From: Chloroflexota bacterium
GTDB lineage: Bacteria; Chloroflexota; UBA11872; VXOZ01
Assembly: GCA_965220045.1 (NCBI GenBank)
Contig: OZ244803.1
Coordinates: forward strand, 1,136,196 to 1,200,195
Length of the DNA stretch: 64,000 bases
Direction: 5' to 3'
A model generated the notes under the pieces. It was not told the origin of the DNA and did not search any database. It was given only the letters and a program-made list of their open reading frames with translations. The position numbers were made by a program, and so were the translations under genes. Shown piece by piece: positions 1 through 64,000 of the stretch (position 1 is the stretch's first letter; each line of letters starts with the position of its first letter).

Positions 1-66
1 GGGAATACTACGCCGACGCTGTATGGGCTGTGGGACGTGCGGTATCTGTACCGGTTGGACCAGTAG
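1..66 (+). CDS. 3' end of a gene truncated by the window edge (…GNTTPTLYGLWDVRYLYRLDQ*)
   Basis: Open frame from base 1 to TAG at 64-66, followed by a terminator-like hairpin at 120-145. Too short to assign. Confidence 0.4.
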   Translation, partial: GNTTPTLYGLWDVRYLYRLDQ

Positions 67-119
67 TAGGTAAAGTTTGGTTGCCTTGCTGGAATCGGTT
101 GTTGGCTTTGCAAACTGAG

Positions 120-145
120 AAGCCCCCCTATTGCTAGGGGGGCTT
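120..145. terminator. Intrinsic terminator-like hairpin between convergent genes
   Basis: AAGCCCCCCTA-ttgc-TAGGGGGGCTT, 11-bp perfect stem. Confidence 0.7.
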
Positions 146-207
146 AGTCTCCTCTTCGAGTTTAACTTTCACGAATGCCTATTTGGGTCAGACTGTAGTC
201 TCCATTT

Positions 208-369
208 CTAGTCTAGGCTGCTGAAGCGGTTGGAGAGAATTTCGTCGATGATGGCGACGGAGAAGAGCAGGGCGAAGGGGATGGCGAGCATGAGGAAGAT
301 CGCGACGAGCGATATGAAGAAGAGCACGGTGTCTGCGGTGCTGAGTGTCGACATCCACTGGATGAACAT
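208..369 (-). CDS. Small (53 aa) single-pass membrane protein
   Basis: ATG at 369 preceded by AGGA SD; MFIQWMSTLSTADTVLFFISLVAIFLMLAIPFALLFSVAII has a long hydrophobic segment; GC3-rich codons. Confidence 0.55.
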   Translation of the reverse strand: MFIQWMSTLSTADTVLFFISLVAIFLMLAIPFALLFSVAIIDEILSNRFSSLD

Positions 370-520
370 TGCAGTCCTATTCTCTCTTCGCCGCACCGCA
401 TAGGTGAGGCACGGCCGCATCAATCACAGCGCCCGGCACGGCGGATTGAAGTGGCTGACGGTTACAATTCGGTGACTGAGCAACTCAGTCTCCCAGGGCA
501 GAACGCCGGTTTCTACGCTT

Positions 521-763
521 CTAGGCTGGCGATAACTCCAACGCGGCCAGTATCCCGACTACCACGATGGCGACCCCGTAGAGATGCAGCCGCATGCGCA
601 ACTCCAGTTCGCGGATCTTGGACTCGAGGGAGATGATGTCCGCCTTGGTCGCCAACTCATCCTTCGATTCGCTGAGGGCATCCAGCAAGCTCTTGGCCTG
701 CGATTCTGTAAAGCCTCCCGCCTTGAGCGCCTCGTACGTCTTATGTGTGTCGAATACCGCCAT
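521..763 (-). CDS. CCDC90/DUF1640-like coiled-coil protein with C-terminal TM helix
   Basis: FDTHKTYEALKAGGFTESQA head, LATKADI motif, short coiled coil, hydrophobic tail. Confidence 0.75.
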   Translation of the reverse strand: MAVFDTHKTYEALKAGGFTESQAKSLLDALSESKDELATKADIISLESKIRELELRMRLHLYGVAIVVVGILAALELSPA

Positions 764-915
764 CGCGATGCCCTGCTTCCATGGGAGCACTTCAATAGCC
801 TAAACTAACTCTACCAATTGCCGGAATGGAAGACAATCACTAACGGCAATTATTCGGTTCGAGCAGCAGTTCTTAGAAGCTTGCTCAATGGTGCCTTCCC
901 ATATTTGGAAGTGCG

Positions 916-2370
916 TCACGCTTCTTCCGGCCAGTCGAGCATCTGCACGGTGACCTCGCTGCCGGGCTCGACATAATCTGTGTGCTCCGAGATGATGGCG
1001 AGGCCGTTGGCTTTGGCGAGGGACGTGAGAAGCTGCGACCCCTGCTCGCCGGTGAGCCGCGCGGTGTAGCCGTGGTCGTCGCGCTCCACGACCACGCGCA
1101 CGAACTGGCGCCGGCCGTGGTTTTCCATGCCGTCGAGGAAGCGCGCCGTGATGGTGGTCTTGTGCAGGTGGGTGTGCCCCTGCATGACGAGGAGCGCGGG
1201 GCGGACGAATTCCTCAAAGGTGACATAAGCGGAGACCGGATTGCCGGGCAGGCCGACGACGGGGACGCGGCGGGTTGGTTCAGCGGATGAAAGATGGATT
1301 CCCGCTTTCGCGGGAATGACGGGATCAGGTCCCCCCGCGAGGTTGGACCCCTCACCCTGGCCCTCTCCCCGGGGAGAGGGAATGCTCCCCGCTTGCGCGG
1401 GAATGAGGGATGAGTCCGCGTCCGCTCTGGTAGAATCCGCACTTACTGTTCCCTCGATATGACCGAAAGCCAGCGGCTTGCCGGGGCGCATGCGGATGCG
1501 CCAGAAGTCGATTGCGCCTTCCGCGCCCAGCACGTTACGCACCAGGTCGTAGTCGCCCATGGAAACCCCGCCGATGGTTACGATCAGGTCGCAGTCGTGG
1601 CAGGAGAGCAGGGCTTGACGAATCTCGTCCACGGTGTCGCCGACCACGGGCAGGCGGCGCGGGACTCCGCCATAGACGGTTACCAGCGCTTCCAGAGCAT
1701 GGGCCGCGCTGTTGCGCACCTGACCGGGCAGCAGCGGCTCCGCGATGTCGACCACCTCGTCGCCGGTGGGGATCACCGCCACCACGGGCCGGCGGTAGAC
1801 CGTCACTTCGGTCTTGCCCAGGGACGCCATCACGCCGATCTCGGCTGCGCGAATCCGCTTGCCCTGAGCGAGCACCGTTTCGCCGGTCTTGATGTCCTCA
1901 GCGCGAAAGCGCACGTTGTCCTGGTATTCCGGGGCAAGCAGGATGCCGACGGTGGCAGGATCGCCGCTCGCGCCGGGCGGGGTGCCGAACTTCGCCCAGT
2001 CGGTGCGGTCCGTATCCTCGAACGGCACCACGGCGTCGCTGCCCGGCGGCACCGGCGCGCCGGTCATGATGCGCACGGCTTCGCCGGGTCCCAGCGGCGC
2101 GTCCGGCACTGCTCCCGCAGCCAGGTCGCCGACGACGCGCAAGTGCACCGGCTGCCCCTCACTCGCCGTCTGCGTATCGGCAAAGCGCACGGCATAGCCG
2201 TCCATGGCCGAGTTGTCGAACGCGGGCACGTCTTCCGCGCTGACTACGTCCTCCGCGAGCACGCGGCCGAGGGTTTCCATGAGTGGCACTGTCTCCGCCT
2301 CAAGCACGGAGAACTGCGAGACAATGCGCGCAAACGCTTCCTCGACGCTGAGCATACGGTCTTCCGGCAT
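916..2370 (-). CDS. moeA: Molybdopterin molybdenumtransferase MoeA (gephyrin-like) with a 60-aa in-frame insertion
   Basis: SAMDGYA, IMTGAPVP, TGDE, GGVSMGDYD, RPGKP, GLPGNPVS motifs. Confidence 0.95.
   Translation of the reverse strand: MPEDRMLSVEEAFARIVSQFSVLEAETVPLMETLGRVLAEDVVSAEDVPAFDNSAMDGYAVRFADTQTASEGQPVHLRVVGDLAAGAVPDAPLGPGEAVRIMTGAPVPPGSDAVVPFEDTDRTDWAKFGTPPGASGDPATVGILLAPEYQDNVRFRAEDIKTGETVLAQGKRIRAAEIGVMASLGKTEVTVYRRPVVAVIPTGDEVVDIAEPLLPGQVRNSAAHALEALVTVYGGVPRRLPVVGDTVDEIRQALLSCHDCDLIVTIGGVSMGDYDLVRNVLGAEGAIDFWRIRMRPGKPLAFGHIEGTVSADSTRADADSSLIPAQAGSIPSPRGEGQGEGSNLAGGPDPVIPAKAGIHLSSAEPTRRVPVVGLPGNPVSAYVTFEEFVRPALLVMQGHTHLHKTTITARFLDGMENHGRRQFVRVVVERDDHGYTARLTGEQGSQLLTSLAKANGLAIISEHTDYVEPGSEVTVQMLDWPEEA
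1296..1406. repeat. Cluster of REP-like palindromes inside moeA (two ATTCCC-N8-GGGAAT-type units flanking a CCCTCTCCCC/GGGGAGAGGG unit)
   Basis: ggATTCCCgctttcgcGGGAATgacgg (1296-1322); ccctctccccggggagaggg (1361-1380); ccccgcttgcgcgggaatga (1387-1406). Confidence 0.85.
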
Positions 2371-2513
2371 GGTGGCCGTTTACCTTTATTGGCTAGGTTT
2401 TACTTTGTTGAGGTAACTCTGAATGGGTCTAACTGAGCGGCGCTCGTGTGCCGCAGCAGTCTCGGCTCAAAGGCGGCCGCGAGAGCGCATCTTGAAGCCG
2501 CCTAAAGTAAGCA

Positions 2514-2537
2514 GCGGGGGACAAGCCCCCGCGCTCC
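2514..2537. repeat. REP-like GC hairpin downstream of the ALDH gene (possible terminator)
   Basis: GCGGGGG-acaag-CCCCCGC followed by gctcc, resembling a degenerate GTAG-tagged REP. Confidence 0.5.
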
Positions 2538-2618
2538 TGAAGTCAACTCAATCGGCATCCGCGTAAGCAGTCGACGCCGCGCTCATCCCTGTATTCTCGT
2601 TCAACACAAGATATGAAC

Positions 2619-4067
2619 TTACCCTTGCAGGTTGAACACCACCAGTTTCAGGTCGGTCATTTCTTCGATGACGAATTTGGGGCCCTCACGGCCCATGCCG
2701 CTCTCTTTCACGCCGCCGAAGGGCATCTGGTCGGCGCGGTAGCGCGACGTATCGTTGATCATCAACGCGCCGATGCGCACCTCTTTGGCCGCTTTCCAGG
2801 CGGTTTCCAGGTCGTTGGTAAAGATGCCGCCCTGCAGGCCGTAGCGGGAGTCGTTCGCCAGGGCAATCGCCTCATCGATGTCGTCAAATGCAGTTACCGT
2901 AACCGCGGGACCGAACAACTCTTCCTGGAAAATACGCATATTGGAGCGCACGCCGCTGATTACTGCCGGTGTGACGAACTGAGCCTCGCGCGAGCCGCCA
3001 CAGTGTACGGTCGCGCCGTCGGCTGCCGCTTCCTCGAACCAGGCTTCCACGCGCTCGGCGGCGCTGAGCGTCACCATGGGGCCGACGTCGGTGCTGTCTT
3101 CGTACGAGGGACCCACATTCATCTTCTCCACCTGGGGCACCAAGGCCGCCAGGAATTCCTCCTCGATGTCGCGGTGCACGAGGATTCGTTGGGCGGAGGT
3201 GCACACCTGACCCGCATTCATGTATCCGCCTTGGGCAACGCCTTCAGCCGCCGCTTGCACGTCGGCTGTTTTGTCGACGATGACGGGTGAGTTTGCGCCC
3301 AATTCTAGAGTGGCCCGGCGCAGCCCGATGCTGTTGCGCAGGTGCTTGCCGACCTCGGCGGAGCCCGTGAACGAATACATCGCGAAGCGCTCGTCCTGAA
3401 TGAGCCACTCGCCGAGCGTCGCCCCGCCGCCGACGAGGAGGTTCAGGTGTCCCGGCGGCAGCCCGGCATCCAGGAAAGCCTGGCAGATCTTCACCGCCGT
3501 CACCGGCGTGGCGCTGGCGGGCTTGAGAACGACCGTATTGCCGGCCGCAATAGCGGGCGCGATCTTATGCGCCACGAGAATGGCCGGGAAGTTGAACGGC
3601 GAGATGCAGCAAATCACTCCAATGGGCTGGCGCATGGTGAACGCCAACCGGTTTTCGGATGCTACCGCGGCTTCCACTGGAATTTGCTCGCCATGGATGC
3701 GCTTGGCTTCTTCCGCTGCCACGAGGATCGTGCTTGCGGCGCGCGACACTTCAATTCGCGCTTCTTTGATGGGCTTGCCGCCCTCCATGCTCATGTGGAA
3801 GGCGATGTCCTCGACACGTTCCGTAAGTAGCTGGGACGCCTTATAGAGGATTTCGTAGCGCTGGTAAGCGGAGAGTTCCTGCTTGTCGTATGCGCGTTGC
3901 GCCGCCTCGATGGCAGCGTCCAGTTCGTCTTGTGTCGCTTCCGGCAGCGTAGCGAAGACCTCACCGTCATTGGGGCTGCGTACTTCCAGCAGCTTGCCGT
4001 CGCGCCGCTCAACCCACTCGCCATCAATCAGCAATCCAAAGTGCTTTGGTTCGGTAGTAACCGCCAT
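2619..4067 (-). CDS. NAD(P)-dependent aldehyde dehydrogenase
   Basis: ISPFNFP, KPA, FTGS, LELG (Glu), NAGQVCTS (catalytic Cys), EELFGP, PFGGVKESGMGREG. Confidence 0.95.
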   Translation of the reverse strand: MAVTTEPKHFGLLIDGEWVERRDGKLLEVRSPNDGEVFATLPEATQDELDAAIEAAQRAYDKQELSAYQRYEILYKASQLLTERVEDIAFHMSMEGGKPIKEARIEVSRAASTILVAAEEAKRIHGEQIPVEAAVASENRLAFTMRQPIGVICCISPFNFPAILVAHKIAPAIAAGNTVVLKPASATPVTAVKICQAFLDAGLPPGHLNLLVGGGATLGEWLIQDERFAMYSFTGSAEVGKHLRNSIGLRRATLELGANSPVIVDKTADVQAAAEGVAQGGYMNAGQVCTSAQRILVHRDIEEEFLAALVPQVEKMNVGPSYEDSTDVGPMVTLSAAERVEAWFEEAAADGATVHCGGSREAQFVTPAVISGVRSNMRIFQEELFGPAVTVTAFDDIDEAIALANDSRYGLQGGIFTNDLETAWKAAKEVRIGALMINDTSRYRADQMPFGGVKESGMGREGPKFVIEEMTDLKLVVFNLQG

Positions 4068-4239
4068 CGTCCATCGTCTCCTTGCGTAGGCTTGGTGAGT
4101 TCATGTTAGTTCCATATCACCATAGCATAGGCATTAGCGCGCGTACATGCAGACGACTGCGTGGGAAGGGCCGACTGCACTGCTTAGTGTGCCGGCGCTT
4201 GAGCAGCATGGCTATTGAGCTTGCTTGACAGGTTCATTC

Positions 4240-4448
4240 CTCCTTAATTCGGTCCTCTCAGTAGTGGAAAGGGTGTGCTCAGTCTCTTCGTAAAAGGTGT
4301 TCCTCGGCATCAAATACGGGTGCTCGCCAACTTTGGTATAGGGGGTTGGGAAGATCGAATGTGCGCCGACGGGCGTCCTGCCGGGCCACGGTGCTATCAT
4401 GGCCGAGGATGCATATAGCCAGTTGCAGCCACGGCGGAATCAGGGAGC
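4240..4448 (+). ncRNA. Candidate structured non-coding RNA, possibly 6S RNA
   Basis: Nested long-range helices: 4240-4254/4433-4447, TCCTCGGC 4301-4308/GCCGAGGA 4402-4409, GGGTGCTCG 4318-4326/CGGGCGTCC 4370-4378, internal hairpin 4327-4349. Many G-U pairs favour the + strand. Confidence 0.45.
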
Positions 4449-4498
4449 AATCATATTGAGCTCGACATTACTATCATGCTTAGGGGGAGGTCTGTCAC

Positions 4499-5029
4499 GT
4501 GCCACTACTGCCGTATAAAGGCGTGATGCCTCGCGTTGGCAAGAATGTCTTCATCGCGGAAAACGCGTATGTCATCGGCGACGTAGAGCTGGGCGACTAT
4601 GCCAGTGTGTGGTACGGGGCCGTGCTGCGCGGGGACTTTGCGCCAATTGTCATTGGTTCGCACACCAGCATTCAAGAGAACTGCGTTGTGCACACGGACC
4701 ATGGGTTTCCGTCTCAGGTAGGGGCCCATGTTACCACCGGGCACACCGCTGTCATTCACGGCGCGTCCGTAGGCGACCACTGCATTATCGGCATGGGCGC
4801 GTTGCTATTGAACGGCGCCTCAGTGGGACCGGAGAGCATCGTCGGCGCGGGAGCGGTGCTGGCAGAGGGCAAGGTATTCGCGCCGCGGTCACTGATTCTT
4901 GGCGTACCGGGCAAGGTGCTGCGAGAGGTCACCGAGCCAGAGATTGAACGCATCTACAGCAACGCGGAAACGTACCTGGGTTACGCGCGGGAGTACTTGG
5001 AAGCGCGGGGGCTATACGAAGCAGAATAG
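4499..5029 (+). CDS. Gamma-class carbonic anhydrase family protein (YrdA/CaiE-like)
   Basis: VWYGAVLRGD, IQENCVVH, GHTAVIHG hexapeptide repeats with metal-binding His; GGAGG SD. Confidence 0.92.
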   Translation: MPLLPYKGVMPRVGKNVFIAENAYVIGDVELGDYASVWYGAVLRGDFAPIVIGSHTSIQENCVVHTDHGFPSQVGAHVTTGHTAVIHGASVGDHCIIGMGALLLNGASVGPESIVGAGAVLAEGKVFAPRSLILGVPGKVLREVTEPEIERIYSNAETYLGYAREYLEARGLYEAE

Positions 5030-5169
5030 CCGACCAATGAAACTGAGCGCTTGTATAGAATGGCGTGGGCAGTCTGAATCTGCTCCTGGGTAGCAATTGC
5101 CCGGCGACTTCAGTCCTTGGCGAAGCCAGTGGGACTAGCGGATTCTGAGGAATTTGTTCTCAGCAGCTC

Positions 5170-5982
5170 TCAATCATCCTCACTATTCCCGATTGGCTCG
5201 CCGCAGTGTGGGCAGACTTTCGTATCCTCGCTACGCTTTCCCATTTCGCGGGCAAAGCCGGACGCCAGAATACCGGCGGGCAGAGCGAACATGCCCACGC
5301 CCATGACGGCGACAATCGCGCCCAGAAAGCGGCCAATCGGCGTTATAGGATAGACGTCCCCGTAACCCACTGTAGTCAAGGTCGCTACGCCCCACCACAT
5401 CGCCGCCGGAATGCTAGAGAAGACGTCCGGCTGTGCTTGGTGCTCTACGAGATACAGGAAACTAGAGCCAATGACGAGAAGCACTCCGGCGACGAATAGG
5501 GCAACCAATAGTTCGGAACGCTCGCTGCGGAGCACCTTGCCGAAGATGCGCATCGATTCGGAATAGCGGCTGAGTTTCAGGAAACGCAGGAGACGGAAGA
5601 ACCGCAGGGCACGGATGACGCGCAGGTCAATTGGGAGAAACATGGGTAAGTAGAAGGGCAAGATTGCCAATATGTCTACCACCGCGTGCCATGATCCGGC
5701 AAAGCGGATTCGACCGCGAATCGTACGCGCATAGCGGGGGTCGGCGACGCACGTCCAGAGGCGCAGCACGTACTCCACCGTAAACACCGCCACCGAAAAA
5801 ACCTCAAAATAGAGAAAGACGACAGCGTATTGCGTTGCCAGATCCTCGACGGTCTCCACAATCACCGCGACCACATTCAAAGCGATCAAGACAAAGAGGA
5901 AGAGGTCGGTTGCGCGGCTCGCCGTGTCGTCGGGATGTGCTACTTCCAGGAGTTCGTAGATTCTCTTCTGAATTCGTCTCAT
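5170..5982 (-). CDS. Voltage-gated-type potassium channel (ion transporter)
   Basis: TTVGYGD selectivity filter; Arg-periodic S4 (LRVIRALRFFRLLRFLK); C-terminal CPHC. Confidence 0.93.
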   Translation of the reverse strand: MRRIQKRIYELLEVAHPDDTASRATDLFLFVLIALNVVAVIVETVEDLATQYAVVFLYFEVFSVAVFTVEYVLRLWTCVADPRYARTIRGRIRFAGSWHAVVDILAILPFYLPMFLPIDLRVIRALRFFRLLRFLKLSRYSESMRIFGKVLRSERSELLVALFVAGVLLVIGSSFLYLVEHQAQPDVFSSIPAAMWWGVATLTTVGYGDVYPITPIGRFLGAIVAVMGVGMFALPAGILASGFAREMGKRSEDTKVCPHCGEPIGNSEDD

Positions 5983-6113
5983 GGCGCGTGCCTCTCCCAC
6001 AGGCTGGAACTTCACCTGCTGCGCTTAAGTTCCCAAACGGGCAGAAGTGCAAATCTCGATTAATTCGTCGGCAGAATCCGATGCCGGTCCAATCTTACAG
6101 GGTCTTGAGTATG

Positions 6114-6184
6114 CCTCATTCCGGCGAAAGCTGGAATCGATTTTCTCCGCGTGCTCTGGACTCCGGCTTCCGCCGGCGTGACGG
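6114..6184. repeat. Inverted pair of CGTC-type REP-like palindromes
   Basis: cctcattccggcgaaagctggaatc … ggactccggcttccgccggcgtgacgg; same family as the units inside moeA. Confidence 0.75.
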
Positions 6185-6365
6185 ACACATAGTCTGACAC
6201 ATTTAAGTATGACGAACGATTGACGGGCAGTTGCACTAGTGGAACACACCTATTCTACCTTCTGTGCCCATACTACTGTTACGCATCCGCTTGACGTAAA
6301 TCAGTCCCTGTGTGAAGATAGTAGGCGTTCCCATCTTTTTCGTATTGCCTTTCTCCCATTTGTCA

Positions 6366-6791
6366 ATGTCTTCTAAAGAGACGCCAGCCGACCCGCCCCT
6401 CAAACTCTTCACGCTACAAGAAGCCAATGCCCTCTTGCCGCGCATGCGTGAAACCATCGCCCGTCTGCAGGAGATCTTCGTTCAGTTTCGACAGTACGCC
6501 GATGGGGAGTCGTATCCTGCCCCGTTGCAGCGCTCCAATGGCCATCCCAAGGGGGAACCGGCATCTCTGCCGCGATTGCGCGAGATTCAGGCCTTGCGTG
6601 ATGAGGCAGAGTCGTTGATTAAAGCTATCGTGAATTTGGGTGTCGCGCTGAAAGACATCGAGCAGGGGTTAGTCGACTTTCCGGCAGAGCGGGATGGACG
6701 CATCGTCTTTCTGTGTTGGAAGCAAGGCGAGGACGAGATCCGTTTCTGGCACGAATTAGATACCGGGTTCGCGGGTAGAAAACCCCTCTAA
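6366..6791 (+). CDS. DUF2203 family protein
   Basis: FTLQEANALLP N-terminus; KDIEQGLVDFP…LCWKQGE…WHELDTGFAGR C-terminus. Confidence 0.85.
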   Translation: MSSKETPADPPLKLFTLQEANALLPRMRETIARLQEIFVQFRQYADGESYPAPLQRSNGHPKGEPASLPRLREIQALRDEAESLIKAIVNLGVALKDIEQGLVDFPAERDGRIVFLCWKQGEDEIRFWHELDTGFAGRKPL

Positions 6792-6814
6792 GCCACATTG
6801 GCACAGACTGCTGC

Positions 6815-8605
6815 ATGAAGATCCTCCGCCGCCTCATAGCCGCGACGTTTCGGCACCGCAACTTTGCCTTGTTGGCATACGGGGCATGGCTTGCCAGCAC
6901 GGTTTTGAGCTTGGTCACGCCCACGCTCTTCAAGGAAGTCATCGACAACGGCTTGACACCGGGCGACCTCCGCTACATTGCGATCATGAGCGGCGTCATC
7001 GTGGCAGTTGCTCTATTCGCTGCGCTCTTTCTCTTTGGCAAAGCCTTCTTCACCGCAGTGACTTCACAGAAGACTGGCTATGATTTGCGCGCGCAGCTTT
7101 ACGATCACCTGCAGCACCTCTCCTACGGCTTCCACGACAGAATTCAGGCCGGAGAGATGATCTCCGTGGCCTTGAGTGACATCGAGCTGGTGCAGGGCTT
7201 TGGCACCCAGGCCATCATCAATATGCTCGATACGTTTCTCCGCTACGCTATCGTGCTCGGCATCATGTTTTGGCTCAGCGGCGAACTGGCCCTCTGGTCA
7301 TTACCGCTCCTCCCGATTCTGGGTCTTATTTCCTGGTTCTATAACAAGCGGGTACGGCCGGCATTTAACAGGGTCCGGCAGCAGCGGGAACGGGTGGTCA
7401 TTGCCTTGGAGGAGGCCATCAACGGCGCGCGCGTGGTGAAGGCCTTTGTGCGGGAAGCGCACGAGCAGGAGAAGTTCAAGAAAGAAGGACGCGAGCTCGT
7501 GCACCTCATGATGCGGGCCGTCAACGTAAATACTACGCTCGGCCCACTTATGAATATGGTTTCGGTACTCGGTATCGTCATCGTGCTGTGGTTGGGGGGA
7601 CGGCTGTACATAAGTGGTGATCTTTCGCTCGGGGCGCTGGTGGCGTTTATTGCCTACTTTCAGATGCTCGTAGGGCCGACGCAGCAGCTTCCTGGGATTA
7701 TGGACAGCATTGCTTCAAGCATCACCAGCGGCGATCGCTTCTACGGTGTTCTCGATACGCGCTCACCGGTGCGGGACCAGACCGGAGCCCACGAACTGCC
7801 GCCGGTTGCGGGTCACGTCGTGCTGCGGGACGTGACGTTTGAGTACGAGCGCGGTTATGCCGTGCTGGATAACATCAACGTGGAGGCTGCGCCGGGCAAG
7901 ATGATTGCCGTCGTGGGGCCGACCGGCAGCGGCAAGAGCACACTGCTCTACATGATTGCCCGCTTCTATGACGTGCGCTCAGGCTCGGTCAAGATCGACG
8001 GCCACGATGTGCGGGATGTCACTCAGGATTCGCTGCGAAAGCAGGTCGGCATCGCGCTGCAAGAGCCAATGTTGTTTGCGGACACCATGGCGAACAACAT
8101 TGCCTACGGTCGCCCCGACGCGAGCATGGAAGAGATCGTCGCCGCGGCTAAGGCCGCCCAGGCCCATGACTTCATCATGGAGTTTCCAAATGGTTACCAG
8201 CACCGCATTGGCGAACGCGGCGCCGGCCTCTCCGGCGGTCAACGGCAGCGCACCGCGCTCGCGCGTACGCTCCTCCTTCAGCGCCGCATTATCATGCTGG
8301 ACGACGCGACGGCCAGCGTCGACACAGAGACCGAGTACCGGATATATGAGGGTCTCAAGAACTATGCCCAAGGCTCGACGAGATTCGTGGTGGCGCAGCG
8401 TGTCTCGACCATCAAGGAAGCAGACCTAATCCTCGTCATGGAAGAGGGCCGCATTGTCGACCGGGGCACCCACGAGGAATTGGTGCAACGGGAAGGCTTT
8501 TACGCCCGCATCTACGACATTCAGCTCAGGGACCAGGAGCGCATGGCCGCGCTGGCGCGCGAAGCAGAGCAGGGCGCAGATGGAGACGGAGCTGCCCATG
8601 GCTGA
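6815..8605 (+). CDS. Heterodimeric ABC exporter half with a degenerate NBD (TM287-like)
   Basis: TM domain + GPTGSGKS, LSGGQRQR, non-canonical Walker B (LDDA) and AQR switch. Confidence 0.92.
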   Translation: MKILRRLIAATFRHRNFALLAYGAWLASTVLSLVTPTLFKEVIDNGLTPGDLRYIAIMSGVIVAVALFAALFLFGKAFFTAVTSQKTGYDLRAQLYDHLQHLSYGFHDRIQAGEMISVALSDIELVQGFGTQAIINMLDTFLRYAIVLGIMFWLSGELALWSLPLLPILGLISWFYNKRVRPAFNRVRQQRERVVIALEEAINGARVVKAFVREAHEQEKFKKEGRELVHLMMRAVNVNTTLGPLMNMVSVLGIVIVLWLGGRLYISGDLSLGALVAFIAYFQMLVGPTQQLPGIMDSIASSITSGDRFYGVLDTRSPVRDQTGAHELPPVAGHVVLRDVTFEYERGYAVLDNINVEAAPGKMIAVVGPTGSGKSTLLYMIARFYDVRSGSVKIDGHDVRDVTQDSLRKQVGIALQEPMLFADTMANNIAYGRPDASMEEIVAAAKAAQAHDFIMEFPNGYQHRIGERGAGLSGGQRQRTALARTLLLQRRIIMLDDATASVDTETEYRIYEGLKNYAQGSTRFVVAQRVSTIKEADLILVMEEGRIVDRGTHEELVQREGFYARIYDIQLRDQERMAALAREAEQGADGDGAAHG

Positions 8606-10442
8606 GCGCGGGCAACAGCCCCCACCTTCTGTGGCGTCCGATAGCAATAGGAAGCCGGACAAGCCTTCTGTGGAACTGGCGGACGAGGAGGAGCGAATCA
8701 AGGGCGAGATTGATCTCAAGATCATTGCCCGCCTCTTCGGCTATACGGCCGGTTTCCGCTGGCAAATTGCCGGTGGAATCATCGTGACCTTTACCTATAC
8801 CGTCGCCAGCGTCCTGCGGCCTTACTTGCTTAAGCTGGCTATCGACGGCCCGCTTGCAAGCGGTGATTTGCGAGGGCTTGACATACTTGCCCTATTGTAT
8901 CTATTTGCCGGTCTCGTGCTCTTTGGCGCCATGGGAGCGCGCAAGTGGATCATTAGCTGGCTGGGCCAACAGTTGCTCTTCTCAGTGCGCCAAGGGCTCT
9001 TTGAGCACCTCCAACGCCTGGGGCTGGGCTTCTACGACCGCAACCGCGCCGGGCGCATCATCACTCGTGTCACCAGTGACGTGCGAGACATCAATCGACT
9101 GGTGACGGAAGGCATCGTAAACACGGCCACTGACCTCTTTGTTTTGGTGGGAATCCTCTTCATGATGCTTTACATGCACTGGCAGCTTGCGCTGTTTACC
9201 TTCATCGTGCTGCCCGGTCTCATTGCGGTGGCATTCTTCTTCAAGGGCAAGTCCCGCAGCGCCTGGCGTCTTGCGCGGGAAGATCGCAGCGTGATGAACG
9301 GCAACTTTGCTGAGAGTATCCTCGGCGTACGGGTGACCCAGGCGTACTCGCGTCAAATGGAAAACCTGCAGCGCTTTCAGTCCCTCAGCGATCGCTACGT
9401 CGGCTCCATGCTCAAGGCGAACGGACTTGCGGCTGCGTTTTCTCCCACAGTGAGCATCATCAACGCGGTTGCCATTGTAATCATCATCTGGTTTGGCGGC
9501 GTTGCCGTTGTCCAGGATACGATTTCATTGGGAGTCCTCGTGGCCTTCCTCAGTTACGTGCAACGCTTCTTCCAACCGTTACAGAGCATATCGTCACGAT
9601 TCAATCAAATGCAGTCGGCGATGGCGGCGAGCGAGCGAGTGTTCGCGCTGCTCGACCAGGAACCGGATGTCGTCAACGCGCCGGATGCCAAGGCTCTGCC
9701 GGCGGTACGGGGTCATGTTCGCTTCGATGATGTCGTCTTTGCCTATGTGGAGGATACGCCTGTCCTGCACGGCATATCTCTGGAGGCCCGACCGGGCGAG
9801 CTCATCGCCATCGTGGGACACACGGGTGCGGGCAAGACCTCGATCATCAACGTGCTGTGCCGGTTTTACGATATTCAATCCGGTGCGGTGACTATCGACG
9901 GCTCGAATATTGGCGATGTTACCCTCGAGAGCCTGCGCGGTCAGATTGGGCTCGTACTGCAGGAGCCGTTCCTCTTTTCCGGTACGGTCAAGGAGAACAT
10001 CCGCTACGGCAGGCTCGATGCGACGGACGAGGAGATCGTGGAGGCGGCCAAGGCGGTGCGTCTCCATGACTTTGTGGAATCTCAACCCTTCCGCTATGAG
10101 ACGCTGGTTGGCGAGCGGGGCACGCAACTCTCAATCGGCCAGCGGCAATTGCTCTCATTCGCGCGGGCCTTGCTTGCCGACCCACGCATACTCGTACTCG
10201 ATGAGGCGACGTCCAGCGTGGATACGGAAACGGAGCAACAGATCCAAGAAGCCCTGGCGCTTCTCCTGCGCGGCAGGACGAGTTTTGTCATCGCCCACCG
10301 TCTCTCCACCATCCAAAACGCCGACCAAGTCATCGTGATGGATAGAGGTAAGATTGTGGAACAGGGCACCCACCAGGAGTTGCTTAAGCAACGGGGCAGC
10401 TACTTTCAGCTCTACACGATGCAGTTTGCGGACCAGGAATAA
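8598..10442 (+). CDS. Heterodimeric ABC exporter half with consensus catalytic residues (TM288-like)
   Basis: GHTGAGKT, LSIGQRQ, LDEATS, IAHRLST; start overlaps the partner's stop. Confidence 0.92.
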   Translation: MAERGQQPPPSVASDSNRKPDKPSVELADEEERIKGEIDLKIIARLFGYTAGFRWQIAGGIIVTFTYTVASVLRPYLLKLAIDGPLASGDLRGLDILALLYLFAGLVLFGAMGARKWIISWLGQQLLFSVRQGLFEHLQRLGLGFYDRNRAGRIITRVTSDVRDINRLVTEGIVNTATDLFVLVGILFMMLYMHWQLALFTFIVLPGLIAVAFFFKGKSRSAWRLAREDRSVMNGNFAESILGVRVTQAYSRQMENLQRFQSLSDRYVGSMLKANGLAAAFSPTVSIINAVAIVIIIWFGGVAVVQDTISLGVLVAFLSYVQRFFQPLQSISSRFNQMQSAMAASERVFALLDQEPDVVNAPDAKALPAVRGHVRFDDVVFAYVEDTPVLHGISLEARPGELIAIVGHTGAGKTSIINVLCRFYDIQSGAVTIDGSNIGDVTLESLRGQIGLVLQEPFLFSGTVKENIRYGRLDATDEEIVEAAKAVRLHDFVESQPFRYETLVGERGTQLSIGQRQLLSFARALLADPRILVLDEATSSVDTETEQQIQEALALLLRGRTSFVIAHRLSTIQNADQVIVMDRGKIVEQGTHQELLKQRGSYFQLYTMQFADQE

Positions 10443-10677
10443 GTTCCCTGATAGAGATTCTCGATTAGGCTGAGACCCAGCGCCCAAAGTGGTCTTTGGT
10501 CGAGGGCTTCCCGCTACGCAGGCCGCTTCGTTACCCGAATGCCGGCGTCAGCCGGCGTGCGGGGGCCGGGACCTGAGCACGGCAGGCGATTCTCAAAAGA
10601 GGATGACGCATCCGCCCTACCGTCGGCGACGGCAACGCAGTCACTCCGGCCGGGAAGTAGCGTCCTGCCCGGGGCGC

Positions 10678-11595
10678 TCAGGACGAAGTCGGCGCATCCT
10701 GCCGCTCCTGTTTCCGCAACAGGCCGAATGCAAGCACCGCCAAGAGCGTCAGCGGCACGAGTCCCGTGATGCCGAGCGGAGCGCGAACGAGCGAATCGGT
10801 GTCCAGCAATAAGAGGAGCGGCAGCCCGGCAACGGCATTGATGAGGCCGTGTCCAAAGGCGGCAGCCAGGACGCTCCCTGCCGCGAGACGCAGCCACGTG
10901 ATAATGACACTCCAACCAAGCGTAAACCAGACCATGAAAACCATGCCCAGCCAGGGGTGTTCGGGATAGTTGTATCCCATGAAGATGGCCGGCGCGTGCC
11001 AGATGCCCCAGATGATGCCGATGAGCAAGCTCGCGCGCGCCATGCCAAGTGGCGCCAGTTTCGCCAGCAGATAGCCGCGCCAGCCGAGTTCTTCACCAAG
11101 GGCAAAGAGGCTGTTAAGCACCGCCGCCAGCGTAAAAGCGGTGACAATGTTGATGAACACCACCAAGATTGGGTCGTTGAAGGGGTAGGGCTGGTCGGCA
11201 AGCTCGCTCCGCAGCGGTTCAAGCGGCGTGTTCACTTCCTGAATGCCGAGTCCGACGCTAAGTCCCATCGCGGCGATCAGGAACAGAAGTACGAAGAAGT
11301 AGATGCTGGCGTATCGTTCCAGGTTGCCACGCCGTACGCCGAGTTCTTTCCTGGACATGGGCGTCACATAGCGGCTGCATACGATTGCGGCAACGCCCGG
11401 TCCCCACATGGCGAGCAGAGAGCCTACCGTAAACACGAAAAGGTTTTCCAGCCCGCCCAACAGGTAGACAACCGCCCATATTCCCCAGGTCAGGCCGAAT
11501 GCTAAGCCGAGAAATATGCCAAGGCTCCTCCACTCAAGCGGAGGTGTGGCGGGGGTCTGTTCAGACTGTTCTACAGGCGGCTCACTTGCTTGCAT
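10678..11595 (-). CDS. CPBP (CAAX/Abi) family intramembrane glutamic endopeptidase
   Basis: GEELGWRG, WGIWH, HGLIN motifs; multiple TM segments. Start uncertain (11595 or 11652). Confidence 0.9.
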   Translation of the reverse strand: MQASEPPVEQSEQTPATPPLEWRSLGIFLGLAFGLTWGIWAVVYLLGGLENLFVFTVGSLLAMWGPGVAAIVCSRYVTPMSRKELGVRRGNLERYASIYFFVLLFLIAAMGLSVGLGIQEVNTPLEPLRSELADQPYPFNDPILVVFINIVTAFTLAAVLNSLFALGEELGWRGYLLAKLAPLGMARASLLIGIIWGIWHAPAIFMGYNYPEHPWLGMVFMVWFTLGWSVIITWLRLAAGSVLAAAFGHGLINAVAGLPLLLLLDTDSLVRAPLGITGLVPLTLLAVLAFGLLRKQERQDAPTSS

Positions 11596-11606
11596 TCTGA
11601 AGTGCT

Positions 11607-12707
11607 CTACCGTTGCAGGATGGCGGGTCGGGCGATGGTCTTGCCCTGCCACTCAACCGCATGCTTCGGCCAGTCTGCGGAAGCCGCCGAGAGCACTTCG
11701 ATACCGTGCTCGGTTACGAGGGTCGTATCCTCGCTCTTGACACCCGCAATGCTGGGATTCCACGCAAAGGCCTGATTCAACTGAATCACCTCATCGTTGG
11801 CGGGTGATGCTTTGTAGTCCCGAGACTCGTAGCCACACGCGCCTCCCTGATGGTGGAACCGCCATTCGTCCTCGTAGCCGGCCTTGGCATATTCATTCAC
11901 GGCTTCAGCAAAGACGTCCCTCGCGGGGCGGCCCGGTACCGAACCGAGAATGAAGGCCGCGTCAACCTGCGCGCAGGCGGCTGACTTTTCCTGAATTTCC
12001 TGCGGAATGTCTCCGAAGTGCACGAGGCGCGAGACGGAGCAGATGAGGCCGTGCTGGCGGGCGCACAGTACAAGCATGGCATACCTATCCAGTACTTGCG
12101 CGGTGGGAATGGGATGCCGATAGCGGAAGATGCGTTCATCGGTCGCGACGAGGGTGAGCGCCGCCTGAATCCCCTGGGAAATGGCTTTGCCGGCTATGAG
12201 GCTGGCGATGGCGTGCTCCGTCATGCCGGGAGCGACTTCGTGAGCAACCGACTCAAGCGCTTGTGCGGCTGCTTGTCCCAGCGCGCGGTACCGCTCGATC
12301 TCTTGGGGCAAGAGCTGGTAGCGCAAACGCGCAATGTCACCCGATAGCTTCTGCGCGCCCCGGATGTCGCAGTCGGCGCCGGTGCGCTTGCTCTGCGCGA
12401 CCGTATTCCAGTGGACCACTTGCGCACGGTCTACGTGCCAGTAGGGCGCAACCGGAGTCCACTCCGGTGGCACAAGGCCTTCTTCCACTTGGAAACGCGG
12501 CATCTCGATGCGGTCGGCCACCAGGGACTTCTCATCGGGCGTGTAGATCAGGTGGGCGCCGGCATGCTCGGTGGCAATCATGATGAAGCCATCGCGTCCT
12601 CCCGTCGCCCAGGCGAAGTTGGCCACACGACCGAGAACGAGAGCGTCGAGATTCCGGTCAGCCAGGAAGTGGGCAATGCGTTCGTGTTTGGCTTCTATTT
12701 CATTCAT
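11607..12707 (-). CDS. M24 family metallopeptidase (Xaa-Pro aminopeptidase-like)
   Basis: RYRHP, HHQGG…GYESR, AWNPSI-GVKSEDT; real start taken as MNEIEAK. Confidence 0.85.
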   Translation of the reverse strand: MNEIEAKHERIAHFLADRNLDALVLGRVANFAWATGGRDGFIMIATEHAGAHLIYTPDEKSLVADRIEMPRFQVEEGLVPPEWTPVAPYWHVDRAQVVHWNTVAQSKRTGADCDIRGAQKLSGDIARLRYQLLPQEIERYRALGQAAAQALESVAHEVAPGMTEHAIASLIAGKAISQGIQAALTLVATDERIFRYRHPIPTAQVLDRYAMLVLCARQHGLICSVSRLVHFGDIPQEIQEKSAACAQVDAAFILGSVPGRPARDVFAEAVNEYAKAGYEDEWRFHHQGGACGYESRDYKASPANDEVIQLNQAFAWNPSIAGVKSEDTTLVTEHGIEVLSAASADWPKHAVEWQGKTIARPAILQR

Positions 12708-12798
12708 CGTTTGAATTCCTCTCGCAGAGTGCTGTTCTTTCATTTCGGCGAGTCCGATTGGTTTCCCGAACCAGACGCTGGAGTTCGGCAACGGGCGC

Positions 12799-13416
12799 CT
12801 AGGCGTCTGCTGCATATTGTCGTATGAAAGCCATGGCTTTCTCAAGGGCGCGGGAGCGGTGGCTGATGCGGTTCTTCTCACTGGATGAGAGCTCGGCCAT
12901 GGTTCTATTCTCGTGAGGAAGATAGAATACCGGGTCATAGCCAAACCCGCCGCTGCCACGAGGCTCGTGTGCGATGATCCCTTCACACGCACCGCTTGCG
13001 GTAAACAGCACTGAGTCGGCGAGAGCAAGCGCTGCCACGCAGCGAAATCGTGCCGTGCGCTGCGGGTGGGGAACGTCCTTGAGTTCCTGCAGCAGCTTCC
13101 TGGTGTTGGTGCTGGCGTCACCTTGGGGTCCGCCGTAACGCTTCGAGAGCACGCCCGGCCTGCCGCCAAGCGCGTCAACTTCCAACCCGGAGTCCTCTCC
13201 CAGCACGAGCAGCGACGTCTGTGCCGCGACACACAGCGCCTTGTGACGGGCGTTATCAAGAAAAGTTTCGTACGGCTCGTCAGAAGGCAGCGACAAGCCG
13301 AGGTCGCTTGCGGTTACCGGTGTTAAGCAAATGTCCCGCAGGAGGTGCTGGAATTCAACCACTTTGCCGGGATTGCCCGTAGCAAGAACGAGAAGCGGGT
13401 GTTTCTGACTTGGCAT
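12799..13416 (-). CDS. rdgB: Non-canonical purine NTP pyrophosphatase (RdgB/HAM1)
   Basis: ATGNPGK, EDSGLEVDAL, GFGYDPVF, EKNRISHR. Confidence 0.93.
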   Translation of the reverse strand: MPSQKHPLLVLATGNPGKVVEFQHLLRDICLTPVTASDLGLSLPSDEPYETFLDNARHKALCVAAQTSLLVLGEDSGLEVDALGGRPGVLSKRYGGPQGDASTNTRKLLQELKDVPHPQRTARFRCVAALALADSVLFTASGACEGIIAHEPRGSGGFGYDPVFYLPHENRTMAELSSSEKNRISHRSRALEKAMAFIRQYAADA

Positions 13417-13790
13417 AGATTCTCCAGCGACGGCCTTTTGAAACGGGGTGGCGCAAGACCCGGATTCTGACCCATCAAATGCACAATTCGACAGGCGATC
13501 GATTCTAGTGCCCTAGTCACGTTTGAGCTAGGCCCGCCGACTATAGGATAGCAAGAGACTTGGATGCGGACTAACTCGTGGCGGCAGCGTGCGCGCTCTT
13601 GGCAGTTGTGCGGCGTGGGGCATGATACGGGACCGACGCACTAAGCGGAGGGGGGAGAATCTCTGGTGGGGAGCACCGGCGCCACTGTGAACTGACTATG
13701 TCGCAATTCCGGAGTTTGGAGGCTGGTTGCTCCTGGCCGTGGACTATCGCGTTTTGGCGGCTTCCCCGGCGGAGCCACCACGGGCACGGA

Positions 13791-15179
13791 CTACCGCGCA
13801 GGTTGCAAAATATGCCAAACGCTGGCGATCTCTTGCTGCAACTCTGTGTTGTGCTCAAGCTCTTTGCTAATCTTGTCGCAGCCATACATCACCGTGGTAT
13901 GGTCGCGGCCACCGAGAATTCTGCCGACTTCCGGCAGCGAAACTTGTGTTTCTTCCCGCATCATGTACATCGCTATCTGGCGCGGCCGCGCGATGGACTT
14001 ATCACGCTTGGGCCCGATGAGGTCTGCCACCTGCACGCGGAAGTGCGTGGCGACGGCGTTGAGGATCTGTTCGGGCCTAAAGGCGTCTTTGCGTACATTG
14101 AAGAGCAGTCCATCCAGGACTTCCGTTGCCAATTCCTGGGACGGCTGCTGGTCATTCAACTTCGCGAATGCCAGGAGTCGTGTCAGGGCCCCTTCGAGTT
14201 CTCTCACATTACTAACGAGATGCGTTGCCAGGAACTCCAGCACCTCATCCGAGACGACCGCCTCTTCCTCCTCGGCCCGCTTGCTCAGTATCGCGATGCG
14301 CGTCTCAAGGTCCGGGGGTTGAATATCCGCGATCAATCCCCATATAAAGCGGCTGCGCAGGCGTTCGGTGAGGGTCTCAATGCTATTTGGCTGCCGGTCG
14401 CTGGAAAGCACGATTTGCTTGCCGAATTCATGGTATGCGTTAAACGTATGGAAGAACTCCTCTTGTGTTTGCTCCTTGCCGGCGAGAAACTGCACATCGT
14501 CAATGAGAATGATGTCTGCGCTGCGGTAGCGATCGCGGAATTCATCGATACGCTTATTCTTGATGGCGCGAATGAACTCGTTCGTAAATGTCTCGCATGT
14601 CACGTAGACGATATGGCGGTTGGGCTGGGCCTGCATCACTTCATTGCTGATGGCGTGCAGTAAGTGGGTTTTGCCGAGACCCGCGCCTCCGTAAATGAAC
14701 AGGGGATTATACGCTTCTGCGGGGCGTTCCGCCACCGCTTGTGCGGCCGCCGCTGCCAAGCGGTTTCCCGCGCCAATCACGAACCGATCAAACGTGAATT
14801 TTGTGTTGACCATCCCCTGTGTGTTCGGATCGCGTGGCAACCGTGTCTGCGCAACATCCGGGGGGATAGGCGCCGGTGCCGCCGAACCATCGGCAGAGGA
14901 GTCCTGCCGGGCCTGCGCGGAAGCGGTTGAGGATACCTCGTAAACTACCGAGACCTCCTGTTGACAAAGCCGTGCCAGGATTTGCTCTACCAAGGCGTGG
15001 TAGTTCCTCTCCACCACCTCTTTGGCAAAGGTGTTGGGTACGCCAACCCTAAAGGGGGCGCCGTTAGCGTCAATGAGGTGGGTATTTCGAAGCCAAGCCG
15101 AATACTGTCCGCGCGGTACTTCCAGTTCAAGTTCCCCGAGGACAGTCTGCCAGAGCGTTCGCGGTTTTAAAGTAGACAT
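13791..15179 (-). CDS. dnaA: Chromosomal replication initiator DnaA
   Basis: FTFDRFV, YNPLFIYGGAGLGKTHL, DDVQFL, NVRELEGA, RQIAMY, GGRDHTTV. Confidence 0.97.
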   Translation of the reverse strand: MSTLKPRTLWQTVLGELELEVPRGQYSAWLRNTHLIDANGAPFRVGVPNTFAKEVVERNYHALVEQILARLCQQEVSVVYEVSSTASAQARQDSSADGSAAPAPIPPDVAQTRLPRDPNTQGMVNTKFTFDRFVIGAGNRLAAAAAQAVAERPAEAYNPLFIYGGAGLGKTHLLHAISNEVMQAQPNRHIVYVTCETFTNEFIRAIKNKRIDEFRDRYRSADIILIDDVQFLAGKEQTQEEFFHTFNAYHEFGKQIVLSSDRQPNSIETLTERLRSRFIWGLIADIQPPDLETRIAILSKRAEEEEAVVSDEVLEFLATHLVSNVRELEGALTRLLAFAKLNDQQPSQELATEVLDGLLFNVRKDAFRPEQILNAVATHFRVQVADLIGPKRDKSIARPRQIAMYMMREETQVSLPEVGRILGGRDHTTVMYGCDKISKELEHNTELQQEIASVWHILQPAR

Positions 15180-15548
15180 AGAGAAGGGGAGCTAAGGGAG
15201 GGGCTCTATCGCTAAGCAGACATGCTATCAAATCCCCATGCTGAGGGCAAGCATAGACTGTCTATCTGTCGTGCCCCGAATTCTCGGAGACTGTGCCCTC
15301 TCCGCCGATCCGGTGACGCCAGCGGCTGAGGTGATCTGGGCTCTCGGTCAGGAGGACGAAACGCGGAAATCCTGTGAGACGGAGAGGGAGCGAGCGCAAT
15401 TCACCGCTTGCCGCGCAATTGAGGAAAGAGCCAATGTGGGTGCCGCTTCGTTGAGTAAAGTGGGTTGAAATCCGCTCGAATCTCTGTCATAGTGAAACTA
15501 GTGTATGCGCAGTGGCAGGAATTCCCGTCAGGCAAGAAAGAGGAAGCA

Positions 15549-15887
15549 ATGGCTGATCCAATTGCGGTGACAGATGACAGCTTTACGAAAGACGTCACGG
15601 AATCTACACTCCCTGTCGTCGTTGACTTCTGGGCATCATGGTGCGGTCCTTGCAAGATGGTAGAACCTATCGTCAAGGAGCTCGCCAATGAGCTTGAGGG
15701 TAGGGTGGTGTTTGCCAAAGTCAATACGGACGACAATCTGGAGACTCCTACGCGTCTTGGCGTGCAGGGCATCCCCACGCTTATCTTCTTCCGCGACGGC
15801 CAGGAGGTTGGGAGAGTCGTAGGATTTCGGCCAAAGGCACAACTGCTTAAGGCCATCGAGGCCGATCTCTTGCAGACCGCGTCCTAG
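15549..15887 (+). CDS. trxA: Thioredoxin
   Basis: VDFWASWCGPCK, IPTL; GAGG SD before ATG 15549. Confidence 0.95.
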   Translation: MADPIAVTDDSFTKDVTESTLPVVVDFWASWCGPCKMVEPIVKELANELEGRVVFAKVNTDDNLETPTRLGVQGIPTLIFFRDGQEVGRVVGFRPKAQLLKAIEADLLQTAS

Positions 15888-15921
15888 GGGCACAACGGGA
15901 GACAGGATTACGAATAAGAAG

Positions 15922-15955
15922 AAGCTAGCCGGCTCGCATGAACCGGCTAGCTTTT
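15922..15955. terminator. Intrinsic terminator after trxA (likely bidirectional)
   Basis: AAGCTAGCCGG…CCGGCTAGCTTTT. Confidence 0.8.
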
Positions 15956-16032
15956 CGATTCCAAGTTGGATTGCCTGACGTACGCCTGCTCAGGAGCAAT
16001 GAGGCAGGGCGACTGGACAGGGATGTGGCAGC

Positions 16033-17577
16033 CTACTCCCCTTGAGCGACGTCCAGAATCATCGTGTGGATCAACTGCTCGACCGGGGCGAGGTCGTCAG
16101 TAAACACCTGCGTCTCGACGCTGGAGAGTTCGCGATAATGTTCCGACGCTACGGCGAGAACCACGCGCAAGCGATCGTCAACGTCCTGGCTGACGAGTAG
16201 CGGCTGTATGTTATCGAGATAGTCCTGTGGTGTGCTTGACTGATTGGTAGCAACGACGATGCTGTTGATCGTGCCCGGAATATCAATAATGTAGACGTTC
16301 GGAAAAACTGCCTTCATTGTACCGGCTATTGTGTGGACCAAGCGAAAATCCGTCGACGTGCGCCCAACGTTTATCACCGCCACACCATTGGGCGTCAGCC
16401 GGTCGCGCACATGCTGGAAGTACTCCTTCGTGGTCATCTGAAACGGAATATACGGCTGTTGGTACGCATCCGTGCCGATCAGGTCGTACTTGCGGTCGTC
16501 CGTCATGAGAAAGTAGCGTCCGTCCTGCGCGACCACCTCGAGATTGGGCTCGGTCATGTCGAAGAACTGCCGACCGATCTCCACGATTTCGGGATCGATT
16601 TCAACGCCGACGATCTTGATCGGCCCGTAGATCTGCGTCATCTGCTTGGGCACCGTGCCCGCGCCAAGCCCGATCATCAGGACATGCTGCAGGTCGGCGG
16701 GCTTGACGTTGGGAGCGAAGAACGGCGCCGCCAGGTAATAGTCCCACGGCCCGCCCGTGAGCAGCCGTTCAGGATGATAGATCGAGTGCGTCGCCTGCCC
16801 TTCATTCAGCTCGAGCAAGCGCGTGCTGTCTTCGAGCTCGATCACGCGGATATAGTTGTAGGCCGATTCCGTTTCTTCGATAACGACTCCATTGTCCGCA
16901 GGCTTGATCGTCACTTGGGGCACAATTGTCAGCCCAACAAGCACAAGCACGAAGACGAGCGGGTACAGTTTCCTTCTCCCTAAGGCGATGATTGAGAGGA
17001 TAAGCAGGGCGAAGGCAAACGTCAGAAACGTATTGCGCGTGCCGATGTTGGGCACCAGCACGAGCGTGGGTAAGAAAGCGCCAAGTAAACTGCCGACGGT
17101 CGAAATCGCGTAAAGCTGGCCGGCCACGCTGCCTGATTGCCGCACGTCGCCATCTTCCAAGGTCAACCGAATGGCAAAAGGCGAAACACAGCCGAGCAAC
17201 GTAATCGGGACCGCAAGCAAGAGCAACACCACCAACAGTGAGCCCCAAAAGACGCCGAGAGAGTACGTGGCAAACGCGACTTGGGAGTACTGCAAAATGG
17301 GGCGGGAGACAAACGGCAGCACACCAATGAGCACCGCTGCTACCGCCGTCAACTGGTAGAGCACTTCCTCGCGGGGGTAGCGGTCGGCCAGACGACCGCC
17401 GAGATAGTAGCCAAGTGTCAGGTAGAGCAGCGTAAATCCAATGACGTTCGCCCAAACGAAGAGCGAAGTGCCGAAGAACGGGGCAATGAGCCGGGACAAA
17501 GCTATCTCCGTCCCTAAACTCGAAATACCGCCCACGAACACGATGAGGATAAGTAGGATGCGTGAAGTTCTCGACAT
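16033..17577 (-). CDS. Membrane-fused spermidine synthase-like SAM-binding protein
   Basis: N-terminal MFS-like TM block (APFFGTSLFVW, YYLGGRLADR); C-terminal IGLGAG, VEID, DGR, DAY. Confidence 0.85.
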   Translation of the reverse strand: MSRTSRILLILIVFVGGISSLGTEIALSRLIAPFFGTSLFVWANVIGFTLLYLTLGYYLGGRLADRYPREEVLYQLTAVAAVLIGVLPFVSRPILQYSQVAFATYSLGVFWGSLLVVLLLLAVPITLLGCVSPFAIRLTLEDGDVRQSGSVAGQLYAISTVGSLLGAFLPTLVLVPNIGTRNTFLTFAFALLILSIIALGRRKLYPLVFVLVLVGLTIVPQVTIKPADNGVVIEETESAYNYIRVIELEDSTRLLELNEGQATHSIYHPERLLTGGPWDYYLAAPFFAPNVKPADLQHVLMIGLGAGTVPKQMTQIYGPIKIVGVEIDPEIVEIGRQFFDMTEPNLEVVAQDGRYFLMTDDRKYDLIGTDAYQQPYIPFQMTTKEYFQHVRDRLTPNGVAVINVGRTSTDFRLVHTIAGTMKAVFPNVYIIDIPGTINSIVVATNQSSTPQDYLDNIQPLLVSQDVDDRLRVVLAVASEHYRELSSVETQVFTDDLAPVEQLIHTMILDVAQGE

Positions 17578-17615
17578 ACTAGCGTCTAAGGCTCCTCCCT
17601 GGCCGCAGGCCAGAA

Positions 17616-18425
17616 CTACGCTGTTTGAGCATTGCTATGCTGATGCTGCTGTCGCAGCCAAAGTGCGAGCAGGATACCGGCTGCCGCGACGATGATGCCG
17701 GTCACCTGCGCTTGCTTCAACTCCCAGAGGACGATCTCATTCAGCCGCCAATTGAAGATGATGATTTGCGCAACGGAGTATCCCACCAAGTAGAGTGCGA
17801 ATACCATGCCCGGCGTGCGGAAGCGATGCCGCAGCGGCCAGAGTATGGCAAAGATCACGGCATTGCCCAAGAGCTCATAGACTGCCGCCGGATGGTATGC
17901 AACGGAAGTGCTCGGCGCAAACGTCGCGGGATGGGTATACAAGAACGCCCATGGGAGATCGGATGGATAGCCGATGACGTCGCCATTCACAATGTTGCCG
18001 ATGCGGCCAATGCCCTGCGCAGGCAGCGCAAGTATGGCGGCAGCATCCAACACGGGCCACAGCCGTATGTTGGTGCGCCAGCACGTAATCAGGAGTGCAA
18101 TTACCACCCCAAAAATGCAACCGTAGAACGCCATGCCCCCTTCCCAGGTAGCGACTATGCGCCAGGGCTGCTCTAGGTAAGGGCCAAGGGGTTGCTGGAT
18201 GACATAGTAGAGTCGTCCGCCAATGAAGCCGGCGATGGCTGCCGGCCAAAAGAGCATGTTGATCTGATCGTCATTGATGCCGCGCTCGTTGGCGTACTTG
18301 CGGATGGTCCACACACCGGCCAAGATGCCCAGGACGTACATGAGCCCGTACCACCGGAATGCGATGGGCCCGAGGTGGACCAGGACAGGGTCCATGTGGA
18401 TGGTGATGACTGACGGTATGAGCAT
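17616..18425 (-). CDS. lgt: Prolipoprotein diacylglyceryl transferase (divergent)
   Basis: RWYGLMY, GGRLYYV, WEGGMAFYG, GRIGNIVNG, HP-YE. Confidence 0.88.
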   Translation of the reverse strand: MLIPSVITIHMDPVLVHLGPIAFRWYGLMYVLGILAGVWTIRKYANERGINDDQINMLFWPAAIAGFIGGRLYYVIQQPLGPYLEQPWRIVATWEGGMAFYGCIFGVVIALLITCWRTNIRLWPVLDAAAILALPAQGIGRIGNIVNGDVIGYPSDLPWAFLYTHPATFAPSTSVAYHPAAVYELLGNAVIFAILWPLRHRFRTPGMVFALYLVGYSVAQIIIFNWRLNEIVLWELKQAQVTGIIVAAAGILLALWLRQQHQHSNAQTA

Positions 18426-18466
18426 AGCTGTGTGAAGAGTGAACCCCTAAGTGGGAGTGACCTCGA

Positions 18467-19762
18467 TTAGGTAGCGATAGCGGCGGTTGCGCCGGCAGCG
18501 CGCGCCAGGTTACCGCTTTCGCGGACGCGGCGTAGGTCGTGCAAGGTGTCTTCGATTGCGTCAACTGCTTGCGCTACATCCTCTGCCGTGTGCGAGTACG
18601 TGATGAAGTTCACGCCGCCGCGCCGAATGAGCACGCCGCGCTGGGCCAGACCGGCGAGGAGGAACTGCCACATGAGGCCCTCTTCTTCAGCGTCTGCCGC
18701 GTCGAGGAAGCGCTCGCCTCCGATAGGCGCAAGGCCATAGGCTTCCAGCGCTACTCCCGCACGCTGCGCCGCGCCGTTTATCCCGTCCCTCAGTTGCTCG
18801 CCCGTCTGATGGAGTTGTGCCTGCACGTTGCGCTCGCGCATGACGTTCATCGTCGCTACCGCGGCAGCGAGCGAGAGGGCCTCACCGCCGTACGTGATGC
18901 TGATGACGAGGTCTTCCGCAGCTTGCATCACCTCTTTGCTACCGACGACAGCCGCCAATGGCATGCCGTTCGCCATGGCTTTGGCAAAGGTGGCCAAGTC
19001 CGGTGTCACGCCGTAGTACTCCTGCGCTCCGCCCATGGCCAGGCGAAAACCGGTGACGATTTCGTCGTAGATGACGAGCGCCCCATTCCGATGCGCAATA
19101 TCATTCAGCCCTTGGAGGTAGCCAGGCTCCGGCTCTTTGCCCTTGGATGCCGCATCCAGTGCAACGGCGGCAACCTGGTTGTCGTGCGTCCGAAAGAGGT
19201 CTTCAAGGTGATTGAGATCGTTGAATGTGAATTGCTCGATGCTCTGTTCTAGCGCCGATGGTATGCCACCGTCGTTGCGGCTCGCACTCCACCCATCCGA
19301 CCAGCCGCGATAGCCGTTGTTAAAGATTATCTCGCGCTGGGTGTAGGCGCGTGCGATGCGCGCGGCGGCATTGTTCGCTTCGGCGCCGCCCTTGAGAAAG
19401 CGGACCATCTCGGCGGCGGGTACGGCGTCGATGAGGCTATCGGCTGCTGCTACCTCAAGCGGTGATAGCAAACCATAGATGATGCCCTTGCCAAGTTGCT
19501 CGGCAATGGCCGCATCCACGGCCGGGTAGCAATAGCCGAGAACGATTGGACCGAGGGCGTTCACAAAGTCGATGTACTCGTTTCCATCAATATCCCAGAT
19601 GTGCGAGCCGTTCGCGCGTGCGGCGTAAATGGGATAGGATCCGAATGCGTAGGCGCCGGGCCGCTTGCTACTGGTCTGAGAACCTCCGGCAATAACGTCT
19701 CGGGCGTGTGCAAAGAGATCTAACGACTCAGTGAATTGTACGACCGTTTGTTGCGCCATCAC
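18467..19762 (-). CDS. Class III PLP aminotransferase (GSA-aminomutase-like, probably not HemL)
   Basis: DIDGNEYIDF, DEIVTGFR, PDLATFAKAMANG; lacks typical HemL GTEA/YHG motifs. Confidence 0.85.
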   Translation of the reverse strand: MMAQQTVVQFTESLDLFAHARDVIAGGSQTSSKRPGAYAFGSYPIYAARANGSHIWDIDGNEYIDFVNALGPIVLGYCYPAVDAAIAEQLGKGIIYGLLSPLEVAAADSLIDAVPAAEMVRFLKGGAEANNAAARIARAYTQREIIFNNGYRGWSDGWSASRNDGGIPSALEQSIEQFTFNDLNHLEDLFRTHDNQVAAVALDAASKGKEPEPGYLQGLNDIAHRNGALVIYDEIVTGFRLAMGGAQEYYGVTPDLATFAKAMANGMPLAAVVGSKEVMQAAEDLVISITYGGEALSLAAAVATMNVMRERNVQAQLHQTGEQLRDGINGAAQRAGVALEAYGLAPIGGERFLDAADAEEEGLMWQFLLAGLAQRGVLIRRGGVNFITYSHTAEDVAQAVDAIEDTLHDLRRVRESGNLARAAGATAAIAT

Positions 19763-19765
19763 CGA

Positions 19766-20701
19766 TTACTCCTTGTTCGCGTCTTGTACGGCTGCCGCTG
19801 ATTCATGCGGACTGCCATTCGCTACCCAGTATCCGTGTTCCGCCAATTTGCCGTATGTTTCAGGTCGGCGGTGCTCCCACATGTTCTCCCGGAAGTTCGA
19901 CTCGCCTGAATTCCCCATGCTGCGCACTATGCGGGGACGGTCCAGGTCAATTTCGGCCACTGCCATGCCCCAGTAGCGTCCCAAGTCTGCCAGAGATACG
20001 CCGTCAGGTCCGATAACGCTGCTCCGGTTGAGGCACATGCCCGGCATCCACGGCGCTTCATTGTCGATGCCGTTGTTGACGGGACACACGTACACGCAAT
20101 TGTCGATGGCCCGCGACTGAATGACCGCTTCCCAGCCCACCTCGCCGTACATACTGTAGACCGTGGGATGAAAGATGATCTCGGCGCCCTGCAAAGCGAG
20201 AATGCGAAAGCCCTCCGGAAAATTCACGTCGTAGCAGATCGTAATGCCAATCCTGCCAAAGTCCAGTTCGAATACCGGCCAATCATGCCCGGGGATTATC
20301 CCCCATTCTTGGCTCTCTACTTTCGTCAGGTGTACTTTGCGGTAGCCGCCAACGTAGCGGCCGGAGCGGTCGAATACCATTGCCAAGTTGCGCCGTATGC
20401 CTTGCTCATTGGCAAGAATTGGGGCTATGACGTTGATGCCATGCCGCGCGGCCACCTGGGACATGCGCGTGTAGGTCGGGCCGCCGGGAACGTCTTCGAA
20501 CCACGCGTCGGCCTTGCCGGCGCGACTGATGCCCTTCACGTGAAAAACCTCAGGAAGACAGGCAATATCCGCGTTCTGTTCCGCGGCGCGGACGATCAAC
20601 TCTTCTGCAACGGTTAGGTTGTACGCATGCTTCTCACTGTCAGTGCCATCCGGCACGCGGAGCGGCGTAGAGCAAACTGCCACTCGCACCGTTCGCGCCA
20701 T
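19766..20701 (-). CDS. Carbon-nitrogen hydrolase (nitrilase superfamily)
   Basis: LPE, YRKVH, ICYD catalytic E-K-C triad; RAIDN; RRPETY. Confidence 0.92.
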   Translation of the reverse strand: MARTVRVAVCSTPLRVPDGTDSEKHAYNLTVAEELIVRAAEQNADIACLPEVFHVKGISRAGKADAWFEDVPGGPTYTRMSQVAARHGINVIAPILANEQGIRRNLAMVFDRSGRYVGGYRKVHLTKVESQEWGIIPGHDWPVFELDFGRIGITICYDVNFPEGFRILALQGAEIIFHPTVYSMYGEVGWEAVIQSRAIDNCVYVCPVNNGIDNEAPWMPGMCLNRSSVIGPDGVSLADLGRYWGMAVAEIDLDRPRIVRSMGNSGESNFRENMWEHRRPETYGKLAEHGYWVANGSPHESAAAVQDANKE

Positions 20702-20894
20702 TGGGACCTCCCTCGTATCCGCTTACGCACTCATCTACAGTACTAAAGAGGACGCCGCTTGTCACCTTCCGTGCCGGTTGGCTTGACCTCGCGGGTCTGC
20801 TTGACGGCTGGCGGGCGGTTTGTCACCATCGATCTGTTTCCAAGGCTGCGTTGTAACAGGAATGAACTGTACATAAACACTTAGGTACCGGCAC

Positions 20895-22130
20895 TTGCTG
20901 AATAGAAACTCCTCCCTGCGCGAGGTCATTTCCTACTTTTTCGTCCTTGGCTGTGTAGCGTTTGGCGGTCCGGCCGCCCACGTGGCCATGATGCACAGGG
21001 AGTTGGTGGAGCGTAAGCAGTGGCTCAGCGAACAGCAGTTCGTCGACCTGTGGGCGGCCACGAACCTCATTCCCGGCCCCAACTCCACCGAAATGGCGAT
21101 TCACATCTCAACGGTGCGGGCCGGCTGGCGGGGTCTTATCGGGGGTGGTATCGCCTTCATCCTGCCCGCGGCGCTCATGGTGACCGCGCTCGCATGGGGC
21201 TATACGCAGTTCGGACATCTGCCCCAGGCTGGTTGGATACTCTATGGGGTCAAGCCGGTTGTCATCGCGATCGTCGTGCACGCGCTGCTTGGCTTGCTGC
21301 GTACCGCCTGGCGCAGCGTCCCGCTCGCGGTGTTGGGACTGGCGGCGGCGGTCATAGCTGTGGTGGGTGTCAATGAGTTGCTGGTCTTGTTTGGGTGTGG
21401 GCTGCTGGCGGGAGTCGTCGTGGCTGCAAAGGGACAATTGCCCAAGTTACCGGCCAAGACAAACTTCGCGGCAGTGCCGCTCGCTGCACTTGGCACGGCT
21501 TCGCCCGTTGCCAAGCCGTTGCTTGGATTCGCGGGCACGCTGTTGGCGCCGCTCGCCGCGCCGTTCGGATTGGGCCAGCTCTTCTTTACGTTTCTCAAGA
21601 TTGGTGCGGTCCTATACGGCAGCGGCTACGTGCTTTTGGCGTTTTTGCACGGCGACTTTGTCGAGGGCCTCGGGTGGCTCACGGAAGACCAGCTACTCGA
21701 TGCCGTTGCCGTGGGTCAACTGACACCCGGTCCGCTCTTTACTACGGCTTCGTTTGTGGGCTACATAACTGGCTTCGAGCACTTCGGCACCACGCAGGGA
21801 GCCCTGCTGGCGAGTGCACTGGCAACGGTAGGCATATTCCTACCGTCATTTCTCTTCGTCGCTGCCATTAATCCCTGGATTCCGAAACTACGCGACTCGC
21901 AGTTCTTTGGCGCCGTGCTCGACGGAGTTGTGAGCGCAGCCATCGGGCTGATGGGAGCCGTGGCGCTTTTCCTGGGACAGGCGGCACTCATAGACATTCC
22001 CACAGTTGCCGCCGCGGGGATCGCCATTGCGCTGCTGTGGTTTACGAAGGTCAACTCAATCTGGCTGATTGTAGGCGGGGCGGTGTTCGGTGTCGCCGTG
22101 CAATTGGCTCTGCCCTATGTGATGCCGTAG
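20895..22130 (+). CDS. chrA: Chromate efflux transporter (long-chain CHR)
   Basis: AFGGPAAH, IPGPNSTE, YGSGYVL, QLTPGP. Confidence 0.92.
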   Translation: MLNRNSSLREVISYFFVLGCVAFGGPAAHVAMMHRELVERKQWLSEQQFVDLWAATNLIPGPNSTEMAIHISTVRAGWRGLIGGGIAFILPAALMVTALAWGYTQFGHLPQAGWILYGVKPVVIAIVVHALLGLLRTAWRSVPLAVLGLAAAVIAVVGVNELLVLFGCGLLAGVVVAAKGQLPKLPAKTNFAAVPLAALGTASPVAKPLLGFAGTLLAPLAAPFGLGQLFFTFLKIGAVLYGSGYVLLAFLHGDFVEGLGWLTEDQLLDAVAVGQLTPGPLFTTASFVGYITGFEHFGTTQGALLASALATVGIFLPSFLFVAAINPWIPKLRDSQFFGAVLDGVVSAAIGLMGAVALFLGQAALIDIPTVAAAGIAIALLWFTKVNSIWLIVGGAVFGVAVQLALPYVMP

Positions 22131-22208
22131 GCGACCGCTTCTCGCGTGCGTGCATTGCCGGAGTGGTAGAATAGTGTCAAGCCAGCAGTCAACAAGGAGT
22201 AAACAACC

Positions 22209-22976
22209 ATGCAGCAGGTTATACTCGGAAGCTCCGGCATAGAAGTCTCCCGGTTGTGCATCGGCACGGGTACGGTCGGATGGAACGGGTCATCGAATCA
22301 GACCCGGCAGCTTGGCACTGAAGGCCTGATCGACCTCCTCTGCTATGCGTACGACTCCGGTGTGCGTTTTTGGGATACCGCCGATCAGTATGGCTCTCAT
22401 CCCCACGTGCGCGGGGCCCTGCGGGCGCTCCCGCGCGATCAGGTCGTCATCACGACAAAGACGACGTCGCGCACGCCGGATGGCATTCGGGCGGATGTGG
22501 ATCGCTTTCTGCAGGAACTTGGCACCGACTATGCCGATATCGTACTCTTGCACTGCCTCACCGAGCACGACTGGACAACGCGCTACCAGGACTGCATGGA
22601 AGCGCTGACGGCGTGCAAAGACGAGGGCAAGATTCGCGCTGTGGGCGTTTCCTGCCATGACTTCGAGGCTTTCAAGCTGGCTGCGGTTTCGCCCTGGGTG
22701 GAGGTGGTGCTGGCGCGTATCAATTACGCCGGCGTATTGATGGACGCCTCGCCTGAGGAGGTCATCCCCGTGATGGACGAAATGGCCGCCCGGGGCAAGG
22801 GCATCTATGGGATGAAAGTCTACGGCGCAGGCAAGCTGCTCGACGATCGCCGCAAGGCGCTCGAATATGTGCTCGATCTCCCGAGCGTCGCTGCCATTGT
22901 GTTGGGCATGGAGAACAAGGCTGAAGTTGACGAAAACGTCGAGTTGATGGAATCGTTGGTTGGCGTTCCCGTCTAG
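22209..22976 (+). CDS. Aldo/keto reductase
   Basis: DTADQYG, ITTK, LLH, GKIRAVGVS; AAGGAG SD. Confidence 0.9.
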   Translation: MQQVILGSSGIEVSRLCIGTGTVGWNGSSNQTRQLGTEGLIDLLCYAYDSGVRFWDTADQYGSHPHVRGALRALPRDQVVITTKTTSRTPDGIRADVDRFLQELGTDYADIVLLHCLTEHDWTTRYQDCMEALTACKDEGKIRAVGVSCHDFEAFKLAAVSPWVEVVLARINYAGVLMDASPEEVIPVMDEMAARGKGIYGMKVYGAGKLLDDRRKALEYVLDLPSVAAIVLGMENKAEVDENVELMESLVGVPV

Positions 22977-23039
22977 TCTTCCGCGTCAGCAGGAATTACC
23001 AGAGATCGTCTCATAGATTCATTGCTCAGTGCAGATCCG

Positions 23040-23114
23040 CCCTTCGACTAGCCCGTACTGAGCTTGCCGCAATGCTCAGGGTGAACGGAAAAGCGATTGA
23101 TCCATTCGCGCTGA
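23040..23114. repeat. Degenerate REP-like element between convergent genes
   Basis: cccttcgac…ctgagcttgccgcaatgctcagggtgaacgg; CTGAGC/GCTCAG stem resembling CTTCGACnnGCTCAGG-type REPs. Confidence 0.45.
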
Positions 23115-23171
23115 ATGAGTTGCGCACAGCCGTCGGCACGAACCGTTTACCTGGGCATTGCAAGCGTGCTC

Positions 23172-24446
23172 TCAAGGAGTTCGTCCTGCAGCGCGCAAGC
23201 GCTCAAGCGTTTGCATGAGGTCGGACGCCGCGACGCTTTCCTGCGTGCTGGACCCCAGATCCCGCAGCAAGACCTGGCCTTCCGCAAGCTCGTCGTCCCC
23301 AACGATCACGGCAAAGTTAGCCTGATGATTGCCGGCCTGGCGGAGTTGCGCTTTGAGACTGCGCGGCCGGTACGTCATCAGGGCGCGCATGCCGCGCTGT
23401 CGTAGGTCATTCACCAAGCGTGTGCCGTATGTCGCAGCGCGCTCGCCGAGAGTTGCCACGAACACGCTAAAAGGCTGGGATTCGTTGGGAGCGACGCCTT
23501 GCCGTTGCAGGTTGAGAATGATTCGCTCGATGCCCGTGCCGAAGCCAATCCCCGGCAGGTCGCGCTTCCCAATCTGCCCTGCCAGGCCGTCGTAGCGGCC
23601 CCCGCCGCCCAACGCGCTCTGCCGCCCCACTGCCTGCGGCCAGACCTCGAATACGGTGCGCGTGTAGTAGTCCAGACCCCGCACCAGCGTGTGGTTCAAC
23701 GCATACTTGATGCCCATGGCTTCTAACGCATGCTTCAATACGCCAAAGTGCGCCTTGCAGTCGGCGCAGAGATTGTCCAGCGTGTGGGGCGCATCCGCGA
23801 TGAAAGGTTGGCACGAATTTTCTTTGCAGTCCAGGAGGCGGAGTGGGTTGCGTTCCAAGCGTGTCTGGCAGTTGGCGCACAGAGACTCTACGTGGGATCT
23901 GTAATATGACTTCAGTTCTGCGATGTATTGCGGACGGCAAGCCGCATCGCCTATGCTGTTGAGTTGCAGAGAAACCTCCGTGAGCCCAACGCTGCGATAG
24001 AGATGCAAGAGGAGGCTAATCACTTCGGCATCGATGGCGGCGGACTCTTCGCCGAGCGCTTCCACGCCGAACTGATGGTGCTGGCGCAAGCGCCCCGCCT
24101 GGGGCCGGTCGTAGCGAAAGATCGAAGCGACATAGCTGAGCTTCACCGGCTGGGGCAGCCGATGCATGCCGTGCTCTAGATAGGCGCGGACCACCGGCGC
24201 CGTCCCTTCCGGTCGCAGCGTGAGGCTGTCACCGCCGCGATCGGAAAACGTGTACATTTCCTTCTCAACGATGTCCGTGCCTTCTCCCACCGTGCGTTGA
24301 AAGAGACGCGTATCCTCAAACACGGGTGTACGGATTTCGCCGTAGCCGTAGGATTCGCAGATGGCCTTGAAGTGAGCGGTTACATAGCTCCAATACGCTT
24401 GATCATTGGGTAGAATGTCGGCGGTGCCTCGAGGAGTCTGCAGCAC
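23172..24446 (-). CDS. hisS: Histidine--tRNA ligase
   Basis: PRGTAD, TDIVEKEMY, LRPEGTA, RGLDYY, GGGRYD, GIERI. Confidence 0.97.
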   Translation of the reverse strand: MLQTPRGTADILPNDQAYWSYVTAHFKAICESYGYGEIRTPVFEDTRLFQRTVGEGTDIVEKEMYTFSDRGGDSLTLRPEGTAPVVRAYLEHGMHRLPQPVKLSYVASIFRYDRPQAGRLRQHHQFGVEALGEESAAIDAEVISLLLHLYRSVGLTEVSLQLNSIGDAACRPQYIAELKSYYRSHVESLCANCQTRLERNPLRLLDCKENSCQPFIADAPHTLDNLCADCKAHFGVLKHALEAMGIKYALNHTLVRGLDYYTRTVFEVWPQAVGRQSALGGGGRYDGLAGQIGKRDLPGIGFGTGIERIILNLQRQGVAPNESQPFSVFVATLGERAATYGTRLVNDLRQRGMRALMTYRPRSLKAQLRQAGNHQANFAVIVGDDELAEGQVLLRDLGSSTQESVAASDLMQTLERLRAAGRTP

Positions 24447-24449
24447 GTC

Positions 24450-24764
24450 TTACTCTCCTGTCTGAAGTGCATTGAGGGAGCGCGTTACGCGAGCGGCCGT
24501 GAGTCCCCTGATCGCAATTCGCTTGCGTCGTGCCGCAGCGCCACGCCGCACCATTACGGCGGCCCTGGGTACGCCGAGGACACGGGCAAGAAACGCTATC
24601 AACTCCGCATTGGCCTTGCCATCCACCGGTGGCGCCTGTAAACGCACGCAGAGTGCGCCGTCGTGCGTGCCGGCAAGTTCAGTATGCCGCGCTCGCGGTC
24701 TCGCTAGGACTGTCAACTCGCAGCCGTCTGTGGAATCTCTGACGTCAAACGCCGGCCGCGACAT
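24450..24764 (-). CDS. DUF167/YggU family protein
   Basis: APPVDGKAN motif. Confidence 0.88.
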   Translation of the reverse strand: MSRPAFDVRDSTDGCELTVLARPRARHTELAGTHDGALCVRLQAPPVDGKANAELIAFLARVLGVPRAAVMVRRGAAARRKRIAIRGLTAARVTRSLNALQTGE

Positions 24765-24767
24765 GCG

Positions 24768-25028
24768 CTAACCGCAAATCAGCGAGAGCAAGAATGTCCG
24801 AAGGAGCTGTAGCAGAATGAGCGCGACCAATGGGGAAAAGTCGATCATGCCGGCACTTGGCATGTAGCGCCGGATGGGGCCAACAATCGGCTCCGTTATG
24901 TCGTTTAGCATAGCGATGATGGGGTTGCCCGGGTCCTGCACAAACCATGAAGCCAAGGCACGAGCAATGATAGCGAAGATCAACGCTAGCGTGAGAAAGT
25001 GAACAAACGTACAAATTATCGCGTTCAT
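24768..25028 (-). CDS. yggT: YggT family membrane protein
   Basis: LASW…ITEPIVGPIRR…IDFSPLVA. Confidence 0.9.
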   Translation of the reverse strand: MNAIICTFVHFLTLALIFAIIARALASWFVQDPGNPIIAMLNDITEPIVGPIRRYMPSAGMIDFSPLVALILLQLLRTFLLSLICG

Positions 25029-25045
25029 GTGCTATTCATTTTCGC

Positions 25046-25774
25046 CTAGGTACTTGGTAGTGCTGCCATTGATGCGCTTGCGCGCTCGGGAGGTGGGCGC
25101 TCGCCAAATAGGGCTCTCCCCACCCTTACAATGGTAGCACCCTCCTCTATCGCAATTGCATAGTCGTTGGTCATACCCATGGAGAGTTCCCGGCACGGGT
25201 GATCGGGCAGCATTGACTGCAACTTATCGCGCAACTCTCTCAGGGCGCGGAATTCTCCACGGAGTGTCGCTTCATCATCGGTGAACGACGCAATTGTCAT
25301 CAGTCCGTCTATCCGAAGATTGGTGAGCGTCCCAACGCTTTGGACTATCGTAGACAACTCGGACGGTTCGAAGCCGAATTGGCTGGCCTTTCCCGTAACA
25401 TTGACTTGCAGCAGTACCGGCAAGAGCCGGTCTTGTTCAGCCGCATGCCGCGCAAGGGCCGCGGCCAGTCGCAGGCTGTCGACTGACTGCACGCAGTCGA
25501 AGAGCCCCACAGCGTGCTTGGCTTTGTTTGACTGCACGTGCCCGATCATGTGCCACGCGAAGGATTTGGGCAGCATCGGGATCTTATCGGCCGCTTCCTG
25601 GACGCGGTTCTCACCGAATGTCCTGAGTCCGGCAGCGGCGCCCTCCTCAACGGTGTCCTTGCCAAAGGTTTTGGTGACGGCAACGAGCGTAATCTCGGAT
25701 GGGTCTCTACCCACACGTGCAGTAGCCTGTGAAATCCGTGACTGTACGCGCGCGACGTTTTCTGCAATGCTCAT
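25046..25774 (-). CDS. yggS: PLP homeostasis protein YggS/PROSC
   Basis: LVAVTKT, FGENRVQE, WHMIGHVQSNK, LSMGMT-DY, VRVGRALFG. Confidence 0.95.
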   Translation of the reverse strand: MSIAENVARVQSRISQATARVGRDPSEITLVAVTKTFGKDTVEEGAAAGLRTFGENRVQEAADKIPMLPKSFAWHMIGHVQSNKAKHAVGLFDCVQSVDSLRLAAALARHAAEQDRLLPVLLQVNVTGKASQFGFEPSELSTIVQSVGTLTNLRIDGLMTIASFTDDEATLRGEFRALRELRDKLQSMLPDHPCRELSMGMTNDYAIAIEEGATIVRVGRALFGERPPPERASASMAALPST

Positions 25775-25936
25775 GAGCGTGATCGTCTGTAGATTCGCTA
25801 ATCGAGAGTCCAGCTTAGGCCACTTTCGTCAACTCTACTGTAGCAAATCCCCGGCCAGCGTGCATGCCGATAGTTCCGGCCGCGTAGGTGGAGCCCGCGC
25901 AAGCAATCTACCGTAGTCAAAGTACACCACCTCCAG

Positions 25937-26061
25937 TATAATTGATGGTGAGAAACCGTTAGCGCCTTAAGGCACGGTACGGTTTCGCTAACGTGAATGG
26001 TGACATATGGACTTTGAAAAACTAAACAAGAAACTATTAAACCTTTAGCGAAACGAGGAGA
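25937..26061 (+). promoter_or_regulatory. -10 box and structured 5' leader of htpX
   Basis: TATAAT 25937-25942; mutually exclusive helices in the leader; GAGGAG SD at 26055-26060. Confidence 0.5.
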
Positions 26062-26970
26062 ATGTTAATGCAGCGCAAATGGATAGGCGATGGTGGACTG
26101 CAGGTACGCATGTTCATCACGATTTTTCTTCTCGGCGCAGTGTACGTCTTCTTCTTGGCCGCTCTGTGGTCGCTGGGCGCGGGCGCCATGACAATGCTGG
26201 TATTCGCGGGCGCCCTGATGGCCGCGCAGTACTTCTTCAGCGACAAAATGATTCTGTGGTCCATGGGTGCCAAAGAGGTCACGCCGGAGCAAGCGCCCGA
26301 TTTGCATGCCATGATAGAGCGTCTCGCGGCGATGGCTGATATGCCAAAGCCGCGGGTTGCCATGGTCGAGCATTCCATGGCAAACGCCTTTGCCACCGGC
26401 AGGGACCCCAAGCACGCGGTCGTGGCGGTGACAACCGGGCTGATCCATCAACTGAATCGCGACGAGTTGGAGGCGGTGCTGGCCCACGAACTCAGCCACG
26501 TAAAAAACCGTGACGTAATGGTCATTACGTTGGCGAGTTTCTTTTCTACGCTGGCATTCATGATCATGCGCTTTGGGATGTATATGGGCCTGTTTGGCGG
26601 CTTTGGCGGCAGGGGCCGGGACAGTTCAGGCAATGCCATAATTCTGGTGTACTTCGTGGCGCTCCTGGTTTGGATCGTCAGCTTCCTCTTGATTCGGGCG
26701 CTATCCAGATACCGCGAGTATGCCGCCGACCGCGGCTCCGCGGCTCTGACGGGGTCGCCATCCCATCTGTCGTCCGCCCTGCTGAAAATCAGCGGCCGGA
26801 TGCAACGCATACCGAAGGATGACTTGCGCCAGGTGGAAGGCGCCAACGCGTTCTTCATCATGCCCGCCGTGAGCAAGAGTTCGTTGATGGAACTCATTTC
26901 GACCCACCCCTCGCTGGAAAATCGTCTCAAGCGTCTCGCCGCGCTCGAGCAGCAGTTGGAGCGAGCGTAG
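26062..26970 (+). CDS. htpX: Zinc metalloprotease HtpX (M48)
   Basis: NAFATG, AVLAHELSH, SRYREYAAD, STHP. Confidence 0.95.
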   Translation: MLMQRKWIGDGGLQVRMFITIFLLGAVYVFFLAALWSLGAGAMTMLVFAGALMAAQYFFSDKMILWSMGAKEVTPEQAPDLHAMIERLAAMADMPKPRVAMVEHSMANAFATGRDPKHAVVAVTTGLIHQLNRDELEAVLAHELSHVKNRDVMVITLASFFSTLAFMIMRFGMYMGLFGGFGGRGRDSSGNAIILVYFVALLVWIVSFLLIRALSRYREYAADRGSAALTGSPSHLSSALLKISGRMQRIPKDDLRQVEGANAFFIMPAVSKSSLMELISTHPSLENRLKRLAALEQQLERA

Positions 26971-27539
26971 TGAAGTTCCTGGACGCGCTGCTGGGCCGCA
27001 GCCGGCCGGTGCGCTCCCATCTGGAAAGCTTGATGAGCATATCCACGGCTGCGTTTGCCTTTGCCGCCAGCAATGGGTTGCAGAGTACGGGTAACGCCGG
27101 AATCTGCTTCCGTTCGCTATCGTCCAGCCAGTTCGCAAGTCTGAAGCAGGAACTTGCTGACTTGTTGGAAGTGAGCGGCAAGGAAACGGGCACGGAGACT
27201 TTGATAAAGGAAGATTCTTTCGGCTTTCACTGGGTGGTGCTCGAAGACCCCGACTTCGAAGACCTGGTGACGACCATCCACATGGTCAGTCTTACCCTTT
27301 CCGAACACGGCTACCGCGACCAGCTCCTCGCCGCGGCCTTCAATTTCGAAGACATGGAGGGTACGGGGATGTACTGGATCTACAACTACAAGCGTGGATG
27401 CTTCTATCCGTTTGCCCCGACGGGCTCGCGGACCCGCGATAATGCCTTGGAACTGCGGATGCAAGCCGTGGCCGATCGCGAACTGCCCTTGGAGGCTGAC
27501 CAGTCCAAGTGGTATGCGCTCTGGGAACTGCCGGTCTAG
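26970..27539 (+). CDS. PspAB family protein (HtpX-associated)
   Basis: DSFGFHWVVL, DLVTTIH, YNYKRG-FYPF, RDNALEL, WYALWELP; coupled to htpX. Confidence 0.75.
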   Translation: MKFLDALLGRSRPVRSHLESLMSISTAAFAFAASNGLQSTGNAGICFRSLSSSQFASLKQELADLLEVSGKETGTETLIKEDSFGFHWVVLEDPDFEDLVTTIHMVSLTLSEHGYRDQLLAAAFNFEDMEGTGMYWIYNYKRGCFYPFAPTGSRTRDNALELRMQAVADRELPLEADQSKWYALWELPV

Positions 27540-27737
27540 CCAGCACGAAAGCGTCAAGCAGAGCGCGGCACAGTATACAAGGCTGCGTGGTACCTGAGCG
27601 GTCTGCGCCACAGGCCGGGTTGCAGGAGGCAGTCCGGCGACTCTCTAAAGAAGCTCTGCCGGGAATACTGCTCTGCACGTCTGAGACAGATCACGATCCG
27701 TATCGGCGCCAACTCCGATGTAGGATCACGAAACGCC

Positions 27738-27775
27738 AAGAGAGGAGTCAGCGCATATGCGCTGACTCCTCTCTT
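27738..27775. terminator. 38-bp perfect palindrome between convergent genes
   Basis: AAGAGAGGAGTCAGCGCAT|ATGCGCTGACTCCTCTCTT. Confidence 0.75.
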
Positions 27776-27841
27776 CGTGCTCTGTCCGTTCTCTGCGCGA
27801 TGGCTCATTGGGGCCATCTTTGGCGTAGGTGGCGGGTAGTC

Positions 27842-28951
27842 CTAGAAAATCGACTCTTGCGTCCGCATATCGAAGGCGTGGCACTTATCCACGTCAACCA
27901 CCATTTCGATGTCGCGGCCGATCACCGCTTCAGCGCGCGGGTCGAGGCGGGCAACGAAGTCGATATCGCCGGCGAGGCAGTATACGTACATTTCCGAGCC
28001 CAAGGTTTCCACCACGTCCACGCGGGCCGTCATAGAGTTGCCTTCTGATACATCAAGTGCGGCGGGACGGAAGCGCGGGTCGAACATGTCCTCAGGCCGC
28101 CAGCCGAAGTAAATCCGGTCCGTCTCGGCCTTGGCCAGCGCGGCAGCCTTGTCAGGCGGCCAGCGGAGCTTGAAGCCGCCGGTCTCAACCCACATTTCGT
28201 CGGCGTCGCCGGTCAGCGTGGCCTCCTGGAAGTTCATGGCCGGGCTACCAATGAAACCGGCTACGAACATGTTGGACGGATGGTCGTAGATGTTCTGCGG
28301 CGAGTCCAATTGCTGCAGTACGCCGTCACGCATGACCGCAATGCGATGACCCATCGTCATAGCTTCGACCTGGTCGTGGGTGACGTAGATCGTCGTGGTC
28401 TCCAAGCGGCGATGGAGCTTGATGAGCTCCGCGCGCGTGGTAACGCGCAGCTTGGCGTCCAAGTTGGAAAGCGGCTCATCCATCAAGAAGACGGCGGGGT
28501 CGCGCACAATTGCGCGTCCCAGCGCGACACGCTGCCGCTGGCCTCCGGAAAGCTGCCGGGGCTTGCGGTTGAGGAGTTCGCCGATGCCGAGCATCTCAGC
28601 ACTCTCACGAACACGGCGATCGATCTCTTTCTTGGGCGTGCGGCGCAGCCGCAAACCAAACGCGAGATTGTCGTACACCGACATGTGCGGATAGAGCGCG
28701 TAAGACTGGAACACCATCGCGATGTCACGGTCCTTCGGCGGCACGTCGTTGACCAAGCGGTCGCCGATAAAGAGACTGCCTTCCGTAATCTCTTCAAGGC
28801 CGGCGATCATGCGCAGCGTCGTCGACTTGCCGCAGCCGGACGGGCCGACGAGGACGAGGAACTCCTTGTCCTTTACTTCCAAATTCATGTTGCTCACCGC
28901 GACAACTTCGCCAAAGCGCTTTGTTACGGCTTCAAGAGTTACACTAGCCAT
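27842..28951 (-). CDS. Carbohydrate ABC importer ATPase (MalK/MsmX/UgpC-like)
   Basis: GPSGCGKST, VFQSYALYPHM, LSGGQRQR, DEPLSNLD, FIGSPAMN, TOBE tail; GGAG SD. Confidence 0.95.
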   Translation of the reverse strand: MASVTLEAVTKRFGEVVAVSNMNLEVKDKEFLVLVGPSGCGKSTTLRMIAGLEEITEGSLFIGDRLVNDVPPKDRDIAMVFQSYALYPHMSVYDNLAFGLRLRRTPKKEIDRRVRESAEMLGIGELLNRKPRQLSGGQRQRVALGRAIVRDPAVFLMDEPLSNLDAKLRVTTRAELIKLHRRLETTTIYVTHDQVEAMTMGHRIAVMRDGVLQQLDSPQNIYDHPSNMFVAGFIGSPAMNFQEATLTGDADEMWVETGGFKLRWPPDKAAALAKAETDRIYFGWRPEDMFDPRFRPAALDVSEGNSMTARVDVVETLGSEMYVYCLAGDIDFVARLDPRAEAVIGRDIEMVVDVDKCHAFDMRTQESIF

Positions 28952-29183
28952 TTGCAGCAACTCCTTCTCTAAGTTTCGCTTCTCCCACCCGCTTTCGATC
29001 GGGCGGCGTATGGCCTCAAACACACTATTGCGCTTGCGGGCTCGTCTCCGTGGCAATACGCCACCGACCGTGCGCCGCACAGTACACGTGAAGTTTACGC
29101 TATGGTTTCTGGGTCGTCAAGTCCGCCCAGAGTATTCTGCCTTCCCCCTCGATTCTCTGCACCGTGTGGCCCCAAGGATGAGA

Positions 29184-29573
29184 CTACTGCGGGAACAGGG
29201 CGAAGTACAGCACGACGAGGACTACCACCAGCGTTACGCCAACTATGGCGGTATTGACGGGCGTCCAGAATTGTGACGCATCCGCCTCCTGCTCGTCGGG
29301 CAACTCGCCCGTTGCTTCGAAATGACACTCACGGTGATACGGTGCAAAGGTGCGCGGCGCCGTGTACCCAACCGGCGCGATGCGGGTTGGCGCGCCGGTC
29401 TCATTGGAGGCAACCACCAGGTCTTCCTTCTCAGTGATGGCGCCGCCGCACCACTGGCATACCGGGAACCCCTCTGGCGACTCATCGATAGGGCCTCCCG
29501 TCCGGTCTGTGCCGTCCTGGAAATCCGGCCGAGATTCTTCCAAGGGCGAGGAATCATCGCTGTGGTTCTTCAT
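29184..29573 (-). CDS. Hypothetical tail-anchored protein with putative Zn finger
   Basis: CQWC…YHREC, acidic N-terminus, C-terminal TM helix. Confidence 0.6.
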   Translation of the reverse strand: MKNHSDDSSPLEESRPDFQDGTDRTGGPIDESPEGFPVCQWCGGAITEKEDLVVASNETGAPTRIAPVGYTAPRTFAPYHRECHFEATGELPDEQEADASQFWTPVNTAIVGVTLVVVLVVLYFALFPQ

Positions 29574-29697
29574 ATCGCTCCGCTATCGACCCTTGCAGGC
29601 AGCTCACTGAGTGGCAAACTTTACATCTGAATCTGTCGGACTGTAGTGAATTGGTGTAGAGATGACCACGGCTATTGAACGCTGCCGCGCCGCGCTG

Positions 29698-31068
29698 CTA
29701 CATGGTCAAGTATTCCGCGCTTGCCGCGAACAGTTCCTCAGTCATGGCCCGCACGTCGTCGAGTGAACACTGGGTGGTCGTAATCGGGTCCAATGCAATT
29801 GCTTCATGGACGCGGCGCCGGTCATGTTCGAGCATCGCTTGCACCGTAAGTTCCTGCACGTTGACGTTGGTGCGGTTGATGCCTGCGCACTGGGGCGGGA
29901 GATCGCCAATGAAGCAGGGATGAAGCCCCGCGCTATCCACCAAGATCGGCACTTCTACATTGCAGCCGCGAGGAAGGTTAGTAATCAGATCCGTATTTGG
30001 AACATTACCGTTGAAGCGATAGGGAGTGTCGGTCTCAATAGCGTGCAGAATGTACGAACAATATTCGTGCGTGCGGCTGAATGGCAGGGGGTCAGGGCCC
30101 TCAAGTTGGCTCCGCTGGGTTGCAAAGTAGTCTTCGCGCCGTTCTTGCCGCGCATACATGAATGACTCGCGAATTACCGCTTCATCGTCCACCAAATTCC
30201 CGCTCTCGTCTCTCGCGACGTTGTTCTCTTCGGCCCAGCGTCTCAGGTGTTGCGGCATGAAACGGGCCCGGTCTGCCGCGGTGCGGCGAAACCAAGGCGT
30301 GTATTCCGACATGTGGTGACTCGACTCGGTGACAAAGTAGGCAAAGTGACGCAGGATCTCGAAGCGAACACTGTCCTTGCCGTAAACCTCAGCATTCTCC
30401 AGCGCTGCCCGCAAGCGTGGATACAAGTCCTCCCCACGGTACGTGTGATGACGGAGTTGCAGGAACCACGCCTGGTGGTTGATGCCGGCCACCCAATACG
30501 AAATCTCCTCCGGCGGCAAATCCATGTAGTTGGCAAGTTGCCCGGCGGTGCCCTGTACGCTATGGCACAGGCCCACAGCGCGTACGTTGCTGGTAGCGCC
30601 GATGAGCCACATGTTGATGTTCATGGGGTTCGCATAGTTGATGAGCAGCGCATCCGGGCACAGTTCATCCATATCCTGCGCGATCGCTGCGAGCACGGGA
30701 GCGGTCCGGAGACCCCGAAAGACACCGCCGGGACCGATAGTGTCGGCCACGGTCTGATACACACCGTAACGGGCGGGAATTTTCCAGTCCTGCATGCGGA
30801 GCGGCTGGCCGCCGACGTCAATTGCCGTGATGACGTAGTCGGCGCCGGCGATTGCTTCCCGCCGGTCGGTGGTGGCGGTAACAGTCGCGCCAAGCCCCTG
30901 TTCCCGGATGAGCCGCTGCACGAATTGGCTCGTGATTGCCAACGTTTCGCCATCGATGTCCATGAGCGCCAGCGCACTCTCGCGCTGCTCAGGCCACGTC
31001 AAGATGTCGGTGAGGATGCGGCGGGCAAACGTCACGCTGCCGGCGCCAATAAAGGCAATCTTTGCCAT
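29698..31068 (-). CDS. GH4 family glycoside hydrolase (alpha-galactosidase-like)
   Basis: FIGAGS, DTIGPGG, NYANP, GLCHSV, AGINH, TESSHH. Confidence 0.92.
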   Translation of the reverse strand: MAKIAFIGAGSVTFARRILTDILTWPEQRESALALMDIDGETLAITSQFVQRLIREQGLGATVTATTDRREAIAGADYVITAIDVGGQPLRMQDWKIPARYGVYQTVADTIGPGGVFRGLRTAPVLAAIAQDMDELCPDALLINYANPMNINMWLIGATSNVRAVGLCHSVQGTAGQLANYMDLPPEEISYWVAGINHQAWFLQLRHHTYRGEDLYPRLRAALENAEVYGKDSVRFEILRHFAYFVTESSHHMSEYTPWFRRTAADRARFMPQHLRRWAEENNVARDESGNLVDDEAVIRESFMYARQERREDYFATQRSQLEGPDPLPFSRTHEYCSYILHAIETDTPYRFNGNVPNTDLITNLPRGCNVEVPILVDSAGLHPCFIGDLPPQCAGINRTNVNVQELTVQAMLEHDRRRVHEAIALDPITTTQCSLDDVRAMTEELFAASAEYLTM

Positions 31069-31159
31069 GCTTTTCTGCTCCACAGGTATCGGGTCATACT
31101 TAGAGGCATAGTAGGCTGCGAACTGCGCAGGGTCAAGCGCAACAGTTGGGAAGGGGTGT

Positions 31160-32233
31160 CTAGCTGCTCAGACGCCGACGAAGCTGACGTAAGCCGGGAA
31201 CAAGCCGCGTGACGGCGTAGTAGCCGGGGCGATTCAGCACCAGGTCGTATGCCCCGAGACGGCGCACATAATGCGCTCCGAAGCCGCTCTTGAACCGGTA
31301 CACGCCCCACAAGGGATCGCTCTCATTCATCACCGTCGGCGCGCCCCACAGATCGTACCAGCGGCAGCCACGCTCTATCAGCCACTGGATAGCGTGCCAC
31401 TGCAAGAGGTAGTTGGGCATCTTGTCACGGTGCCGCTGGGAGGATGCGCCTGTATAGAACCAGCCGATGCCATCGACGTGGATAAGATAGAGCCCTGCCA
31501 CGGCCTCACCGTCGACGTGCGCCAGAAAGCACGCGCCTTGTGCGGACTGATGGAACAGCGTCCACAAGTCATGGTAGTAGCGCTCTTCTCGTATGGCAAA
31601 GCCGTCGCGCCTGGCAGTCTCCGCATACAGACGAAACAATTCGTGCCAGTCGGTAGATTGCTCGATTTCCACGCCGCGCCGTGTCGCCAGGCGGATATTG
31701 TAGCGTGTCTTTGGTTTCATGGAGGCTAGCAGTGCGTCGGCCCCGCCCGCCAGGTCGAGCATGGCGGTATGTGGAAACTGAATCTGCTGGTGGCTGGCTT
31801 GCCAACCGCGCTCTTGGTACAGGCGGGCAGTGCTCGTGTTGGCCTCTGGGATATCGGGGTCAGTCTTTACATAAAGCGCCCTCGCCTCCCGTGCGGCTCC
31901 GGCGATGCAGTCCATGACCGCAGCAAAGAGCGGTTGATTGGCGTAGTCAAGCACGGGGCCTTTGGGTACGTAGGCAACCATCCAAGGTAAACCGGGAATC
32001 CGGCGGGTAAGCAGCGTGAAAGCGGCAGCGACCTGGTTGTCGTAATCGCACAAGAAGCGCTGAGTCTGCCACCCGTGGCGCTCTCGGAGCGCGCCCCATT
32101 CCCAGGTCTGGAGGAAATGCGGGCTTGGCAAGGCCTGCAGCGCCTGATCCCAGGCCGCATGTGTGACATTCGCGATGACTTGTAGCTTGGGAGGCTTCAA
32201 AGCGCTGCGTTCACCACGGGCATTTGGTTGCAT
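31160..32233 (-). CDS. FemABX family peptidoglycan peptidyltransferase
   Basis: HFLQTWEWG, YVPKGP, KTRYNIR, YDLWG, GVYRFKSGFG. Confidence 0.9.
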   Translation of the reverse strand: MQPNARGERSALKPPKLQVIANVTHAAWDQALQALPSPHFLQTWEWGALRERHGWQTQRFLCDYDNQVAAAFTLLTRRIPGLPWMVAYVPKGPVLDYANQPLFAAVMDCIAGAAREARALYVKTDPDIPEANTSTARLYQERGWQASHQQIQFPHTAMLDLAGGADALLASMKPKTRYNIRLATRRGVEIEQSTDWHELFRLYAETARRDGFAIREERYYHDLWTLFHQSAQGACFLAHVDGEAVAGLYLIHVDGIGWFYTGASSQRHRDKMPNYLLQWHAIQWLIERGCRWYDLWGAPTVMNESDPLWGVYRFKSGFGAHYVRRLGAYDLVLNRPGYYAVTRLVPGLRQLRRRLSS

Positions 32234-32283
32234 AGTCTCTCTGGAGTCAACTCGTCCTTGCCTGGAATGGGCGGCGACCTGGC

Positions 32284-32356
32284 CCGTCATGCCCGCGCAA
32301 GCGGGAATCTACCCCTTTTGCGCGCGCCCTGATTTTGGCTCTCGCCGCGATGACGG
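32284..32356. repeat. Inverted pair of CGTC-type REP-like palindromes between the fem genes
   Basis: ccgtcatgcccgcgcaagcgggaatct … degenerate …gcgatgacgg. Confidence 0.7.
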
Positions 32357-32391
32357 CAAAATGCACGCACTCCCGAGTCTTGCGACTGCCC

Positions 32392-33444
32392 TCAAAGTCC
32401 AGGCAACAGCTTTCGTGCTAGCGGCGAGAATTGCCGCCACACCCAGAATCGACGCGCATCCAGCGCCGCTACCGCTGCAGGGGCATAGGTGACGACCCGC
32501 GGCGAGAAACCGCGCTTGAATCGATGCACTCCCGCCATGGGTTCGGTTGGGTCGGAAGTGGCCGGCATGCCCCAGAGATCATAAGTGTGACAGCCATGAT
32601 CCTTGGCCCAGCACATGGCGTGCCATTGCAGGCCGTGACCAATGCGCAAGTCTCGCTGTGCCGTCGCGCTGGCGCCAAACAGGTAGGTGGCCGTATTGCC
32701 GAAAGCGGTCAGCAACAAGCCTCCGACAGGCTTGCCGGCATGCTCAGCCAAGAAGAGCGTAACCAGTCCTGCTGCCTCCAGTGTTTCGCGCATGGTCGCG
32801 AAGTACGGCCAGGTGTGGATGCCAAAACTGTCGCGCTCTGCCGTCTCTGTAAGCAACGCGTAGAAGTCTTGCCAGTCTTTGTCTGCTTGGGCGATGCGTA
32901 CCTCTAGCCCCCGTCGGAAAGCCAAGCGGATATTGCGGCGCATGCTGCTTTGAAAACCGGCGAGCACCGTTTCGGGCGGCGGCCGCAGATCGACAAGACC
33001 GGTTGCCGGCGGTTGAATATAGTCCGGTGTAGGGGCAAAGTTGGCAGGCAGTTGCGGGCCCTGGTGCGCTTCCCATGGAGGCTCGACCCAAAGCGCAAAC
33101 GCACCGGCCTGGCGCGCTGCCGCCGCAACGTGCCCTAAGATTGCTTGTGCCGCCTTGGTTCCGCCGGGTGCGCAGACCGGCCCCCGGGGAACGTATGCAA
33201 GAGAACCCAGGAACGGTGTGCGGCGCCGCAGCCACTGGGCAGCAGCGACAGGCTCTCCGTCGCGCACGCACAACGTGCGCGCTGCTCTCCAGCCGGTACG
33301 TGACTTGAATTCGCCCCACGCCCAACTCTGGAGCAATCCTCCGCCCCAAGCTGCAACCAGCACGTCCCACTCTTGTTGATTGTGTGCCGCCGTGAAAGTC
33401 AGATCAGTCGCCGCATCGCCTGCGGCGACTTCTCCATTTGCCAC
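32392..33444 (-). CDS. FemABX family peptidoglycan peptidyltransferase (second paralog)
   Basis: LLQSWAWG, YVPRGP, RRNIR, YDLWG, GVHRFKRGF. Confidence 0.88.
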   Translation of the reverse strand: MANGEVAAGDAATDLTFTAAHNQQEWDVLVAAWGGGLLQSWAWGEFKSRTGWRAARTLCVRDGEPVAAAQWLRRRTPFLGSLAYVPRGPVCAPGGTKAAQAILGHVAAAARQAGAFALWVEPPWEAHQGPQLPANFAPTPDYIQPPATGLVDLRPPPETVLAGFQSSMRRNIRLAFRRGLEVRIAQADKDWQDFYALLTETAERDSFGIHTWPYFATMRETLEAAGLVTLFLAEHAGKPVGGLLLTAFGNTATYLFGASATAQRDLRIGHGLQWHAMCWAKDHGCHTYDLWGMPATSDPTEPMAGVHRFKRGFSPRVVTYAPAAVAALDARRFWVWRQFSPLARKLLPGL

Positions 33445-33447
33445 GGA

Positions 33448-34617
33448 CTATCCCTCAGCAGGCTGGGGGGCACCGCGCTCCGGCTCTTTCCGCAGTCCAC
33501 CGATCGCCAGCATCAGTCCGCCGAGCCCGAGAATGATCACAACCAGAGGCGCCCAGGGTCCAACGTACGGTATGAACGAAATGCCGTAGAGGATGAGCAA
33601 GCCGATCAGCAGCCCAAAGAATTGGATGAGACGCCGGTTGCCGTCCGCAATGAAACTGAGTATCAGGCGTCCAATAGTCATACCGACAAACACCTGGGCT
33701 GAAAAGAGCGCAATGCCATAGAGTATGAGCGCTATAAACCCTAACGGAATGCCAACGACGGTGATCATCACGAGGATTGAAACAATCGGCACGACGATCA
33801 GAAAGACGATGCCCATCCCGATACTCATCAGTGGGTTTTCAAGCAGTTGGTTGGACGCGGTGATGGCAAGCCGCGGGAAAACGAGGAGGAACACCGTGCC
33901 ATACACGGCGGTCATGATGAGGCCGACAATTCCTACAACGATCGAGTCAAAGGAAAAGCCAACATCGATGTCGGTTGCTTCCGCAGTCATCTCGTGCATC
34001 GTTTCGCCGCCAATTTCGGCCCCACCGGCGATCTCAGCTTCGTTCTCCGATCGATAGGTGAGATCCCCGCCGATGCTTGCGCCGTCGCTGATGATTAGAT
34101 TCGATACGCTCATGTCGAATTCTGTGCCAACGCTGCCATTGTGAGTCACCTTGTCGGCAACACCGGCAACGCGGCGCTCCACGGTACCGTCAACCGTTGC
34201 GGTCGCAACTGTCAATATCAGATCACGGCCGACTACTCCGCCAGAGATGAGGTCAGCGGTGTTGCTAAGCAGCAGCGCATCTCCGGCGATTGTTCCCGCT
34301 ATCGTGACACTATTGGCGGCGATGCGCGCGCCCTGGGAAACGGTGCCGTTTATCGTGACATCAGTTCCAGCCAGGCTCACATTGCCATTCACGGTCCCGT
34401 TGATTTCAATCGTAGTGCCGGCGGCAAAAACATCGCCATTGACAGTGCCGTTGATAACTAACGTCGTGCCAAGCAGATAGAGGTCGTCGTCGATGACTTC
34501 GCCTTCACCAATAGTAACCGAGGTATCGGTGCGAAAGTCTGCCGCGTGGGTGACAGTGGCACCCAGGAGCGCAAGTAGGAAGGCGATTATCAACGCAAGA
34601 CTGAGGCGTTGTTTCAT
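33448..34617 (-). CDS. Signal peptide + bactofilin-like beta-helix + multi-TM protein (polymer-forming cytoskeletal family)
   Basis: Repeated INGTVNGD/N units; C-terminal TM bundle; AAGGAG SD. Confidence 0.8.
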   Translation of the reverse strand: MKQRLSLALIIAFLLALLGATVTHAADFRTDTSVTIGEGEVIDDDLYLLGTTLVINGTVNGDVFAAGTTIEINGTVNGNVSLAGTDVTINGTVSQGARIAANSVTIAGTIAGDALLLSNTADLISGGVVGRDLILTVATATVDGTVERRVAGVADKVTHNGSVGTEFDMSVSNLIISDGASIGGDLTYRSENEAEIAGGAEIGGETMHEMTAEATDIDVGFSFDSIVVGIVGLIMTAVYGTVFLLVFPRLAITASNQLLENPLMSIGMGIVFLIVVPIVSILVMITVVGIPLGFIALILYGIALFSAQVFVGMTIGRLILSFIADGNRRLIQFFGLLIGLLILYGISFIPYVGPWAPLVVIILGLGGLMLAIGGLRKEPERGAPQPAEG

Positions 34618-34675
34618 TTGAATACTTCTCCTTGTGGACAAGGGGTCGTTCTCGCCAGTTCAGATTCTGTTGCTT

Positions 34676-35395
34676 TCAGGGTACCTTATTTGCGATGTGC
34701 ACTGCCACTGTGCCCAGCCCCAGGTATCGATATGTGACCTCTGGAAAACCCGCTGTCCGCATCGCTTCAGCCAGATTTGGCGCGTTGGGAAAGGCCTGCA
34801 ATGACGTAGGCAAATAGGTGTACGCCTCCTGATGTCTGACCAGTAGTTTTCCCAGTAGAGGAACGACGTTGTTGAAATACAGCGCAAAGGCGTTGCGAAA
34901 TCCTGGCACGGGCGGATGTGTGATCTCCAACGAGATGAAGCGCCCGCCGGGGCGAAGAACGCGGTAGCACTCGGCAAAGAAGACTTCCAGGTCCACCAGG
35001 TTCCGGAGCAAGAAGGCGTTGGTCACGACATCGACGCTGGCATCGGGTAAGGGCAACGTCAGCACGTCCGCCCGCAGGAATTCGATGGGAAAGCGCTGTT
35101 CTTCGAGGCGCGCGTGTTTTTCACGTGCCAGGACAAGCATCGGCGGCGAGAAGTCAACGCCAAGGATGGTGCATGGGGCCATGGCTTCCTGCATAACGGC
35201 AAAGCTGAGATCGCCGGTGCCGCACGCAAGATCCACGACTACGGCAGGATCGGTGGCGACGATTTCACGCGCTGCCGTGCGCCGCCAGAGATGGTGCGCG
35301 CCCGCGGTCATGACCGAATTCATGAAATCGTACGTCGGCGCTATGGCATCGAACATGCGCCGCACATACGCCGGTTTCTCTTCTTGCGAGATCAT
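34676..35395 (-). CDS. menG: Demethylmenaquinone methyltransferase (MenG/UbiE)
   Basis: MFDAIAPTYD-MN, DLACGTGD, RVLRPGG, AYTYLP-S. Confidence 0.9.
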   Translation of the reverse strand: MISQEEKPAYVRRMFDAIAPTYDFMNSVMTAGAHHLWRRTAAREIVATDPAVVVDLACGTGDLSFAVMQEAMAPCTILGVDFSPPMLVLAREKHARLEEQRFPIEFLRADVLTLPLPDASVDVVTNAFLLRNLVDLEVFFAECYRVLRPGGRFISLEITHPPVPGFRNAFALYFNNVVPLLGKLLVRHQEAYTYLPTSLQAFPNAPNLAEAMRTAGFPEVTYRYLGLGTVAVHIANKVP

Positions 35396-35462
35396 TGCTT
35401 TCCGTTAGCGCTGCGGAAATGTGAGAGCGTATGAAACGCGCGTTAGCCAACGCATTGCGAAG

Positions 35463-36932
35463 CTAGCCGGCGCGCAGATCGGCGACGACATCGCTATCGA
35501 GTGGATAGATAGGGCGCACGCAATGCTCGTACGGCATCGATTCAAGATTGAGGCTCGCGGAGCCGGGCGTATCCAAATGTACAATCCGGGCCGCGATTGA
35601 CCCGTACCATGTACGAAAACCGTTGGGCGACTTGGCAACGACCAAGTCAAAGTCCTGCGGCTCAAGGCCGAAGGCCTGGAAGACTCTGCGGCCAACGAAG
35701 AGGATGAGTCGCTCGGTGGTAAGCACAGCAATGTTGCCGATGGTGAGCACAGCCGTGCGGCCGGCCTGCTCGATCACGCCGTTTTCATAGGCAAATTCGC
35801 CGTCGTGCAAGCTCTTTACATAAACGGTCGCCGTAAACGGTGCGTGCCGTCCGGGATCCATCGTTCCGCCGAGCTGCACGGTGATGGTGCTCCCGACACC
35901 TGCCTCAAAGGCGGCGGCTACCGCCGGCGCGTCGATCAGGGGTACGAGGGCCCGTTTGCCGGAATCCTGCGCCAGCAATTCTCTGATTACGGCATTGCTG
36001 TCGCCCGGCGCACCGGAAGACGTCGCGTCGGCGGCATCGGAAAAGACCGTAAGGCCGGGGGTTTCCTGTACCTGGGCAACCGCTTCAGGGAGTGGTGTAA
36101 GTTCTGCCATCCACAGGTCGCGGTTATCCCACATGAATGTCGCGATCCGCTCGGCTTCTGCATTTGCCCGCTCTTGGTCGTCATCCGTCGTCACAAGCAC
36201 ATAGGACTGCAGATCGGGCACGTCCGTGAAGGGATTGGAGAGATAGATGTTGGCGGCGAGTCCTCCCGGCGACTCTTCGACTGCCTGGCACATGCGAATG
36301 GCGTCGCCAAATCGTCCGGTTGCCGTGAGCAGCTCATCGCCTCGGGCCATCAAGGGGATTTTTACGCGCGCTGTGGTTGGCGCGGCGCCCTCCTTCAGGA
36401 TGCGCGCCAGGTTGCGGGCCGCCCGCACTCCCGTCTCATAAAAGTCCGTGTGTGGATAGGTATGGTAGCCAACCATCATGTCGGCGGTGCCGAGCATGCG
36501 GTCGGTAATGACGGCGTGAAAGTCGAGGGAAGCGACGATTGGGATGGCGCCCACGTACTCCCGCACCGCTTCCAACAGCGTTCCCTCGGGATCGAAATCG
36601 GTCTCGCTGGCCATCGCGCCGTGCAGCACGAGCAGTACAGCGTCAATGTCGCTTACCGCTTTGACGCCGTCGATGACTTCCTGAATCAGCCGGTCGAGAA
36701 CGGCATCCGCGACCGGGCCATGGGGGACGGCCCACGCTGCCATGGTCGGGACAACCTCAATGTCGTCATGCTCCGCAAAAACATCGAGCGCGCCCGCGAT
36801 CTCGGTGTTCGTGCCTTGCAATTCCTCCACAATGGCGGCGCCGCGCACGACCCGAAAGTCCTCGTACTGGGTGAGATGAGGATTGAACGTCGCTGTTTCT
36901 TGCTGCAATTCTGCGATCAGGACACGCGCCAT
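35463..36932 (-). CDS. M81 family metallopeptidase (MlrC-like)
   Basis: QETATF, LHGAM, LDFHA, YHTYPHTD, DAAD…GAPGD. Confidence 0.9.
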   Translation of the reverse strand: MARVLIAELQQETATFNPHLTQYEDFRVVRGAAIVEELQGTNTEIAGALDVFAEHDDIEVVPTMAAWAVPHGPVADAVLDRLIQEVIDGVKAVSDIDAVLLVLHGAMASETDFDPEGTLLEAVREYVGAIPIVASLDFHAVITDRMLGTADMMVGYHTYPHTDFYETGVRAARNLARILKEGAAPTTARVKIPLMARGDELLTATGRFGDAIRMCQAVEESPGGLAANIYLSNPFTDVPDLQSYVLVTTDDDQERANAEAERIATFMWDNRDLWMAELTPLPEAVAQVQETPGLTVFSDAADATSSGAPGDSNAVIRELLAQDSGKRALVPLIDAPAVAAAFEAGVGSTITVQLGGTMDPGRHAPFTATVYVKSLHDGEFAYENGVIEQAGRTAVLTIGNIAVLTTERLILFVGRRVFQAFGLEPQDFDLVVAKSPNGFRTWYGSIAARIVHLDTPGSASLNLESMPYEHCVRPIYPLDSDVVADLRAG

Positions 36933-36962
36933 GGGACCTCTTTGCCTCCAAATGGTGTTCAA

Positions 36963-37928
36963 TCACTGTCTGCGTTCAACGACATAGTCAATCAGCATGT
37001 CAAGAGATTCGCGGCTGTCGCCCATGGGCAGTACCGATAGATTGGCGCGCGCGCGCTCGCCGAACTCCCTCGCCTTAGCGTACGCAATCTCTATCGCCCC
37101 GGAGTGGCGAATTGCCTCCACCGCTTCCCAAACGCTGTCGCCGCCCGCTGCCTCCTGTTTGAGCAGTCCGCTCACGGCCGGATGAGCGGGATTCTGGCGC
37201 AAGAAGATGATTGACGGCAGTGTGACAGTTCCTTCGCGCAGGTCGCCGCCGACAGGCTTACCCAGCTCTTCTTCCGTCCCCGCAATGTCGAGAATGTCGT
37301 CCACGATTTGAAAGGCGGTGCCCAGGTTCTCACCATAGACGCGCAGTGCCTTTCGTTCTTCCGTAGAAGCCCCGCCGACCAAACCCCCGCCATCACTGCA
37401 CAACTCGAAGAGAGAAGCGGTCTTCCCCTGTACCTTCGCGTAGTACTCCCCTTCGAGGGCTTCCATGTGCTCGATGTCTGAGAATTGCGTGGTCTCGCTG
37501 GCAACCATACGCATTACCGTGCGCGCCAACATGCGCACGAGTTCCGGGTCCCCCAATTCCGCCAAGACGTGGGAACACTTGGCAAAGAGATAGTCACCGG
37601 AAAGCACGGCGAGTGTGTTCGACCACACTGAGTTGGCCGTCGGCACGCCCCGCCGTACGTAGGCATGATCGATGACGTCGTCGTGAATGAGTGTCGCGGC
37701 ATGGAGAATCTCGATTGCCGCCGCAACCCGGACGGCCCGGGAGTCTGCCGGCGCATGGACTGACGCGGCAAGCAAGGTCAGCAGCGGCCGCAGCTTCTTA
37801 CCGCCGGCCGCCAGAATATGGCGCACCAATTGTGAGAGCGCGGGATTGGGGGTTTCTCCCCAAACGGATGACAAGTAGTCGTCAACCTCGTCGAGCCCTG
37901 CAACGACAGGCAGCGTGATCTTCCCCAT
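36963..37928 (-). CDS. Polyprenyl diphosphate synthase (HepT/IspB-like)
   Basis: GGKKLRP, HDDVID…RRG, GKTA, FQIVDDILD, GKPVGGDL. Confidence 0.93.
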   Translation of the reverse strand: MGKITLPVVAGLDEVDDYLSSVWGETPNPALSQLVRHILAAGGKKLRPLLTLLAASVHAPADSRAVRVAAAIEILHAATLIHDDVIDHAYVRRGVPTANSVWSNTLAVLSGDYLFAKCSHVLAELGDPELVRMLARTVMRMVASETTQFSDIEHMEALEGEYYAKVQGKTASLFELCSDGGGLVGGASTEERKALRVYGENLGTAFQIVDDILDIAGTEEELGKPVGGDLREGTVTLPSIIFLRQNPAHPAVSGLLKQEAAGGDSVWEAVEAIRHSGAIEIAYAKAREFGERARANLSVLPMGDSRESLDMLIDYVVERRQ

Positions 37929-37950
37929 GGAGGCAACCGGGTTAGACGGC

Positions 37951-38721
37951 TCAATGGAGGGGGGTGATTCCGAAGAACGTCTGGGCATTCCTATCCGTAA
38001 ACTCTTCCACTACTTCAGGCGCTACGTTTCGCCTCTGCGCCACTGCTTCCAGAGTAAACCGAACGAAAGCGGGCTCGTTCCGCTTGCCGCGGTGCGGCGC
38101 CGGTGCGAGGTAAGGACAGTCGGTCTCTAGCAACAATCTATCCGATGGTACCATCTTTGCGACTTGATGCAACTTCACGGCGGAGCGAAACGTCACCGGT
38201 CCCGCAAGAGAGATCATGCATCCCAAGTCAACGAACGCCGTTGCCTGAGTGACATCACCGGAAAAACAATGCATCACTGCCTGTCGCGGCGGCATCGCCT
38301 GCGCCAACATACGGTGCACATCCTCAAACGCCTCACGCATGTGCACGATTACAGGGAGATTGGATCTCGCGGCGAGGGCTAGCTGCCGGGAGAAAGCCGT
38401 GGCCTGACTATCTCTGGAGGCAAAATTGCGGTAGTAGTCTAAGCCGGTCTCTCCGATGGCGACGACTTTTGGGGCTTTGGCAAGAGACTCTAATTCGCGC
38501 CAGATTGCTGGGGTGTCCGATTCGGCCTCATGCGGGTGAATGCCGACCGCGGCCCAGCAATTGGCAAACCGCTCGGCAATTGCCACCGCTGTCCGGCTCG
38601 TGGGAATGTCCACACCCACCACGATGATTGTGCTTACGTTTCTTGATTCCGCACGGTTGACGACCGCTGAGAGGTCCTCAGCGAAGCGCGGTACATTGAT
38701 GTGGGCGTGCGTGTCCGTCAT
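37951..38721 (-). CDS. tatD: TatD family nuclease
   Basis: DTHAH, GIHPH, IGETGLDYY, HCFSG, ETDCPYL. Confidence 0.93.
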   Translation of the reverse strand: MTDTHAHINVPRFAEDLSAVVNRAESRNVSTIIVVGVDIPTSRTAVAIAERFANCWAAVGIHPHEAESDTPAIWRELESLAKAPKVVAIGETGLDYYRNFASRDSQATAFSRQLALAARSNLPVIVHMREAFEDVHRMLAQAMPPRQAVMHCFSGDVTQATAFVDLGCMISLAGPVTFRSAVKLHQVAKMVPSDRLLLETDCPYLAPAPHRGKRNEPAFVRFTLEAVAQRRNVAPEVVEEFTDRNAQTFFGITPLH

Positions 38722-38742
38722 ACGCGCATTGGCCGGGGCCGG

Positions 38743-40290
38743 TCACGTGCTCTCGGAGAATTCCGGCACTTCCAAGCGAGGGAAGAGCGGCTTGCCGGCA
38801 GTAATCGTGCGCTCCGGGGCTACACCACCCCACGCAAGGCCATGTTGCCACGCGCCTTCTGCAAGCGAAGATTCTCCGAGGCGTTCCAGAATGGCATCTG
38901 CGGTCTGCGGAATGTAGGGTCCGAGCAAGAGCGCAAGGATGCGCACGGCTTCCGTCACGTTGTAGAGCACCGTGCCGAGGCGTTCCCGTTTTTCGGAATC
39001 CTTGGCAAGCTCCCATGGCGCGTTTTCTTCGATATACTGATTCGCTCGCGTTACAAGCGTCCAGATGCTATCGAGCGCCGCGTCGAGGTCCCAGGATTCC
39101 AGCCCCTGCTCCGCTCCCGCAATGGCGCTTTGCGCCACGTCGCGGAGCGAAACATCGAGTTCGGTTTCACCTGACGGAGCGGGAAGGGTGCCGTCAAAAT
39201 AGCGCCCTATCATGGCGGTCGTGCGATGTACGAGGTTGCCGAGATCGTTCGCCAAGTCGGCGTTGTACCGGTTATAGAAGCTCTCCCACGAGAATACGCC
39301 GTCCTGGTCGAACGGGATTTCCCGCACCAGGTAGTAGCGCACGGCGTCGGCCCCAAACTCGTCCACCATCTCAAAGGGGTCTACGTCGGTGCCGCGGGAC
39401 TTGCTTATCTTCAAGCCGCGGAACATGATCCAGCCGTGCGCCCACACCGTCTTCGGCAAAGGGACACCGGCTGACATGAGCATGGCGGGCCAGTACACGC
39501 AGTGAAAACGGATAATGTCCTTGCCAATGACATGCGCATCCGCCGGCCAATACCGGGCAAACAAGTCGTCATCCTGCCCATAGCCAACGCCGGTGATGTA
39601 GTTGGTGAGCGCATCGAACCAAACGTAGATTACCTGCTCTTCGTCGAAGGGAACGGGTATGCCCCAGGTCTTGTTGGCGCGTGAAATGCTGAAATCCCGC
39701 AATTCGCCGCGCACCATGTTGACGACTTCATTGCGCCGGAAATCAGGCAAGACTGACTCCGGATGCTCATCATAGAATGCTAGCAACCGGTCCTGGTATT
39801 TGGAGAGGGCAAAGAAGTAATTATCTTCTTCCGTCCACTCCGGCTCGGCATCGTGCACTGGGCACTTGCCGTCTACCAAGTCGTCGTCGGCGTAGAAGGC
39901 TTCGCAAGGGAGGCAATACCACCCGGCATAGGTTCCTTTGTAGATGTCGCCGGCGTCGTAGCACTTCTGCAACAGGAGCCGCGCCGCGTGCTTGTGATGC
40001 TCTTCAGTTGTGCGGATGAAGCCGTTATAGGATATGTCGAGCTTGTCCCACAGGTCGCGAAAGAACTCCGCCATCTCGTCGCAATAGTCCTGCGGGTCCT
40101 TGCCCTGGCTTCTGGCCTGGCGCTCCACATTGAGGCTGTTTTCATCGAGGCCCGTAAGGAAGAAGGTATCGTACCCCTTCAAGCGCCGATAGCGCGCCTG
40201 CACGTCACAGCCGATAGTGCAAAACGCCGTGCCGATATGGGGCTTTGCGTTGGGGTAGTAGATGGGGGTTGTGAGATAGTATGTTGCCAT
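38743..40290 (-). CDS. metG: Methionine--tRNA ligase (no C-terminal Trbp domain)
   Basis: TTPIYYPN-PHIG, YVWFDAL, GKDIIRFH, KISKS, LGNLVHR. Confidence 0.97.
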   Translation of the reverse strand: MATYYLTTPIYYPNAKPHIGTAFCTIGCDVQARYRRLKGYDTFFLTGLDENSLNVERQARSQGKDPQDYCDEMAEFFRDLWDKLDISYNGFIRTTEEHHKHAARLLLQKCYDAGDIYKGTYAGWYCLPCEAFYADDDLVDGKCPVHDAEPEWTEEDNYFFALSKYQDRLLAFYDEHPESVLPDFRRNEVVNMVRGELRDFSISRANKTWGIPVPFDEEQVIYVWFDALTNYITGVGYGQDDDLFARYWPADAHVIGKDIIRFHCVYWPAMLMSAGVPLPKTVWAHGWIMFRGLKISKSRGTDVDPFEMVDEFGADAVRYYLVREIPFDQDGVFSWESFYNRYNADLANDLGNLVHRTTAMIGRYFDGTLPAPSGETELDVSLRDVAQSAIAGAEQGLESWDLDAALDSIWTLVTRANQYIEENAPWELAKDSEKRERLGTVLYNVTEAVRILALLLGPYIPQTADAILERLGESSLAEGAWQHGLAWGGVAPERTITAGKPLFPRLEVPEFSEST

Positions 40291-40530
40291 AGCTAAACTG
40301 AAGTTGGTCAAGGGGGATTCGGGAAGATCATATCCAGTGGTTTCCGTCCCACCATCATACCATGCAGTTTGGCAAGACCCAACTCGCTTATCTATCGGGA
40401 ATGTCTCTGCAGCGGCTTTTGGGTACAGCCGAAATGTGGCCGACCTGTGCTACACTGCCTCACGTAAGAATCCATAGACTGCCCGCCCAGCTTGCGAAAG
40501 CGTCACTGAGAGCCTTAGGAGGTACCCACC

Positions 40531-42204
40531 GTGTCAGTAGTTCGGACCCTGGTTGATGCCAAAGTGCCCATGCGGGACGGCGTGGCCCTATCGGCCGACA
40601 TATTCTTGCCGCCGCAGGCAGAGCCGGCGCCAACGGTGCTCGTGCGCACGCCGTACGGCAATAACACGGACCTTCACATCGAGAAAGGGCGCAAACTGGC
40701 GAGCCAGGGCTATGCCGCGGTGATCCAGGACGTACGCGGCCGGTGGGATTCCGATGGCTCCTACTACCCGGTGAACAATGAAGCCGATGACGGGCACGAT
40801 ACGGTTGAATGGATTGCGGAGCAACCCTGGAGTACCGGCAAGATCGGCATGGCGGGTGGTTCGTACCTGGGCATCACGCAGTGGACAGCGGCGTGGCGCG
40901 GCAGCCCGCATCTGACCTGTATTGCGCCGCGTGTCGCCCCGTGCGACTTCTATGATTCGCCGGGATACACCAATGGCGCTTTGCAGCTCGGCGTTCTTGC
41001 CACGTGGGGCTCGCGGACTCATGGCCGCACGGCCCAGAACATCGAGTACGAGGACTGGGTACGCGTCTTTCGCACGCTGCCCGTGGCCGACGTCACGACG
41101 GAGATTGGCCGTGACCTGGACTTTTGGAAAGACTGGATCCGCCATCCCCATTACGACGACTACTGGAAGCCTTCCAGCAATAGCGAGCACTGGCAGCATG
41201 TCGCTGCGCCCGCCTACAACATGGGCGGCTGGTTCGACCTCTATTCCAAAGCTACGTTCGACAACTGGAACGAACTGCGCCTGCGCGGCAGCTCGGCTGA
41301 GGCCCGGCAGAGTCAACTCATCATGGGGGCGTGGCCGCATGGGCTCTCAACCTCGCGGGTTACGGGTCAAGTAGACTTCGGCGCAGATTCAATGGTAGAC
41401 CTGGATGGGGAAGAACTGCGCTGGTTTGATTACTGGCTAAAGGGGGAGCAGAACGGCATCCTCGACGAACCGCCCTTGCGGCTCTTCATCATGGGGCGCA
41501 ATGAGTGGCGGAGCGAGCACGAGTGGCCGCTGGCGCGTACGGACTGGCAGCAGTGGTACTTCCATTCGCAAGGCGGCGCAAACACGCTCAAGGGTGACGG
41601 CAGCCTTTCTACCGACGTACCGGCGGACGAACCCTCAGACAGTTTCACGTACGACCCGATCGCTCCGGTCCCGACGCTTGGCGGCAACAACTGCTGCTCG
41701 CCGCACATTGTACCGTGGGGGCCCTACGACCAGCAGAACATAGAGATGCGCCAGGATGTCTTGTGCTACACCAGCGAACCGCTCAAGAGCGAGGTGGAGG
41801 TGACAGGCCCAATCAAGGTGGTGCTCTACGCCGCCAGCGATCGACCGGACACGGACTGGACGGCCAAACTGGTAGACGTCCACCCGGACGGCCGTGCTCT
41901 TAGCCTGTGTGACGGCATCGTGCGCGCGCGATTCCGCGAGGGACGGGAAACGTATTCACTCATCGATCCCGGCACCGTGTACGAGTACGAGATTGACCTC
42001 TGGGTGATCGGCAACGTCTTTCTTGCCGGACATCAAATCCGGATTGAAATCTCGTCCAGCAACTTCCCGCGTTTCGATCGCAATCTCAACACCGGCAGTG
42101 AGAACAATGGCTTGGAGGACCGCTGGGAGCTCGCCCACCAGACGGTGCTCCACAGCAAGGCGTATCCTTCCCACATTCTCTTGCCGGTGATTCCCGCTTC
42201 GTGA
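40531..42204 (+). CDS. CocE/NonD family serine hydrolase
   Basis: PMRDGV-L, RTPYG, QDVRG, GGSYLG, GWFD, SSSNFPRFDRN. Confidence 0.93.
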   Translation: MSVVRTLVDAKVPMRDGVALSADIFLPPQAEPAPTVLVRTPYGNNTDLHIEKGRKLASQGYAAVIQDVRGRWDSDGSYYPVNNEADDGHDTVEWIAEQPWSTGKIGMAGGSYLGITQWTAAWRGSPHLTCIAPRVAPCDFYDSPGYTNGALQLGVLATWGSRTHGRTAQNIEYEDWVRVFRTLPVADVTTEIGRDLDFWKDWIRHPHYDDYWKPSSNSEHWQHVAAPAYNMGGWFDLYSKATFDNWNELRLRGSSAEARQSQLIMGAWPHGLSTSRVTGQVDFGADSMVDLDGEELRWFDYWLKGEQNGILDEPPLRLFIMGRNEWRSEHEWPLARTDWQQWYFHSQGGANTLKGDGSLSTDVPADEPSDSFTYDPIAPVPTLGGNNCCSPHIVPWGPYDQQNIEMRQDVLCYTSEPLKSEVEVTGPIKVVLYAASDRPDTDWTAKLVDVHPDGRALSLCDGIVRARFREGRETYSLIDPGTVYEYEIDLWVIGNVFLAGHQIRIEISSSNFPRFDRNLNTGSENNGLEDRWELAHQTVLHSKAYPSHILLPVIPAS

Positions 42205-42441
42205 AGCGACCGCGGCTGCGGAATGCCGGCTATTAGCTTTGGCCCCAATGCGCAGCGCGGCCGTTTGTCGCAAGCGCGAGGCAGTCTATAGCAGCATGAA
42301 AACGAACCATGAGGAAGAACGGGGCGTCAGCTAATTGGGCAGTGACAGATCGCGCCTGCCGGGCGCTGTGAGACAGCGGGCCGGCGGCGCGCAGGGGACG
42401 GCGCACGTGCGAGAAGGCCATTGAGAAAGTGCCCACGACAA

Positions 42442-42471
42442 AAGGGGCGGAGAGAATTCTCTCCGCCCCTT
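42442..42471. terminator. 30-bp perfect palindrome downstream of ftsZ
   Basis: AAGGGGCGGAGAGAA|TTCTCTCCGCCCCTT with T-run on the minus strand. Confidence 0.8.
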
Positions 42472-42504
42472 CCTTCATTCCTTGAATTAGAACGTCAGTG
42501 ACTG

Positions 42505-43692
42505 TCAGCGGTCCTGGCGGTTCATGCGTTTCCTCAAGAACGTCGGGACCTCAAGGTCGTGTTCCGTGTCGACGTCGTTCATCTCTTCCTTGCCGATGGG
42601 GATGACTGAGGGCCGATCTCCTGCATCCGGGCTGCGGGGCTCCGCGGCGCCGCGCGTACTCGGGCGCCGAATGTCTTGCTCGTCGAAGCCAGTGGCAATC
42701 ACCGTTATTTGAATATCCGAACTCATTGACTCGTCAATCACGGAGCCGAAGATGATTTGTGCGTCCGGGTCGGCGGCGTTTGAGATAATCTCCGCGGCTT
42801 GGGAGACTTCGTGCAGACTCATGTCCGGGCCGCCGGTGAAATTCAGCAGAATGCCCTTGGCGCCGTCGATGGACAATTCAAGCAACGGGTTGGCCAAGGC
42901 GTCTCGCACGGCATCCGCGGCACGGTTCTCGCCGCTGCCGTAGCCAATTGCCATATACGCCGTGCCGGAATTCTGCATGATGGCCTTGACGTCATTGAAG
43001 TCAAGGTTTATGAGCCCGGGTTGCGTGATGAGATCGGAAATGCCCTGTACCGCCTGTCGCAAGACCTCATCCGCCAAGCGGAACGCTTCCGTAATCGGTG
43101 TATTCTTGGGCGCAATTTCCAAAATGCGGTCGTTAGGAATAGTAATGAGCGTATCCACGTGCTCTCGCAGTTTGCGCACGCCCTCTTCGCTAATGCGCCT
43201 GCGTGGGACGCCTTCCCATGTAAACGGTCGCGTGACCACTCCGACCGTCAGTGCCGCAATATTGCGGGAGATTTCCCCAATGACGGGTGCGGAGCCGGTA
43301 CCGGTGCCGCCACCCATACCGACCGCAATGAACACCATGTCCGAGCCGCGCAGCGCGTCCTGCAACTCCTCGTAGGCTTCCTCCGCCGCCTTCTCCCCTA
43401 CCGCGGGCTGACCGCCGGCTCCCAAGCCCTTCGTTAGCTTATCGCCGATTCGGATGCGTCTTTCAGCCTGGGAGCTCATCAAAGTTTGCGCGTCGGTATT
43501 CACGGTAATGAACTCAACGCCGCTCACCCCGCTTTGAATCATGCGGTCTACGGCATTGCCGCCGGCCCCGCCTGCGCCAACCACTTTAATGTGCGCCCAC
43601 GATTCCTGGCGCTGCCTCGGGTCCAATCTTCCCGAGTCATCGCTCGAGCTTGAGGGAAGTCGCGAAATGCGGCTTTCTGGATTGTCTGCCAT
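42505..43692 (-). CDS. ftsZ: Cell division GTPase FtsZ
   Basis: [29 protein letters not shown]-terminal LEVPTFLRK. Confidence 0.98.
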
Positions 43693-43712
43693 GGCTACCA
43701 CCCTACATTGCG

Positions 43713-44954
43713 TTAACTCATTGGAATAAACGACCGCATGACTGTACCAAGTCTCTCCGCCATCGTACCAAAAACAGCACCCATGGGTCGTCGAACCCGC
43801 GAACTTTCAAGGCGAGCGGCGTACATGGCCAAGCCGACACTGGTAGCAAATTCGGGTCGGCAAAGCTCTTCGCTCATTCCTCGCAACACGGGTACCACCC
43901 CTTGCCGCACCGGCAGGCCCAACACCGCCGTTGCCAGATCTTCCAGCCCATGCAGTTCCGAACCGCCGCCAGTGAAGACTACTCCTGCCGGCAAGACATC
44001 GAAATATCCGGTGCGCCGGATCTCGTCCTTGATGAACTCCAATAGCTCTTCCATGCGAGCCACGACGATTGTCGCCAAGTCGCGATGCTCGAGCACCGTC
44101 CATCTTCCCGGCAAGAAACCGGGTGCATCGATCTCGGTCTCGTCTTCCAGCGCCTCTTCACTTACCGTAGCGTACTGCAACTTCATCTCTTCCGCAACCT
44201 CTTGGGGCAATTTCAAGCCGTACGATATGTCCTTGGTGATGTTGATGCCACCAAGAGGAATGCTGGCAGTGTGCCACGGCACGCCATCTGTGTAGAGCAC
44301 AATATCGGTTGTGCCGCCTCCAATATCGACGAGAACGACACCTAGCTGCTTTTCCTGCTCTGAGAGTACGGCATCGGCCGCGGCAAGTGCTTGAGGGGTG
44401 ATCTCTCCGGCAACGACCAAGTCGGCCGCATTGACACACGTTGTGAGGTTGCGAACCGATCCCACGGTGCCGGTAATCAAGTGTACTTCCGCGCCGAGCA
44501 CGTTGCCATACATTCCGGCGGGATCCCGGATGCCCTCAGTCCCGTCCAGAATGAAACCCACGGGAAAAGCCATAAGCACTTGGCGGTCTTCAGGTATGGC
44601 GGCTCTGTGCGCCATCTCCAAGACCTCGTTGATTTCGGTATGGGTGATCGCGCCCTTGGATCGTTTCACCACGGTTTCAACGCGCACGATCTGCGAACTA
44701 ATGGTGCACCCACTGACGCTGATATGTGCAGTGAGCGGCGTCTTGCCAAGAGACTGCCTGAGGTCTTGCAGGCACGTACGTATCGACCAGGTTGCGGCTT
44801 CCATATCGACGACGGCGCCACGAACTACACCGTGGGTTGGGGCGATTCCGACACCCACGATTTCAGGAAGTCCGTCAGGAGAGGCCTCACACGCGAGAGC
44901 GCGCGTAAAAGTGGATCCCACGTCAATACTGACGAGGAGATTGCTTTTGCCCAC
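43713..44954 (-). CDS. ftsA: Cell division protein FtsA
   Basis: [22 protein letters not shown], amphipathic C-terminal helix. Confidence 0.95.
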
Positions 44955-44987
44955 GTTTAGTCCTACCTTGCGGGAAAAACTGGTTAC

Positions 44988-45016
44988 ATTATAGCTTTAT
45001 ATTCATGCATCAGCAA
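44988..45016 (-). promoter_or_regulatory. Internal sigma70-type promoter for ftsA-ftsZ
   Basis: TTGCTG-17 nt-TATAAT on the minus strand. Confidence 0.6.
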
Positions 45017-45062
45017 ATTCTCAGTTGAATTGCTGTCAAGCACCGTAATCTTCATGCTGCAG

Positions 45063-45860
45063 CTACAAACGAAACGTCGGACTCCTGCTCGGCCGCAGAT
45101 CGATGACGTCAACAGCGCCCTGCTGCTCTCGCGCAACTTTGAGTACTGTCAGCAATTCCTGGGTCTTTTCGACGATACGGTCTGCGCTGCCGTATTTGGC
45201 AGTCCATCCTTCCTCCGCTTCAACGGAAAGGCCTTCCAACGTGGAATATCGAAACGCGCTAATGCCTATGCCGACGCGCGACAAGAGGTCGCGCAGGAGG
45301 AACGCCATTTCCACGGCACTGGCGTCCACGAGGTCTCCTGTGTTCAGGGGCACTCCGGTGTCGTCGATCAAGGTCACTTCAAGTTCCGGCGCGGCGCCGC
45401 TGCCCAAGATCACACCGTCTCGCGAAACGAGGAAGACATGGCCGTTGGCGATCCACCGTGCCTCCGGCTGCCGTTCCGCCATCTCCACGACTGCTTTGCT
45501 GGGAAGAACGAGGAAGAGGCGGGCATCCGCAACGGCAGGTAGCCGCGCTATCTGCTGCTTGACCTGGTGCGGATCGAGCAAGAAAATCGGCTGTCCCACA
45601 AGCCCCGTGAACGACTGGATCTTCACGAGCGAGTTATCTCCGGCGAGCGTTGGCGGTGTAATGCGGCGAATAGCGACTATCGACACGTGAAACTCCGGTG
45701 AAGTGAGCGCGCCCCAAAGGGCGAACGAAACGGCAAAGCCAAGAGCCAGGGAAAGCCAACGATGGCCGAAGTTGCGCACGCCGCGGCCGAGAAAGCGAAA
45801 TAGGCGTCCGGCTGCGCCGAACTTGCCGCTCGTTTCGGGGTTGTGCACGCGTGCTGCCAT
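45063..45860 (-). CDS. ftsQ: Cell division protein FtsQ/DivIB
   Basis: Single TM, POTRA-like segment, C-terminal IDLR; located between murB and ftsA. Confidence 0.8.
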   Translation of the reverse strand: MAARVHNPETSGKFGAAGRLFRFLGRGVRNFGHRWLSLALGFAVSFALWGALTSPEFHVSIVAIRRITPPTLAGDNSLVKIQSFTGLVGQPIFLLDPHQVKQQIARLPAVADARLFLVLPSKAVVEMAERQPEARWIANGHVFLVSRDGVILGSGAAPELEVTLIDDTGVPLNTGDLVDASAVEMAFLLRDLLSRVGIGISAFRYSTLEGLSVEAEEGWTAKYGSADRIVEKTQELLTVLKVAREQQGAVDVIDLRPSRSPTFRL

Positions 45861-45864
45861 GAAC

Positions 45865-46839
45865 TTAGACTTTCCACTCCCCGAAGAGCTCGACTTCTCG
45901 CTGCAAGGTAACGTGCGAGCGGCGCTTGACCGCTTGTTCGATTGCTCGGATCAAACCGAGTACGTCGTCAGCCTTTGCCGGTCCGTCGTTGATGATGAAG
46001 TTGGCGTGTTGCCGGGAAACGTGCGCCCCTCCCACTGTCTTACCCCGCATCCCTGCCTCGTCTATGAGTTTCCAAGCGCTCATTTCGGGCGGATTGCGAA
46101 AGACCGAGCCGGAGCTCGGAGCCGTGGGTTGCGTGCGCTGACGCGTCTGCAGGCGCTCCTGGATGGAGCCCAGAATTCGATCCGGGTCTCCTCGCGTCAG
46201 CCGGAGTTCGGCGCCCAAAACCACGGCATAGCCGGGACGTTCCTTGATTGTGCTTGTGCGATAGGCATAGGCCATCTCATCCGGATAGATCCAGCGCTCT
46301 CCCTGGCGGTCGAGAGCCCTGACGCGGGAGACTGATTCGGCTGCCGTCCAGCCATACGCGCCGGCATTGTTCACGACCGCTCCTCCCACAGTTCCCGGTA
46401 TCGTTGCCGCCCCCTCGAGGCCGGATAGTCCGAGGCCGGCGGCCCAACGCGCTGTGCTAATCAGAGAGCATCCCGCATCCGCCCAGATGGAGACTCCATC
46501 GGCGCATTGGCCCCGTTCTCCACCATGGTTTCTGACGACTAACCCGCGGACTCCCGCATCCGCGGCTATGAGATTGGTCCCGTCTCCAATAACCCGGAAC
46601 GAGATCGCGTGCCTGTAGGCTTCTGTCACCACTATACGCAGGGCCTCCCGGGTACGAACACGAATGAGCAGATCTGCCGCCCCACCTACCCGCACTGACG
46701 TGTGCTTGGCCAGGGGCTCGTGCCACGCGGGTCTCAGTCCCAATGACGAACGTGCGGCGATGTCTGCAATGGCGGCCAGCTTGCCTGCGTCAGGATTCCC
46801 GGATGGCGGACGTTCGCTTTCCACGGCAATAGCGCTCAC
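45865..46839 (-). CDS. murB: UDP-N-acetylenolpyruvoylglucosamine reductase
   Basis: VGGAAD, IPGTVGGA, NAGAY, GSVFRNP, HANFIIN. Confidence 0.95.
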   Translation of the reverse strand: MSAIAVESERPPSGNPDAGKLAAIADIAARSSLGLRPAWHEPLAKHTSVRVGGAADLLIRVRTREALRIVVTEAYRHAISFRVIGDGTNLIAADAGVRGLVVRNHGGERGQCADGVSIWADAGCSLISTARWAAGLGLSGLEGAATIPGTVGGAVVNNAGAYGWTAAESVSRVRALDRQGERWIYPDEMAYAYRTSTIKERPGYAVVLGAELRLTRGDPDRILGSIQERLQTRQRTQPTAPSSGSVFRNPPEMSAWKLIDEAGMRGKTVGGAHVSRQHANFIINDGPAKADDVLGLIRAIEQAVKRRSHVTLQREVELFGEWKV

Positions 46840-48257
46840 AATGATGATCCCGCTGGGGTGCGAGTTTGCAAGTATTCAAGTATCGAGTCGCACAATTCGG
46901 TGATGTCGCCGGCGCCCATGACGATGACCAAGTCGTTAGACTCTACGATCTGCACTACCTGGGACAGTGCGTCTGTCAGGGTGGCCGCATAGCCGGCATC
47001 GCGCGGTCCCGACACCGCGCGCGCCAGGTCGGCACTCGAAAGCGTCAACGGTTCCTCCCTGCCGGCGGGCTGATAGATCTCCACAAGGATGAGTTTATCG
47101 GCGCCGCAAAACGCGTCCCGAAACTCGTCAAAGAAGTCGGCAGTGCGACTGCGTAGGTGCGGTTGGAAAACGCAAATGATTCTTCCCGCGTGCCAATCTC
47201 TGGCGGCCTGCAGCGAAGCCCTCACTTCTGTGGGGTGATGGGCGTAGTCATCCACCACAGTGACTCCATCGATAGTTCCGCGTGCTTCGAGACGCCGCTT
47301 GACGCCGCTAAATCGATTGAGTGCCTGCGTAACGGAGCCCGCAGGTATGCCAATGGCGTCCAGCGCCGCTACGCAAGCCAGGGCATTGAGTACGTTGTGC
47401 AGTCCCGGGACCTGTAGCGAGAGGCGGTGACGCTCACCGCTATTGCTTTGGATGAGCGCATCATAGCCGCTGCCCATTCGCGGGGACAATTCCGCGCAGA
47501 CCCAATCTGCATTGCCGCTTAGCGACCAGGTCTTTCGCTTGACGTTCGTGTCACCGGCGATGCGGCGGCAGGCGGGGCTGTCCGCGTGTGTCGCTACGGT
47601 GCCGTCGTCGGGTACGTTGCCGACGAACGCCTGGAATGCGTTTTCAAGGCCCTCCAGTGTGCCGTAGGTGTCGAGATGGTCGGCTTCTACGGCGGTGACT
47701 ACGGCCACCGTAGGGAAGAGCTCGAGGAAGGCTCGGTCGAACTCGTCCGCCTCGATCACCAAGGTCGCGCCGGTGCCCCAATGCGCGTTGAGAGAAAAGT
47801 CCCGGGGATCGCCGCCAATCATGAAGGACGGGTCATGATTGGTGGCACGCAAGGCGTGCGTGATCATCGTGCTCGTCGTAGTCTTGCCGTGCGTGCCGGC
47901 CACCGCGATGGTAGTCTTGCTGAGAGTGAGGGCTCCCTGCAGAACCGCGCGCTTTACTGCGGGTATGCCGTGTTGCGCCGCCGCGGCGAGTTCGGCGTTT
48001 TCCGGCGCGATGGCCGAACTGAAAACGGCAAGATCACGGCCAAGCACATTTTCGGCCGCATGCCCGACTGCCACGTCCACGCCGAGGTCGCGCAGGGCAT
48101 CGAGACCGGCCGAGTCGACCAGGTCGGAGCCGCTGACCCGATGTCCTTGCGTAGTAAGAATGCGCGCGATCCCCGACATAGCCGCGCCGCCCATCCCAAT
48201 GAGATGGACACTGCGCGTTTCGGCTTCAAGAAACTGCTTTAATTCGTGTGCGTTCAG
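46836..48257 (-). CDS. murC: UDP-N-acetylmuramate--L-alanine ligase (probable CTG start)
   Basis: VHLIGMGGAAMSGIA, GTHGKTTT, EADEFD, DHLD, DDYAHHPTE, FQPH, MGAGDI. Confidence 0.93.
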   Translation of the reverse strand: MNAHELKQFLEAETRSVHLIGMGGAAMSGIARILTTQGHRVSGSDLVDSAGLDALRDLGVDVAVGHAAENVLGRDLAVFSSAIAPENAELAAAAQHGIPAVKRAVLQGALTLSKTTIAVAGTHGKTTTSTMITHALRATNHDPSFMIGGDPRDFSLNAHWGTGATLVIEADEFDRAFLELFPTVAVVTAVEADHLDTYGTLEGLENAFQAFVGNVPDDGTVATHADSPACRRIAGDTNVKRKTWSLSGNADWVCAELSPRMGSGYDALIQSNSGERHRLSLQVPGLHNVLNALACVAALDAIGIPAGSVTQALNRFSGVKRRLEARGTIDGVTVVDDYAHHPTEVRASLQAARDWHAGRIICVFQPHLRSRTADFFDEFRDAFCGADKLILVEIYQPAGREEPLTLSSADLARAVSGPRDAGYAATLTDALSQVVQIVESNDLVIVMGAGDITELCDSILEYLQTRTPAGSSL

Positions 48258-48266
48258 CGAAAACCT

Positions 48267-49496
48267 TTACTGCATGGCGCCGCTATCGGGCCGGGAATGC
48301 CAGCGATGGCGGCCGCCCTGCTTTGGCGCGTTGGTTGTTTGCGTTGAGATATTGAGCAGAAGACCCATGGCAATTGAACTGGCGAGGAGCGAAGATCCAC
48401 CCGCGCTGACAAAGGGAAGCGGAATGCCGGTAAAGGGCAACAACCCGGTCACCACCGCCATATTCAGGAGTGCCTGACCGAAGAGCCCGCAGGTCAGGCC
48501 CAGGGCGAGTAACTGCCCGAACATGTCGGGGGCCTTGGCAGCCACGTTGAATCCTCGCCACGCGAGCAGCACATAGAGAATGAGCACGGCCAGCGTGCCA
48601 ATGAGCCCCAGCTCTTCGCCAATGACAGCATAGATCGTGTCGGTGTGCGGCTCGGGCATGTAGAAGAACTTTTGCATGCCCCTGCCAAGGCCGACGCCGG
48701 TGATCTTCCCCGAGCCAAAGGCAAGGAGCGCTTGAAAATTGTGATGCGCGACATTGTCTTGATACTGCGGGTTGAAGGGATCAAGGTAGGCTGTGAGGCG
48801 TTGCAGCCGATAGGGATGGAGAACGATGGCATACCACGTCGCGAGCGATCCTGCGACGAGCATGCCGAGAAGATAGAGCAAGGGAATACGGGCCGCAACG
48901 AGAATCGTCAGGCCGATGCACAGAATCATGGTCGCCGTGCCGAGGTCCGGCTGCTGCGCAACGATGGCGGCAATGAGCCCGACCAGTAGGGTAGGTATCA
49001 GGAAGTAAACGAGACGGCTGACCCTTTCGTCGCGGCTGGCGAGAACCTGTGCAAGGTAAAGGGCGAGTATCGGCTTGGCAATTTCGCTGGGCTGAATGCT
49101 CACCGAGCCCCAGCGTATCCAACGTACCGATCCTCTGGCCAGGTACCCAATGTCCGTGACAGCCATCAAGACCAGCACGACAACGACCGCCGCCAGGAAC
49201 CAGAATGTGATATTCACACCGAAGAACTGGATGCGGCCAAACCAGTGATAGTCAATGCGCAGGGCTGCAAGCGCCGCCGCGAAGCCCACGACGAGAAACA
49301 TAAGCTGGCGACGAAAGTAAAAGTGCGGATCGCCGGTCTCAGCATAGGCGACGGCAATGCTGGCACTGTAAATGGCGATCAAGCCGACTAACGGCAATGC
49401 CAGCATCAGGACAGTCAGAGGCACATCCGGCCAGCGTGCGCGTTTGGCGTCGTCAGCGTTTGGGACCGGGACGGACCTGGGCAGGATGCGTAGCAC
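48267..49496 (-). CDS. ftsW: SEDS peptidoglycan polymerase FtsW
   Basis: IQPSEIAK, QPDLGT, PEPHTD, GEELG, GIPLPFVSAGGSS. Confidence 0.93.
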   Translation of the reverse strand: MLRILPRSVPVPNADDAKRARWPDVPLTVLMLALPLVGLIAIYSASIAVAYAETGDPHFYFRRQLMFLVVGFAAALAALRIDYHWFGRIQFFGVNITFWFLAAVVVVLVLMAVTDIGYLARGSVRWIRWGSVSIQPSEIAKPILALYLAQVLASRDERVSRLVYFLIPTLLVGLIAAIVAQQPDLGTATMILCIGLTILVAARIPLLYLLGMLVAGSLATWYAIVLHPYRLQRLTAYLDPFNPQYQDNVAHHNFQALLAFGSGKITGVGLGRGMQKFFYMPEPHTDTIYAVIGEELGLIGTLAVLILYVLLAWRGFNVAAKAPDMFGQLLALGLTCGLFGQALLNMAVVTGLLPFTGIPLPFVSAGGSSLLASSIAMGLLLNISTQTTNAPKQGGRHRWHSRPDSGAMQ

Positions 49497-49501
49497 TGCG
49501 G

Positions 49502-51244
49502 TTAGCCTGTTTCCTCACGTATTATCGTCTGCTGAACCGTTGTCGGCGGAATGTGATAGTAGCGGAAGAGTTCGGCGGCGACGGCGCGAAACACCGGCGC
49601 AGCGACCAGAGAACCCCATGGTTCGACGGTCGGGTGATCGATCTTGACGAGTATGACGAACTTAGGATTCTCCACGGGGCCAAATCCCACGTAGGAGGCA
49701 ATCGTCAGTTCTTCGTGATAGCCGCCCGTTTCCAGCGGGATCGAGGCCGTTCCGGTTTTCCCCGCGACTTCATAGCCGTTGATCAGGTGCATCTTGCTCT
49801 CTGAACGCTTACTTGCGTTTATGAGCATTGACATGAGCGTATTGGCGGTATCTTTGCGAACGACACGGCGCACGGCTTGAGGCTCAATGCGCCGGATACC
49901 AGCTTCGGTATGGATCTCTTGCACCACATAGGGCCGCATGAGAACGCCATCGTTGACTATGGCGGATACCGCGGTTACAAGTTGGAGCGGCGTAACGGCA
50001 ATTCCCTGGCCAAACGCGTTCGTTGCCAGACTCGACGGATACCAATAGGGGGACTTCGGATCGTGAACGTCGCCAGCCACTTCTCCCCAGAGATCAATGC
50101 CGGTTGGCGCGCCAAAGCCAAATGCGGACACGTATTCATAGAACTGGTCTTTGCCTAACAGGTCGCCCACGAAGACGGCGCCGACATTGCTCGAATGCGC
50201 AATGAGGTCGGTCATGTCGCTTTCGCCGTGGCCTTTCTCGTCCCAGTTCTTAATCTCTACGCCGCCATACTCCACAGAGCCGGAGTCGAAGAATGTCTTC
50301 TCCGGCGTGATTACGCCGGCATCCAGAGCCCCGGCCAACGTAATCAACTTAAAGGTTGAACCCGGCTCATACTGCATACTGATTGCCGGATTGGCATAGG
50401 CATCTTGACCGGGCGAATGGAATGACTGGTAGGTATTGGAATCGTACGTAGGACGGCTTGCCATGGCGACAATTGCTCCCGTGCGCGGATCCATGACAAT
50501 GACGGTCCCGCCTGAAGCGCCGAACTCTTCAAGCGCCAGCTCCAGTTCTCTCTCGACAACGTGCTGCACGGTGCTGTCCAACGTCAACACAAGGTCTGCA
50601 CCGGGCTCCGCGGGTTGCAGAACCCACGTCGCCTCCCCGGCTTCACCGCCAAAAGGCGCGCTGGAGCTTAGCCGGCGTCCCGGCGCGCCCCGCAGCATTT
50701 CTTCGTAATGGCCTTCTATTCCGTATTGTCCGCTGCCGCTCTGGCTGTAGAATCCCACGACGTGCGCCGCCAGCATGCCAAGCGGATAGGTGCGGTAGGG
50801 GACGGCATTCAAATAAACCCCGGGCGCTTTACCGTCACTCAAGAGTTTCTTGATCCGTGCGCTTGTGTCCGGTGTTACACCCTTTGCCAGCACCGCATAG
50901 CGCGTGTCGGGCTGGTCCAAGAGGGCGGCCAATTGCTCGATCGGCATGTCAACCAGCAGGGACAATTCATTCGCTATGGCGGCCGGCGACGTGCCGCTCC
51001 CTCGTATAACGTTGGGCGCCGCCTCAACGTCGTCCAGGAACTCGGCGGTTGCCAGCAAGGTGCGATTTGCGTCGAAAATGCTTCCGCGTTTCGGTACGAT
51101 CTGGGTGTCTTGTTGGTATTGATCCTGAGCTTGCGTCGCCAGTCGATCGCTCTCCAGAATATGCAGCCAGACAAGCTCGCCCGCCACGACAAGCGCGCCG
51201 AGCAGTGCGAATGCTTGAATCAGCCGGATGCGCCCGGTACCCAT
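49502..51244 (-). CDS. ftsI: Class B penicillin-binding protein FtsI
   Basis: RGSIFD, RTYP, EPGSTFK (SxxK), SSN, KTGT. Confidence 0.92.
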   Translation of the reverse strand: MGTGRIRLIQAFALLGALVVAGELVWLHILESDRLATQAQDQYQQDTQIVPKRGSIFDANRTLLATAEFLDDVEAAPNVIRGSGTSPAAIANELSLLVDMPIEQLAALLDQPDTRYAVLAKGVTPDTSARIKKLLSDGKAPGVYLNAVPYRTYPLGMLAAHVVGFYSQSGSGQYGIEGHYEEMLRGAPGRRLSSSAPFGGEAGEATWVLQPAEPGADLVLTLDSTVQHVVERELELALEEFGASGGTVIVMDPRTGAIVAMASRPTYDSNTYQSFHSPGQDAYANPAISMQYEPGSTFKLITLAGALDAGVITPEKTFFDSGSVEYGGVEIKNWDEKGHGESDMTDLIAHSSNVGAVFVGDLLGKDQFYEYVSAFGFGAPTGIDLWGEVAGDVHDPKSPYWYPSSLATNAFGQGIAVTPLQLVTAVSAIVNDGVLMRPYVVQEIHTEAGIRRIEPQAVRRVVRKDTANTLMSMLINASKRSESKMHLINGYEVAGKTGTASIPLETGGYHEELTIASYVGFGPVENPKFVILVKIDHPTVEPWGSLVAAPVFRAVAAELFRYYHIPPTTVQQTIIREETG

Positions 51245-51248
51245 GGTT

Positions 51249-51722
51249 TTACCACCCATCGAGCAACTCCTCGCCAAAGAGCGCCGCAAATTGCTCGCGA
51301 ATGAGGTCCCATCGGGTGCTAAACGGCAAGTCTGCGTCTTCGGCGCCCCCGTCCAGCGGCAACTCAAGACTCTTGGCGCCTTCGGGCACATGCGCAAAGT
51401 GCACACGCCGCGCCGGAACCATGCCAAGATCCTCGCGGGCTATGAGCTCGATAGTGCGCAGATCCCCCGCACGGGCAATCTGAGTACGCAAGAGCTGGTT
51501 GTCGCGCTCGACTTGCTCGATCGTGCGTTCCAGGAGCTGGATGCGAAAGCCGGCGTCGGCAACTTGCCCCGTGGGCATCAGATAGAGCATTGCGACAAGA
51601 AAGAGCGCGAGGATGCCCATGTCAACGGCCACCAGCGGGCTCAATTCGTAATACCACGGCTTGCGGGCAGGGCTTTCCGTGCCGGCGTTCGCATGTTGAA
51701 GAACTGATTCTTGTTGTGCCAA
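51249..51722 (-). CDS. ftsL: FtsL-like cell division protein
   Basis: TM + coiled coil + IELIAREDLGM; located between rsmH and ftsI. Confidence 0.7.
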   Translation of the reverse strand: MAQQESVLQHANAGTESPARKPWYYELSPLVAVDMGILALFLVAMLYLMPTGQVADAGFRIQLLERTIEQVERDNQLLRTQIARAGDLRTIELIAREDLGMVPARRVHFAHVPEGAKSLELPLDGGAEDADLPFSTRWDLIREQFAALFGEELLDGW

Positions 51723-51736
51723 TTGCCGCCTCTGCG

Positions 51737-52681
51737 TTAAGGAATACGCTCGGCAACGCGCAAGCGCGCGCTACGACTCCGCGGATTTGATGATACCTCT
51801 GCTTGGTTGGCCCGAATGGGCTTGCGCGTCAGCACTCGCAGGGTCTCACGAGGATTGCAGACGCATTGGGGGATGTTGCCCGGGCAGACACACCGTCCGG
51901 AAGCACGTTGCAAGAATGCCTTGACAATACGGTCTTCCAAGCTGTGAAAGGCAATTACAACCAGACGACCGCCGTATGCGAGCAGATCGCGTGCCTGTTC
52001 CAGGGCATGCTGGAGATGGTCAAGTTCCCCGTTCACGGCAATGCGCAGCGCCTGAAAAGTGCGAGTGGCCGGATGGATGCGTTGCCTTTTTCTACCATAG
52101 GCGGCTTGCACGATCTTGGCCAAGTCGCCAACTCTCAACAGTGGGTGGTCGCGCCGTCGCTCGACGATGCGCCGGGCAATGCGTCTGGCAAACCGCTCTT
52201 CACCAAACTCCCAGATCAGATTTGCCAGTGACTCCTGACTCCACGAATTCACGACCGTCGCCGCAGTGAGTTCCTGCGTTGGGTCCATGCGCATATCCAG
52301 GGGGCCGTCTTGTTGCCAGGAAAACCCGCGTGCCGGATTGGCAATCTGCAAAGACGACATACCCAGGTCGAACAGAATTCCTTGAACCCCGCGAAAGCCG
52401 CTGTGTTCGGCCGCCGGGAGCAGCCGGGCGAAGTTGTCGCGCCTTAACACCGCGCGCTCCCCAAACCCCCGTAGTCGTGCAGCGCAACGTGCCAACGCTT
52501 GCGGATCGACGTCCAGACCCAGCAAATGGCCGGCGGGAGTGCTCTGGGACAAGATGCCTGCGGCGTGGCCGCCGCCGTTCACGGTGCAATCGATGAACTG
52601 TCCGCCGTCGCTTGCCCGCAAGCCCTCCAGCACCTGGGGAAGCAAGACGGGAGTGTGTCTTGCAGACGATCGTGCTGCCAT
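51737..52681 (-). CDS. rsmH: 16S rRNA m4C1402 methyltransferase
   Basis: HTPVLL, DLGMSS, GPLDMRM, HPATRTFQALRIAVN, FHSLEDR, NPRSRSARLR. Confidence 0.97.
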   Translation of the reverse strand: MAARSSARHTPVLLPQVLEGLRASDGGQFIDCTVNGGGHAAGILSQSTPAGHLLGLDVDPQALARCAARLRGFGERAVLRRDNFARLLPAAEHSGFRGVQGILFDLGMSSLQIANPARGFSWQQDGPLDMRMDPTQELTAATVVNSWSQESLANLIWEFGEERFARRIARRIVERRRDHPLLRVGDLAKIVQAAYGRKRQRIHPATRTFQALRIAVNGELDHLQHALEQARDLLAYGGRLVVIAFHSLEDRIVKAFLQRASGRCVCPGNIPQCVCNPRETLRVLTRKPIRANQAEVSSNPRSRSARLRVAERIP

Positions 52682-52777
52682 TGGGCGATTCCTGCTATCT
52701 CAATTGCTCGGGCAAGATCAAAGTCGCGAGTTCTCGGGGAGACAAGCATCGGATTACGGGTAAGGAGTTGCGTTCCA

Positions 52778-53215
52778 CTAGATGCCGAGATCAGCAAGCT
52801 GTTCCGCCAGGCTCCCCCCGGCAGCTTCGGTTGTGGCCTTGACCGCGTTCCATTCGTCCAGACCCCACACTTCAACGCGTTGGTAAAGTCCGATGACCGC
52901 CACGTTCGCTGTAATCCCGGCATATTCCCGTAAGTATTGAGGCAGTATGGTGCGTCCTTGGCTGTCGAGCGAGAGGTCGACAGCGCCTGAAAAGAGCAGG
53001 CGGCTTAGCGTGCGCACATTGGGCTGGGTCTGCGGCAGCCGGCTGACTTTCTCCGCAAGTCCTTCCCATTCCAGGCGCGGGTAGATGACCAGGCACTTGT
53101 CGAGGCCGCGAGTGACGACCGCGCCATCCGCCAGTTCTTCACGGAACTTCGCCGGAATGGCGAGGCGGCCCTTCTGATCCACTGTGTGCTGAAATTCGCC
53201 GAGGAACACGCTCAA
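52778..53215 (-). CDS. mraZ: dcw transcriptional regulator MraZ
   Basis: DQKGRLAIP and DSQGR DxxxR motifs. Confidence 0.97.
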   Translation of the reverse strand: MSVFLGEFQHTVDQKGRLAIPAKFREELADGAVVTRGLDKCLVIYPRLEWEGLAEKVSRLPQTQPNVRTLSRLLFSGAVDLSLDSQGRTILPQYLREYAGITANVAVIGLYQRVEVWGLDEWNAVKATTEAAGGSLAEQLADLGI

Positions 53216-53233
53216 CCGCCCACTATGAGGAAG

Positions 53234-53274
53234 TTATCCACACTTTACCCCACTTTTCCCCACTCTTATCCACA
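53234..53274 (-). promoter_or_regulatory. MraZ operator (GTGG repeats, 10-nt period) bracketed by two perfect DnaA boxes
   Basis: Minus strand GTGGATAAGA GTGGGGAAAA GTGGGGTAAA GTGTGGATAA; TTATCCACA at 53234-53242 and 53266-53274. Confidence 0.75.
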
Positions 53275-53280
53275 AGCGCA

Positions 53281-53310
53281 ATTATAGCCGCTGCCAGCAA
53301 CGGCAGTCAA
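53281..53310 (-). promoter_or_regulatory. sigma70 promoter of the dcw operon
   Basis: TTGACT-18 nt-TATAAT immediately upstream of the operator array. Confidence 0.7.
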
Positions 53311-53714
53311 GATCTTCCGACGGTATCTTGGTGAGTCCTGAGGCTGCCTGATGGCTGCGCTTCTGCAACACGTAAACAAGGCTGCGGCCGGCGAAGTCAC
53401 AGATTGACCGAACTCTCGGAACATAGCCGCGGCGCCTTGCACGGCATTACGAAATCAACCGCTTACCGTTGAGTTTGCAGGCACGACTGAGCCTCACACC
53501 GGTCACGATATAGCAGCGCCCGGCGAGTCCGGTAGAGAATCGTAGGGGTCGCCAACGCCTCGGTACGCTGCGCGGCGGAGATTGTAGGCTCAGAGCGGAG
53601 CGGTTTGGGTGCGATCCGGGAGAATTGAATGCAGCCAGGGCACCTGCGCTACACTGGAAGTGATCTGGCAGAGCGCGATTGTGCCCTGACCGTCAAGCGC
53701 TTAGTGCAAAACTG

Positions 53715-54941
53715 ATGAGCAAATCCAGACGCATGACTATTTCGGAAGAAGTCACGGAGCGGGCGCGGAGCCTGGGCTTCCGGCCGGTGGGCATTGCGCC
53801 GGCGCATTCCTTTACCGAGACCCGGGCAACCGCGCACGCCCGCTTGAAAGCAGGCCACCTCGACGGCATGCCCTGGTATACGCCCGCGCGCGTGGAGCGG
53901 GGCACGCGTCCCGCCTGGCTGCTCGCGGACGCCCGCTCCATAATCTCGCTTGCTCTGCCGTATAACGTGGGCGACGTGCCGGCAGAACATGGCGGCCCCG
54001 ACGGGCCCAACGGAATCGTGTCGCGCTATGCGTGGGGCCGGGACTACCATAACGTGCTGAGGAAGAAGCTCAAGTCCCTGGTGGCGCTGCTCGAGTCGAA
54101 GCATGCGTCCGCGCGCTTCTACGCGGATACAGGGCCGGTTCTCGATCGCGCGGCCGCCTTCCGTGCCGGCGTGGGCTGGTACGGCAAGAGCACAATGATC
54201 CTGACAGAGGACCAAGGCACGTGGGTCTTCCTTGCCGAGATCATTACCGATCTGGAGCTGGAATACACGCAGCCGCTAAAGAAGAACTGTGGGAGCTGTA
54301 CGCGCTGCATTGACGCCTGCCCCACCGGCGCCATTGTCGCACCGTATCAGGTCGACGCCCGCCGCTGTATCGCCTACCTTACTATTGAGAACCGAGGCGG
54401 CATACCCCGCGAACTCCGCGCTCTGATCGGTACCCGCGTCTTTGGATGCGACATTTGCCAGGACGTATGCCCGGTCAACCGATACGCGCCGGCAGACGGC
54501 GACGCGGACTTTCGGCCGAGACCCGGTGTGGGGCCGGCAATTCCATTGTTGCCGCTGCTCGAAATCTCCGAGGATGAATTCAAGGAGCGCTTTCAAGGCA
54601 CGCCCCTCATGCGCGCGAAACGGCGAGGACTGAGGCGCAATGCCATCATCGCCTTGGGCAATGCCGGCGACACCGTGGCGATTCCGGCCCTGCGACGCTT
54701 GCTCCTGAATGGCGCGGAGGACCCGATGCTGCGCGGGCACGCGGCATGGGCCTTGGGACGCTTCAACGACTTGGCGGCGGCGGAGGCATTGGGGCAGGCG
54801 GTAGAGCAGGGCATCCCGGCTGATGTGCAAGTGGAGGTAGAGGACGCCCTCCGGGCTCAGGACGAGCGAAAACCAGTGGTCAATCGCGACCGGACCGGCG
54901 AGGAGAGTTTAGCTCCAAGAACGCTCGTCGAGAGGAGATGA
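53715..54941 (+). CDS. queG: Epoxyqueuosine reductase
   Basis: SRYAWGRDYH, DTGPV, CGSCTRCIDACPT, FGCDICQDVCP, HEAT-like tail. Confidence 0.95.
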   Translation: MSKSRRMTISEEVTERARSLGFRPVGIAPAHSFTETRATAHARLKAGHLDGMPWYTPARVERGTRPAWLLADARSIISLALPYNVGDVPAEHGGPDGPNGIVSRYAWGRDYHNVLRKKLKSLVALLESKHASARFYADTGPVLDRAAAFRAGVGWYGKSTMILTEDQGTWVFLAEIITDLELEYTQPLKKNCGSCTRCIDACPTGAIVAPYQVDARRCIAYLTIENRGGIPRELRALIGTRVFGCDICQDVCPVNRYAPADGDADFRPRPGVGPAIPLLPLLEISEDEFKERFQGTPLMRAKRRGLRRNAIIALGNAGDTVAIPALRRLLLNGAEDPMLRGHAAWALGRFNDLAAAEALGQAVEQGIPADVQVEVEDALRAQDERKPVVNRDRTGEESLAPRTLVERR

Positions 54942-55002
54942 GGGTCTTAATCTCGATTCTCAAGTGGCTGCCGTTCGCTGCACGCCTCTGGGAACGGAGT
55001 GA

Positions 55003-55443
55003 TCACGAGTCGATTTCATCATTCCATATGACAGAGTCAAACGGATCGTAGACAAAGTGATCGACCGTCTGCCCTCTCTCCAGATGTTCGTTCACGATGG
55101 TGCGCACGTCCCGCGGCAGAATGTTGCAGTAGAAAACCCCTTCGGGGAACACCTGCATCACCGGCGCCCGTAGACAATGGCTGAGACACGTCGCCGTGTA
55201 GATATGGACACGGTCACCCATATCTTGCCGGTCAATCTGCTTCTTGAGTTCTGTCAGAATGCCCCGGCTTTTCTGGTCGGAGCACGTCGCTCCAATACAC
55301 ACGAACACTCGGCGCGGTCGAGTCTCTTCATCCTGATAGTCGGTTTCGGTCTTAGGTTCGTCGACTTGCTGTTGATCCGGCTTCCTTTTGGCTCGAGATG
55401 TTCGTTGGTACTTCCTACGTTTTCGTGAGTTCTGTTTTGGCAT
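55003..55443 (-). CDS. Thioredoxin-like [2Fe-2S] ferredoxin with basic N-terminal tail
   Basis: FVCIGATC…TCLSHCLRAP-MQVFPEGVFY…IVNEHL. Confidence 0.8.
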   Translation of the reverse strand: MPKQNSRKRRKYQRTSRAKRKPDQQQVDEPKTETDYQDEETRPRRVFVCIGATCSDQKSRGILTELKKQIDRQDMGDRVHIYTATCLSHCLRAPVMQVFPEGVFYCNILPRDVRTIVNEHLERGQTVDHFVYDPFDSVIWNDEIDS

Positions 55444-56193
55444 GTTCTATTGCCCTTTGGCGATACCAATGCCCTTCTGCCTGTCCGGCGAATCTGGTTC
55501 ACGATTGCAGCACAGAGTGGCGCTAGTGCTGCCCTGCCTCTCTGTTGCAGGCTGTGCAAAGTCCGTTCCTGCGTTACCGGGCCGCTGCCGGCAACCTAAA
55601 CGCCAATGAAGACTTCGCTTGCGCCCGCACAGGGCGCAAGTCCTCGCGACTGTAACGAATGCGCCTGGAACACTGCCACCGCGGCGGGAGGACTTTAGGA
55701 GACGACTGCTCCGCATTGACTGTTGTGCGAAGCATGCCACCACATAGTCCCTACTCAATGGCAACGCCGCCGTAGTGCCAGTTTCCCGGTCTGGCGATCT
55801 TCAAACCGCCGCGCCGGCACGCACCCGGCTTGCCGGGAGAGCGGCCAGCTTGGACTAAGTATACGAGCCGCCCGATGGCCTGTAAACCGGCGCAATTCTT
55901 CCATCATCTGGGACGCGGCGGCCTCGCACGCAGGACTGCACAGTGAATCTAGTCCGTGACTTTGCGCCGCGGAAGCAACGCGATTTACTTAAATCTTCCT
56001 GGAGTATGCATTTGGGAATCGTAGTCCCGGTTGCCGTCTTCTTCTCTCTCCCCACTCACCCACTCTCACTCTGTCGACTTACTTTTGCATCTATTTCGCG
56101 GCAATGAGAGCCCGCGATATCTCACTGCCGCCTCAGTTGAGAGCGGCGGCAACCTCAAGTATCTTAGGAGAGAGCAGTTGCCTGCAGCCGGCG

Positions 56194-57789
56194 TTGGCAG
56201 GAGACACTATCGCTACATTCGACTACATTGTCATCGGCAGCGGCATTGCAGGTCTCTACGCCGCCCACTACGCGCGCCAAAGTGGTTCTGTTCTGATTCT
56301 GACCAAAGGTCGTCTTTCTCAGTCCAACACGCGTTACGCGCAAGGTGGGGTAGCGGCTGCGGTCGCCTCTGGCGACAGTCCGGCGCTGCACTGGCGCGAC
56401 ACCATTGTTGCCGGCGCGGGGCTGTGCGACCCGTATGCGGTCATGGCGATGGTGTCTGAAGGCCCCGCCTGTGTCCGCGAACTCATGGCGCTGGGAGTCT
56501 CCTTCGACACGCTCCACGGTGAGATAGACCTGGCCAAGGAAGGGGCGCACTCCGTCCCTCGAGTTCTCCATGCGCGCGGTGACGCTACCGGCGCCGAGAT
56601 TGAAGGGGCTCTCTCGCGGCACACCCGCCGGACGGCGGTAACGATCCGTGAGAACCACCTCGCTACCAGGCTGCTGGTGCAGGGTGGGCGCTGCGTAGGG
56701 GTCGAAGCTCTCGATGAGCGCACGAAGTCCTTCCACGTATTTCGCACCCGTAACGTGATCCTCTGCTCCGGCGGGGCCGGCCAACTTTTCGCCTACACGA
56801 CAAATCCCAGTATCGCCACGGGGGACGGCGTTGCCCTGGCGTTCCAAGCCGGCGCAGGCATTGCGGATATGGAGTTCTTCCAATTCCATCCCACCGCGCT
56901 GCGAAAGACGGGGGCGCCCTCGTTCCTCATCTCAGAGGCCGTGCGCGGCGCGGGAGCGTATCTTCGAAACGGTAGCGGTGAGCGGTTCATGGCGCGCTAT
57001 CACGATCTTGCCGAACTTGCCCCCCGCGACGTTGTTTCGCGCGCGGCCGTTAAAGAGATCGCGCGCACAGGCGGCGATTGCGTCTACTTGGACTTGCGGC
57101 ACATGGACGCCGCTGAGACTCGGACCCACTTTCCAACAATCTATTCTCGCTGCCGAAAATACGACATTGACATTACAACCGATCTTGTACCTGTTGCTCC
57201 CGCGGCCCATTACATGACGGGGGGAGTACTTACCGACCTGTGTGGGCGCACATCGGTGCCAGGCCTCTACGCGTGCGGAGAAGTGGCATGTAGCGGCGTG
57301 CATGGCGCCAATCGTCTCGCGAGCAATTCATTGCTCGAAGCCCTAGTTTTCGCAAGGCGCATTGTTCTGGACACGCTCGGAATACCAGCGCCGGAGTATG
57401 ATCTGCCGGAAGAGAGGGAACCGGCGCTTGCACCGAGTGAGCACGTTCGCATCCCACTGCCGCCCATCGCGACGGACCGCAAGCGGGCGGGAGGAACGCT
57501 GCCTGCGCTCAAGCACCTGATGTGGCACAATACGGGCATTGTGCGGGAGGAGCCCGCACTGGCCGTGGCAGAGGAGCAGGTGCGCACGTGGCTGGCGCGC
57601 ACGCCACTTGGCAAGAAGCGGCGTCAGCACGAGTATCGCTCGTCGCTTATCCTGGGGCTGCTCCTCACAACCGCGGCTCGCATGCGCGGAGAGAGCCGCG
57701 GGGCGCATTTTCGCCAAGACTGTCCCGAGCCAAGTGATGTGTGGCGGCACCGCATTGTCATCTATCCGGAGAATATTGAAAGTGGATAG
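56194..57789 (+). CDS. nadB: L-aspartate oxidase (start uncertain)
   Basis: IGSGIAGL, YAQGG, EGAHS, FQFHPT, LISEAVRG, ELAPRDVV, GVHGANRLASNSLLE, ESRGAH. Confidence 0.95.
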   Translation: MAGDTIATFDYIVIGSGIAGLYAAHYARQSGSVLILTKGRLSQSNTRYAQGGVAAAVASGDSPALHWRDTIVAGAGLCDPYAVMAMVSEGPACVRELMALGVSFDTLHGEIDLAKEGAHSVPRVLHARGDATGAEIEGALSRHTRRTAVTIRENHLATRLLVQGGRCVGVEALDERTKSFHVFRTRNVILCSGGAGQLFAYTTNPSIATGDGVALAFQAGAGIADMEFFQFHPTALRKTGAPSFLISEAVRGAGAYLRNGSGERFMARYHDLAELAPRDVVSRAAVKEIARTGGDCVYLDLRHMDAAETRTHFPTIYSRCRKYDIDITTDLVPVAPAAHYMTGGVLTDLCGRTSVPGLYACGEVACSGVHGANRLASNSLLEALVFARRIVLDTLGIPAPEYDLPEEREPALAPSEHVRIPLPPIATDRKRAGGTLPALKHLMWHNTGIVREEPALAVAEEQVRTWLARTPLGKKRRQHEYRSSLILGLLLTTAARMRGESRGAHFRQDCPEPSDVWRHRIVIYPENIESG

Positions 57790-57834
57790 ACCCTTGGGTT
57801 CAATTCCTGAGCGTTCTCCGAGGCAGAATCCAAC

Positions 57835-58689
57835 GTGACTGCACCCACTTTGCCGTTCTCGCCGGACCGCATTGACGACGTATTGCGCCGCGCAATGGCG
57901 GAAGACGTAGGCGCGGGCGACGTCACGACGCTCGCTCTCGTCCCTTCCAACCAAGCAGGGACGGCGGTTGCACTCTCAAAAGAAGCCGGAGTCTTGGCGG
58001 GCAATGCCATCGGGGCCCGGGTATTCACGCTGCTTGATAGCGCCGTTAAAGCTACGCAGTTGCTTGAGGACGGCGACACGCTCACCCCGGGCGCTCGCTT
58101 CCTGCGCATCGAAGGCCCTTTGCAGACAATTCTGACAGGAGAGCGAGTTGCCCTGAATGTGCTTCGGCACCTCTCCGGCATAGCTACGCTCGCGCGTGCA
58201 TTCGTGGAGGCCGTGGAAGGCACGGGCGCGCAGATTGTCGATACCCGCAAGACAACGCCCGGCTTGCGGCTCTTCGAGAAGTACGCCGTACGCGTCGGAG
58301 GCGGTCACAATCACCGCATGGGTCTCTTCGATGGTGTGCTTATCAAGGACAACCATATTGCCGCGTGCGGGTCCGTTTCCGCGGCGGTAAAGAGAGCGCG
58401 GGAGTCCGTTCATCACTTGCTCAAGATCCAGATAGAGGCCAAGACCCTCGCGCAGGTAGCCGAGGCTTTGGAGGCGGGTGCAGATGGCATTCTGCTGGAC
58501 AACATGTCACCGGCCACCATGGCCGAAGCGGTGACTATGGCGCGGGGTAGAGCATTTACAGAGGCTTCCGGGGGCATTACGCTAGAGTCGGTTAGAGACG
58601 CTGCGTGCAGTGGTGTAGACTTAATCTCGGTGGGGATGCTCACGCATTCGGCACCGGCGTTAGACCTTAGTCTTGATATTGAAGGGTAG
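57835..58689 (+). CDS. nadC: Quinolinate phosphoribosyltransferase
   Basis: ERVALN, DTRKTTPG, NHRMGL-D, IKDNH, LLDNM, EASGGI. Confidence 0.96.
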   Translation: MTAPTLPFSPDRIDDVLRRAMAEDVGAGDVTTLALVPSNQAGTAVALSKEAGVLAGNAIGARVFTLLDSAVKATQLLEDGDTLTPGARFLRIEGPLQTILTGERVALNVLRHLSGIATLARAFVEAVEGTGAQIVDTRKTTPGLRLFEKYAVRVGGGHNHRMGLFDGVLIKDNHIAACGSVSAAVKRARESVHHLLKIQIEAKTLAQVAEALEAGADGILLDNMSPATMAEAVTMARGRAFTEASGGITLESVRDAACSGVDLISVGMLTHSAPALDLSLDIEG

Positions 58690-58693
58690 GCGG

Positions 58694-59056
58694 ATGGCTC
58701 CGGCACTGGTATTTGAGCGGCAATACCGTACCCCCTCGTCCGAGGGCTATCGGGTGCAGAAAGAAGGAGCACAGCTCGCTCAGATTGAGTTGCATTATGC
58801 GCACTCGGTCGTCTATTGTACGCTGGTGTTGTTTCAGGAACTCTCCGAGCACGAGCAATTCGCTATGATCGAGGAAATTGACGATCATCTTGTTCTTTCC
58901 GCCGAGGTACCCCGCGAGGACCTCATGGTCACGGTCTATCGCGGCGCGGAAGTCGGATTCTACAACGACGACATGTTCAGCCACATACGCGCCGAAGAAG
59001 AGCTGCAGAGCGCGCCGACCCCACCAGCGGACGATGTGGCGCCGTACGGCAACTGA
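58694..59056 (+). CDS. Acidic hypothetical protein co-transcribed with nadBC
   Basis: 120-aa ORF 4 nt after the nadC stop; normal codon usage. Confidence 0.65.
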   Translation: MAPALVFERQYRTPSSEGYRVQKEGAQLAQIELHYAHSVVYCTLVLFQELSEHEQFAMIEEIDDHLVLSAEVPREDLMVTVYRGAEVGFYNDDMFSHIRAEEELQSAPTPPADDVAPYGN

Positions 59057-59095
59057 GTAGCGCCTGTGCTCGCTCAGAGAGTTCAGCGGATGATC

Positions 59096-59686
59096 TTACC
59101 GCGGCTGCACGAGGGCAAGCGAGCCTTCGAGAGCGAGCAGCCGTTCCTTCCATGGCAGACCGCGCGTATAGCCGCCAAAGGTGCCGTCACTGGCGATCAC
59201 GCGGTGGCAGGGCACGATGATTGGCAGTGGATTCTGCCCCAAGGCATTGCCCACGGCTCGATAGGCCAGCGGCCTCCCGATGCGCCTGGCAATTTCCTGG
59301 TACGTCGCGAGTTTGCCGAATTCCACAGAGTTAGTCTCTGCCCACACCGCGCGTTGGAAGGGCGTACCGTTAAGGGTGACGGGAACGCTGAACGTCGTCA
59401 GCCCTTCACCGGCAAAGAACGCGTGCAATTCCCTCACGGCGGCAGCGGCAATTGTCTCCGCGTCGACGTTTGCGCCGGGGGACATGCCTGCCTCTTCTTC
59501 CAGCGCTTTGCCGGCTGCGAGAGCGTTCTCGTGTCCAAAGGTGGCCCCACAGACCCCGGTGGGCGTCACAGCCACGGCGAACCATCCCCAATCCCGTGCC
59601 GCCTCAGCGATGCGTACAACACACTGACTTGCTAGTGGATTGTGATTGGAGTGCCCATTCGGTGTAGGAGGGGCTTCACTCTGCAT
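59096..59686 (-). CDS. ogt: Methylated-DNA--protein-cysteine methyltransferase
   Basis: GTPFQ, RAVGNA, NP-PIIVPCHRV, LLALEG. Confidence 0.93.
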   Translation of the reverse strand: MQSEAPPTPNGHSNHNPLASQCVVRIAEAARDWGWFAVAVTPTGVCGATFGHENALAAGKALEEEAGMSPGANVDAETIAAAAVRELHAFFAGEGLTTFSVPVTLNGTPFQRAVWAETNSVEFGKLATYQEIARRIGRPLAYRAVGNALGQNPLPIIVPCHRVIASDGTFGGYTRGLPWKERLLALEGSLALVQPR

Positions 59687-59749
59687 AGTTGAGCCTTCGA
59701 ATTCGCGGAATCTAGCACAAATCGCCGCAAGACAAGCCTGAGTTCGTCG

Positions 59750-60694
59750 CTAGACCCTGGCCCCAGGCACGGGTACGGACTCCAGGAGTTCGAGGATTAC
59801 GTCGTTTGTGCTCGTATTGCGCACCCCCGCGCCGGGACTGACGATCAGCCGGTGGGCAAGCGTCGGGACGGCCATGTACTTTACGTCGTCGGGAGTAGCG
59901 TAGTCGCGACCCATCAGGGTTGCCCGTGCTTGCGCGGTATGGTCGAGTGCTAGGCTGCCGCGGGGACTCGCGCCCAGGTACACGTCAGGGTGCTGACGCG
60001 TGGCATTCACTAGCTCCACTATGTACTCCCGCACCAAGCGGTCAACATAGACTTCCCGCGTCCGCTGCTGCATATCAACCAATTCGCGAACTTCCACCAC
60101 TTGACCAATCTCGTCGAGGGGCTGCGAACGTTGCTGCGTTTCAAGGACGGACATTTCATCGGCGCGGCGGGGGTAGCCAAGCTCGATGCGCATGAGAAAG
60201 CGGTCGAGTTGCGCCTCTGGCAGCGGGAACGTGCCTTCATACTCGATAGGGTTCTGTGTTGCGAGCACGAGAAAGGGGTTTGGCAATGGGAACGTCTGAC
60301 CTTCAACCGTTACATTGTGCTCTTCCATGGCTTCAAGCAGCGCCGACTGCGTCTTGGGGGTAGCGCGGTTGATTTCATCCGCCAGGACGATCTGAGCCAT
60401 GATGGGTCCGGGGCGGAATTCGAATTCATTCGTCTTCTGGTTGAAAATGAACACGCCGGTGATATCGCTTGGCAGCATGTCAGGCGTGAATTGGAGGCGT
60501 TTGAAGCTGCATCCGATGGACCGCGCAACGGCTTTCGCGAGCGAGGTCTTGCCGACGCCGGGTACGTCTTCAACTAAGACGTGTCCCCCACAGAGCAAGG
60601 CAATCAGGGCCAATTCAACTTCGGCGTGCTTGCCTATGATTACCCGCTCGACGTTTTCAATCACACGCTCGGCGAAATCCTGGATTCCTTCCAT
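59750..60694 (-). CDS. moxR: MoxR family AAA+ ATPase
   Basis: [45 protein letters not shown]. Confidence 0.94.
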
Positions 60695-60909
60695 GGTCGC
60701 GACCCTACCCTTCTTGGCACGCAATCTGGTTTGTAACTCAAGTATACACGCTGCTGCTCTCGCGCTTGGTTCGCAGGCAGCCGAAGCAAGCGCGGGATCT
60801 GTGGCGCGACAGAGAGTTTGCGTTGCGCCGAGGGGCGCCCATAGCTTGCCTAGCTCTATTGTAGCTACTATGCTGAATTAAACCTGAGATCACCTGAAGG
60901 AGCAGAATA

Positions 60910-61692
60910 GTGACCCTAGAGCAAATCGGCCTGCGTCGCAGAATCGCGCGCAATGAGACTCTATACGGCGTGTTCGTAGACGCGCCCACCATCTCACACG
61001 TGGAGACCCTCGCGATCGCCGGGTTTGACTTCGTGATTCTCGACCAGGAACACGGCCACATCAACGCTGAGAGCCTGGTGCATCTTGTGAGCGCATGCGA
61101 CCACTTCGGAATCGCTTCCCTCGTGCGCATACCTACGCTGGCTTCGTGGCTGATCGGTCCCGCGCTTGATTGCGGTTCGTCGGGGGTCCAGGTGCCGTTC
61201 GTCTCAAGCGCGGATGAGGCGGAGGCTGCAGTTGCTGCTGCTCGTTTTTCGCCTGACGGAGAGCGCGGCGTGCACGTATTCCTGCGGGGCGGGCAGTACG
61301 GCGCCTTGGGAGCGGAGGGGTTCTTTAGAGCCTGCAATGAAAACCAGGCCGTCGTGCTCCAGGTGGAAGGCACGCGCGGCGTAGAGAACCTTGAAGAAAT
61401 CGCCGCCGTGCCCGGCTATGATTCTATTTTCATTGGGCCGTACGATCTCTCACAGTCACTTGGCGTTCCCGGCCAAACCGGGCATGCGAGCGTCGTAGAC
61501 GTAATCGAGCGGGCGGTCACTCAGTGCAAGCAGCACGGCAAGGTGGTCGGCACGTTTGTGAATACGCCGGAAGACGCCGCCATGTGGGCAAAGCGTGGAG
61601 TGCAAATGGTATCCGTTTCGTGTGACACGAACATCTTCTATCGTGCGTGCACGGAACTGCGGCAGTCGATTGCTGAAGCTGCAGACGCGTAG
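60910..61692 (+). CDS. HpcH/HpaI aldolase family protein
   Basis: DFVILDQEHG, VRIP, G-RG, QVE, FIGPYDLS. Confidence 0.9.
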   Translation: MTLEQIGLRRRIARNETLYGVFVDAPTISHVETLAIAGFDFVILDQEHGHINAESLVHLVSACDHFGIASLVRIPTLASWLIGPALDCGSSGVQVPFVSSADEAEAAVAAARFSPDGERGVHVFLRGGQYGALGAEGFFRACNENQAVVLQVEGTRGVENLEEIAAVPGYDSIFIGPYDLSQSLGVPGQTGHASVVDVIERAVTQCKQHGKVVGTFVNTPEDAAMWAKRGVQMVSVSCDTNIFYRACTELRQSIAEAADA

Positions 61693-61825
61693 GCTACCGC
61701 GGTTGCAGGCGCGGCTCTAGAGTTGCTGGCAAACGGACTTGACCCCGTGACTTGAGACTCCTGACGTCAACGCACCCATTGCACGACGTTTGAGAGGGGG
61801 CATGGAACGGATCACGGACAGCAAT

Positions 61826-62704
61826 TCAGAGCGGCACCCGTAGGAACTCCCTGCCGAGTATGATTTCGCCATCGAACTCGGTGGCCACCTCCGCGACGAC
61901 GCGCTCCGCCTGGCCCGGCGCTGGATCACCCAGTGTTTCCGCGCCAATGGCGCGCGTGGTGTGTACCAAGACGAGGCGCTTTACTTGCGCCTCGCGCGCG
62001 ACGCGGCCGGCGGAAATAGTCCCAAGATTCGCGTCTCGCTCCTCTTCCCGCGCTTGTGATCGGGACATGTGGCACATCGCTACGAGGGTATCGGCGCCGC
62101 GAGCGAGATCTATGAGGTTTTGGTCCGGGCCGGCGTCACCGGTGAACACCATGGAACCTTCGTCGCTGTTCAGACGGTAGGCCAGAGATTCAAGCCAGGG
62201 CTGCACGTGCTGCGTGGCCGCGCACACTACTTCCCAGTTCTCGCCCTCGCACACGGGTCCGGGTGCGATGTCCTTGACGGATACGTCCGGTGGAGTGCGC
62301 GGCAGTATGCCGCCTCGCTGCCGGTACCCTCTGACGCTGATCGGATGGTTGATTCTTGCTTTGATGTCCGGAGCAAAAGCCCCGGTGTCAGGATTGATGA
62401 GACGGTCTGTTAGCTGCTCCGTGTGCTGCGGCCCGAAGACGTGTAACTGGGCTACATCGCCGTAGCCGGTATCCCAGCGTGAGAGGAGAAAGCCGGGGTA
62501 ATCCGCATTGTGGTCGTAGTGATGGTGTGAGAAGAAGAGATAGCCAATGCTCGCGGGCGCCATGCCCGCCTTGAGCAGCTTGTAAGTGGTTGCCGGTCCG
62601 CAGTCAAAGAGGAGATGATCCGACCCTAGATTGACTACATAGGCGGAGCCGTATTGTGTGGCACTCAGTCCCGGGGTGCCGGCGCCCAGTATCAAGAGTT
62701 GCAC
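61826..62704 (-). CDS. MBL-fold hydrolase (RNase Z/AtsA-like)
   Basis: LGAGTP, FDCG, SHHHYDH, FTGD, LVLVH. Confidence 0.88.
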   Translation of the reverse strand: MQLLILGAGTPGLSATQYGSAYVVNLGSDHLLFDCGPATTYKLLKAGMAPASIGYLFFSHHHYDHNADYPGFLLSRWDTGYGDVAQLHVFGPQHTEQLTDRLINPDTGAFAPDIKARINHPISVRGYRQRGGILPRTPPDVSVKDIAPGPVCEGENWEVVCAATQHVQPWLESLAYRLNSDEGSMVFTGDAGPDQNLIDLARGADTLVAMCHMSRSQAREEERDANLGTISAGRVAREAQVKRLVLVHTTRAIGAETLGDPAPGQAERVVAEVATEFDGEIILGREFLRVPL

Positions 62705-62931
62705 TCCACCATCCTTGACGATGCCCGCTGTTTGTTCGGTCCAAGGTCTTTACTGTTCAATGCTGCCGGCAGGGCAACAATCACAGACCGGCGTGACTAT
62801 GGTAAATCACAGGGCTTTTACTAGCTGCAAAAAGCACCTGCTCGAGATTCCCGCTATTCAGCCTTCGTGCCGTTCGTACGCATGCCCTCTCTTTACGGAG
62901 ACTCTTGCGTAACCCTCGCCACAGCGAGATA

Positions 62932-62957
62932 GCCCCCTCTCCCCGAGGAGAGGGGGC
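62932..62957. repeat. CCCTCTCC/GGAGAGGG hairpin (same family as the central unit in moeA; possible terminator)
   Basis: GCCCCCTCTCC-ccga-GGAGAGGGGGC, 11-bp stem. Confidence 0.6.
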
Positions 62958-63055
62958 ACCCCTTGCCCTCTAGACTCAGTTGCGCAAAGGTCTCCTACGG
63001 CAGGCTCTCTGCCAACGCCAGGAGAGGTAGTCGGGTCAAGTGGTTTCCCTCAGGC

Positions 63056-64000
63056 TCAGTCCTTCCACCACACGGTCCAGAAGTCATCGCGCTTCGCCGG
63101 AAACGTAATCCGTGCCGTTGCGCCGCCCTGCGGTTCGTTCTCGATCAGGAAAGTGCCGGATAGCTCATTGGTTACCAGTTGCTCCACAATGCTTAGGCCC
63201 AGACCGGCGTGTGTTTGCAGAGTGAAGTCCTCCGGCATGCCACGCCCACTGTTCCACACGTCAACGGCAATGGTGCCGTCACCATGTGATGCCGACACGC
63301 GGATGCTCCCTACCGGATGGCCTTCCAGTCCGTGCATGATGGCATTTGAGACAAGTTCATTGAGCACGAGCGCAAAGAGCGTGGCCTGTTTCGAACCAAG
63401 CTCGATTGGCGCAGGCTCAATCGAGAACTTTATCTCTTGGCTGGGCGGCACCAGGTCCTTGAGCACTATATCCATTATGCGATTGGCGATCTCACCTACT
63501 GTGGCCAGACCAATGTCCTCTTCCGAAAACAGCTCATGGACTGCGGCAATGCTCTCCACGCGCGCCGCACTGAGGCCCAGGAGGCCGGCCGCCTCCGGAG
63601 ACTCTGCCCTTCGCATCTGTAGAGAGAGGAGAGAGGCAACGGTTTGGAGGTTGTTCTTGACACGATGCTGCATTTCCCGCATGAGCACTGCTTGGCTTTC
63701 GAGGGCTTTTTGGGACTCCTGATACAGACGCGCGTTCTCTATTGCCAGAGCCGCGTCATAGGCAAACATCGAGGCGAGCTGAATCTGCTCTTCGCTGAAC
63801 CTCCGACGCTCAACTCTAAAGACACTGATGCCGCCAAGCACCCTGTCGCGCGCAATGAGGGGCACCCAAAACATGGAGCGGATGCCTTCAGCCTCAAGCT
63901 GCGGATGCACCTGGGCCAAGACCGGGTCGGATTGTGCATCCTCAATACGCACTGTATTGCGATCCAAGATGGACTGCCCAAGCGACCCCTCTCTCGCCGC
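63056..64000 (-). CDS. GAF + HisKA_2 sensor histidine kinase (PdtaS-like), 5' truncated by the window edge
   Basis: ALAIENARLY, EMQHRVKNNLQ, LNELVSNA-HG, GLGLSIV. Confidence 0.9.
   Translation of the reverse strand, partial: AAREGSLGQSILDRNTVRIEDAQSDPVLAQVHPQLEAEGIRSMFWVPLIARDRVLGGISVFRVERRRFSEEQIQLASMFAYDAALAIENARLYQESQKALESQAVLMREMQHRVKNNLQTVASLLSLQMRRAESPEAAGLLGLSAARVESIAAVHELFSEEDIGLATVGEIANRIMDIVLKDLVPPSQEIKFSIEPAPIELGSKQATLFALVLNELVSNAIMHGLEGHPVGSIRVSASHGDGTIAVDVWNSGRGMPEDFTLQTHAGLGLSIVEQLVTNELSGTFLIENEPQGGATARITFPAKRDDFWTVWWKD

Follow-up and report, generated by a model that had tools for sequence, protein, structure and literature searches.

Chained hairpin repeats form a variable in-frame loop in MoeA across a genus of Chloroflexota

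The molybdopterin molybdenumtransferase MoeA of a Chloroflexota bacterium carries an in-frame insert of 60 codons that is composed of two families of hairpin repeats, here called repeat A and repeat B. It was studied in a stretch of 64,000 nucleotides, referred to as the window, and in the genomes of related species. The history that very probably accounts for the observations as a whole is that selfish hairpin repeats entered a turn of MoeA in the ancestor of the genus, that the resulting loop is translated while the enzyme stays functional, and that the site became a hot spot. The repeats would have entered the beta-hairpin turn of MoeA domain III; full copies, 27-nt partial units, copies of repeat B and short repeats of the SPG/TPG type would then have been added at the hot spot, some units would have been lost, and the frame would always have been kept. 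By such gains and losses every species would have come to possess a different loop, of 30-163 aa. The insert would be translated as a disordered surface loop, and the enzyme would remain functional, because all three frames of the NTS-sense strand of repeat A are free of stop codons and additional residues can be accommodated in the turn. We infer both this translation and the mechanism by which the repeats spread. The MoeA case is a clear further example of coding selfish DNA as already described.

The features of the window are as follows.

916..2370, minus strand: moeA coding sequence, 484 aa, molybdopterin molybdenumtransferase (open reading frame, Pfam and PDB)
1267..1446, minus strand: in-frame insert of 60 codons, residues 309-368, in the turn of the beta-hairpin that precedes the GLPGNP motif, domain III (loop comparison and AF2 model)
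1290..1322, minus strand: perfect copy of repeat A, read as PVIPAKAGIH, the NTS-sense strand being the coding strand (exact 30-mer consensus; about 224 blastn-short matches)
1348..1381, minus strand: copy of repeat B, with a 10-bp perfect palindrome at 1361-1380 and the tag CCCTCACCC at 1349-1357, read as PSPRGEGQGEG (32-37 blastn-short matches)
1380..1409, minus strand: decayed copy of repeat A, read as SLIPAQAGSI in the orientation and frame of the perfect copy (5/30 mismatches)
32284..32313, plus strand: intergenic copy of repeat A (3 mismatches)
62935..62954, no strand assigned: intergenic hairpin of repeat B (1 mismatch to the MoeA palindrome)

The 484-aa open reading frame contains the three MoeA domains in the expected order (Pfam: MoeA_N, 2.7e-51; MoCF_biosynth, 4.4e-28; MoeA_C, 7.8e-17), its homologues in the PDB are the gephyrin E domain and E. 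coli MoeA, and close MoeA homologues bear Chloroflexota source names. Outside the insert the gene is under strong purifying selection, with a median dN/dS of 0.095 (maximum 0.14; 105 pairs, 411 codons) and a median dS among the species of the genus of 0.65. A 60-aa insertion near the conserved GLPGNP motif could be suspected to have turned MoeA into a pseudogene, but the low dN/dS and the open frame in all 15 full-length genes of the genus and in 40 protein clusters argue against it. Moreover, this is the only moeA match in the genome (G000), which encodes the Moco pathway and molybdoenzymes (MoaC and four molybdopterin-oxidoreductase matches). A pseudogene is therefore extremely improbable.

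The initial annotation had described 180 additional in-frame nucleotides at this place, and comparison with homologues bears out this extra length of 60 aa: gephyrin has 8 residues in the loop against 65 here, and the nearest insert-free homologues (n = 25) have 7-14 against 68. When mapped on the structure the insert coincides with a loop, the AF2 model having a pLDDT below 50 at residues 309-364, between strands at 300-307 and 367-374; the insert is thus predicted to form a disordered surface loop.

The insert might also be an assembly artefact, or it might be spliced out of the transcript or the protein as introns and inteins are. Short-read contigs are indeed broken by the repeat core, which is why no single one of them spans the whole insert, but mismatch-free contigs of another study cross the two junctions between the insert and the coding sequence beside it (X2 at 1296-2079 and X3 at 900-1318). 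A matching architecture is also present in P0001, a 96%-identical protein encoded on another contig, and in genome G012. Pfam shows only the three MoeA domains, and the length and the ends of the insert vary between species, unlike those of self-splicing elements. An intein or other self-removing insert was rejected, given the lack of a Hint/intein domain in the Pfam search and of conserved junctions across species, and an explanation by artefact or removal is hardly conceivable. Contig X2 also gave a joint from 1260 to 1464 with 20 other letters, which might represent a short-loop relative; one side of it comprises only 22 letters with 90% likeness and is too weak for such an assignment. From RNA run X20 only a divergent piece at 917-1141 (14 mismatches) and repeat fragments were matched.

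Repeat A, a CGTC-tagged REP that corresponds to NTS (dRS3) of Neisseria and to the Ssn-related motif (SRM), has a unit length of 30-36 nt and the consensus TCCGTCATTCCCGCGAAAGCGGGAATCCATCTTCTC, with CGTC at one end, an 8-bp stem and a 4-nt loop, in agreement with the definition of CGTC-REPs as given in Table 1 of PMC3733652 (the CGTC tetranucleotide at one end, a stem of 8-9 bp and a loop of 4-5 nt). The ATTCCC-N8-GGGAAT palindrome that had been pointed out in the insert occurs once in the window, at 1298-1317 (0 of 100 shuffles), with the CGTC tag adjoining it on the coding strand; the loop of this perfect copy is GAAA. The degenerate second copy was recovered at 1380-1409 with 5/30 mismatches, and the intergenic copies named along with it exist, namely a CCGG-stem variant of the SRM at about 6114, the SRM at 32284-32313 and repeat B at 62935. 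The whole genome contains 285 copies of repeat A at up to 5 substitutions, 96 of them exact, and the exact 30-mer is present in many phyla. The degenerate SRM pattern of PMC11893778, HGTCWYN(0-2)YYVSBRHN(0-5)WNVSBRGN(0-2)RNCYNB, matches the MoeA copy at 1294-1321 on the minus strand and has 269 matches in the genome, where three genomes simulated with a Markov-1 model have 24, 28 and 35. At 27 of 28 positions, all but the last base, the MoeA copy also agrees with the Neisseria NTS definition CGTCATTCCCGCGMAVGCGGGAATCYRG, whose oriented non-palindromic flanks it shares; 112 genomic copies have at most one mismatch to this definition, and 2 are exact. The assignment to dRS3 and the CGTC-REPs thus holds, CGTC-1 being equated with dRS3 in PMC3733652.

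The second palindrome, CCCTCTCCCCGGGGAGAGGG, is exact at 1361-1380 and recurs with one mismatch at 62935-62954, two matches being obtained in 0 of 100 shuffles. Repeat B hairpins number 166 in the genome. An Rfam search of the window gave no family at the gathering score, and the likeness of repeat B to the Rfam family whalefall-1 was weak and below threshold. With both families found genome-wide, the frame open and the gene under selection, the insert is rightly described as a composite of two repeat families in the loop of an intact MoeA.

A REP-associated tyrosine transposase (RAYT) had been proposed as a candidate to look for. The genome contains four Y1_Tnp matches, and neither repeat A nor repeat B lies within 1.5 kb of any of them (0/4); a RAYT link was thus rejected for both families. 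By contrast, a 95-aa single-domain GIY-YIG open reading frame (G000:C1:2712086-2712373, minus strand; Pfam GIY-YIG, 63.3 bits) is flanked by copies of repeat A in opposite orientations, one at its stop codon (2712056-2712085, minus strand) and the other 129 nt upstream of its start (2712502-2712531, plus strand). Elsewhere this open reading frame gave only weak NCBIfam matches and a PDB match to UPF0213 (E = 3e-4); the Ssn family is delimited by CDD cd10448 or by a BLAST match to N. meningitidis SsnA at E <1e-10. Because repeats lie on either side of the ssn-like gene and not near the Y1_Tnp genes, the enzyme associated with repeat A is a small GIY-YIG nuclease, putatively of the Ssn type, and not a RAYT.

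To follow the insert across the genus, a set of 15 full-length moeA genes was used, from G000 and 14 of its 16 congeners. The frame is open through the loop in all 15, with loops of 30-163 aa, and sister species differ by tens of residues and also in composition. In protein clusters with at least 75% identity (n = 40) the loop measures 26-156 aa, and in more distant homologues (n = 25) 7-14 aa; in one cluster, P0039, part of the loop is read in another frame of the repeat. The empty site that an alignment of orthologs was expected to disclose is lacking within the genus, the insert being present in 15/15 genes, and neither a flanking direct repeat that would indicate a target-site duplication nor any other footprint of insertion was definable at the MoeA insert in these genes.

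The last copy of repeat A in the loop has 0-1 mismatch, in a shared frame and orientation, in 13 of the 15 species. In these 13 species 28 of the 30 columns of the core are invariant, against 0/30 upstream and 8/33 downstream, and in the rest of moeA only 77 of 321 invariant residues have identical codons. It is probably selection for the hairpin at the DNA level, or conversion from other copies, that keeps this core perfect, rather than selection on the protein, and the loop peptide is most likely carried along as neutral baggage. Some of the element may nevertheless have a function, because a perfect copy in 13/15 species is not easily explained by a purely neutral insert.

The hairpin in moeA, and likewise in uvrA, could be a selected functional DNA element, either a site on single-stranded DNA that Ssn binds or cuts and that curbs transformation or recombination in housekeeping genes, or a landing pad to which new copies are continually drawn, with the peptide as a by-product. 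Such a role would be consistent with the invariance of 28/30 core columns while the flanks and synonymous sites diverge, with the decay of the upstream repeat A copies while one perfect copy persists in 13/15 species, and with the NTS-gene-NTS layouts of Neisseria, which are described in PMC11893778 as lowering transformation via SsnA. On the other hand, two of the 15 species (G006 and G011) have lost the perfect copy and retain an intact MoeA, and conversion from the approximately 285 genomic copies could yield the same pattern without any function. A GCAA loop variant of repeat A found in non-sister species suits conversion or recurrent change, and the orientation of repeat A shows no replichore bias, 143 NTS-sense copies being leading and 142 lagging (origin and terminus from cumulative GC skew). 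We therefore regard a functional DNA element as rather unlikely. It is equally doubtful that the moeA hairpin and the uvrA arrays are active or selected Ssn targets in essential genes, with the site as a living landing pad. If they were, Ssn-linked cutting, repair or copying would still be going on at the site and would have left the 27-nt partial units, the species-specific loops and the invariant core as its traces, and the mostly complete genomes of the genus would provide a natural time series for the movement and role of SRMs outside Neisseria.

Domestication of the loop as protein, with the repeat-encoded peptide giving MoeA a new interaction or regulation, could be read from the frame VIPAKAGIH common to all 13 species that keep the copy, and from the retention of the insert through the whole history of the genus. 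It is, however, difficult to reconcile with a loop that ranges from 30 to 163 aa, differs in composition between sister species, is predicted to be disordered and in P0039 is partly read in another repeat frame. Unrelated proteins read the same repeat in other frames, and synonymous positions are conserved too, which points to DNA and not to protein. Domestication is accordingly very unlikely, and a selfish insert whose peptide is neutral baggage remains the preferred reading.

In-frame repeats, for whose peptides a scan of the proteome had been suggested, are present in UvrA and at least five other proteins besides MoeA. The UvrA insert of about 200 aa holds 7 repeat copies, and the gene is open, at 1063-1494 aa, in the 16 genomes of the genus with a complete gene; the end of a contig cuts the 17th. 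The further hosts are a FadB-like protein, a HerA-like ATPase, an APH kinase, DUF2298 and Methyltransf_28. The number of hosts, at least 7, is a lower bound drawn from long open reading frames with Pfam support: of the 10 that were scanned, 3 have no Pfam family, and an alpha/beta hydrolase pair may represent two genes. A codon-usage classifier placed 0 of the 285 copies in genes, with a sensitivity of only 33% at the threshold chosen. Genome annotation should accept such inserts as real and not take them for frameshifts or chimeras.

Several systems of short palindromic repeats resemble the one described here. In the REP/RAYT system (REPINs), as here, short dispersed hairpins bear a tetranucleotide tag and flank the gene of a small enzyme; the flanked gene is here a GIY-YIG nuclease, and 0/4 Y1_Tnp matches lie near the repeats. 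Another is the NTS/SRM-SsnA system. SsnA is a GIY-YIG nuclease of single-stranded DNA, a nuclease of this kind being expected to bind the hairpin in this form and to cut a few nucleotides upstream, and SRMs are reported to span a great phylogenetic diversity (PMC11893778, Nat Commun 2025). With the system of that report the present one shares the SRM pattern, 27/28 NTS positions and a repeat-flanked GIY-YIG gene of the approximately 94-aa type; cleavage is here only predicted, and the conserved moeA hairpin would offer a concrete candidate substrate for the local nuclease.

The CGTC-tagged REPs of PMC3733652, recorded there in five phyla, are alike in their CGTC tag, 8-bp stem, 4-nt loop and hundreds of dispersed copies, some of which lie wholly inside open reading frames. 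That paper, published in 2013, describes CGTC and GTAG REPs inside open reading frames, frequently those of DNA-repair genes (uvrA, for example), and argues that the intragenic REPs sit in flexible loops. The longest REP-encoded stretches it gives are 43-82 aa, whereas a MoeA loop can be as long as 163 aa and the insert of UvrA about 200 aa, and its main text does not describe length variation at one site across a genus or conservation of a core at the DNA level. Nor is moeA known to be named there as a host, though the supplementary list may differ. In the literature on in-frame dRS3, Ssn and REP elements we found no report of moeA or of Chloroflexota hosts, which the supplements of PMC3733652 and PMC11893778 may list, and no mention of repeat-encoded peptides such as IPAKAGI. 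Two points appear to be new: a single loop can act as a hot spot throughout the genus, each species having its own repeat mosaic there, and one copy in it is letter-perfect though about 0.65 substitutions per site have accumulated at the surrounding synonymous sites. The latter point bears on the question of whether such repeats function as DNA elements or owe their uniformity to a homogenising copying process.

The palindromic elements of Rickettsia (RPEs) are likewise read in frame within housekeeping proteins that are unrelated to each other, at places where the fold can accommodate them (Ogata et al. 2000 and 2002, as cited in PMC10969869 and PMC3733652). They differ in that RPE-1 units are approximately 100-150 bp long and belong to an obligate intracellular alphaproteobacterium, whereas the units here are of 30-36 nt in a 3.4-Mb Chloroflexota genome, stand alone or are chained with a second family, and vary at the same site between all species. 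The likeness consists in insertion in frame into functional proteins at structurally tolerant sites and not in membership of the RPE-1 families. Because RPE-4 and RPE-6 are themselves identified as CGTC REPs in PMC3733652, the likeness to RPEs is one of shared ancestry and not of analogy alone. The RPE-like route to new protein sequence that the initial annotation had suggested thus stands as regards the in-frame position in a tolerant loop; it is less new than was implied, intragenic CGTC REPs, including those in uvrA, having been known since 2013 (PMC3733652). In a free-living Chloroflexota lineage, hairpin repeats of the kind now tied to Ssn nucleases would act like RPEs in Rickettsia, giving rise to translated and fast-changing loops in MoeA and UvrA.

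The moeA open reading frame carries extra in-frame length where MoeA normally has a short loop, as the initial annotation had claimed. The features concerned, in window coordinates, are the following.

916..2370, minus strand: moeA ORF, 484 aa, with the three MoeA domains in order
1267-1446, minus strand: the 60-codon insert, exactly residues 309-368
1298-1317: ATTCCC-N8-GGGAAT, the sole match in the window, found in 0 of 100 shuffles
1361-1380: perfect 20-nt palindrome CCCTCTCCCCGGGGAGAGGG, with a 1-mismatch copy at 62935
1380-1409: degenerate second copy of repeat A, with mismatches at 5 of 30 positions

The last three had all been named in that annotation and were found in the insert, and the intergenic copies it placed at about 6114, 32284 and 62935 all exist. 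The one at ~6114-6150 is a repeat A variant with the stem CCGG/CTGG instead of CCGC/GCGG.

Among solved structures, the MoeA ORF is closest to the gephyrin E domain and to E. coli MoeA. The alignment to these relatives stops at residue 305 and restarts at 371, a gap spanned in gephyrin by 8 residues only, and 25 more distant MoeA homologues aligned by BLASTP (43-58% identity) have loops of 7-14 aa, e.g. HIEGTPI. In an AlphaFold2 model based on a 66-sequence alignment (mean pLDDT 80.2), residues 309-364 have a pLDDT < 50 and no secondary structure, and strands flank them at 300-307 and 367-374, which maps the insert to a predicted disordered beta-hairpin turn. The insert lies in a tolerant loop of a working enzyme. 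Use of the gene is supported by the single copy of moeA in G000 (the genome holding the window), which also encodes MoaC and four molybdopterin-oxidoreductase matches, and by a low dN/dS outside the loop (median 0.095, maximum 0.14; median dN 0.059 and dS 0.65; 411 codons, 105 species pairs). A molybdopterin-oxidoreductase match at G000:C1:1567657-1568925 (whole-contig coordinates) has one in-frame TGA within a 741-aa frame and may be a selenocysteine enzyme, e.g. formate dehydrogenase.

Most of the stretch is present in three runs from two studies. Short-read contigs end at the repeat core, where the summed depth climbs to thousands. An assembly chimera is ruled out, since contigs from the second study cross both junctions from the flanking coding sequence into the insert with 0 mismatches (X2, 1296-2079; X3, 900-1318) and the A'-B-A layout is shared by the protein cluster P0001 (96% identical) and the congener G012.

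G000 is a single contig of 3,377,992 bp with 60% G+C. Searched against it with blastn-short, positions 1290-1322 of the insert lie under ~224 matches and positions 1348-1381 under 32-37, and the other ~85 nt are unique. Allowing up to 5 substitutions, G000 contains 285 copies of repeat A (consensus TCCGTCATTCCCGCGAAAGCGGGAATCCATCTTCTC; 8-bp stem, loop mostly GAAA), 96 of them exact, with 143 on one strand and 142 on the other. In Chenal et al. 2025 (PMC11893778), the Neisseria NTS is given as CGTCATTCCCGCGMAVGCGGGAATCYRG, a longer oriented form underlying about half of dRS3 repeats, and SRM as a degenerate Ssn-related motif. The assignment of the repeat to dRS3 and the CGTC REPs held: of the 28 positions in the NTS definition, the MoeA copy matches 27, and its coding strand (1294-1321) also fits the SRM pattern. 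SRM matches number 269 in G000 versus 24, 28 and 35 in three simulated genomes, and 112 repeat copies lie within one mismatch of NTS. The exact 30-mer was retrieved from at least 117 genome stretches (loci L021-L137) belonging to at least ten phyla or classes by name. Among the matches listed, the hosts include Gammaproteobacteria, Alphaproteobacteria, Acidobacteriota, Gemmatimonadota, Binatia, Nitrospirales, Planctomycetota, Bacteroidota and Ignavibacteria, with many Chloroflexota/Dehalococcoidia and also Dyella and Sphingobium.

Repeat B, present in 166 copies in G000, combines a 9-10-bp hairpin (CCCTCTCCC, loop, GGGAGAGGG) with a CCCTCACCC tag. Its hairpin CUCUCC..GGAGAG together with AGGGUGAGG matched Rfam whalefall-1 (RF01762) at 19.9-29.2 bits, below the gathering score of 37, in 5 of 10 canonical copies tested (L173, L177, L180, L181, L182) and in the MoeA copy (window 1348-1382). 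The match omits a 24-nt inner stretch of the model; whalefall-1 and this dispersed repeat may be related.

Besides G000, 16 genomes of the genus were compared, and 14 of them have a full-length moeA; no copy was detected in G010 (96% complete), and the G014 copy runs off a contig end. The frame is open through the insert site in all 15 full-length genes, G000 included. Their loops, measured between PGKPLAFG and P[VI]VGLPGNP, are 30, 37, 57, 61, 66, 66, 73, 73, 82, 114, 123, 126, 140, 146 and 163 aa long, and 40 MoeA clusters at 75-96% identity in a large protein collection have loops of 26-156 aa. Long loops in the genus and these clusters, together with short ones in distant homologues, argue for an origin of the insert in the genus ancestor or near it. 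The ortholog alignment proposed for finding the empty site thus yielded short loops in the distant homologues, but no empty site among the 15 full-length genes of the genus.

Four kinds of unit make up these mosaic loops: complete repeat A copies (VIPAKAGIH), tandem 27-nt partial units (SVIPAKASG), repeat B (PSPxGEGQGEG; often in an A'-B unit, with duplication of the whole unit) and SPG/TPG runs. Sister species, placed by a tree of the flanking codons, have loops of 30 versus 66 aa, 66 versus 140 aa and 37 versus 126-146 aa. In the G003 and G004 loops (L003, L005), four to five tandem 27-nt units precede the sole complete repeat A copy; each unit has the repeat A tag, left arm and loop but lacks the right arm, a pattern suggestive of slippage at the hairpin or of cut-and-repair there. 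In G001, G007, G008 and G013, the first loop copy belongs to a repeat A subfamily whose stem is compensated (TTCCGGC..GCCGGAA) and which is read as AGIQ. In the MoeA cluster P0039, ~45 loop residues are in another open repeat frame (PSFPRKRE...) and the normal frame is regained at IHPSS; either a frameshift that is compensated within the insert or an error in the sequence would account for this.

The most C-terminal repeat A copy is the consensus 30-mer with 0-1 mismatch in 13 of 15 species, in every case with the NTS sense on the coding strand and in the VIPAKAGIH frame; it has decayed in G006 and G011. Among the 13 species, invariant columns number 28/30 in the core, 0/30 upstream and 8/33 downstream, and one variable core column is a loop base (GAAA or GCAA). 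In the rest of moeA from the same species, the corresponding figures are 77/321 for identical codons at invariant residues and 46/200 for four-fold sites. Set against such diverged flanks and synonymous sites, the core is kept by something beyond protein coding. Selection on the hairpin is one candidate and homogenisation from other genomic copies another; the GCAA variant, found in non-sister species, would fit recurrent change and conversion alike.

A scan for VIPAxAGI and PSPxGEG peptides had been proposed. Repeat A does occur in frame in other proteins, but MoeA is the sole credible host of the VIPAKAGIH and PSPxGEG frames; the commonest repeat A frame elsewhere is the hydrophilic RHSRESGNP (10 sites in 6 ORFs). 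Long high-GC3 ORFs with repeat A include UvrA, 3HCDH/ECH (FadB-like), a HerA-like DUF87 ATPase, an APH kinase, DUF2298 and Methyltransf_28. Ten host ORFs were scanned and Pfam families found in 7, one of which (an alpha/beta hydrolase pair) may be two genes. At G000:C1:890274-892514 (L149), two alpha/beta-hydrolase paralogues share one 747-aa frame, linked via repeat A (FRHSRESGNPG); they may have been fused through the repeat, or may be separate genes with no stop codon in between. UvrA lies outside the window.

G000:C1:13643-17419 (L146/L156): UvrA, 1244-1259 aa, with two in-frame repeat-built inserts

The first (~200 aa) lies between the UvrA_inter (UvrB-interaction) and UvrA_DNA-bind domains and includes 7 copies of repeat A that alternate in orientation. 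The second, near residue 850, is rich in SGRT/VPA repeats and looks like a third repeat family. All 17 genus genomes have uvrA matches, none with a stop codon, and the open frames span 1063-1494 aa (contig-truncated G014 copy excluded).

The suggested search for a REP-associated tyrosine transposase gave no candidate: neither repeat was found near any of the 4 Y1_Tnp matches in G000. The following ORF was found beside repeat A.

G000:C1:2712086-2712373: single-domain GIY-YIG ORF, 95 aa, Pfam 63 bits

One repeat A copy directly adjoins the stop codon, and a second, inverted one lies 129 nt before the ORF start; the ORF has weak matches in NCBIfam and PDB. This layout matches the NTS-ssnA-NTS arrangement with its Ssn partner enzyme described for Neisseria in PMC11893778. 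A second small GIY-YIG match (G000:C1:240093-240305, L143; 59 bits) has one in-frame TAA, with no repeat A (≤5 mismatches) in the surrounding 1.6 kb (239400-241000), and may be the remnant of another ssn-like gene.

Overall, the initial observation is confirmed and its interpretation supported: two hairpin families lie in frame in a loop of a MoeA that is under selection. As far as the data show, a CGTC-REP/NTS-type hairpin and a second family have inserted in the disordered beta-hairpin turn, and the site evolves as a length-variable hot spot. Our literature search, which covered article texts, returned no report of moeA as a host of such repeats, of a genus-wide Chloroflexota hot spot, of inserts of this size, of two hairpin families chained with partial units or of a letter-perfect repeat core. 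PMC3733652 (2013) classes these hairpins as GTAG- and CGTC-tagged REPs, equates CGTC-1 with dRS3, counts R. conorii RPE-6 and RPE-4 as CGTC REPs (Rickettsia RPE work is reviewed in PMC10969869) and describes CGTC REPs as lacking a dedicated transposase. It also reports whole REPs within ORFs of known proteins, many of them replication/repair genes including uvrA, with REP clusters coding for 43-82 aa in what the authors take to be flexible linkers or loops. Since in-frame CGTC REPs and the Ssn enzyme are already published in these sources, the MoeA case belongs to a known kind, to which it adds a further example.
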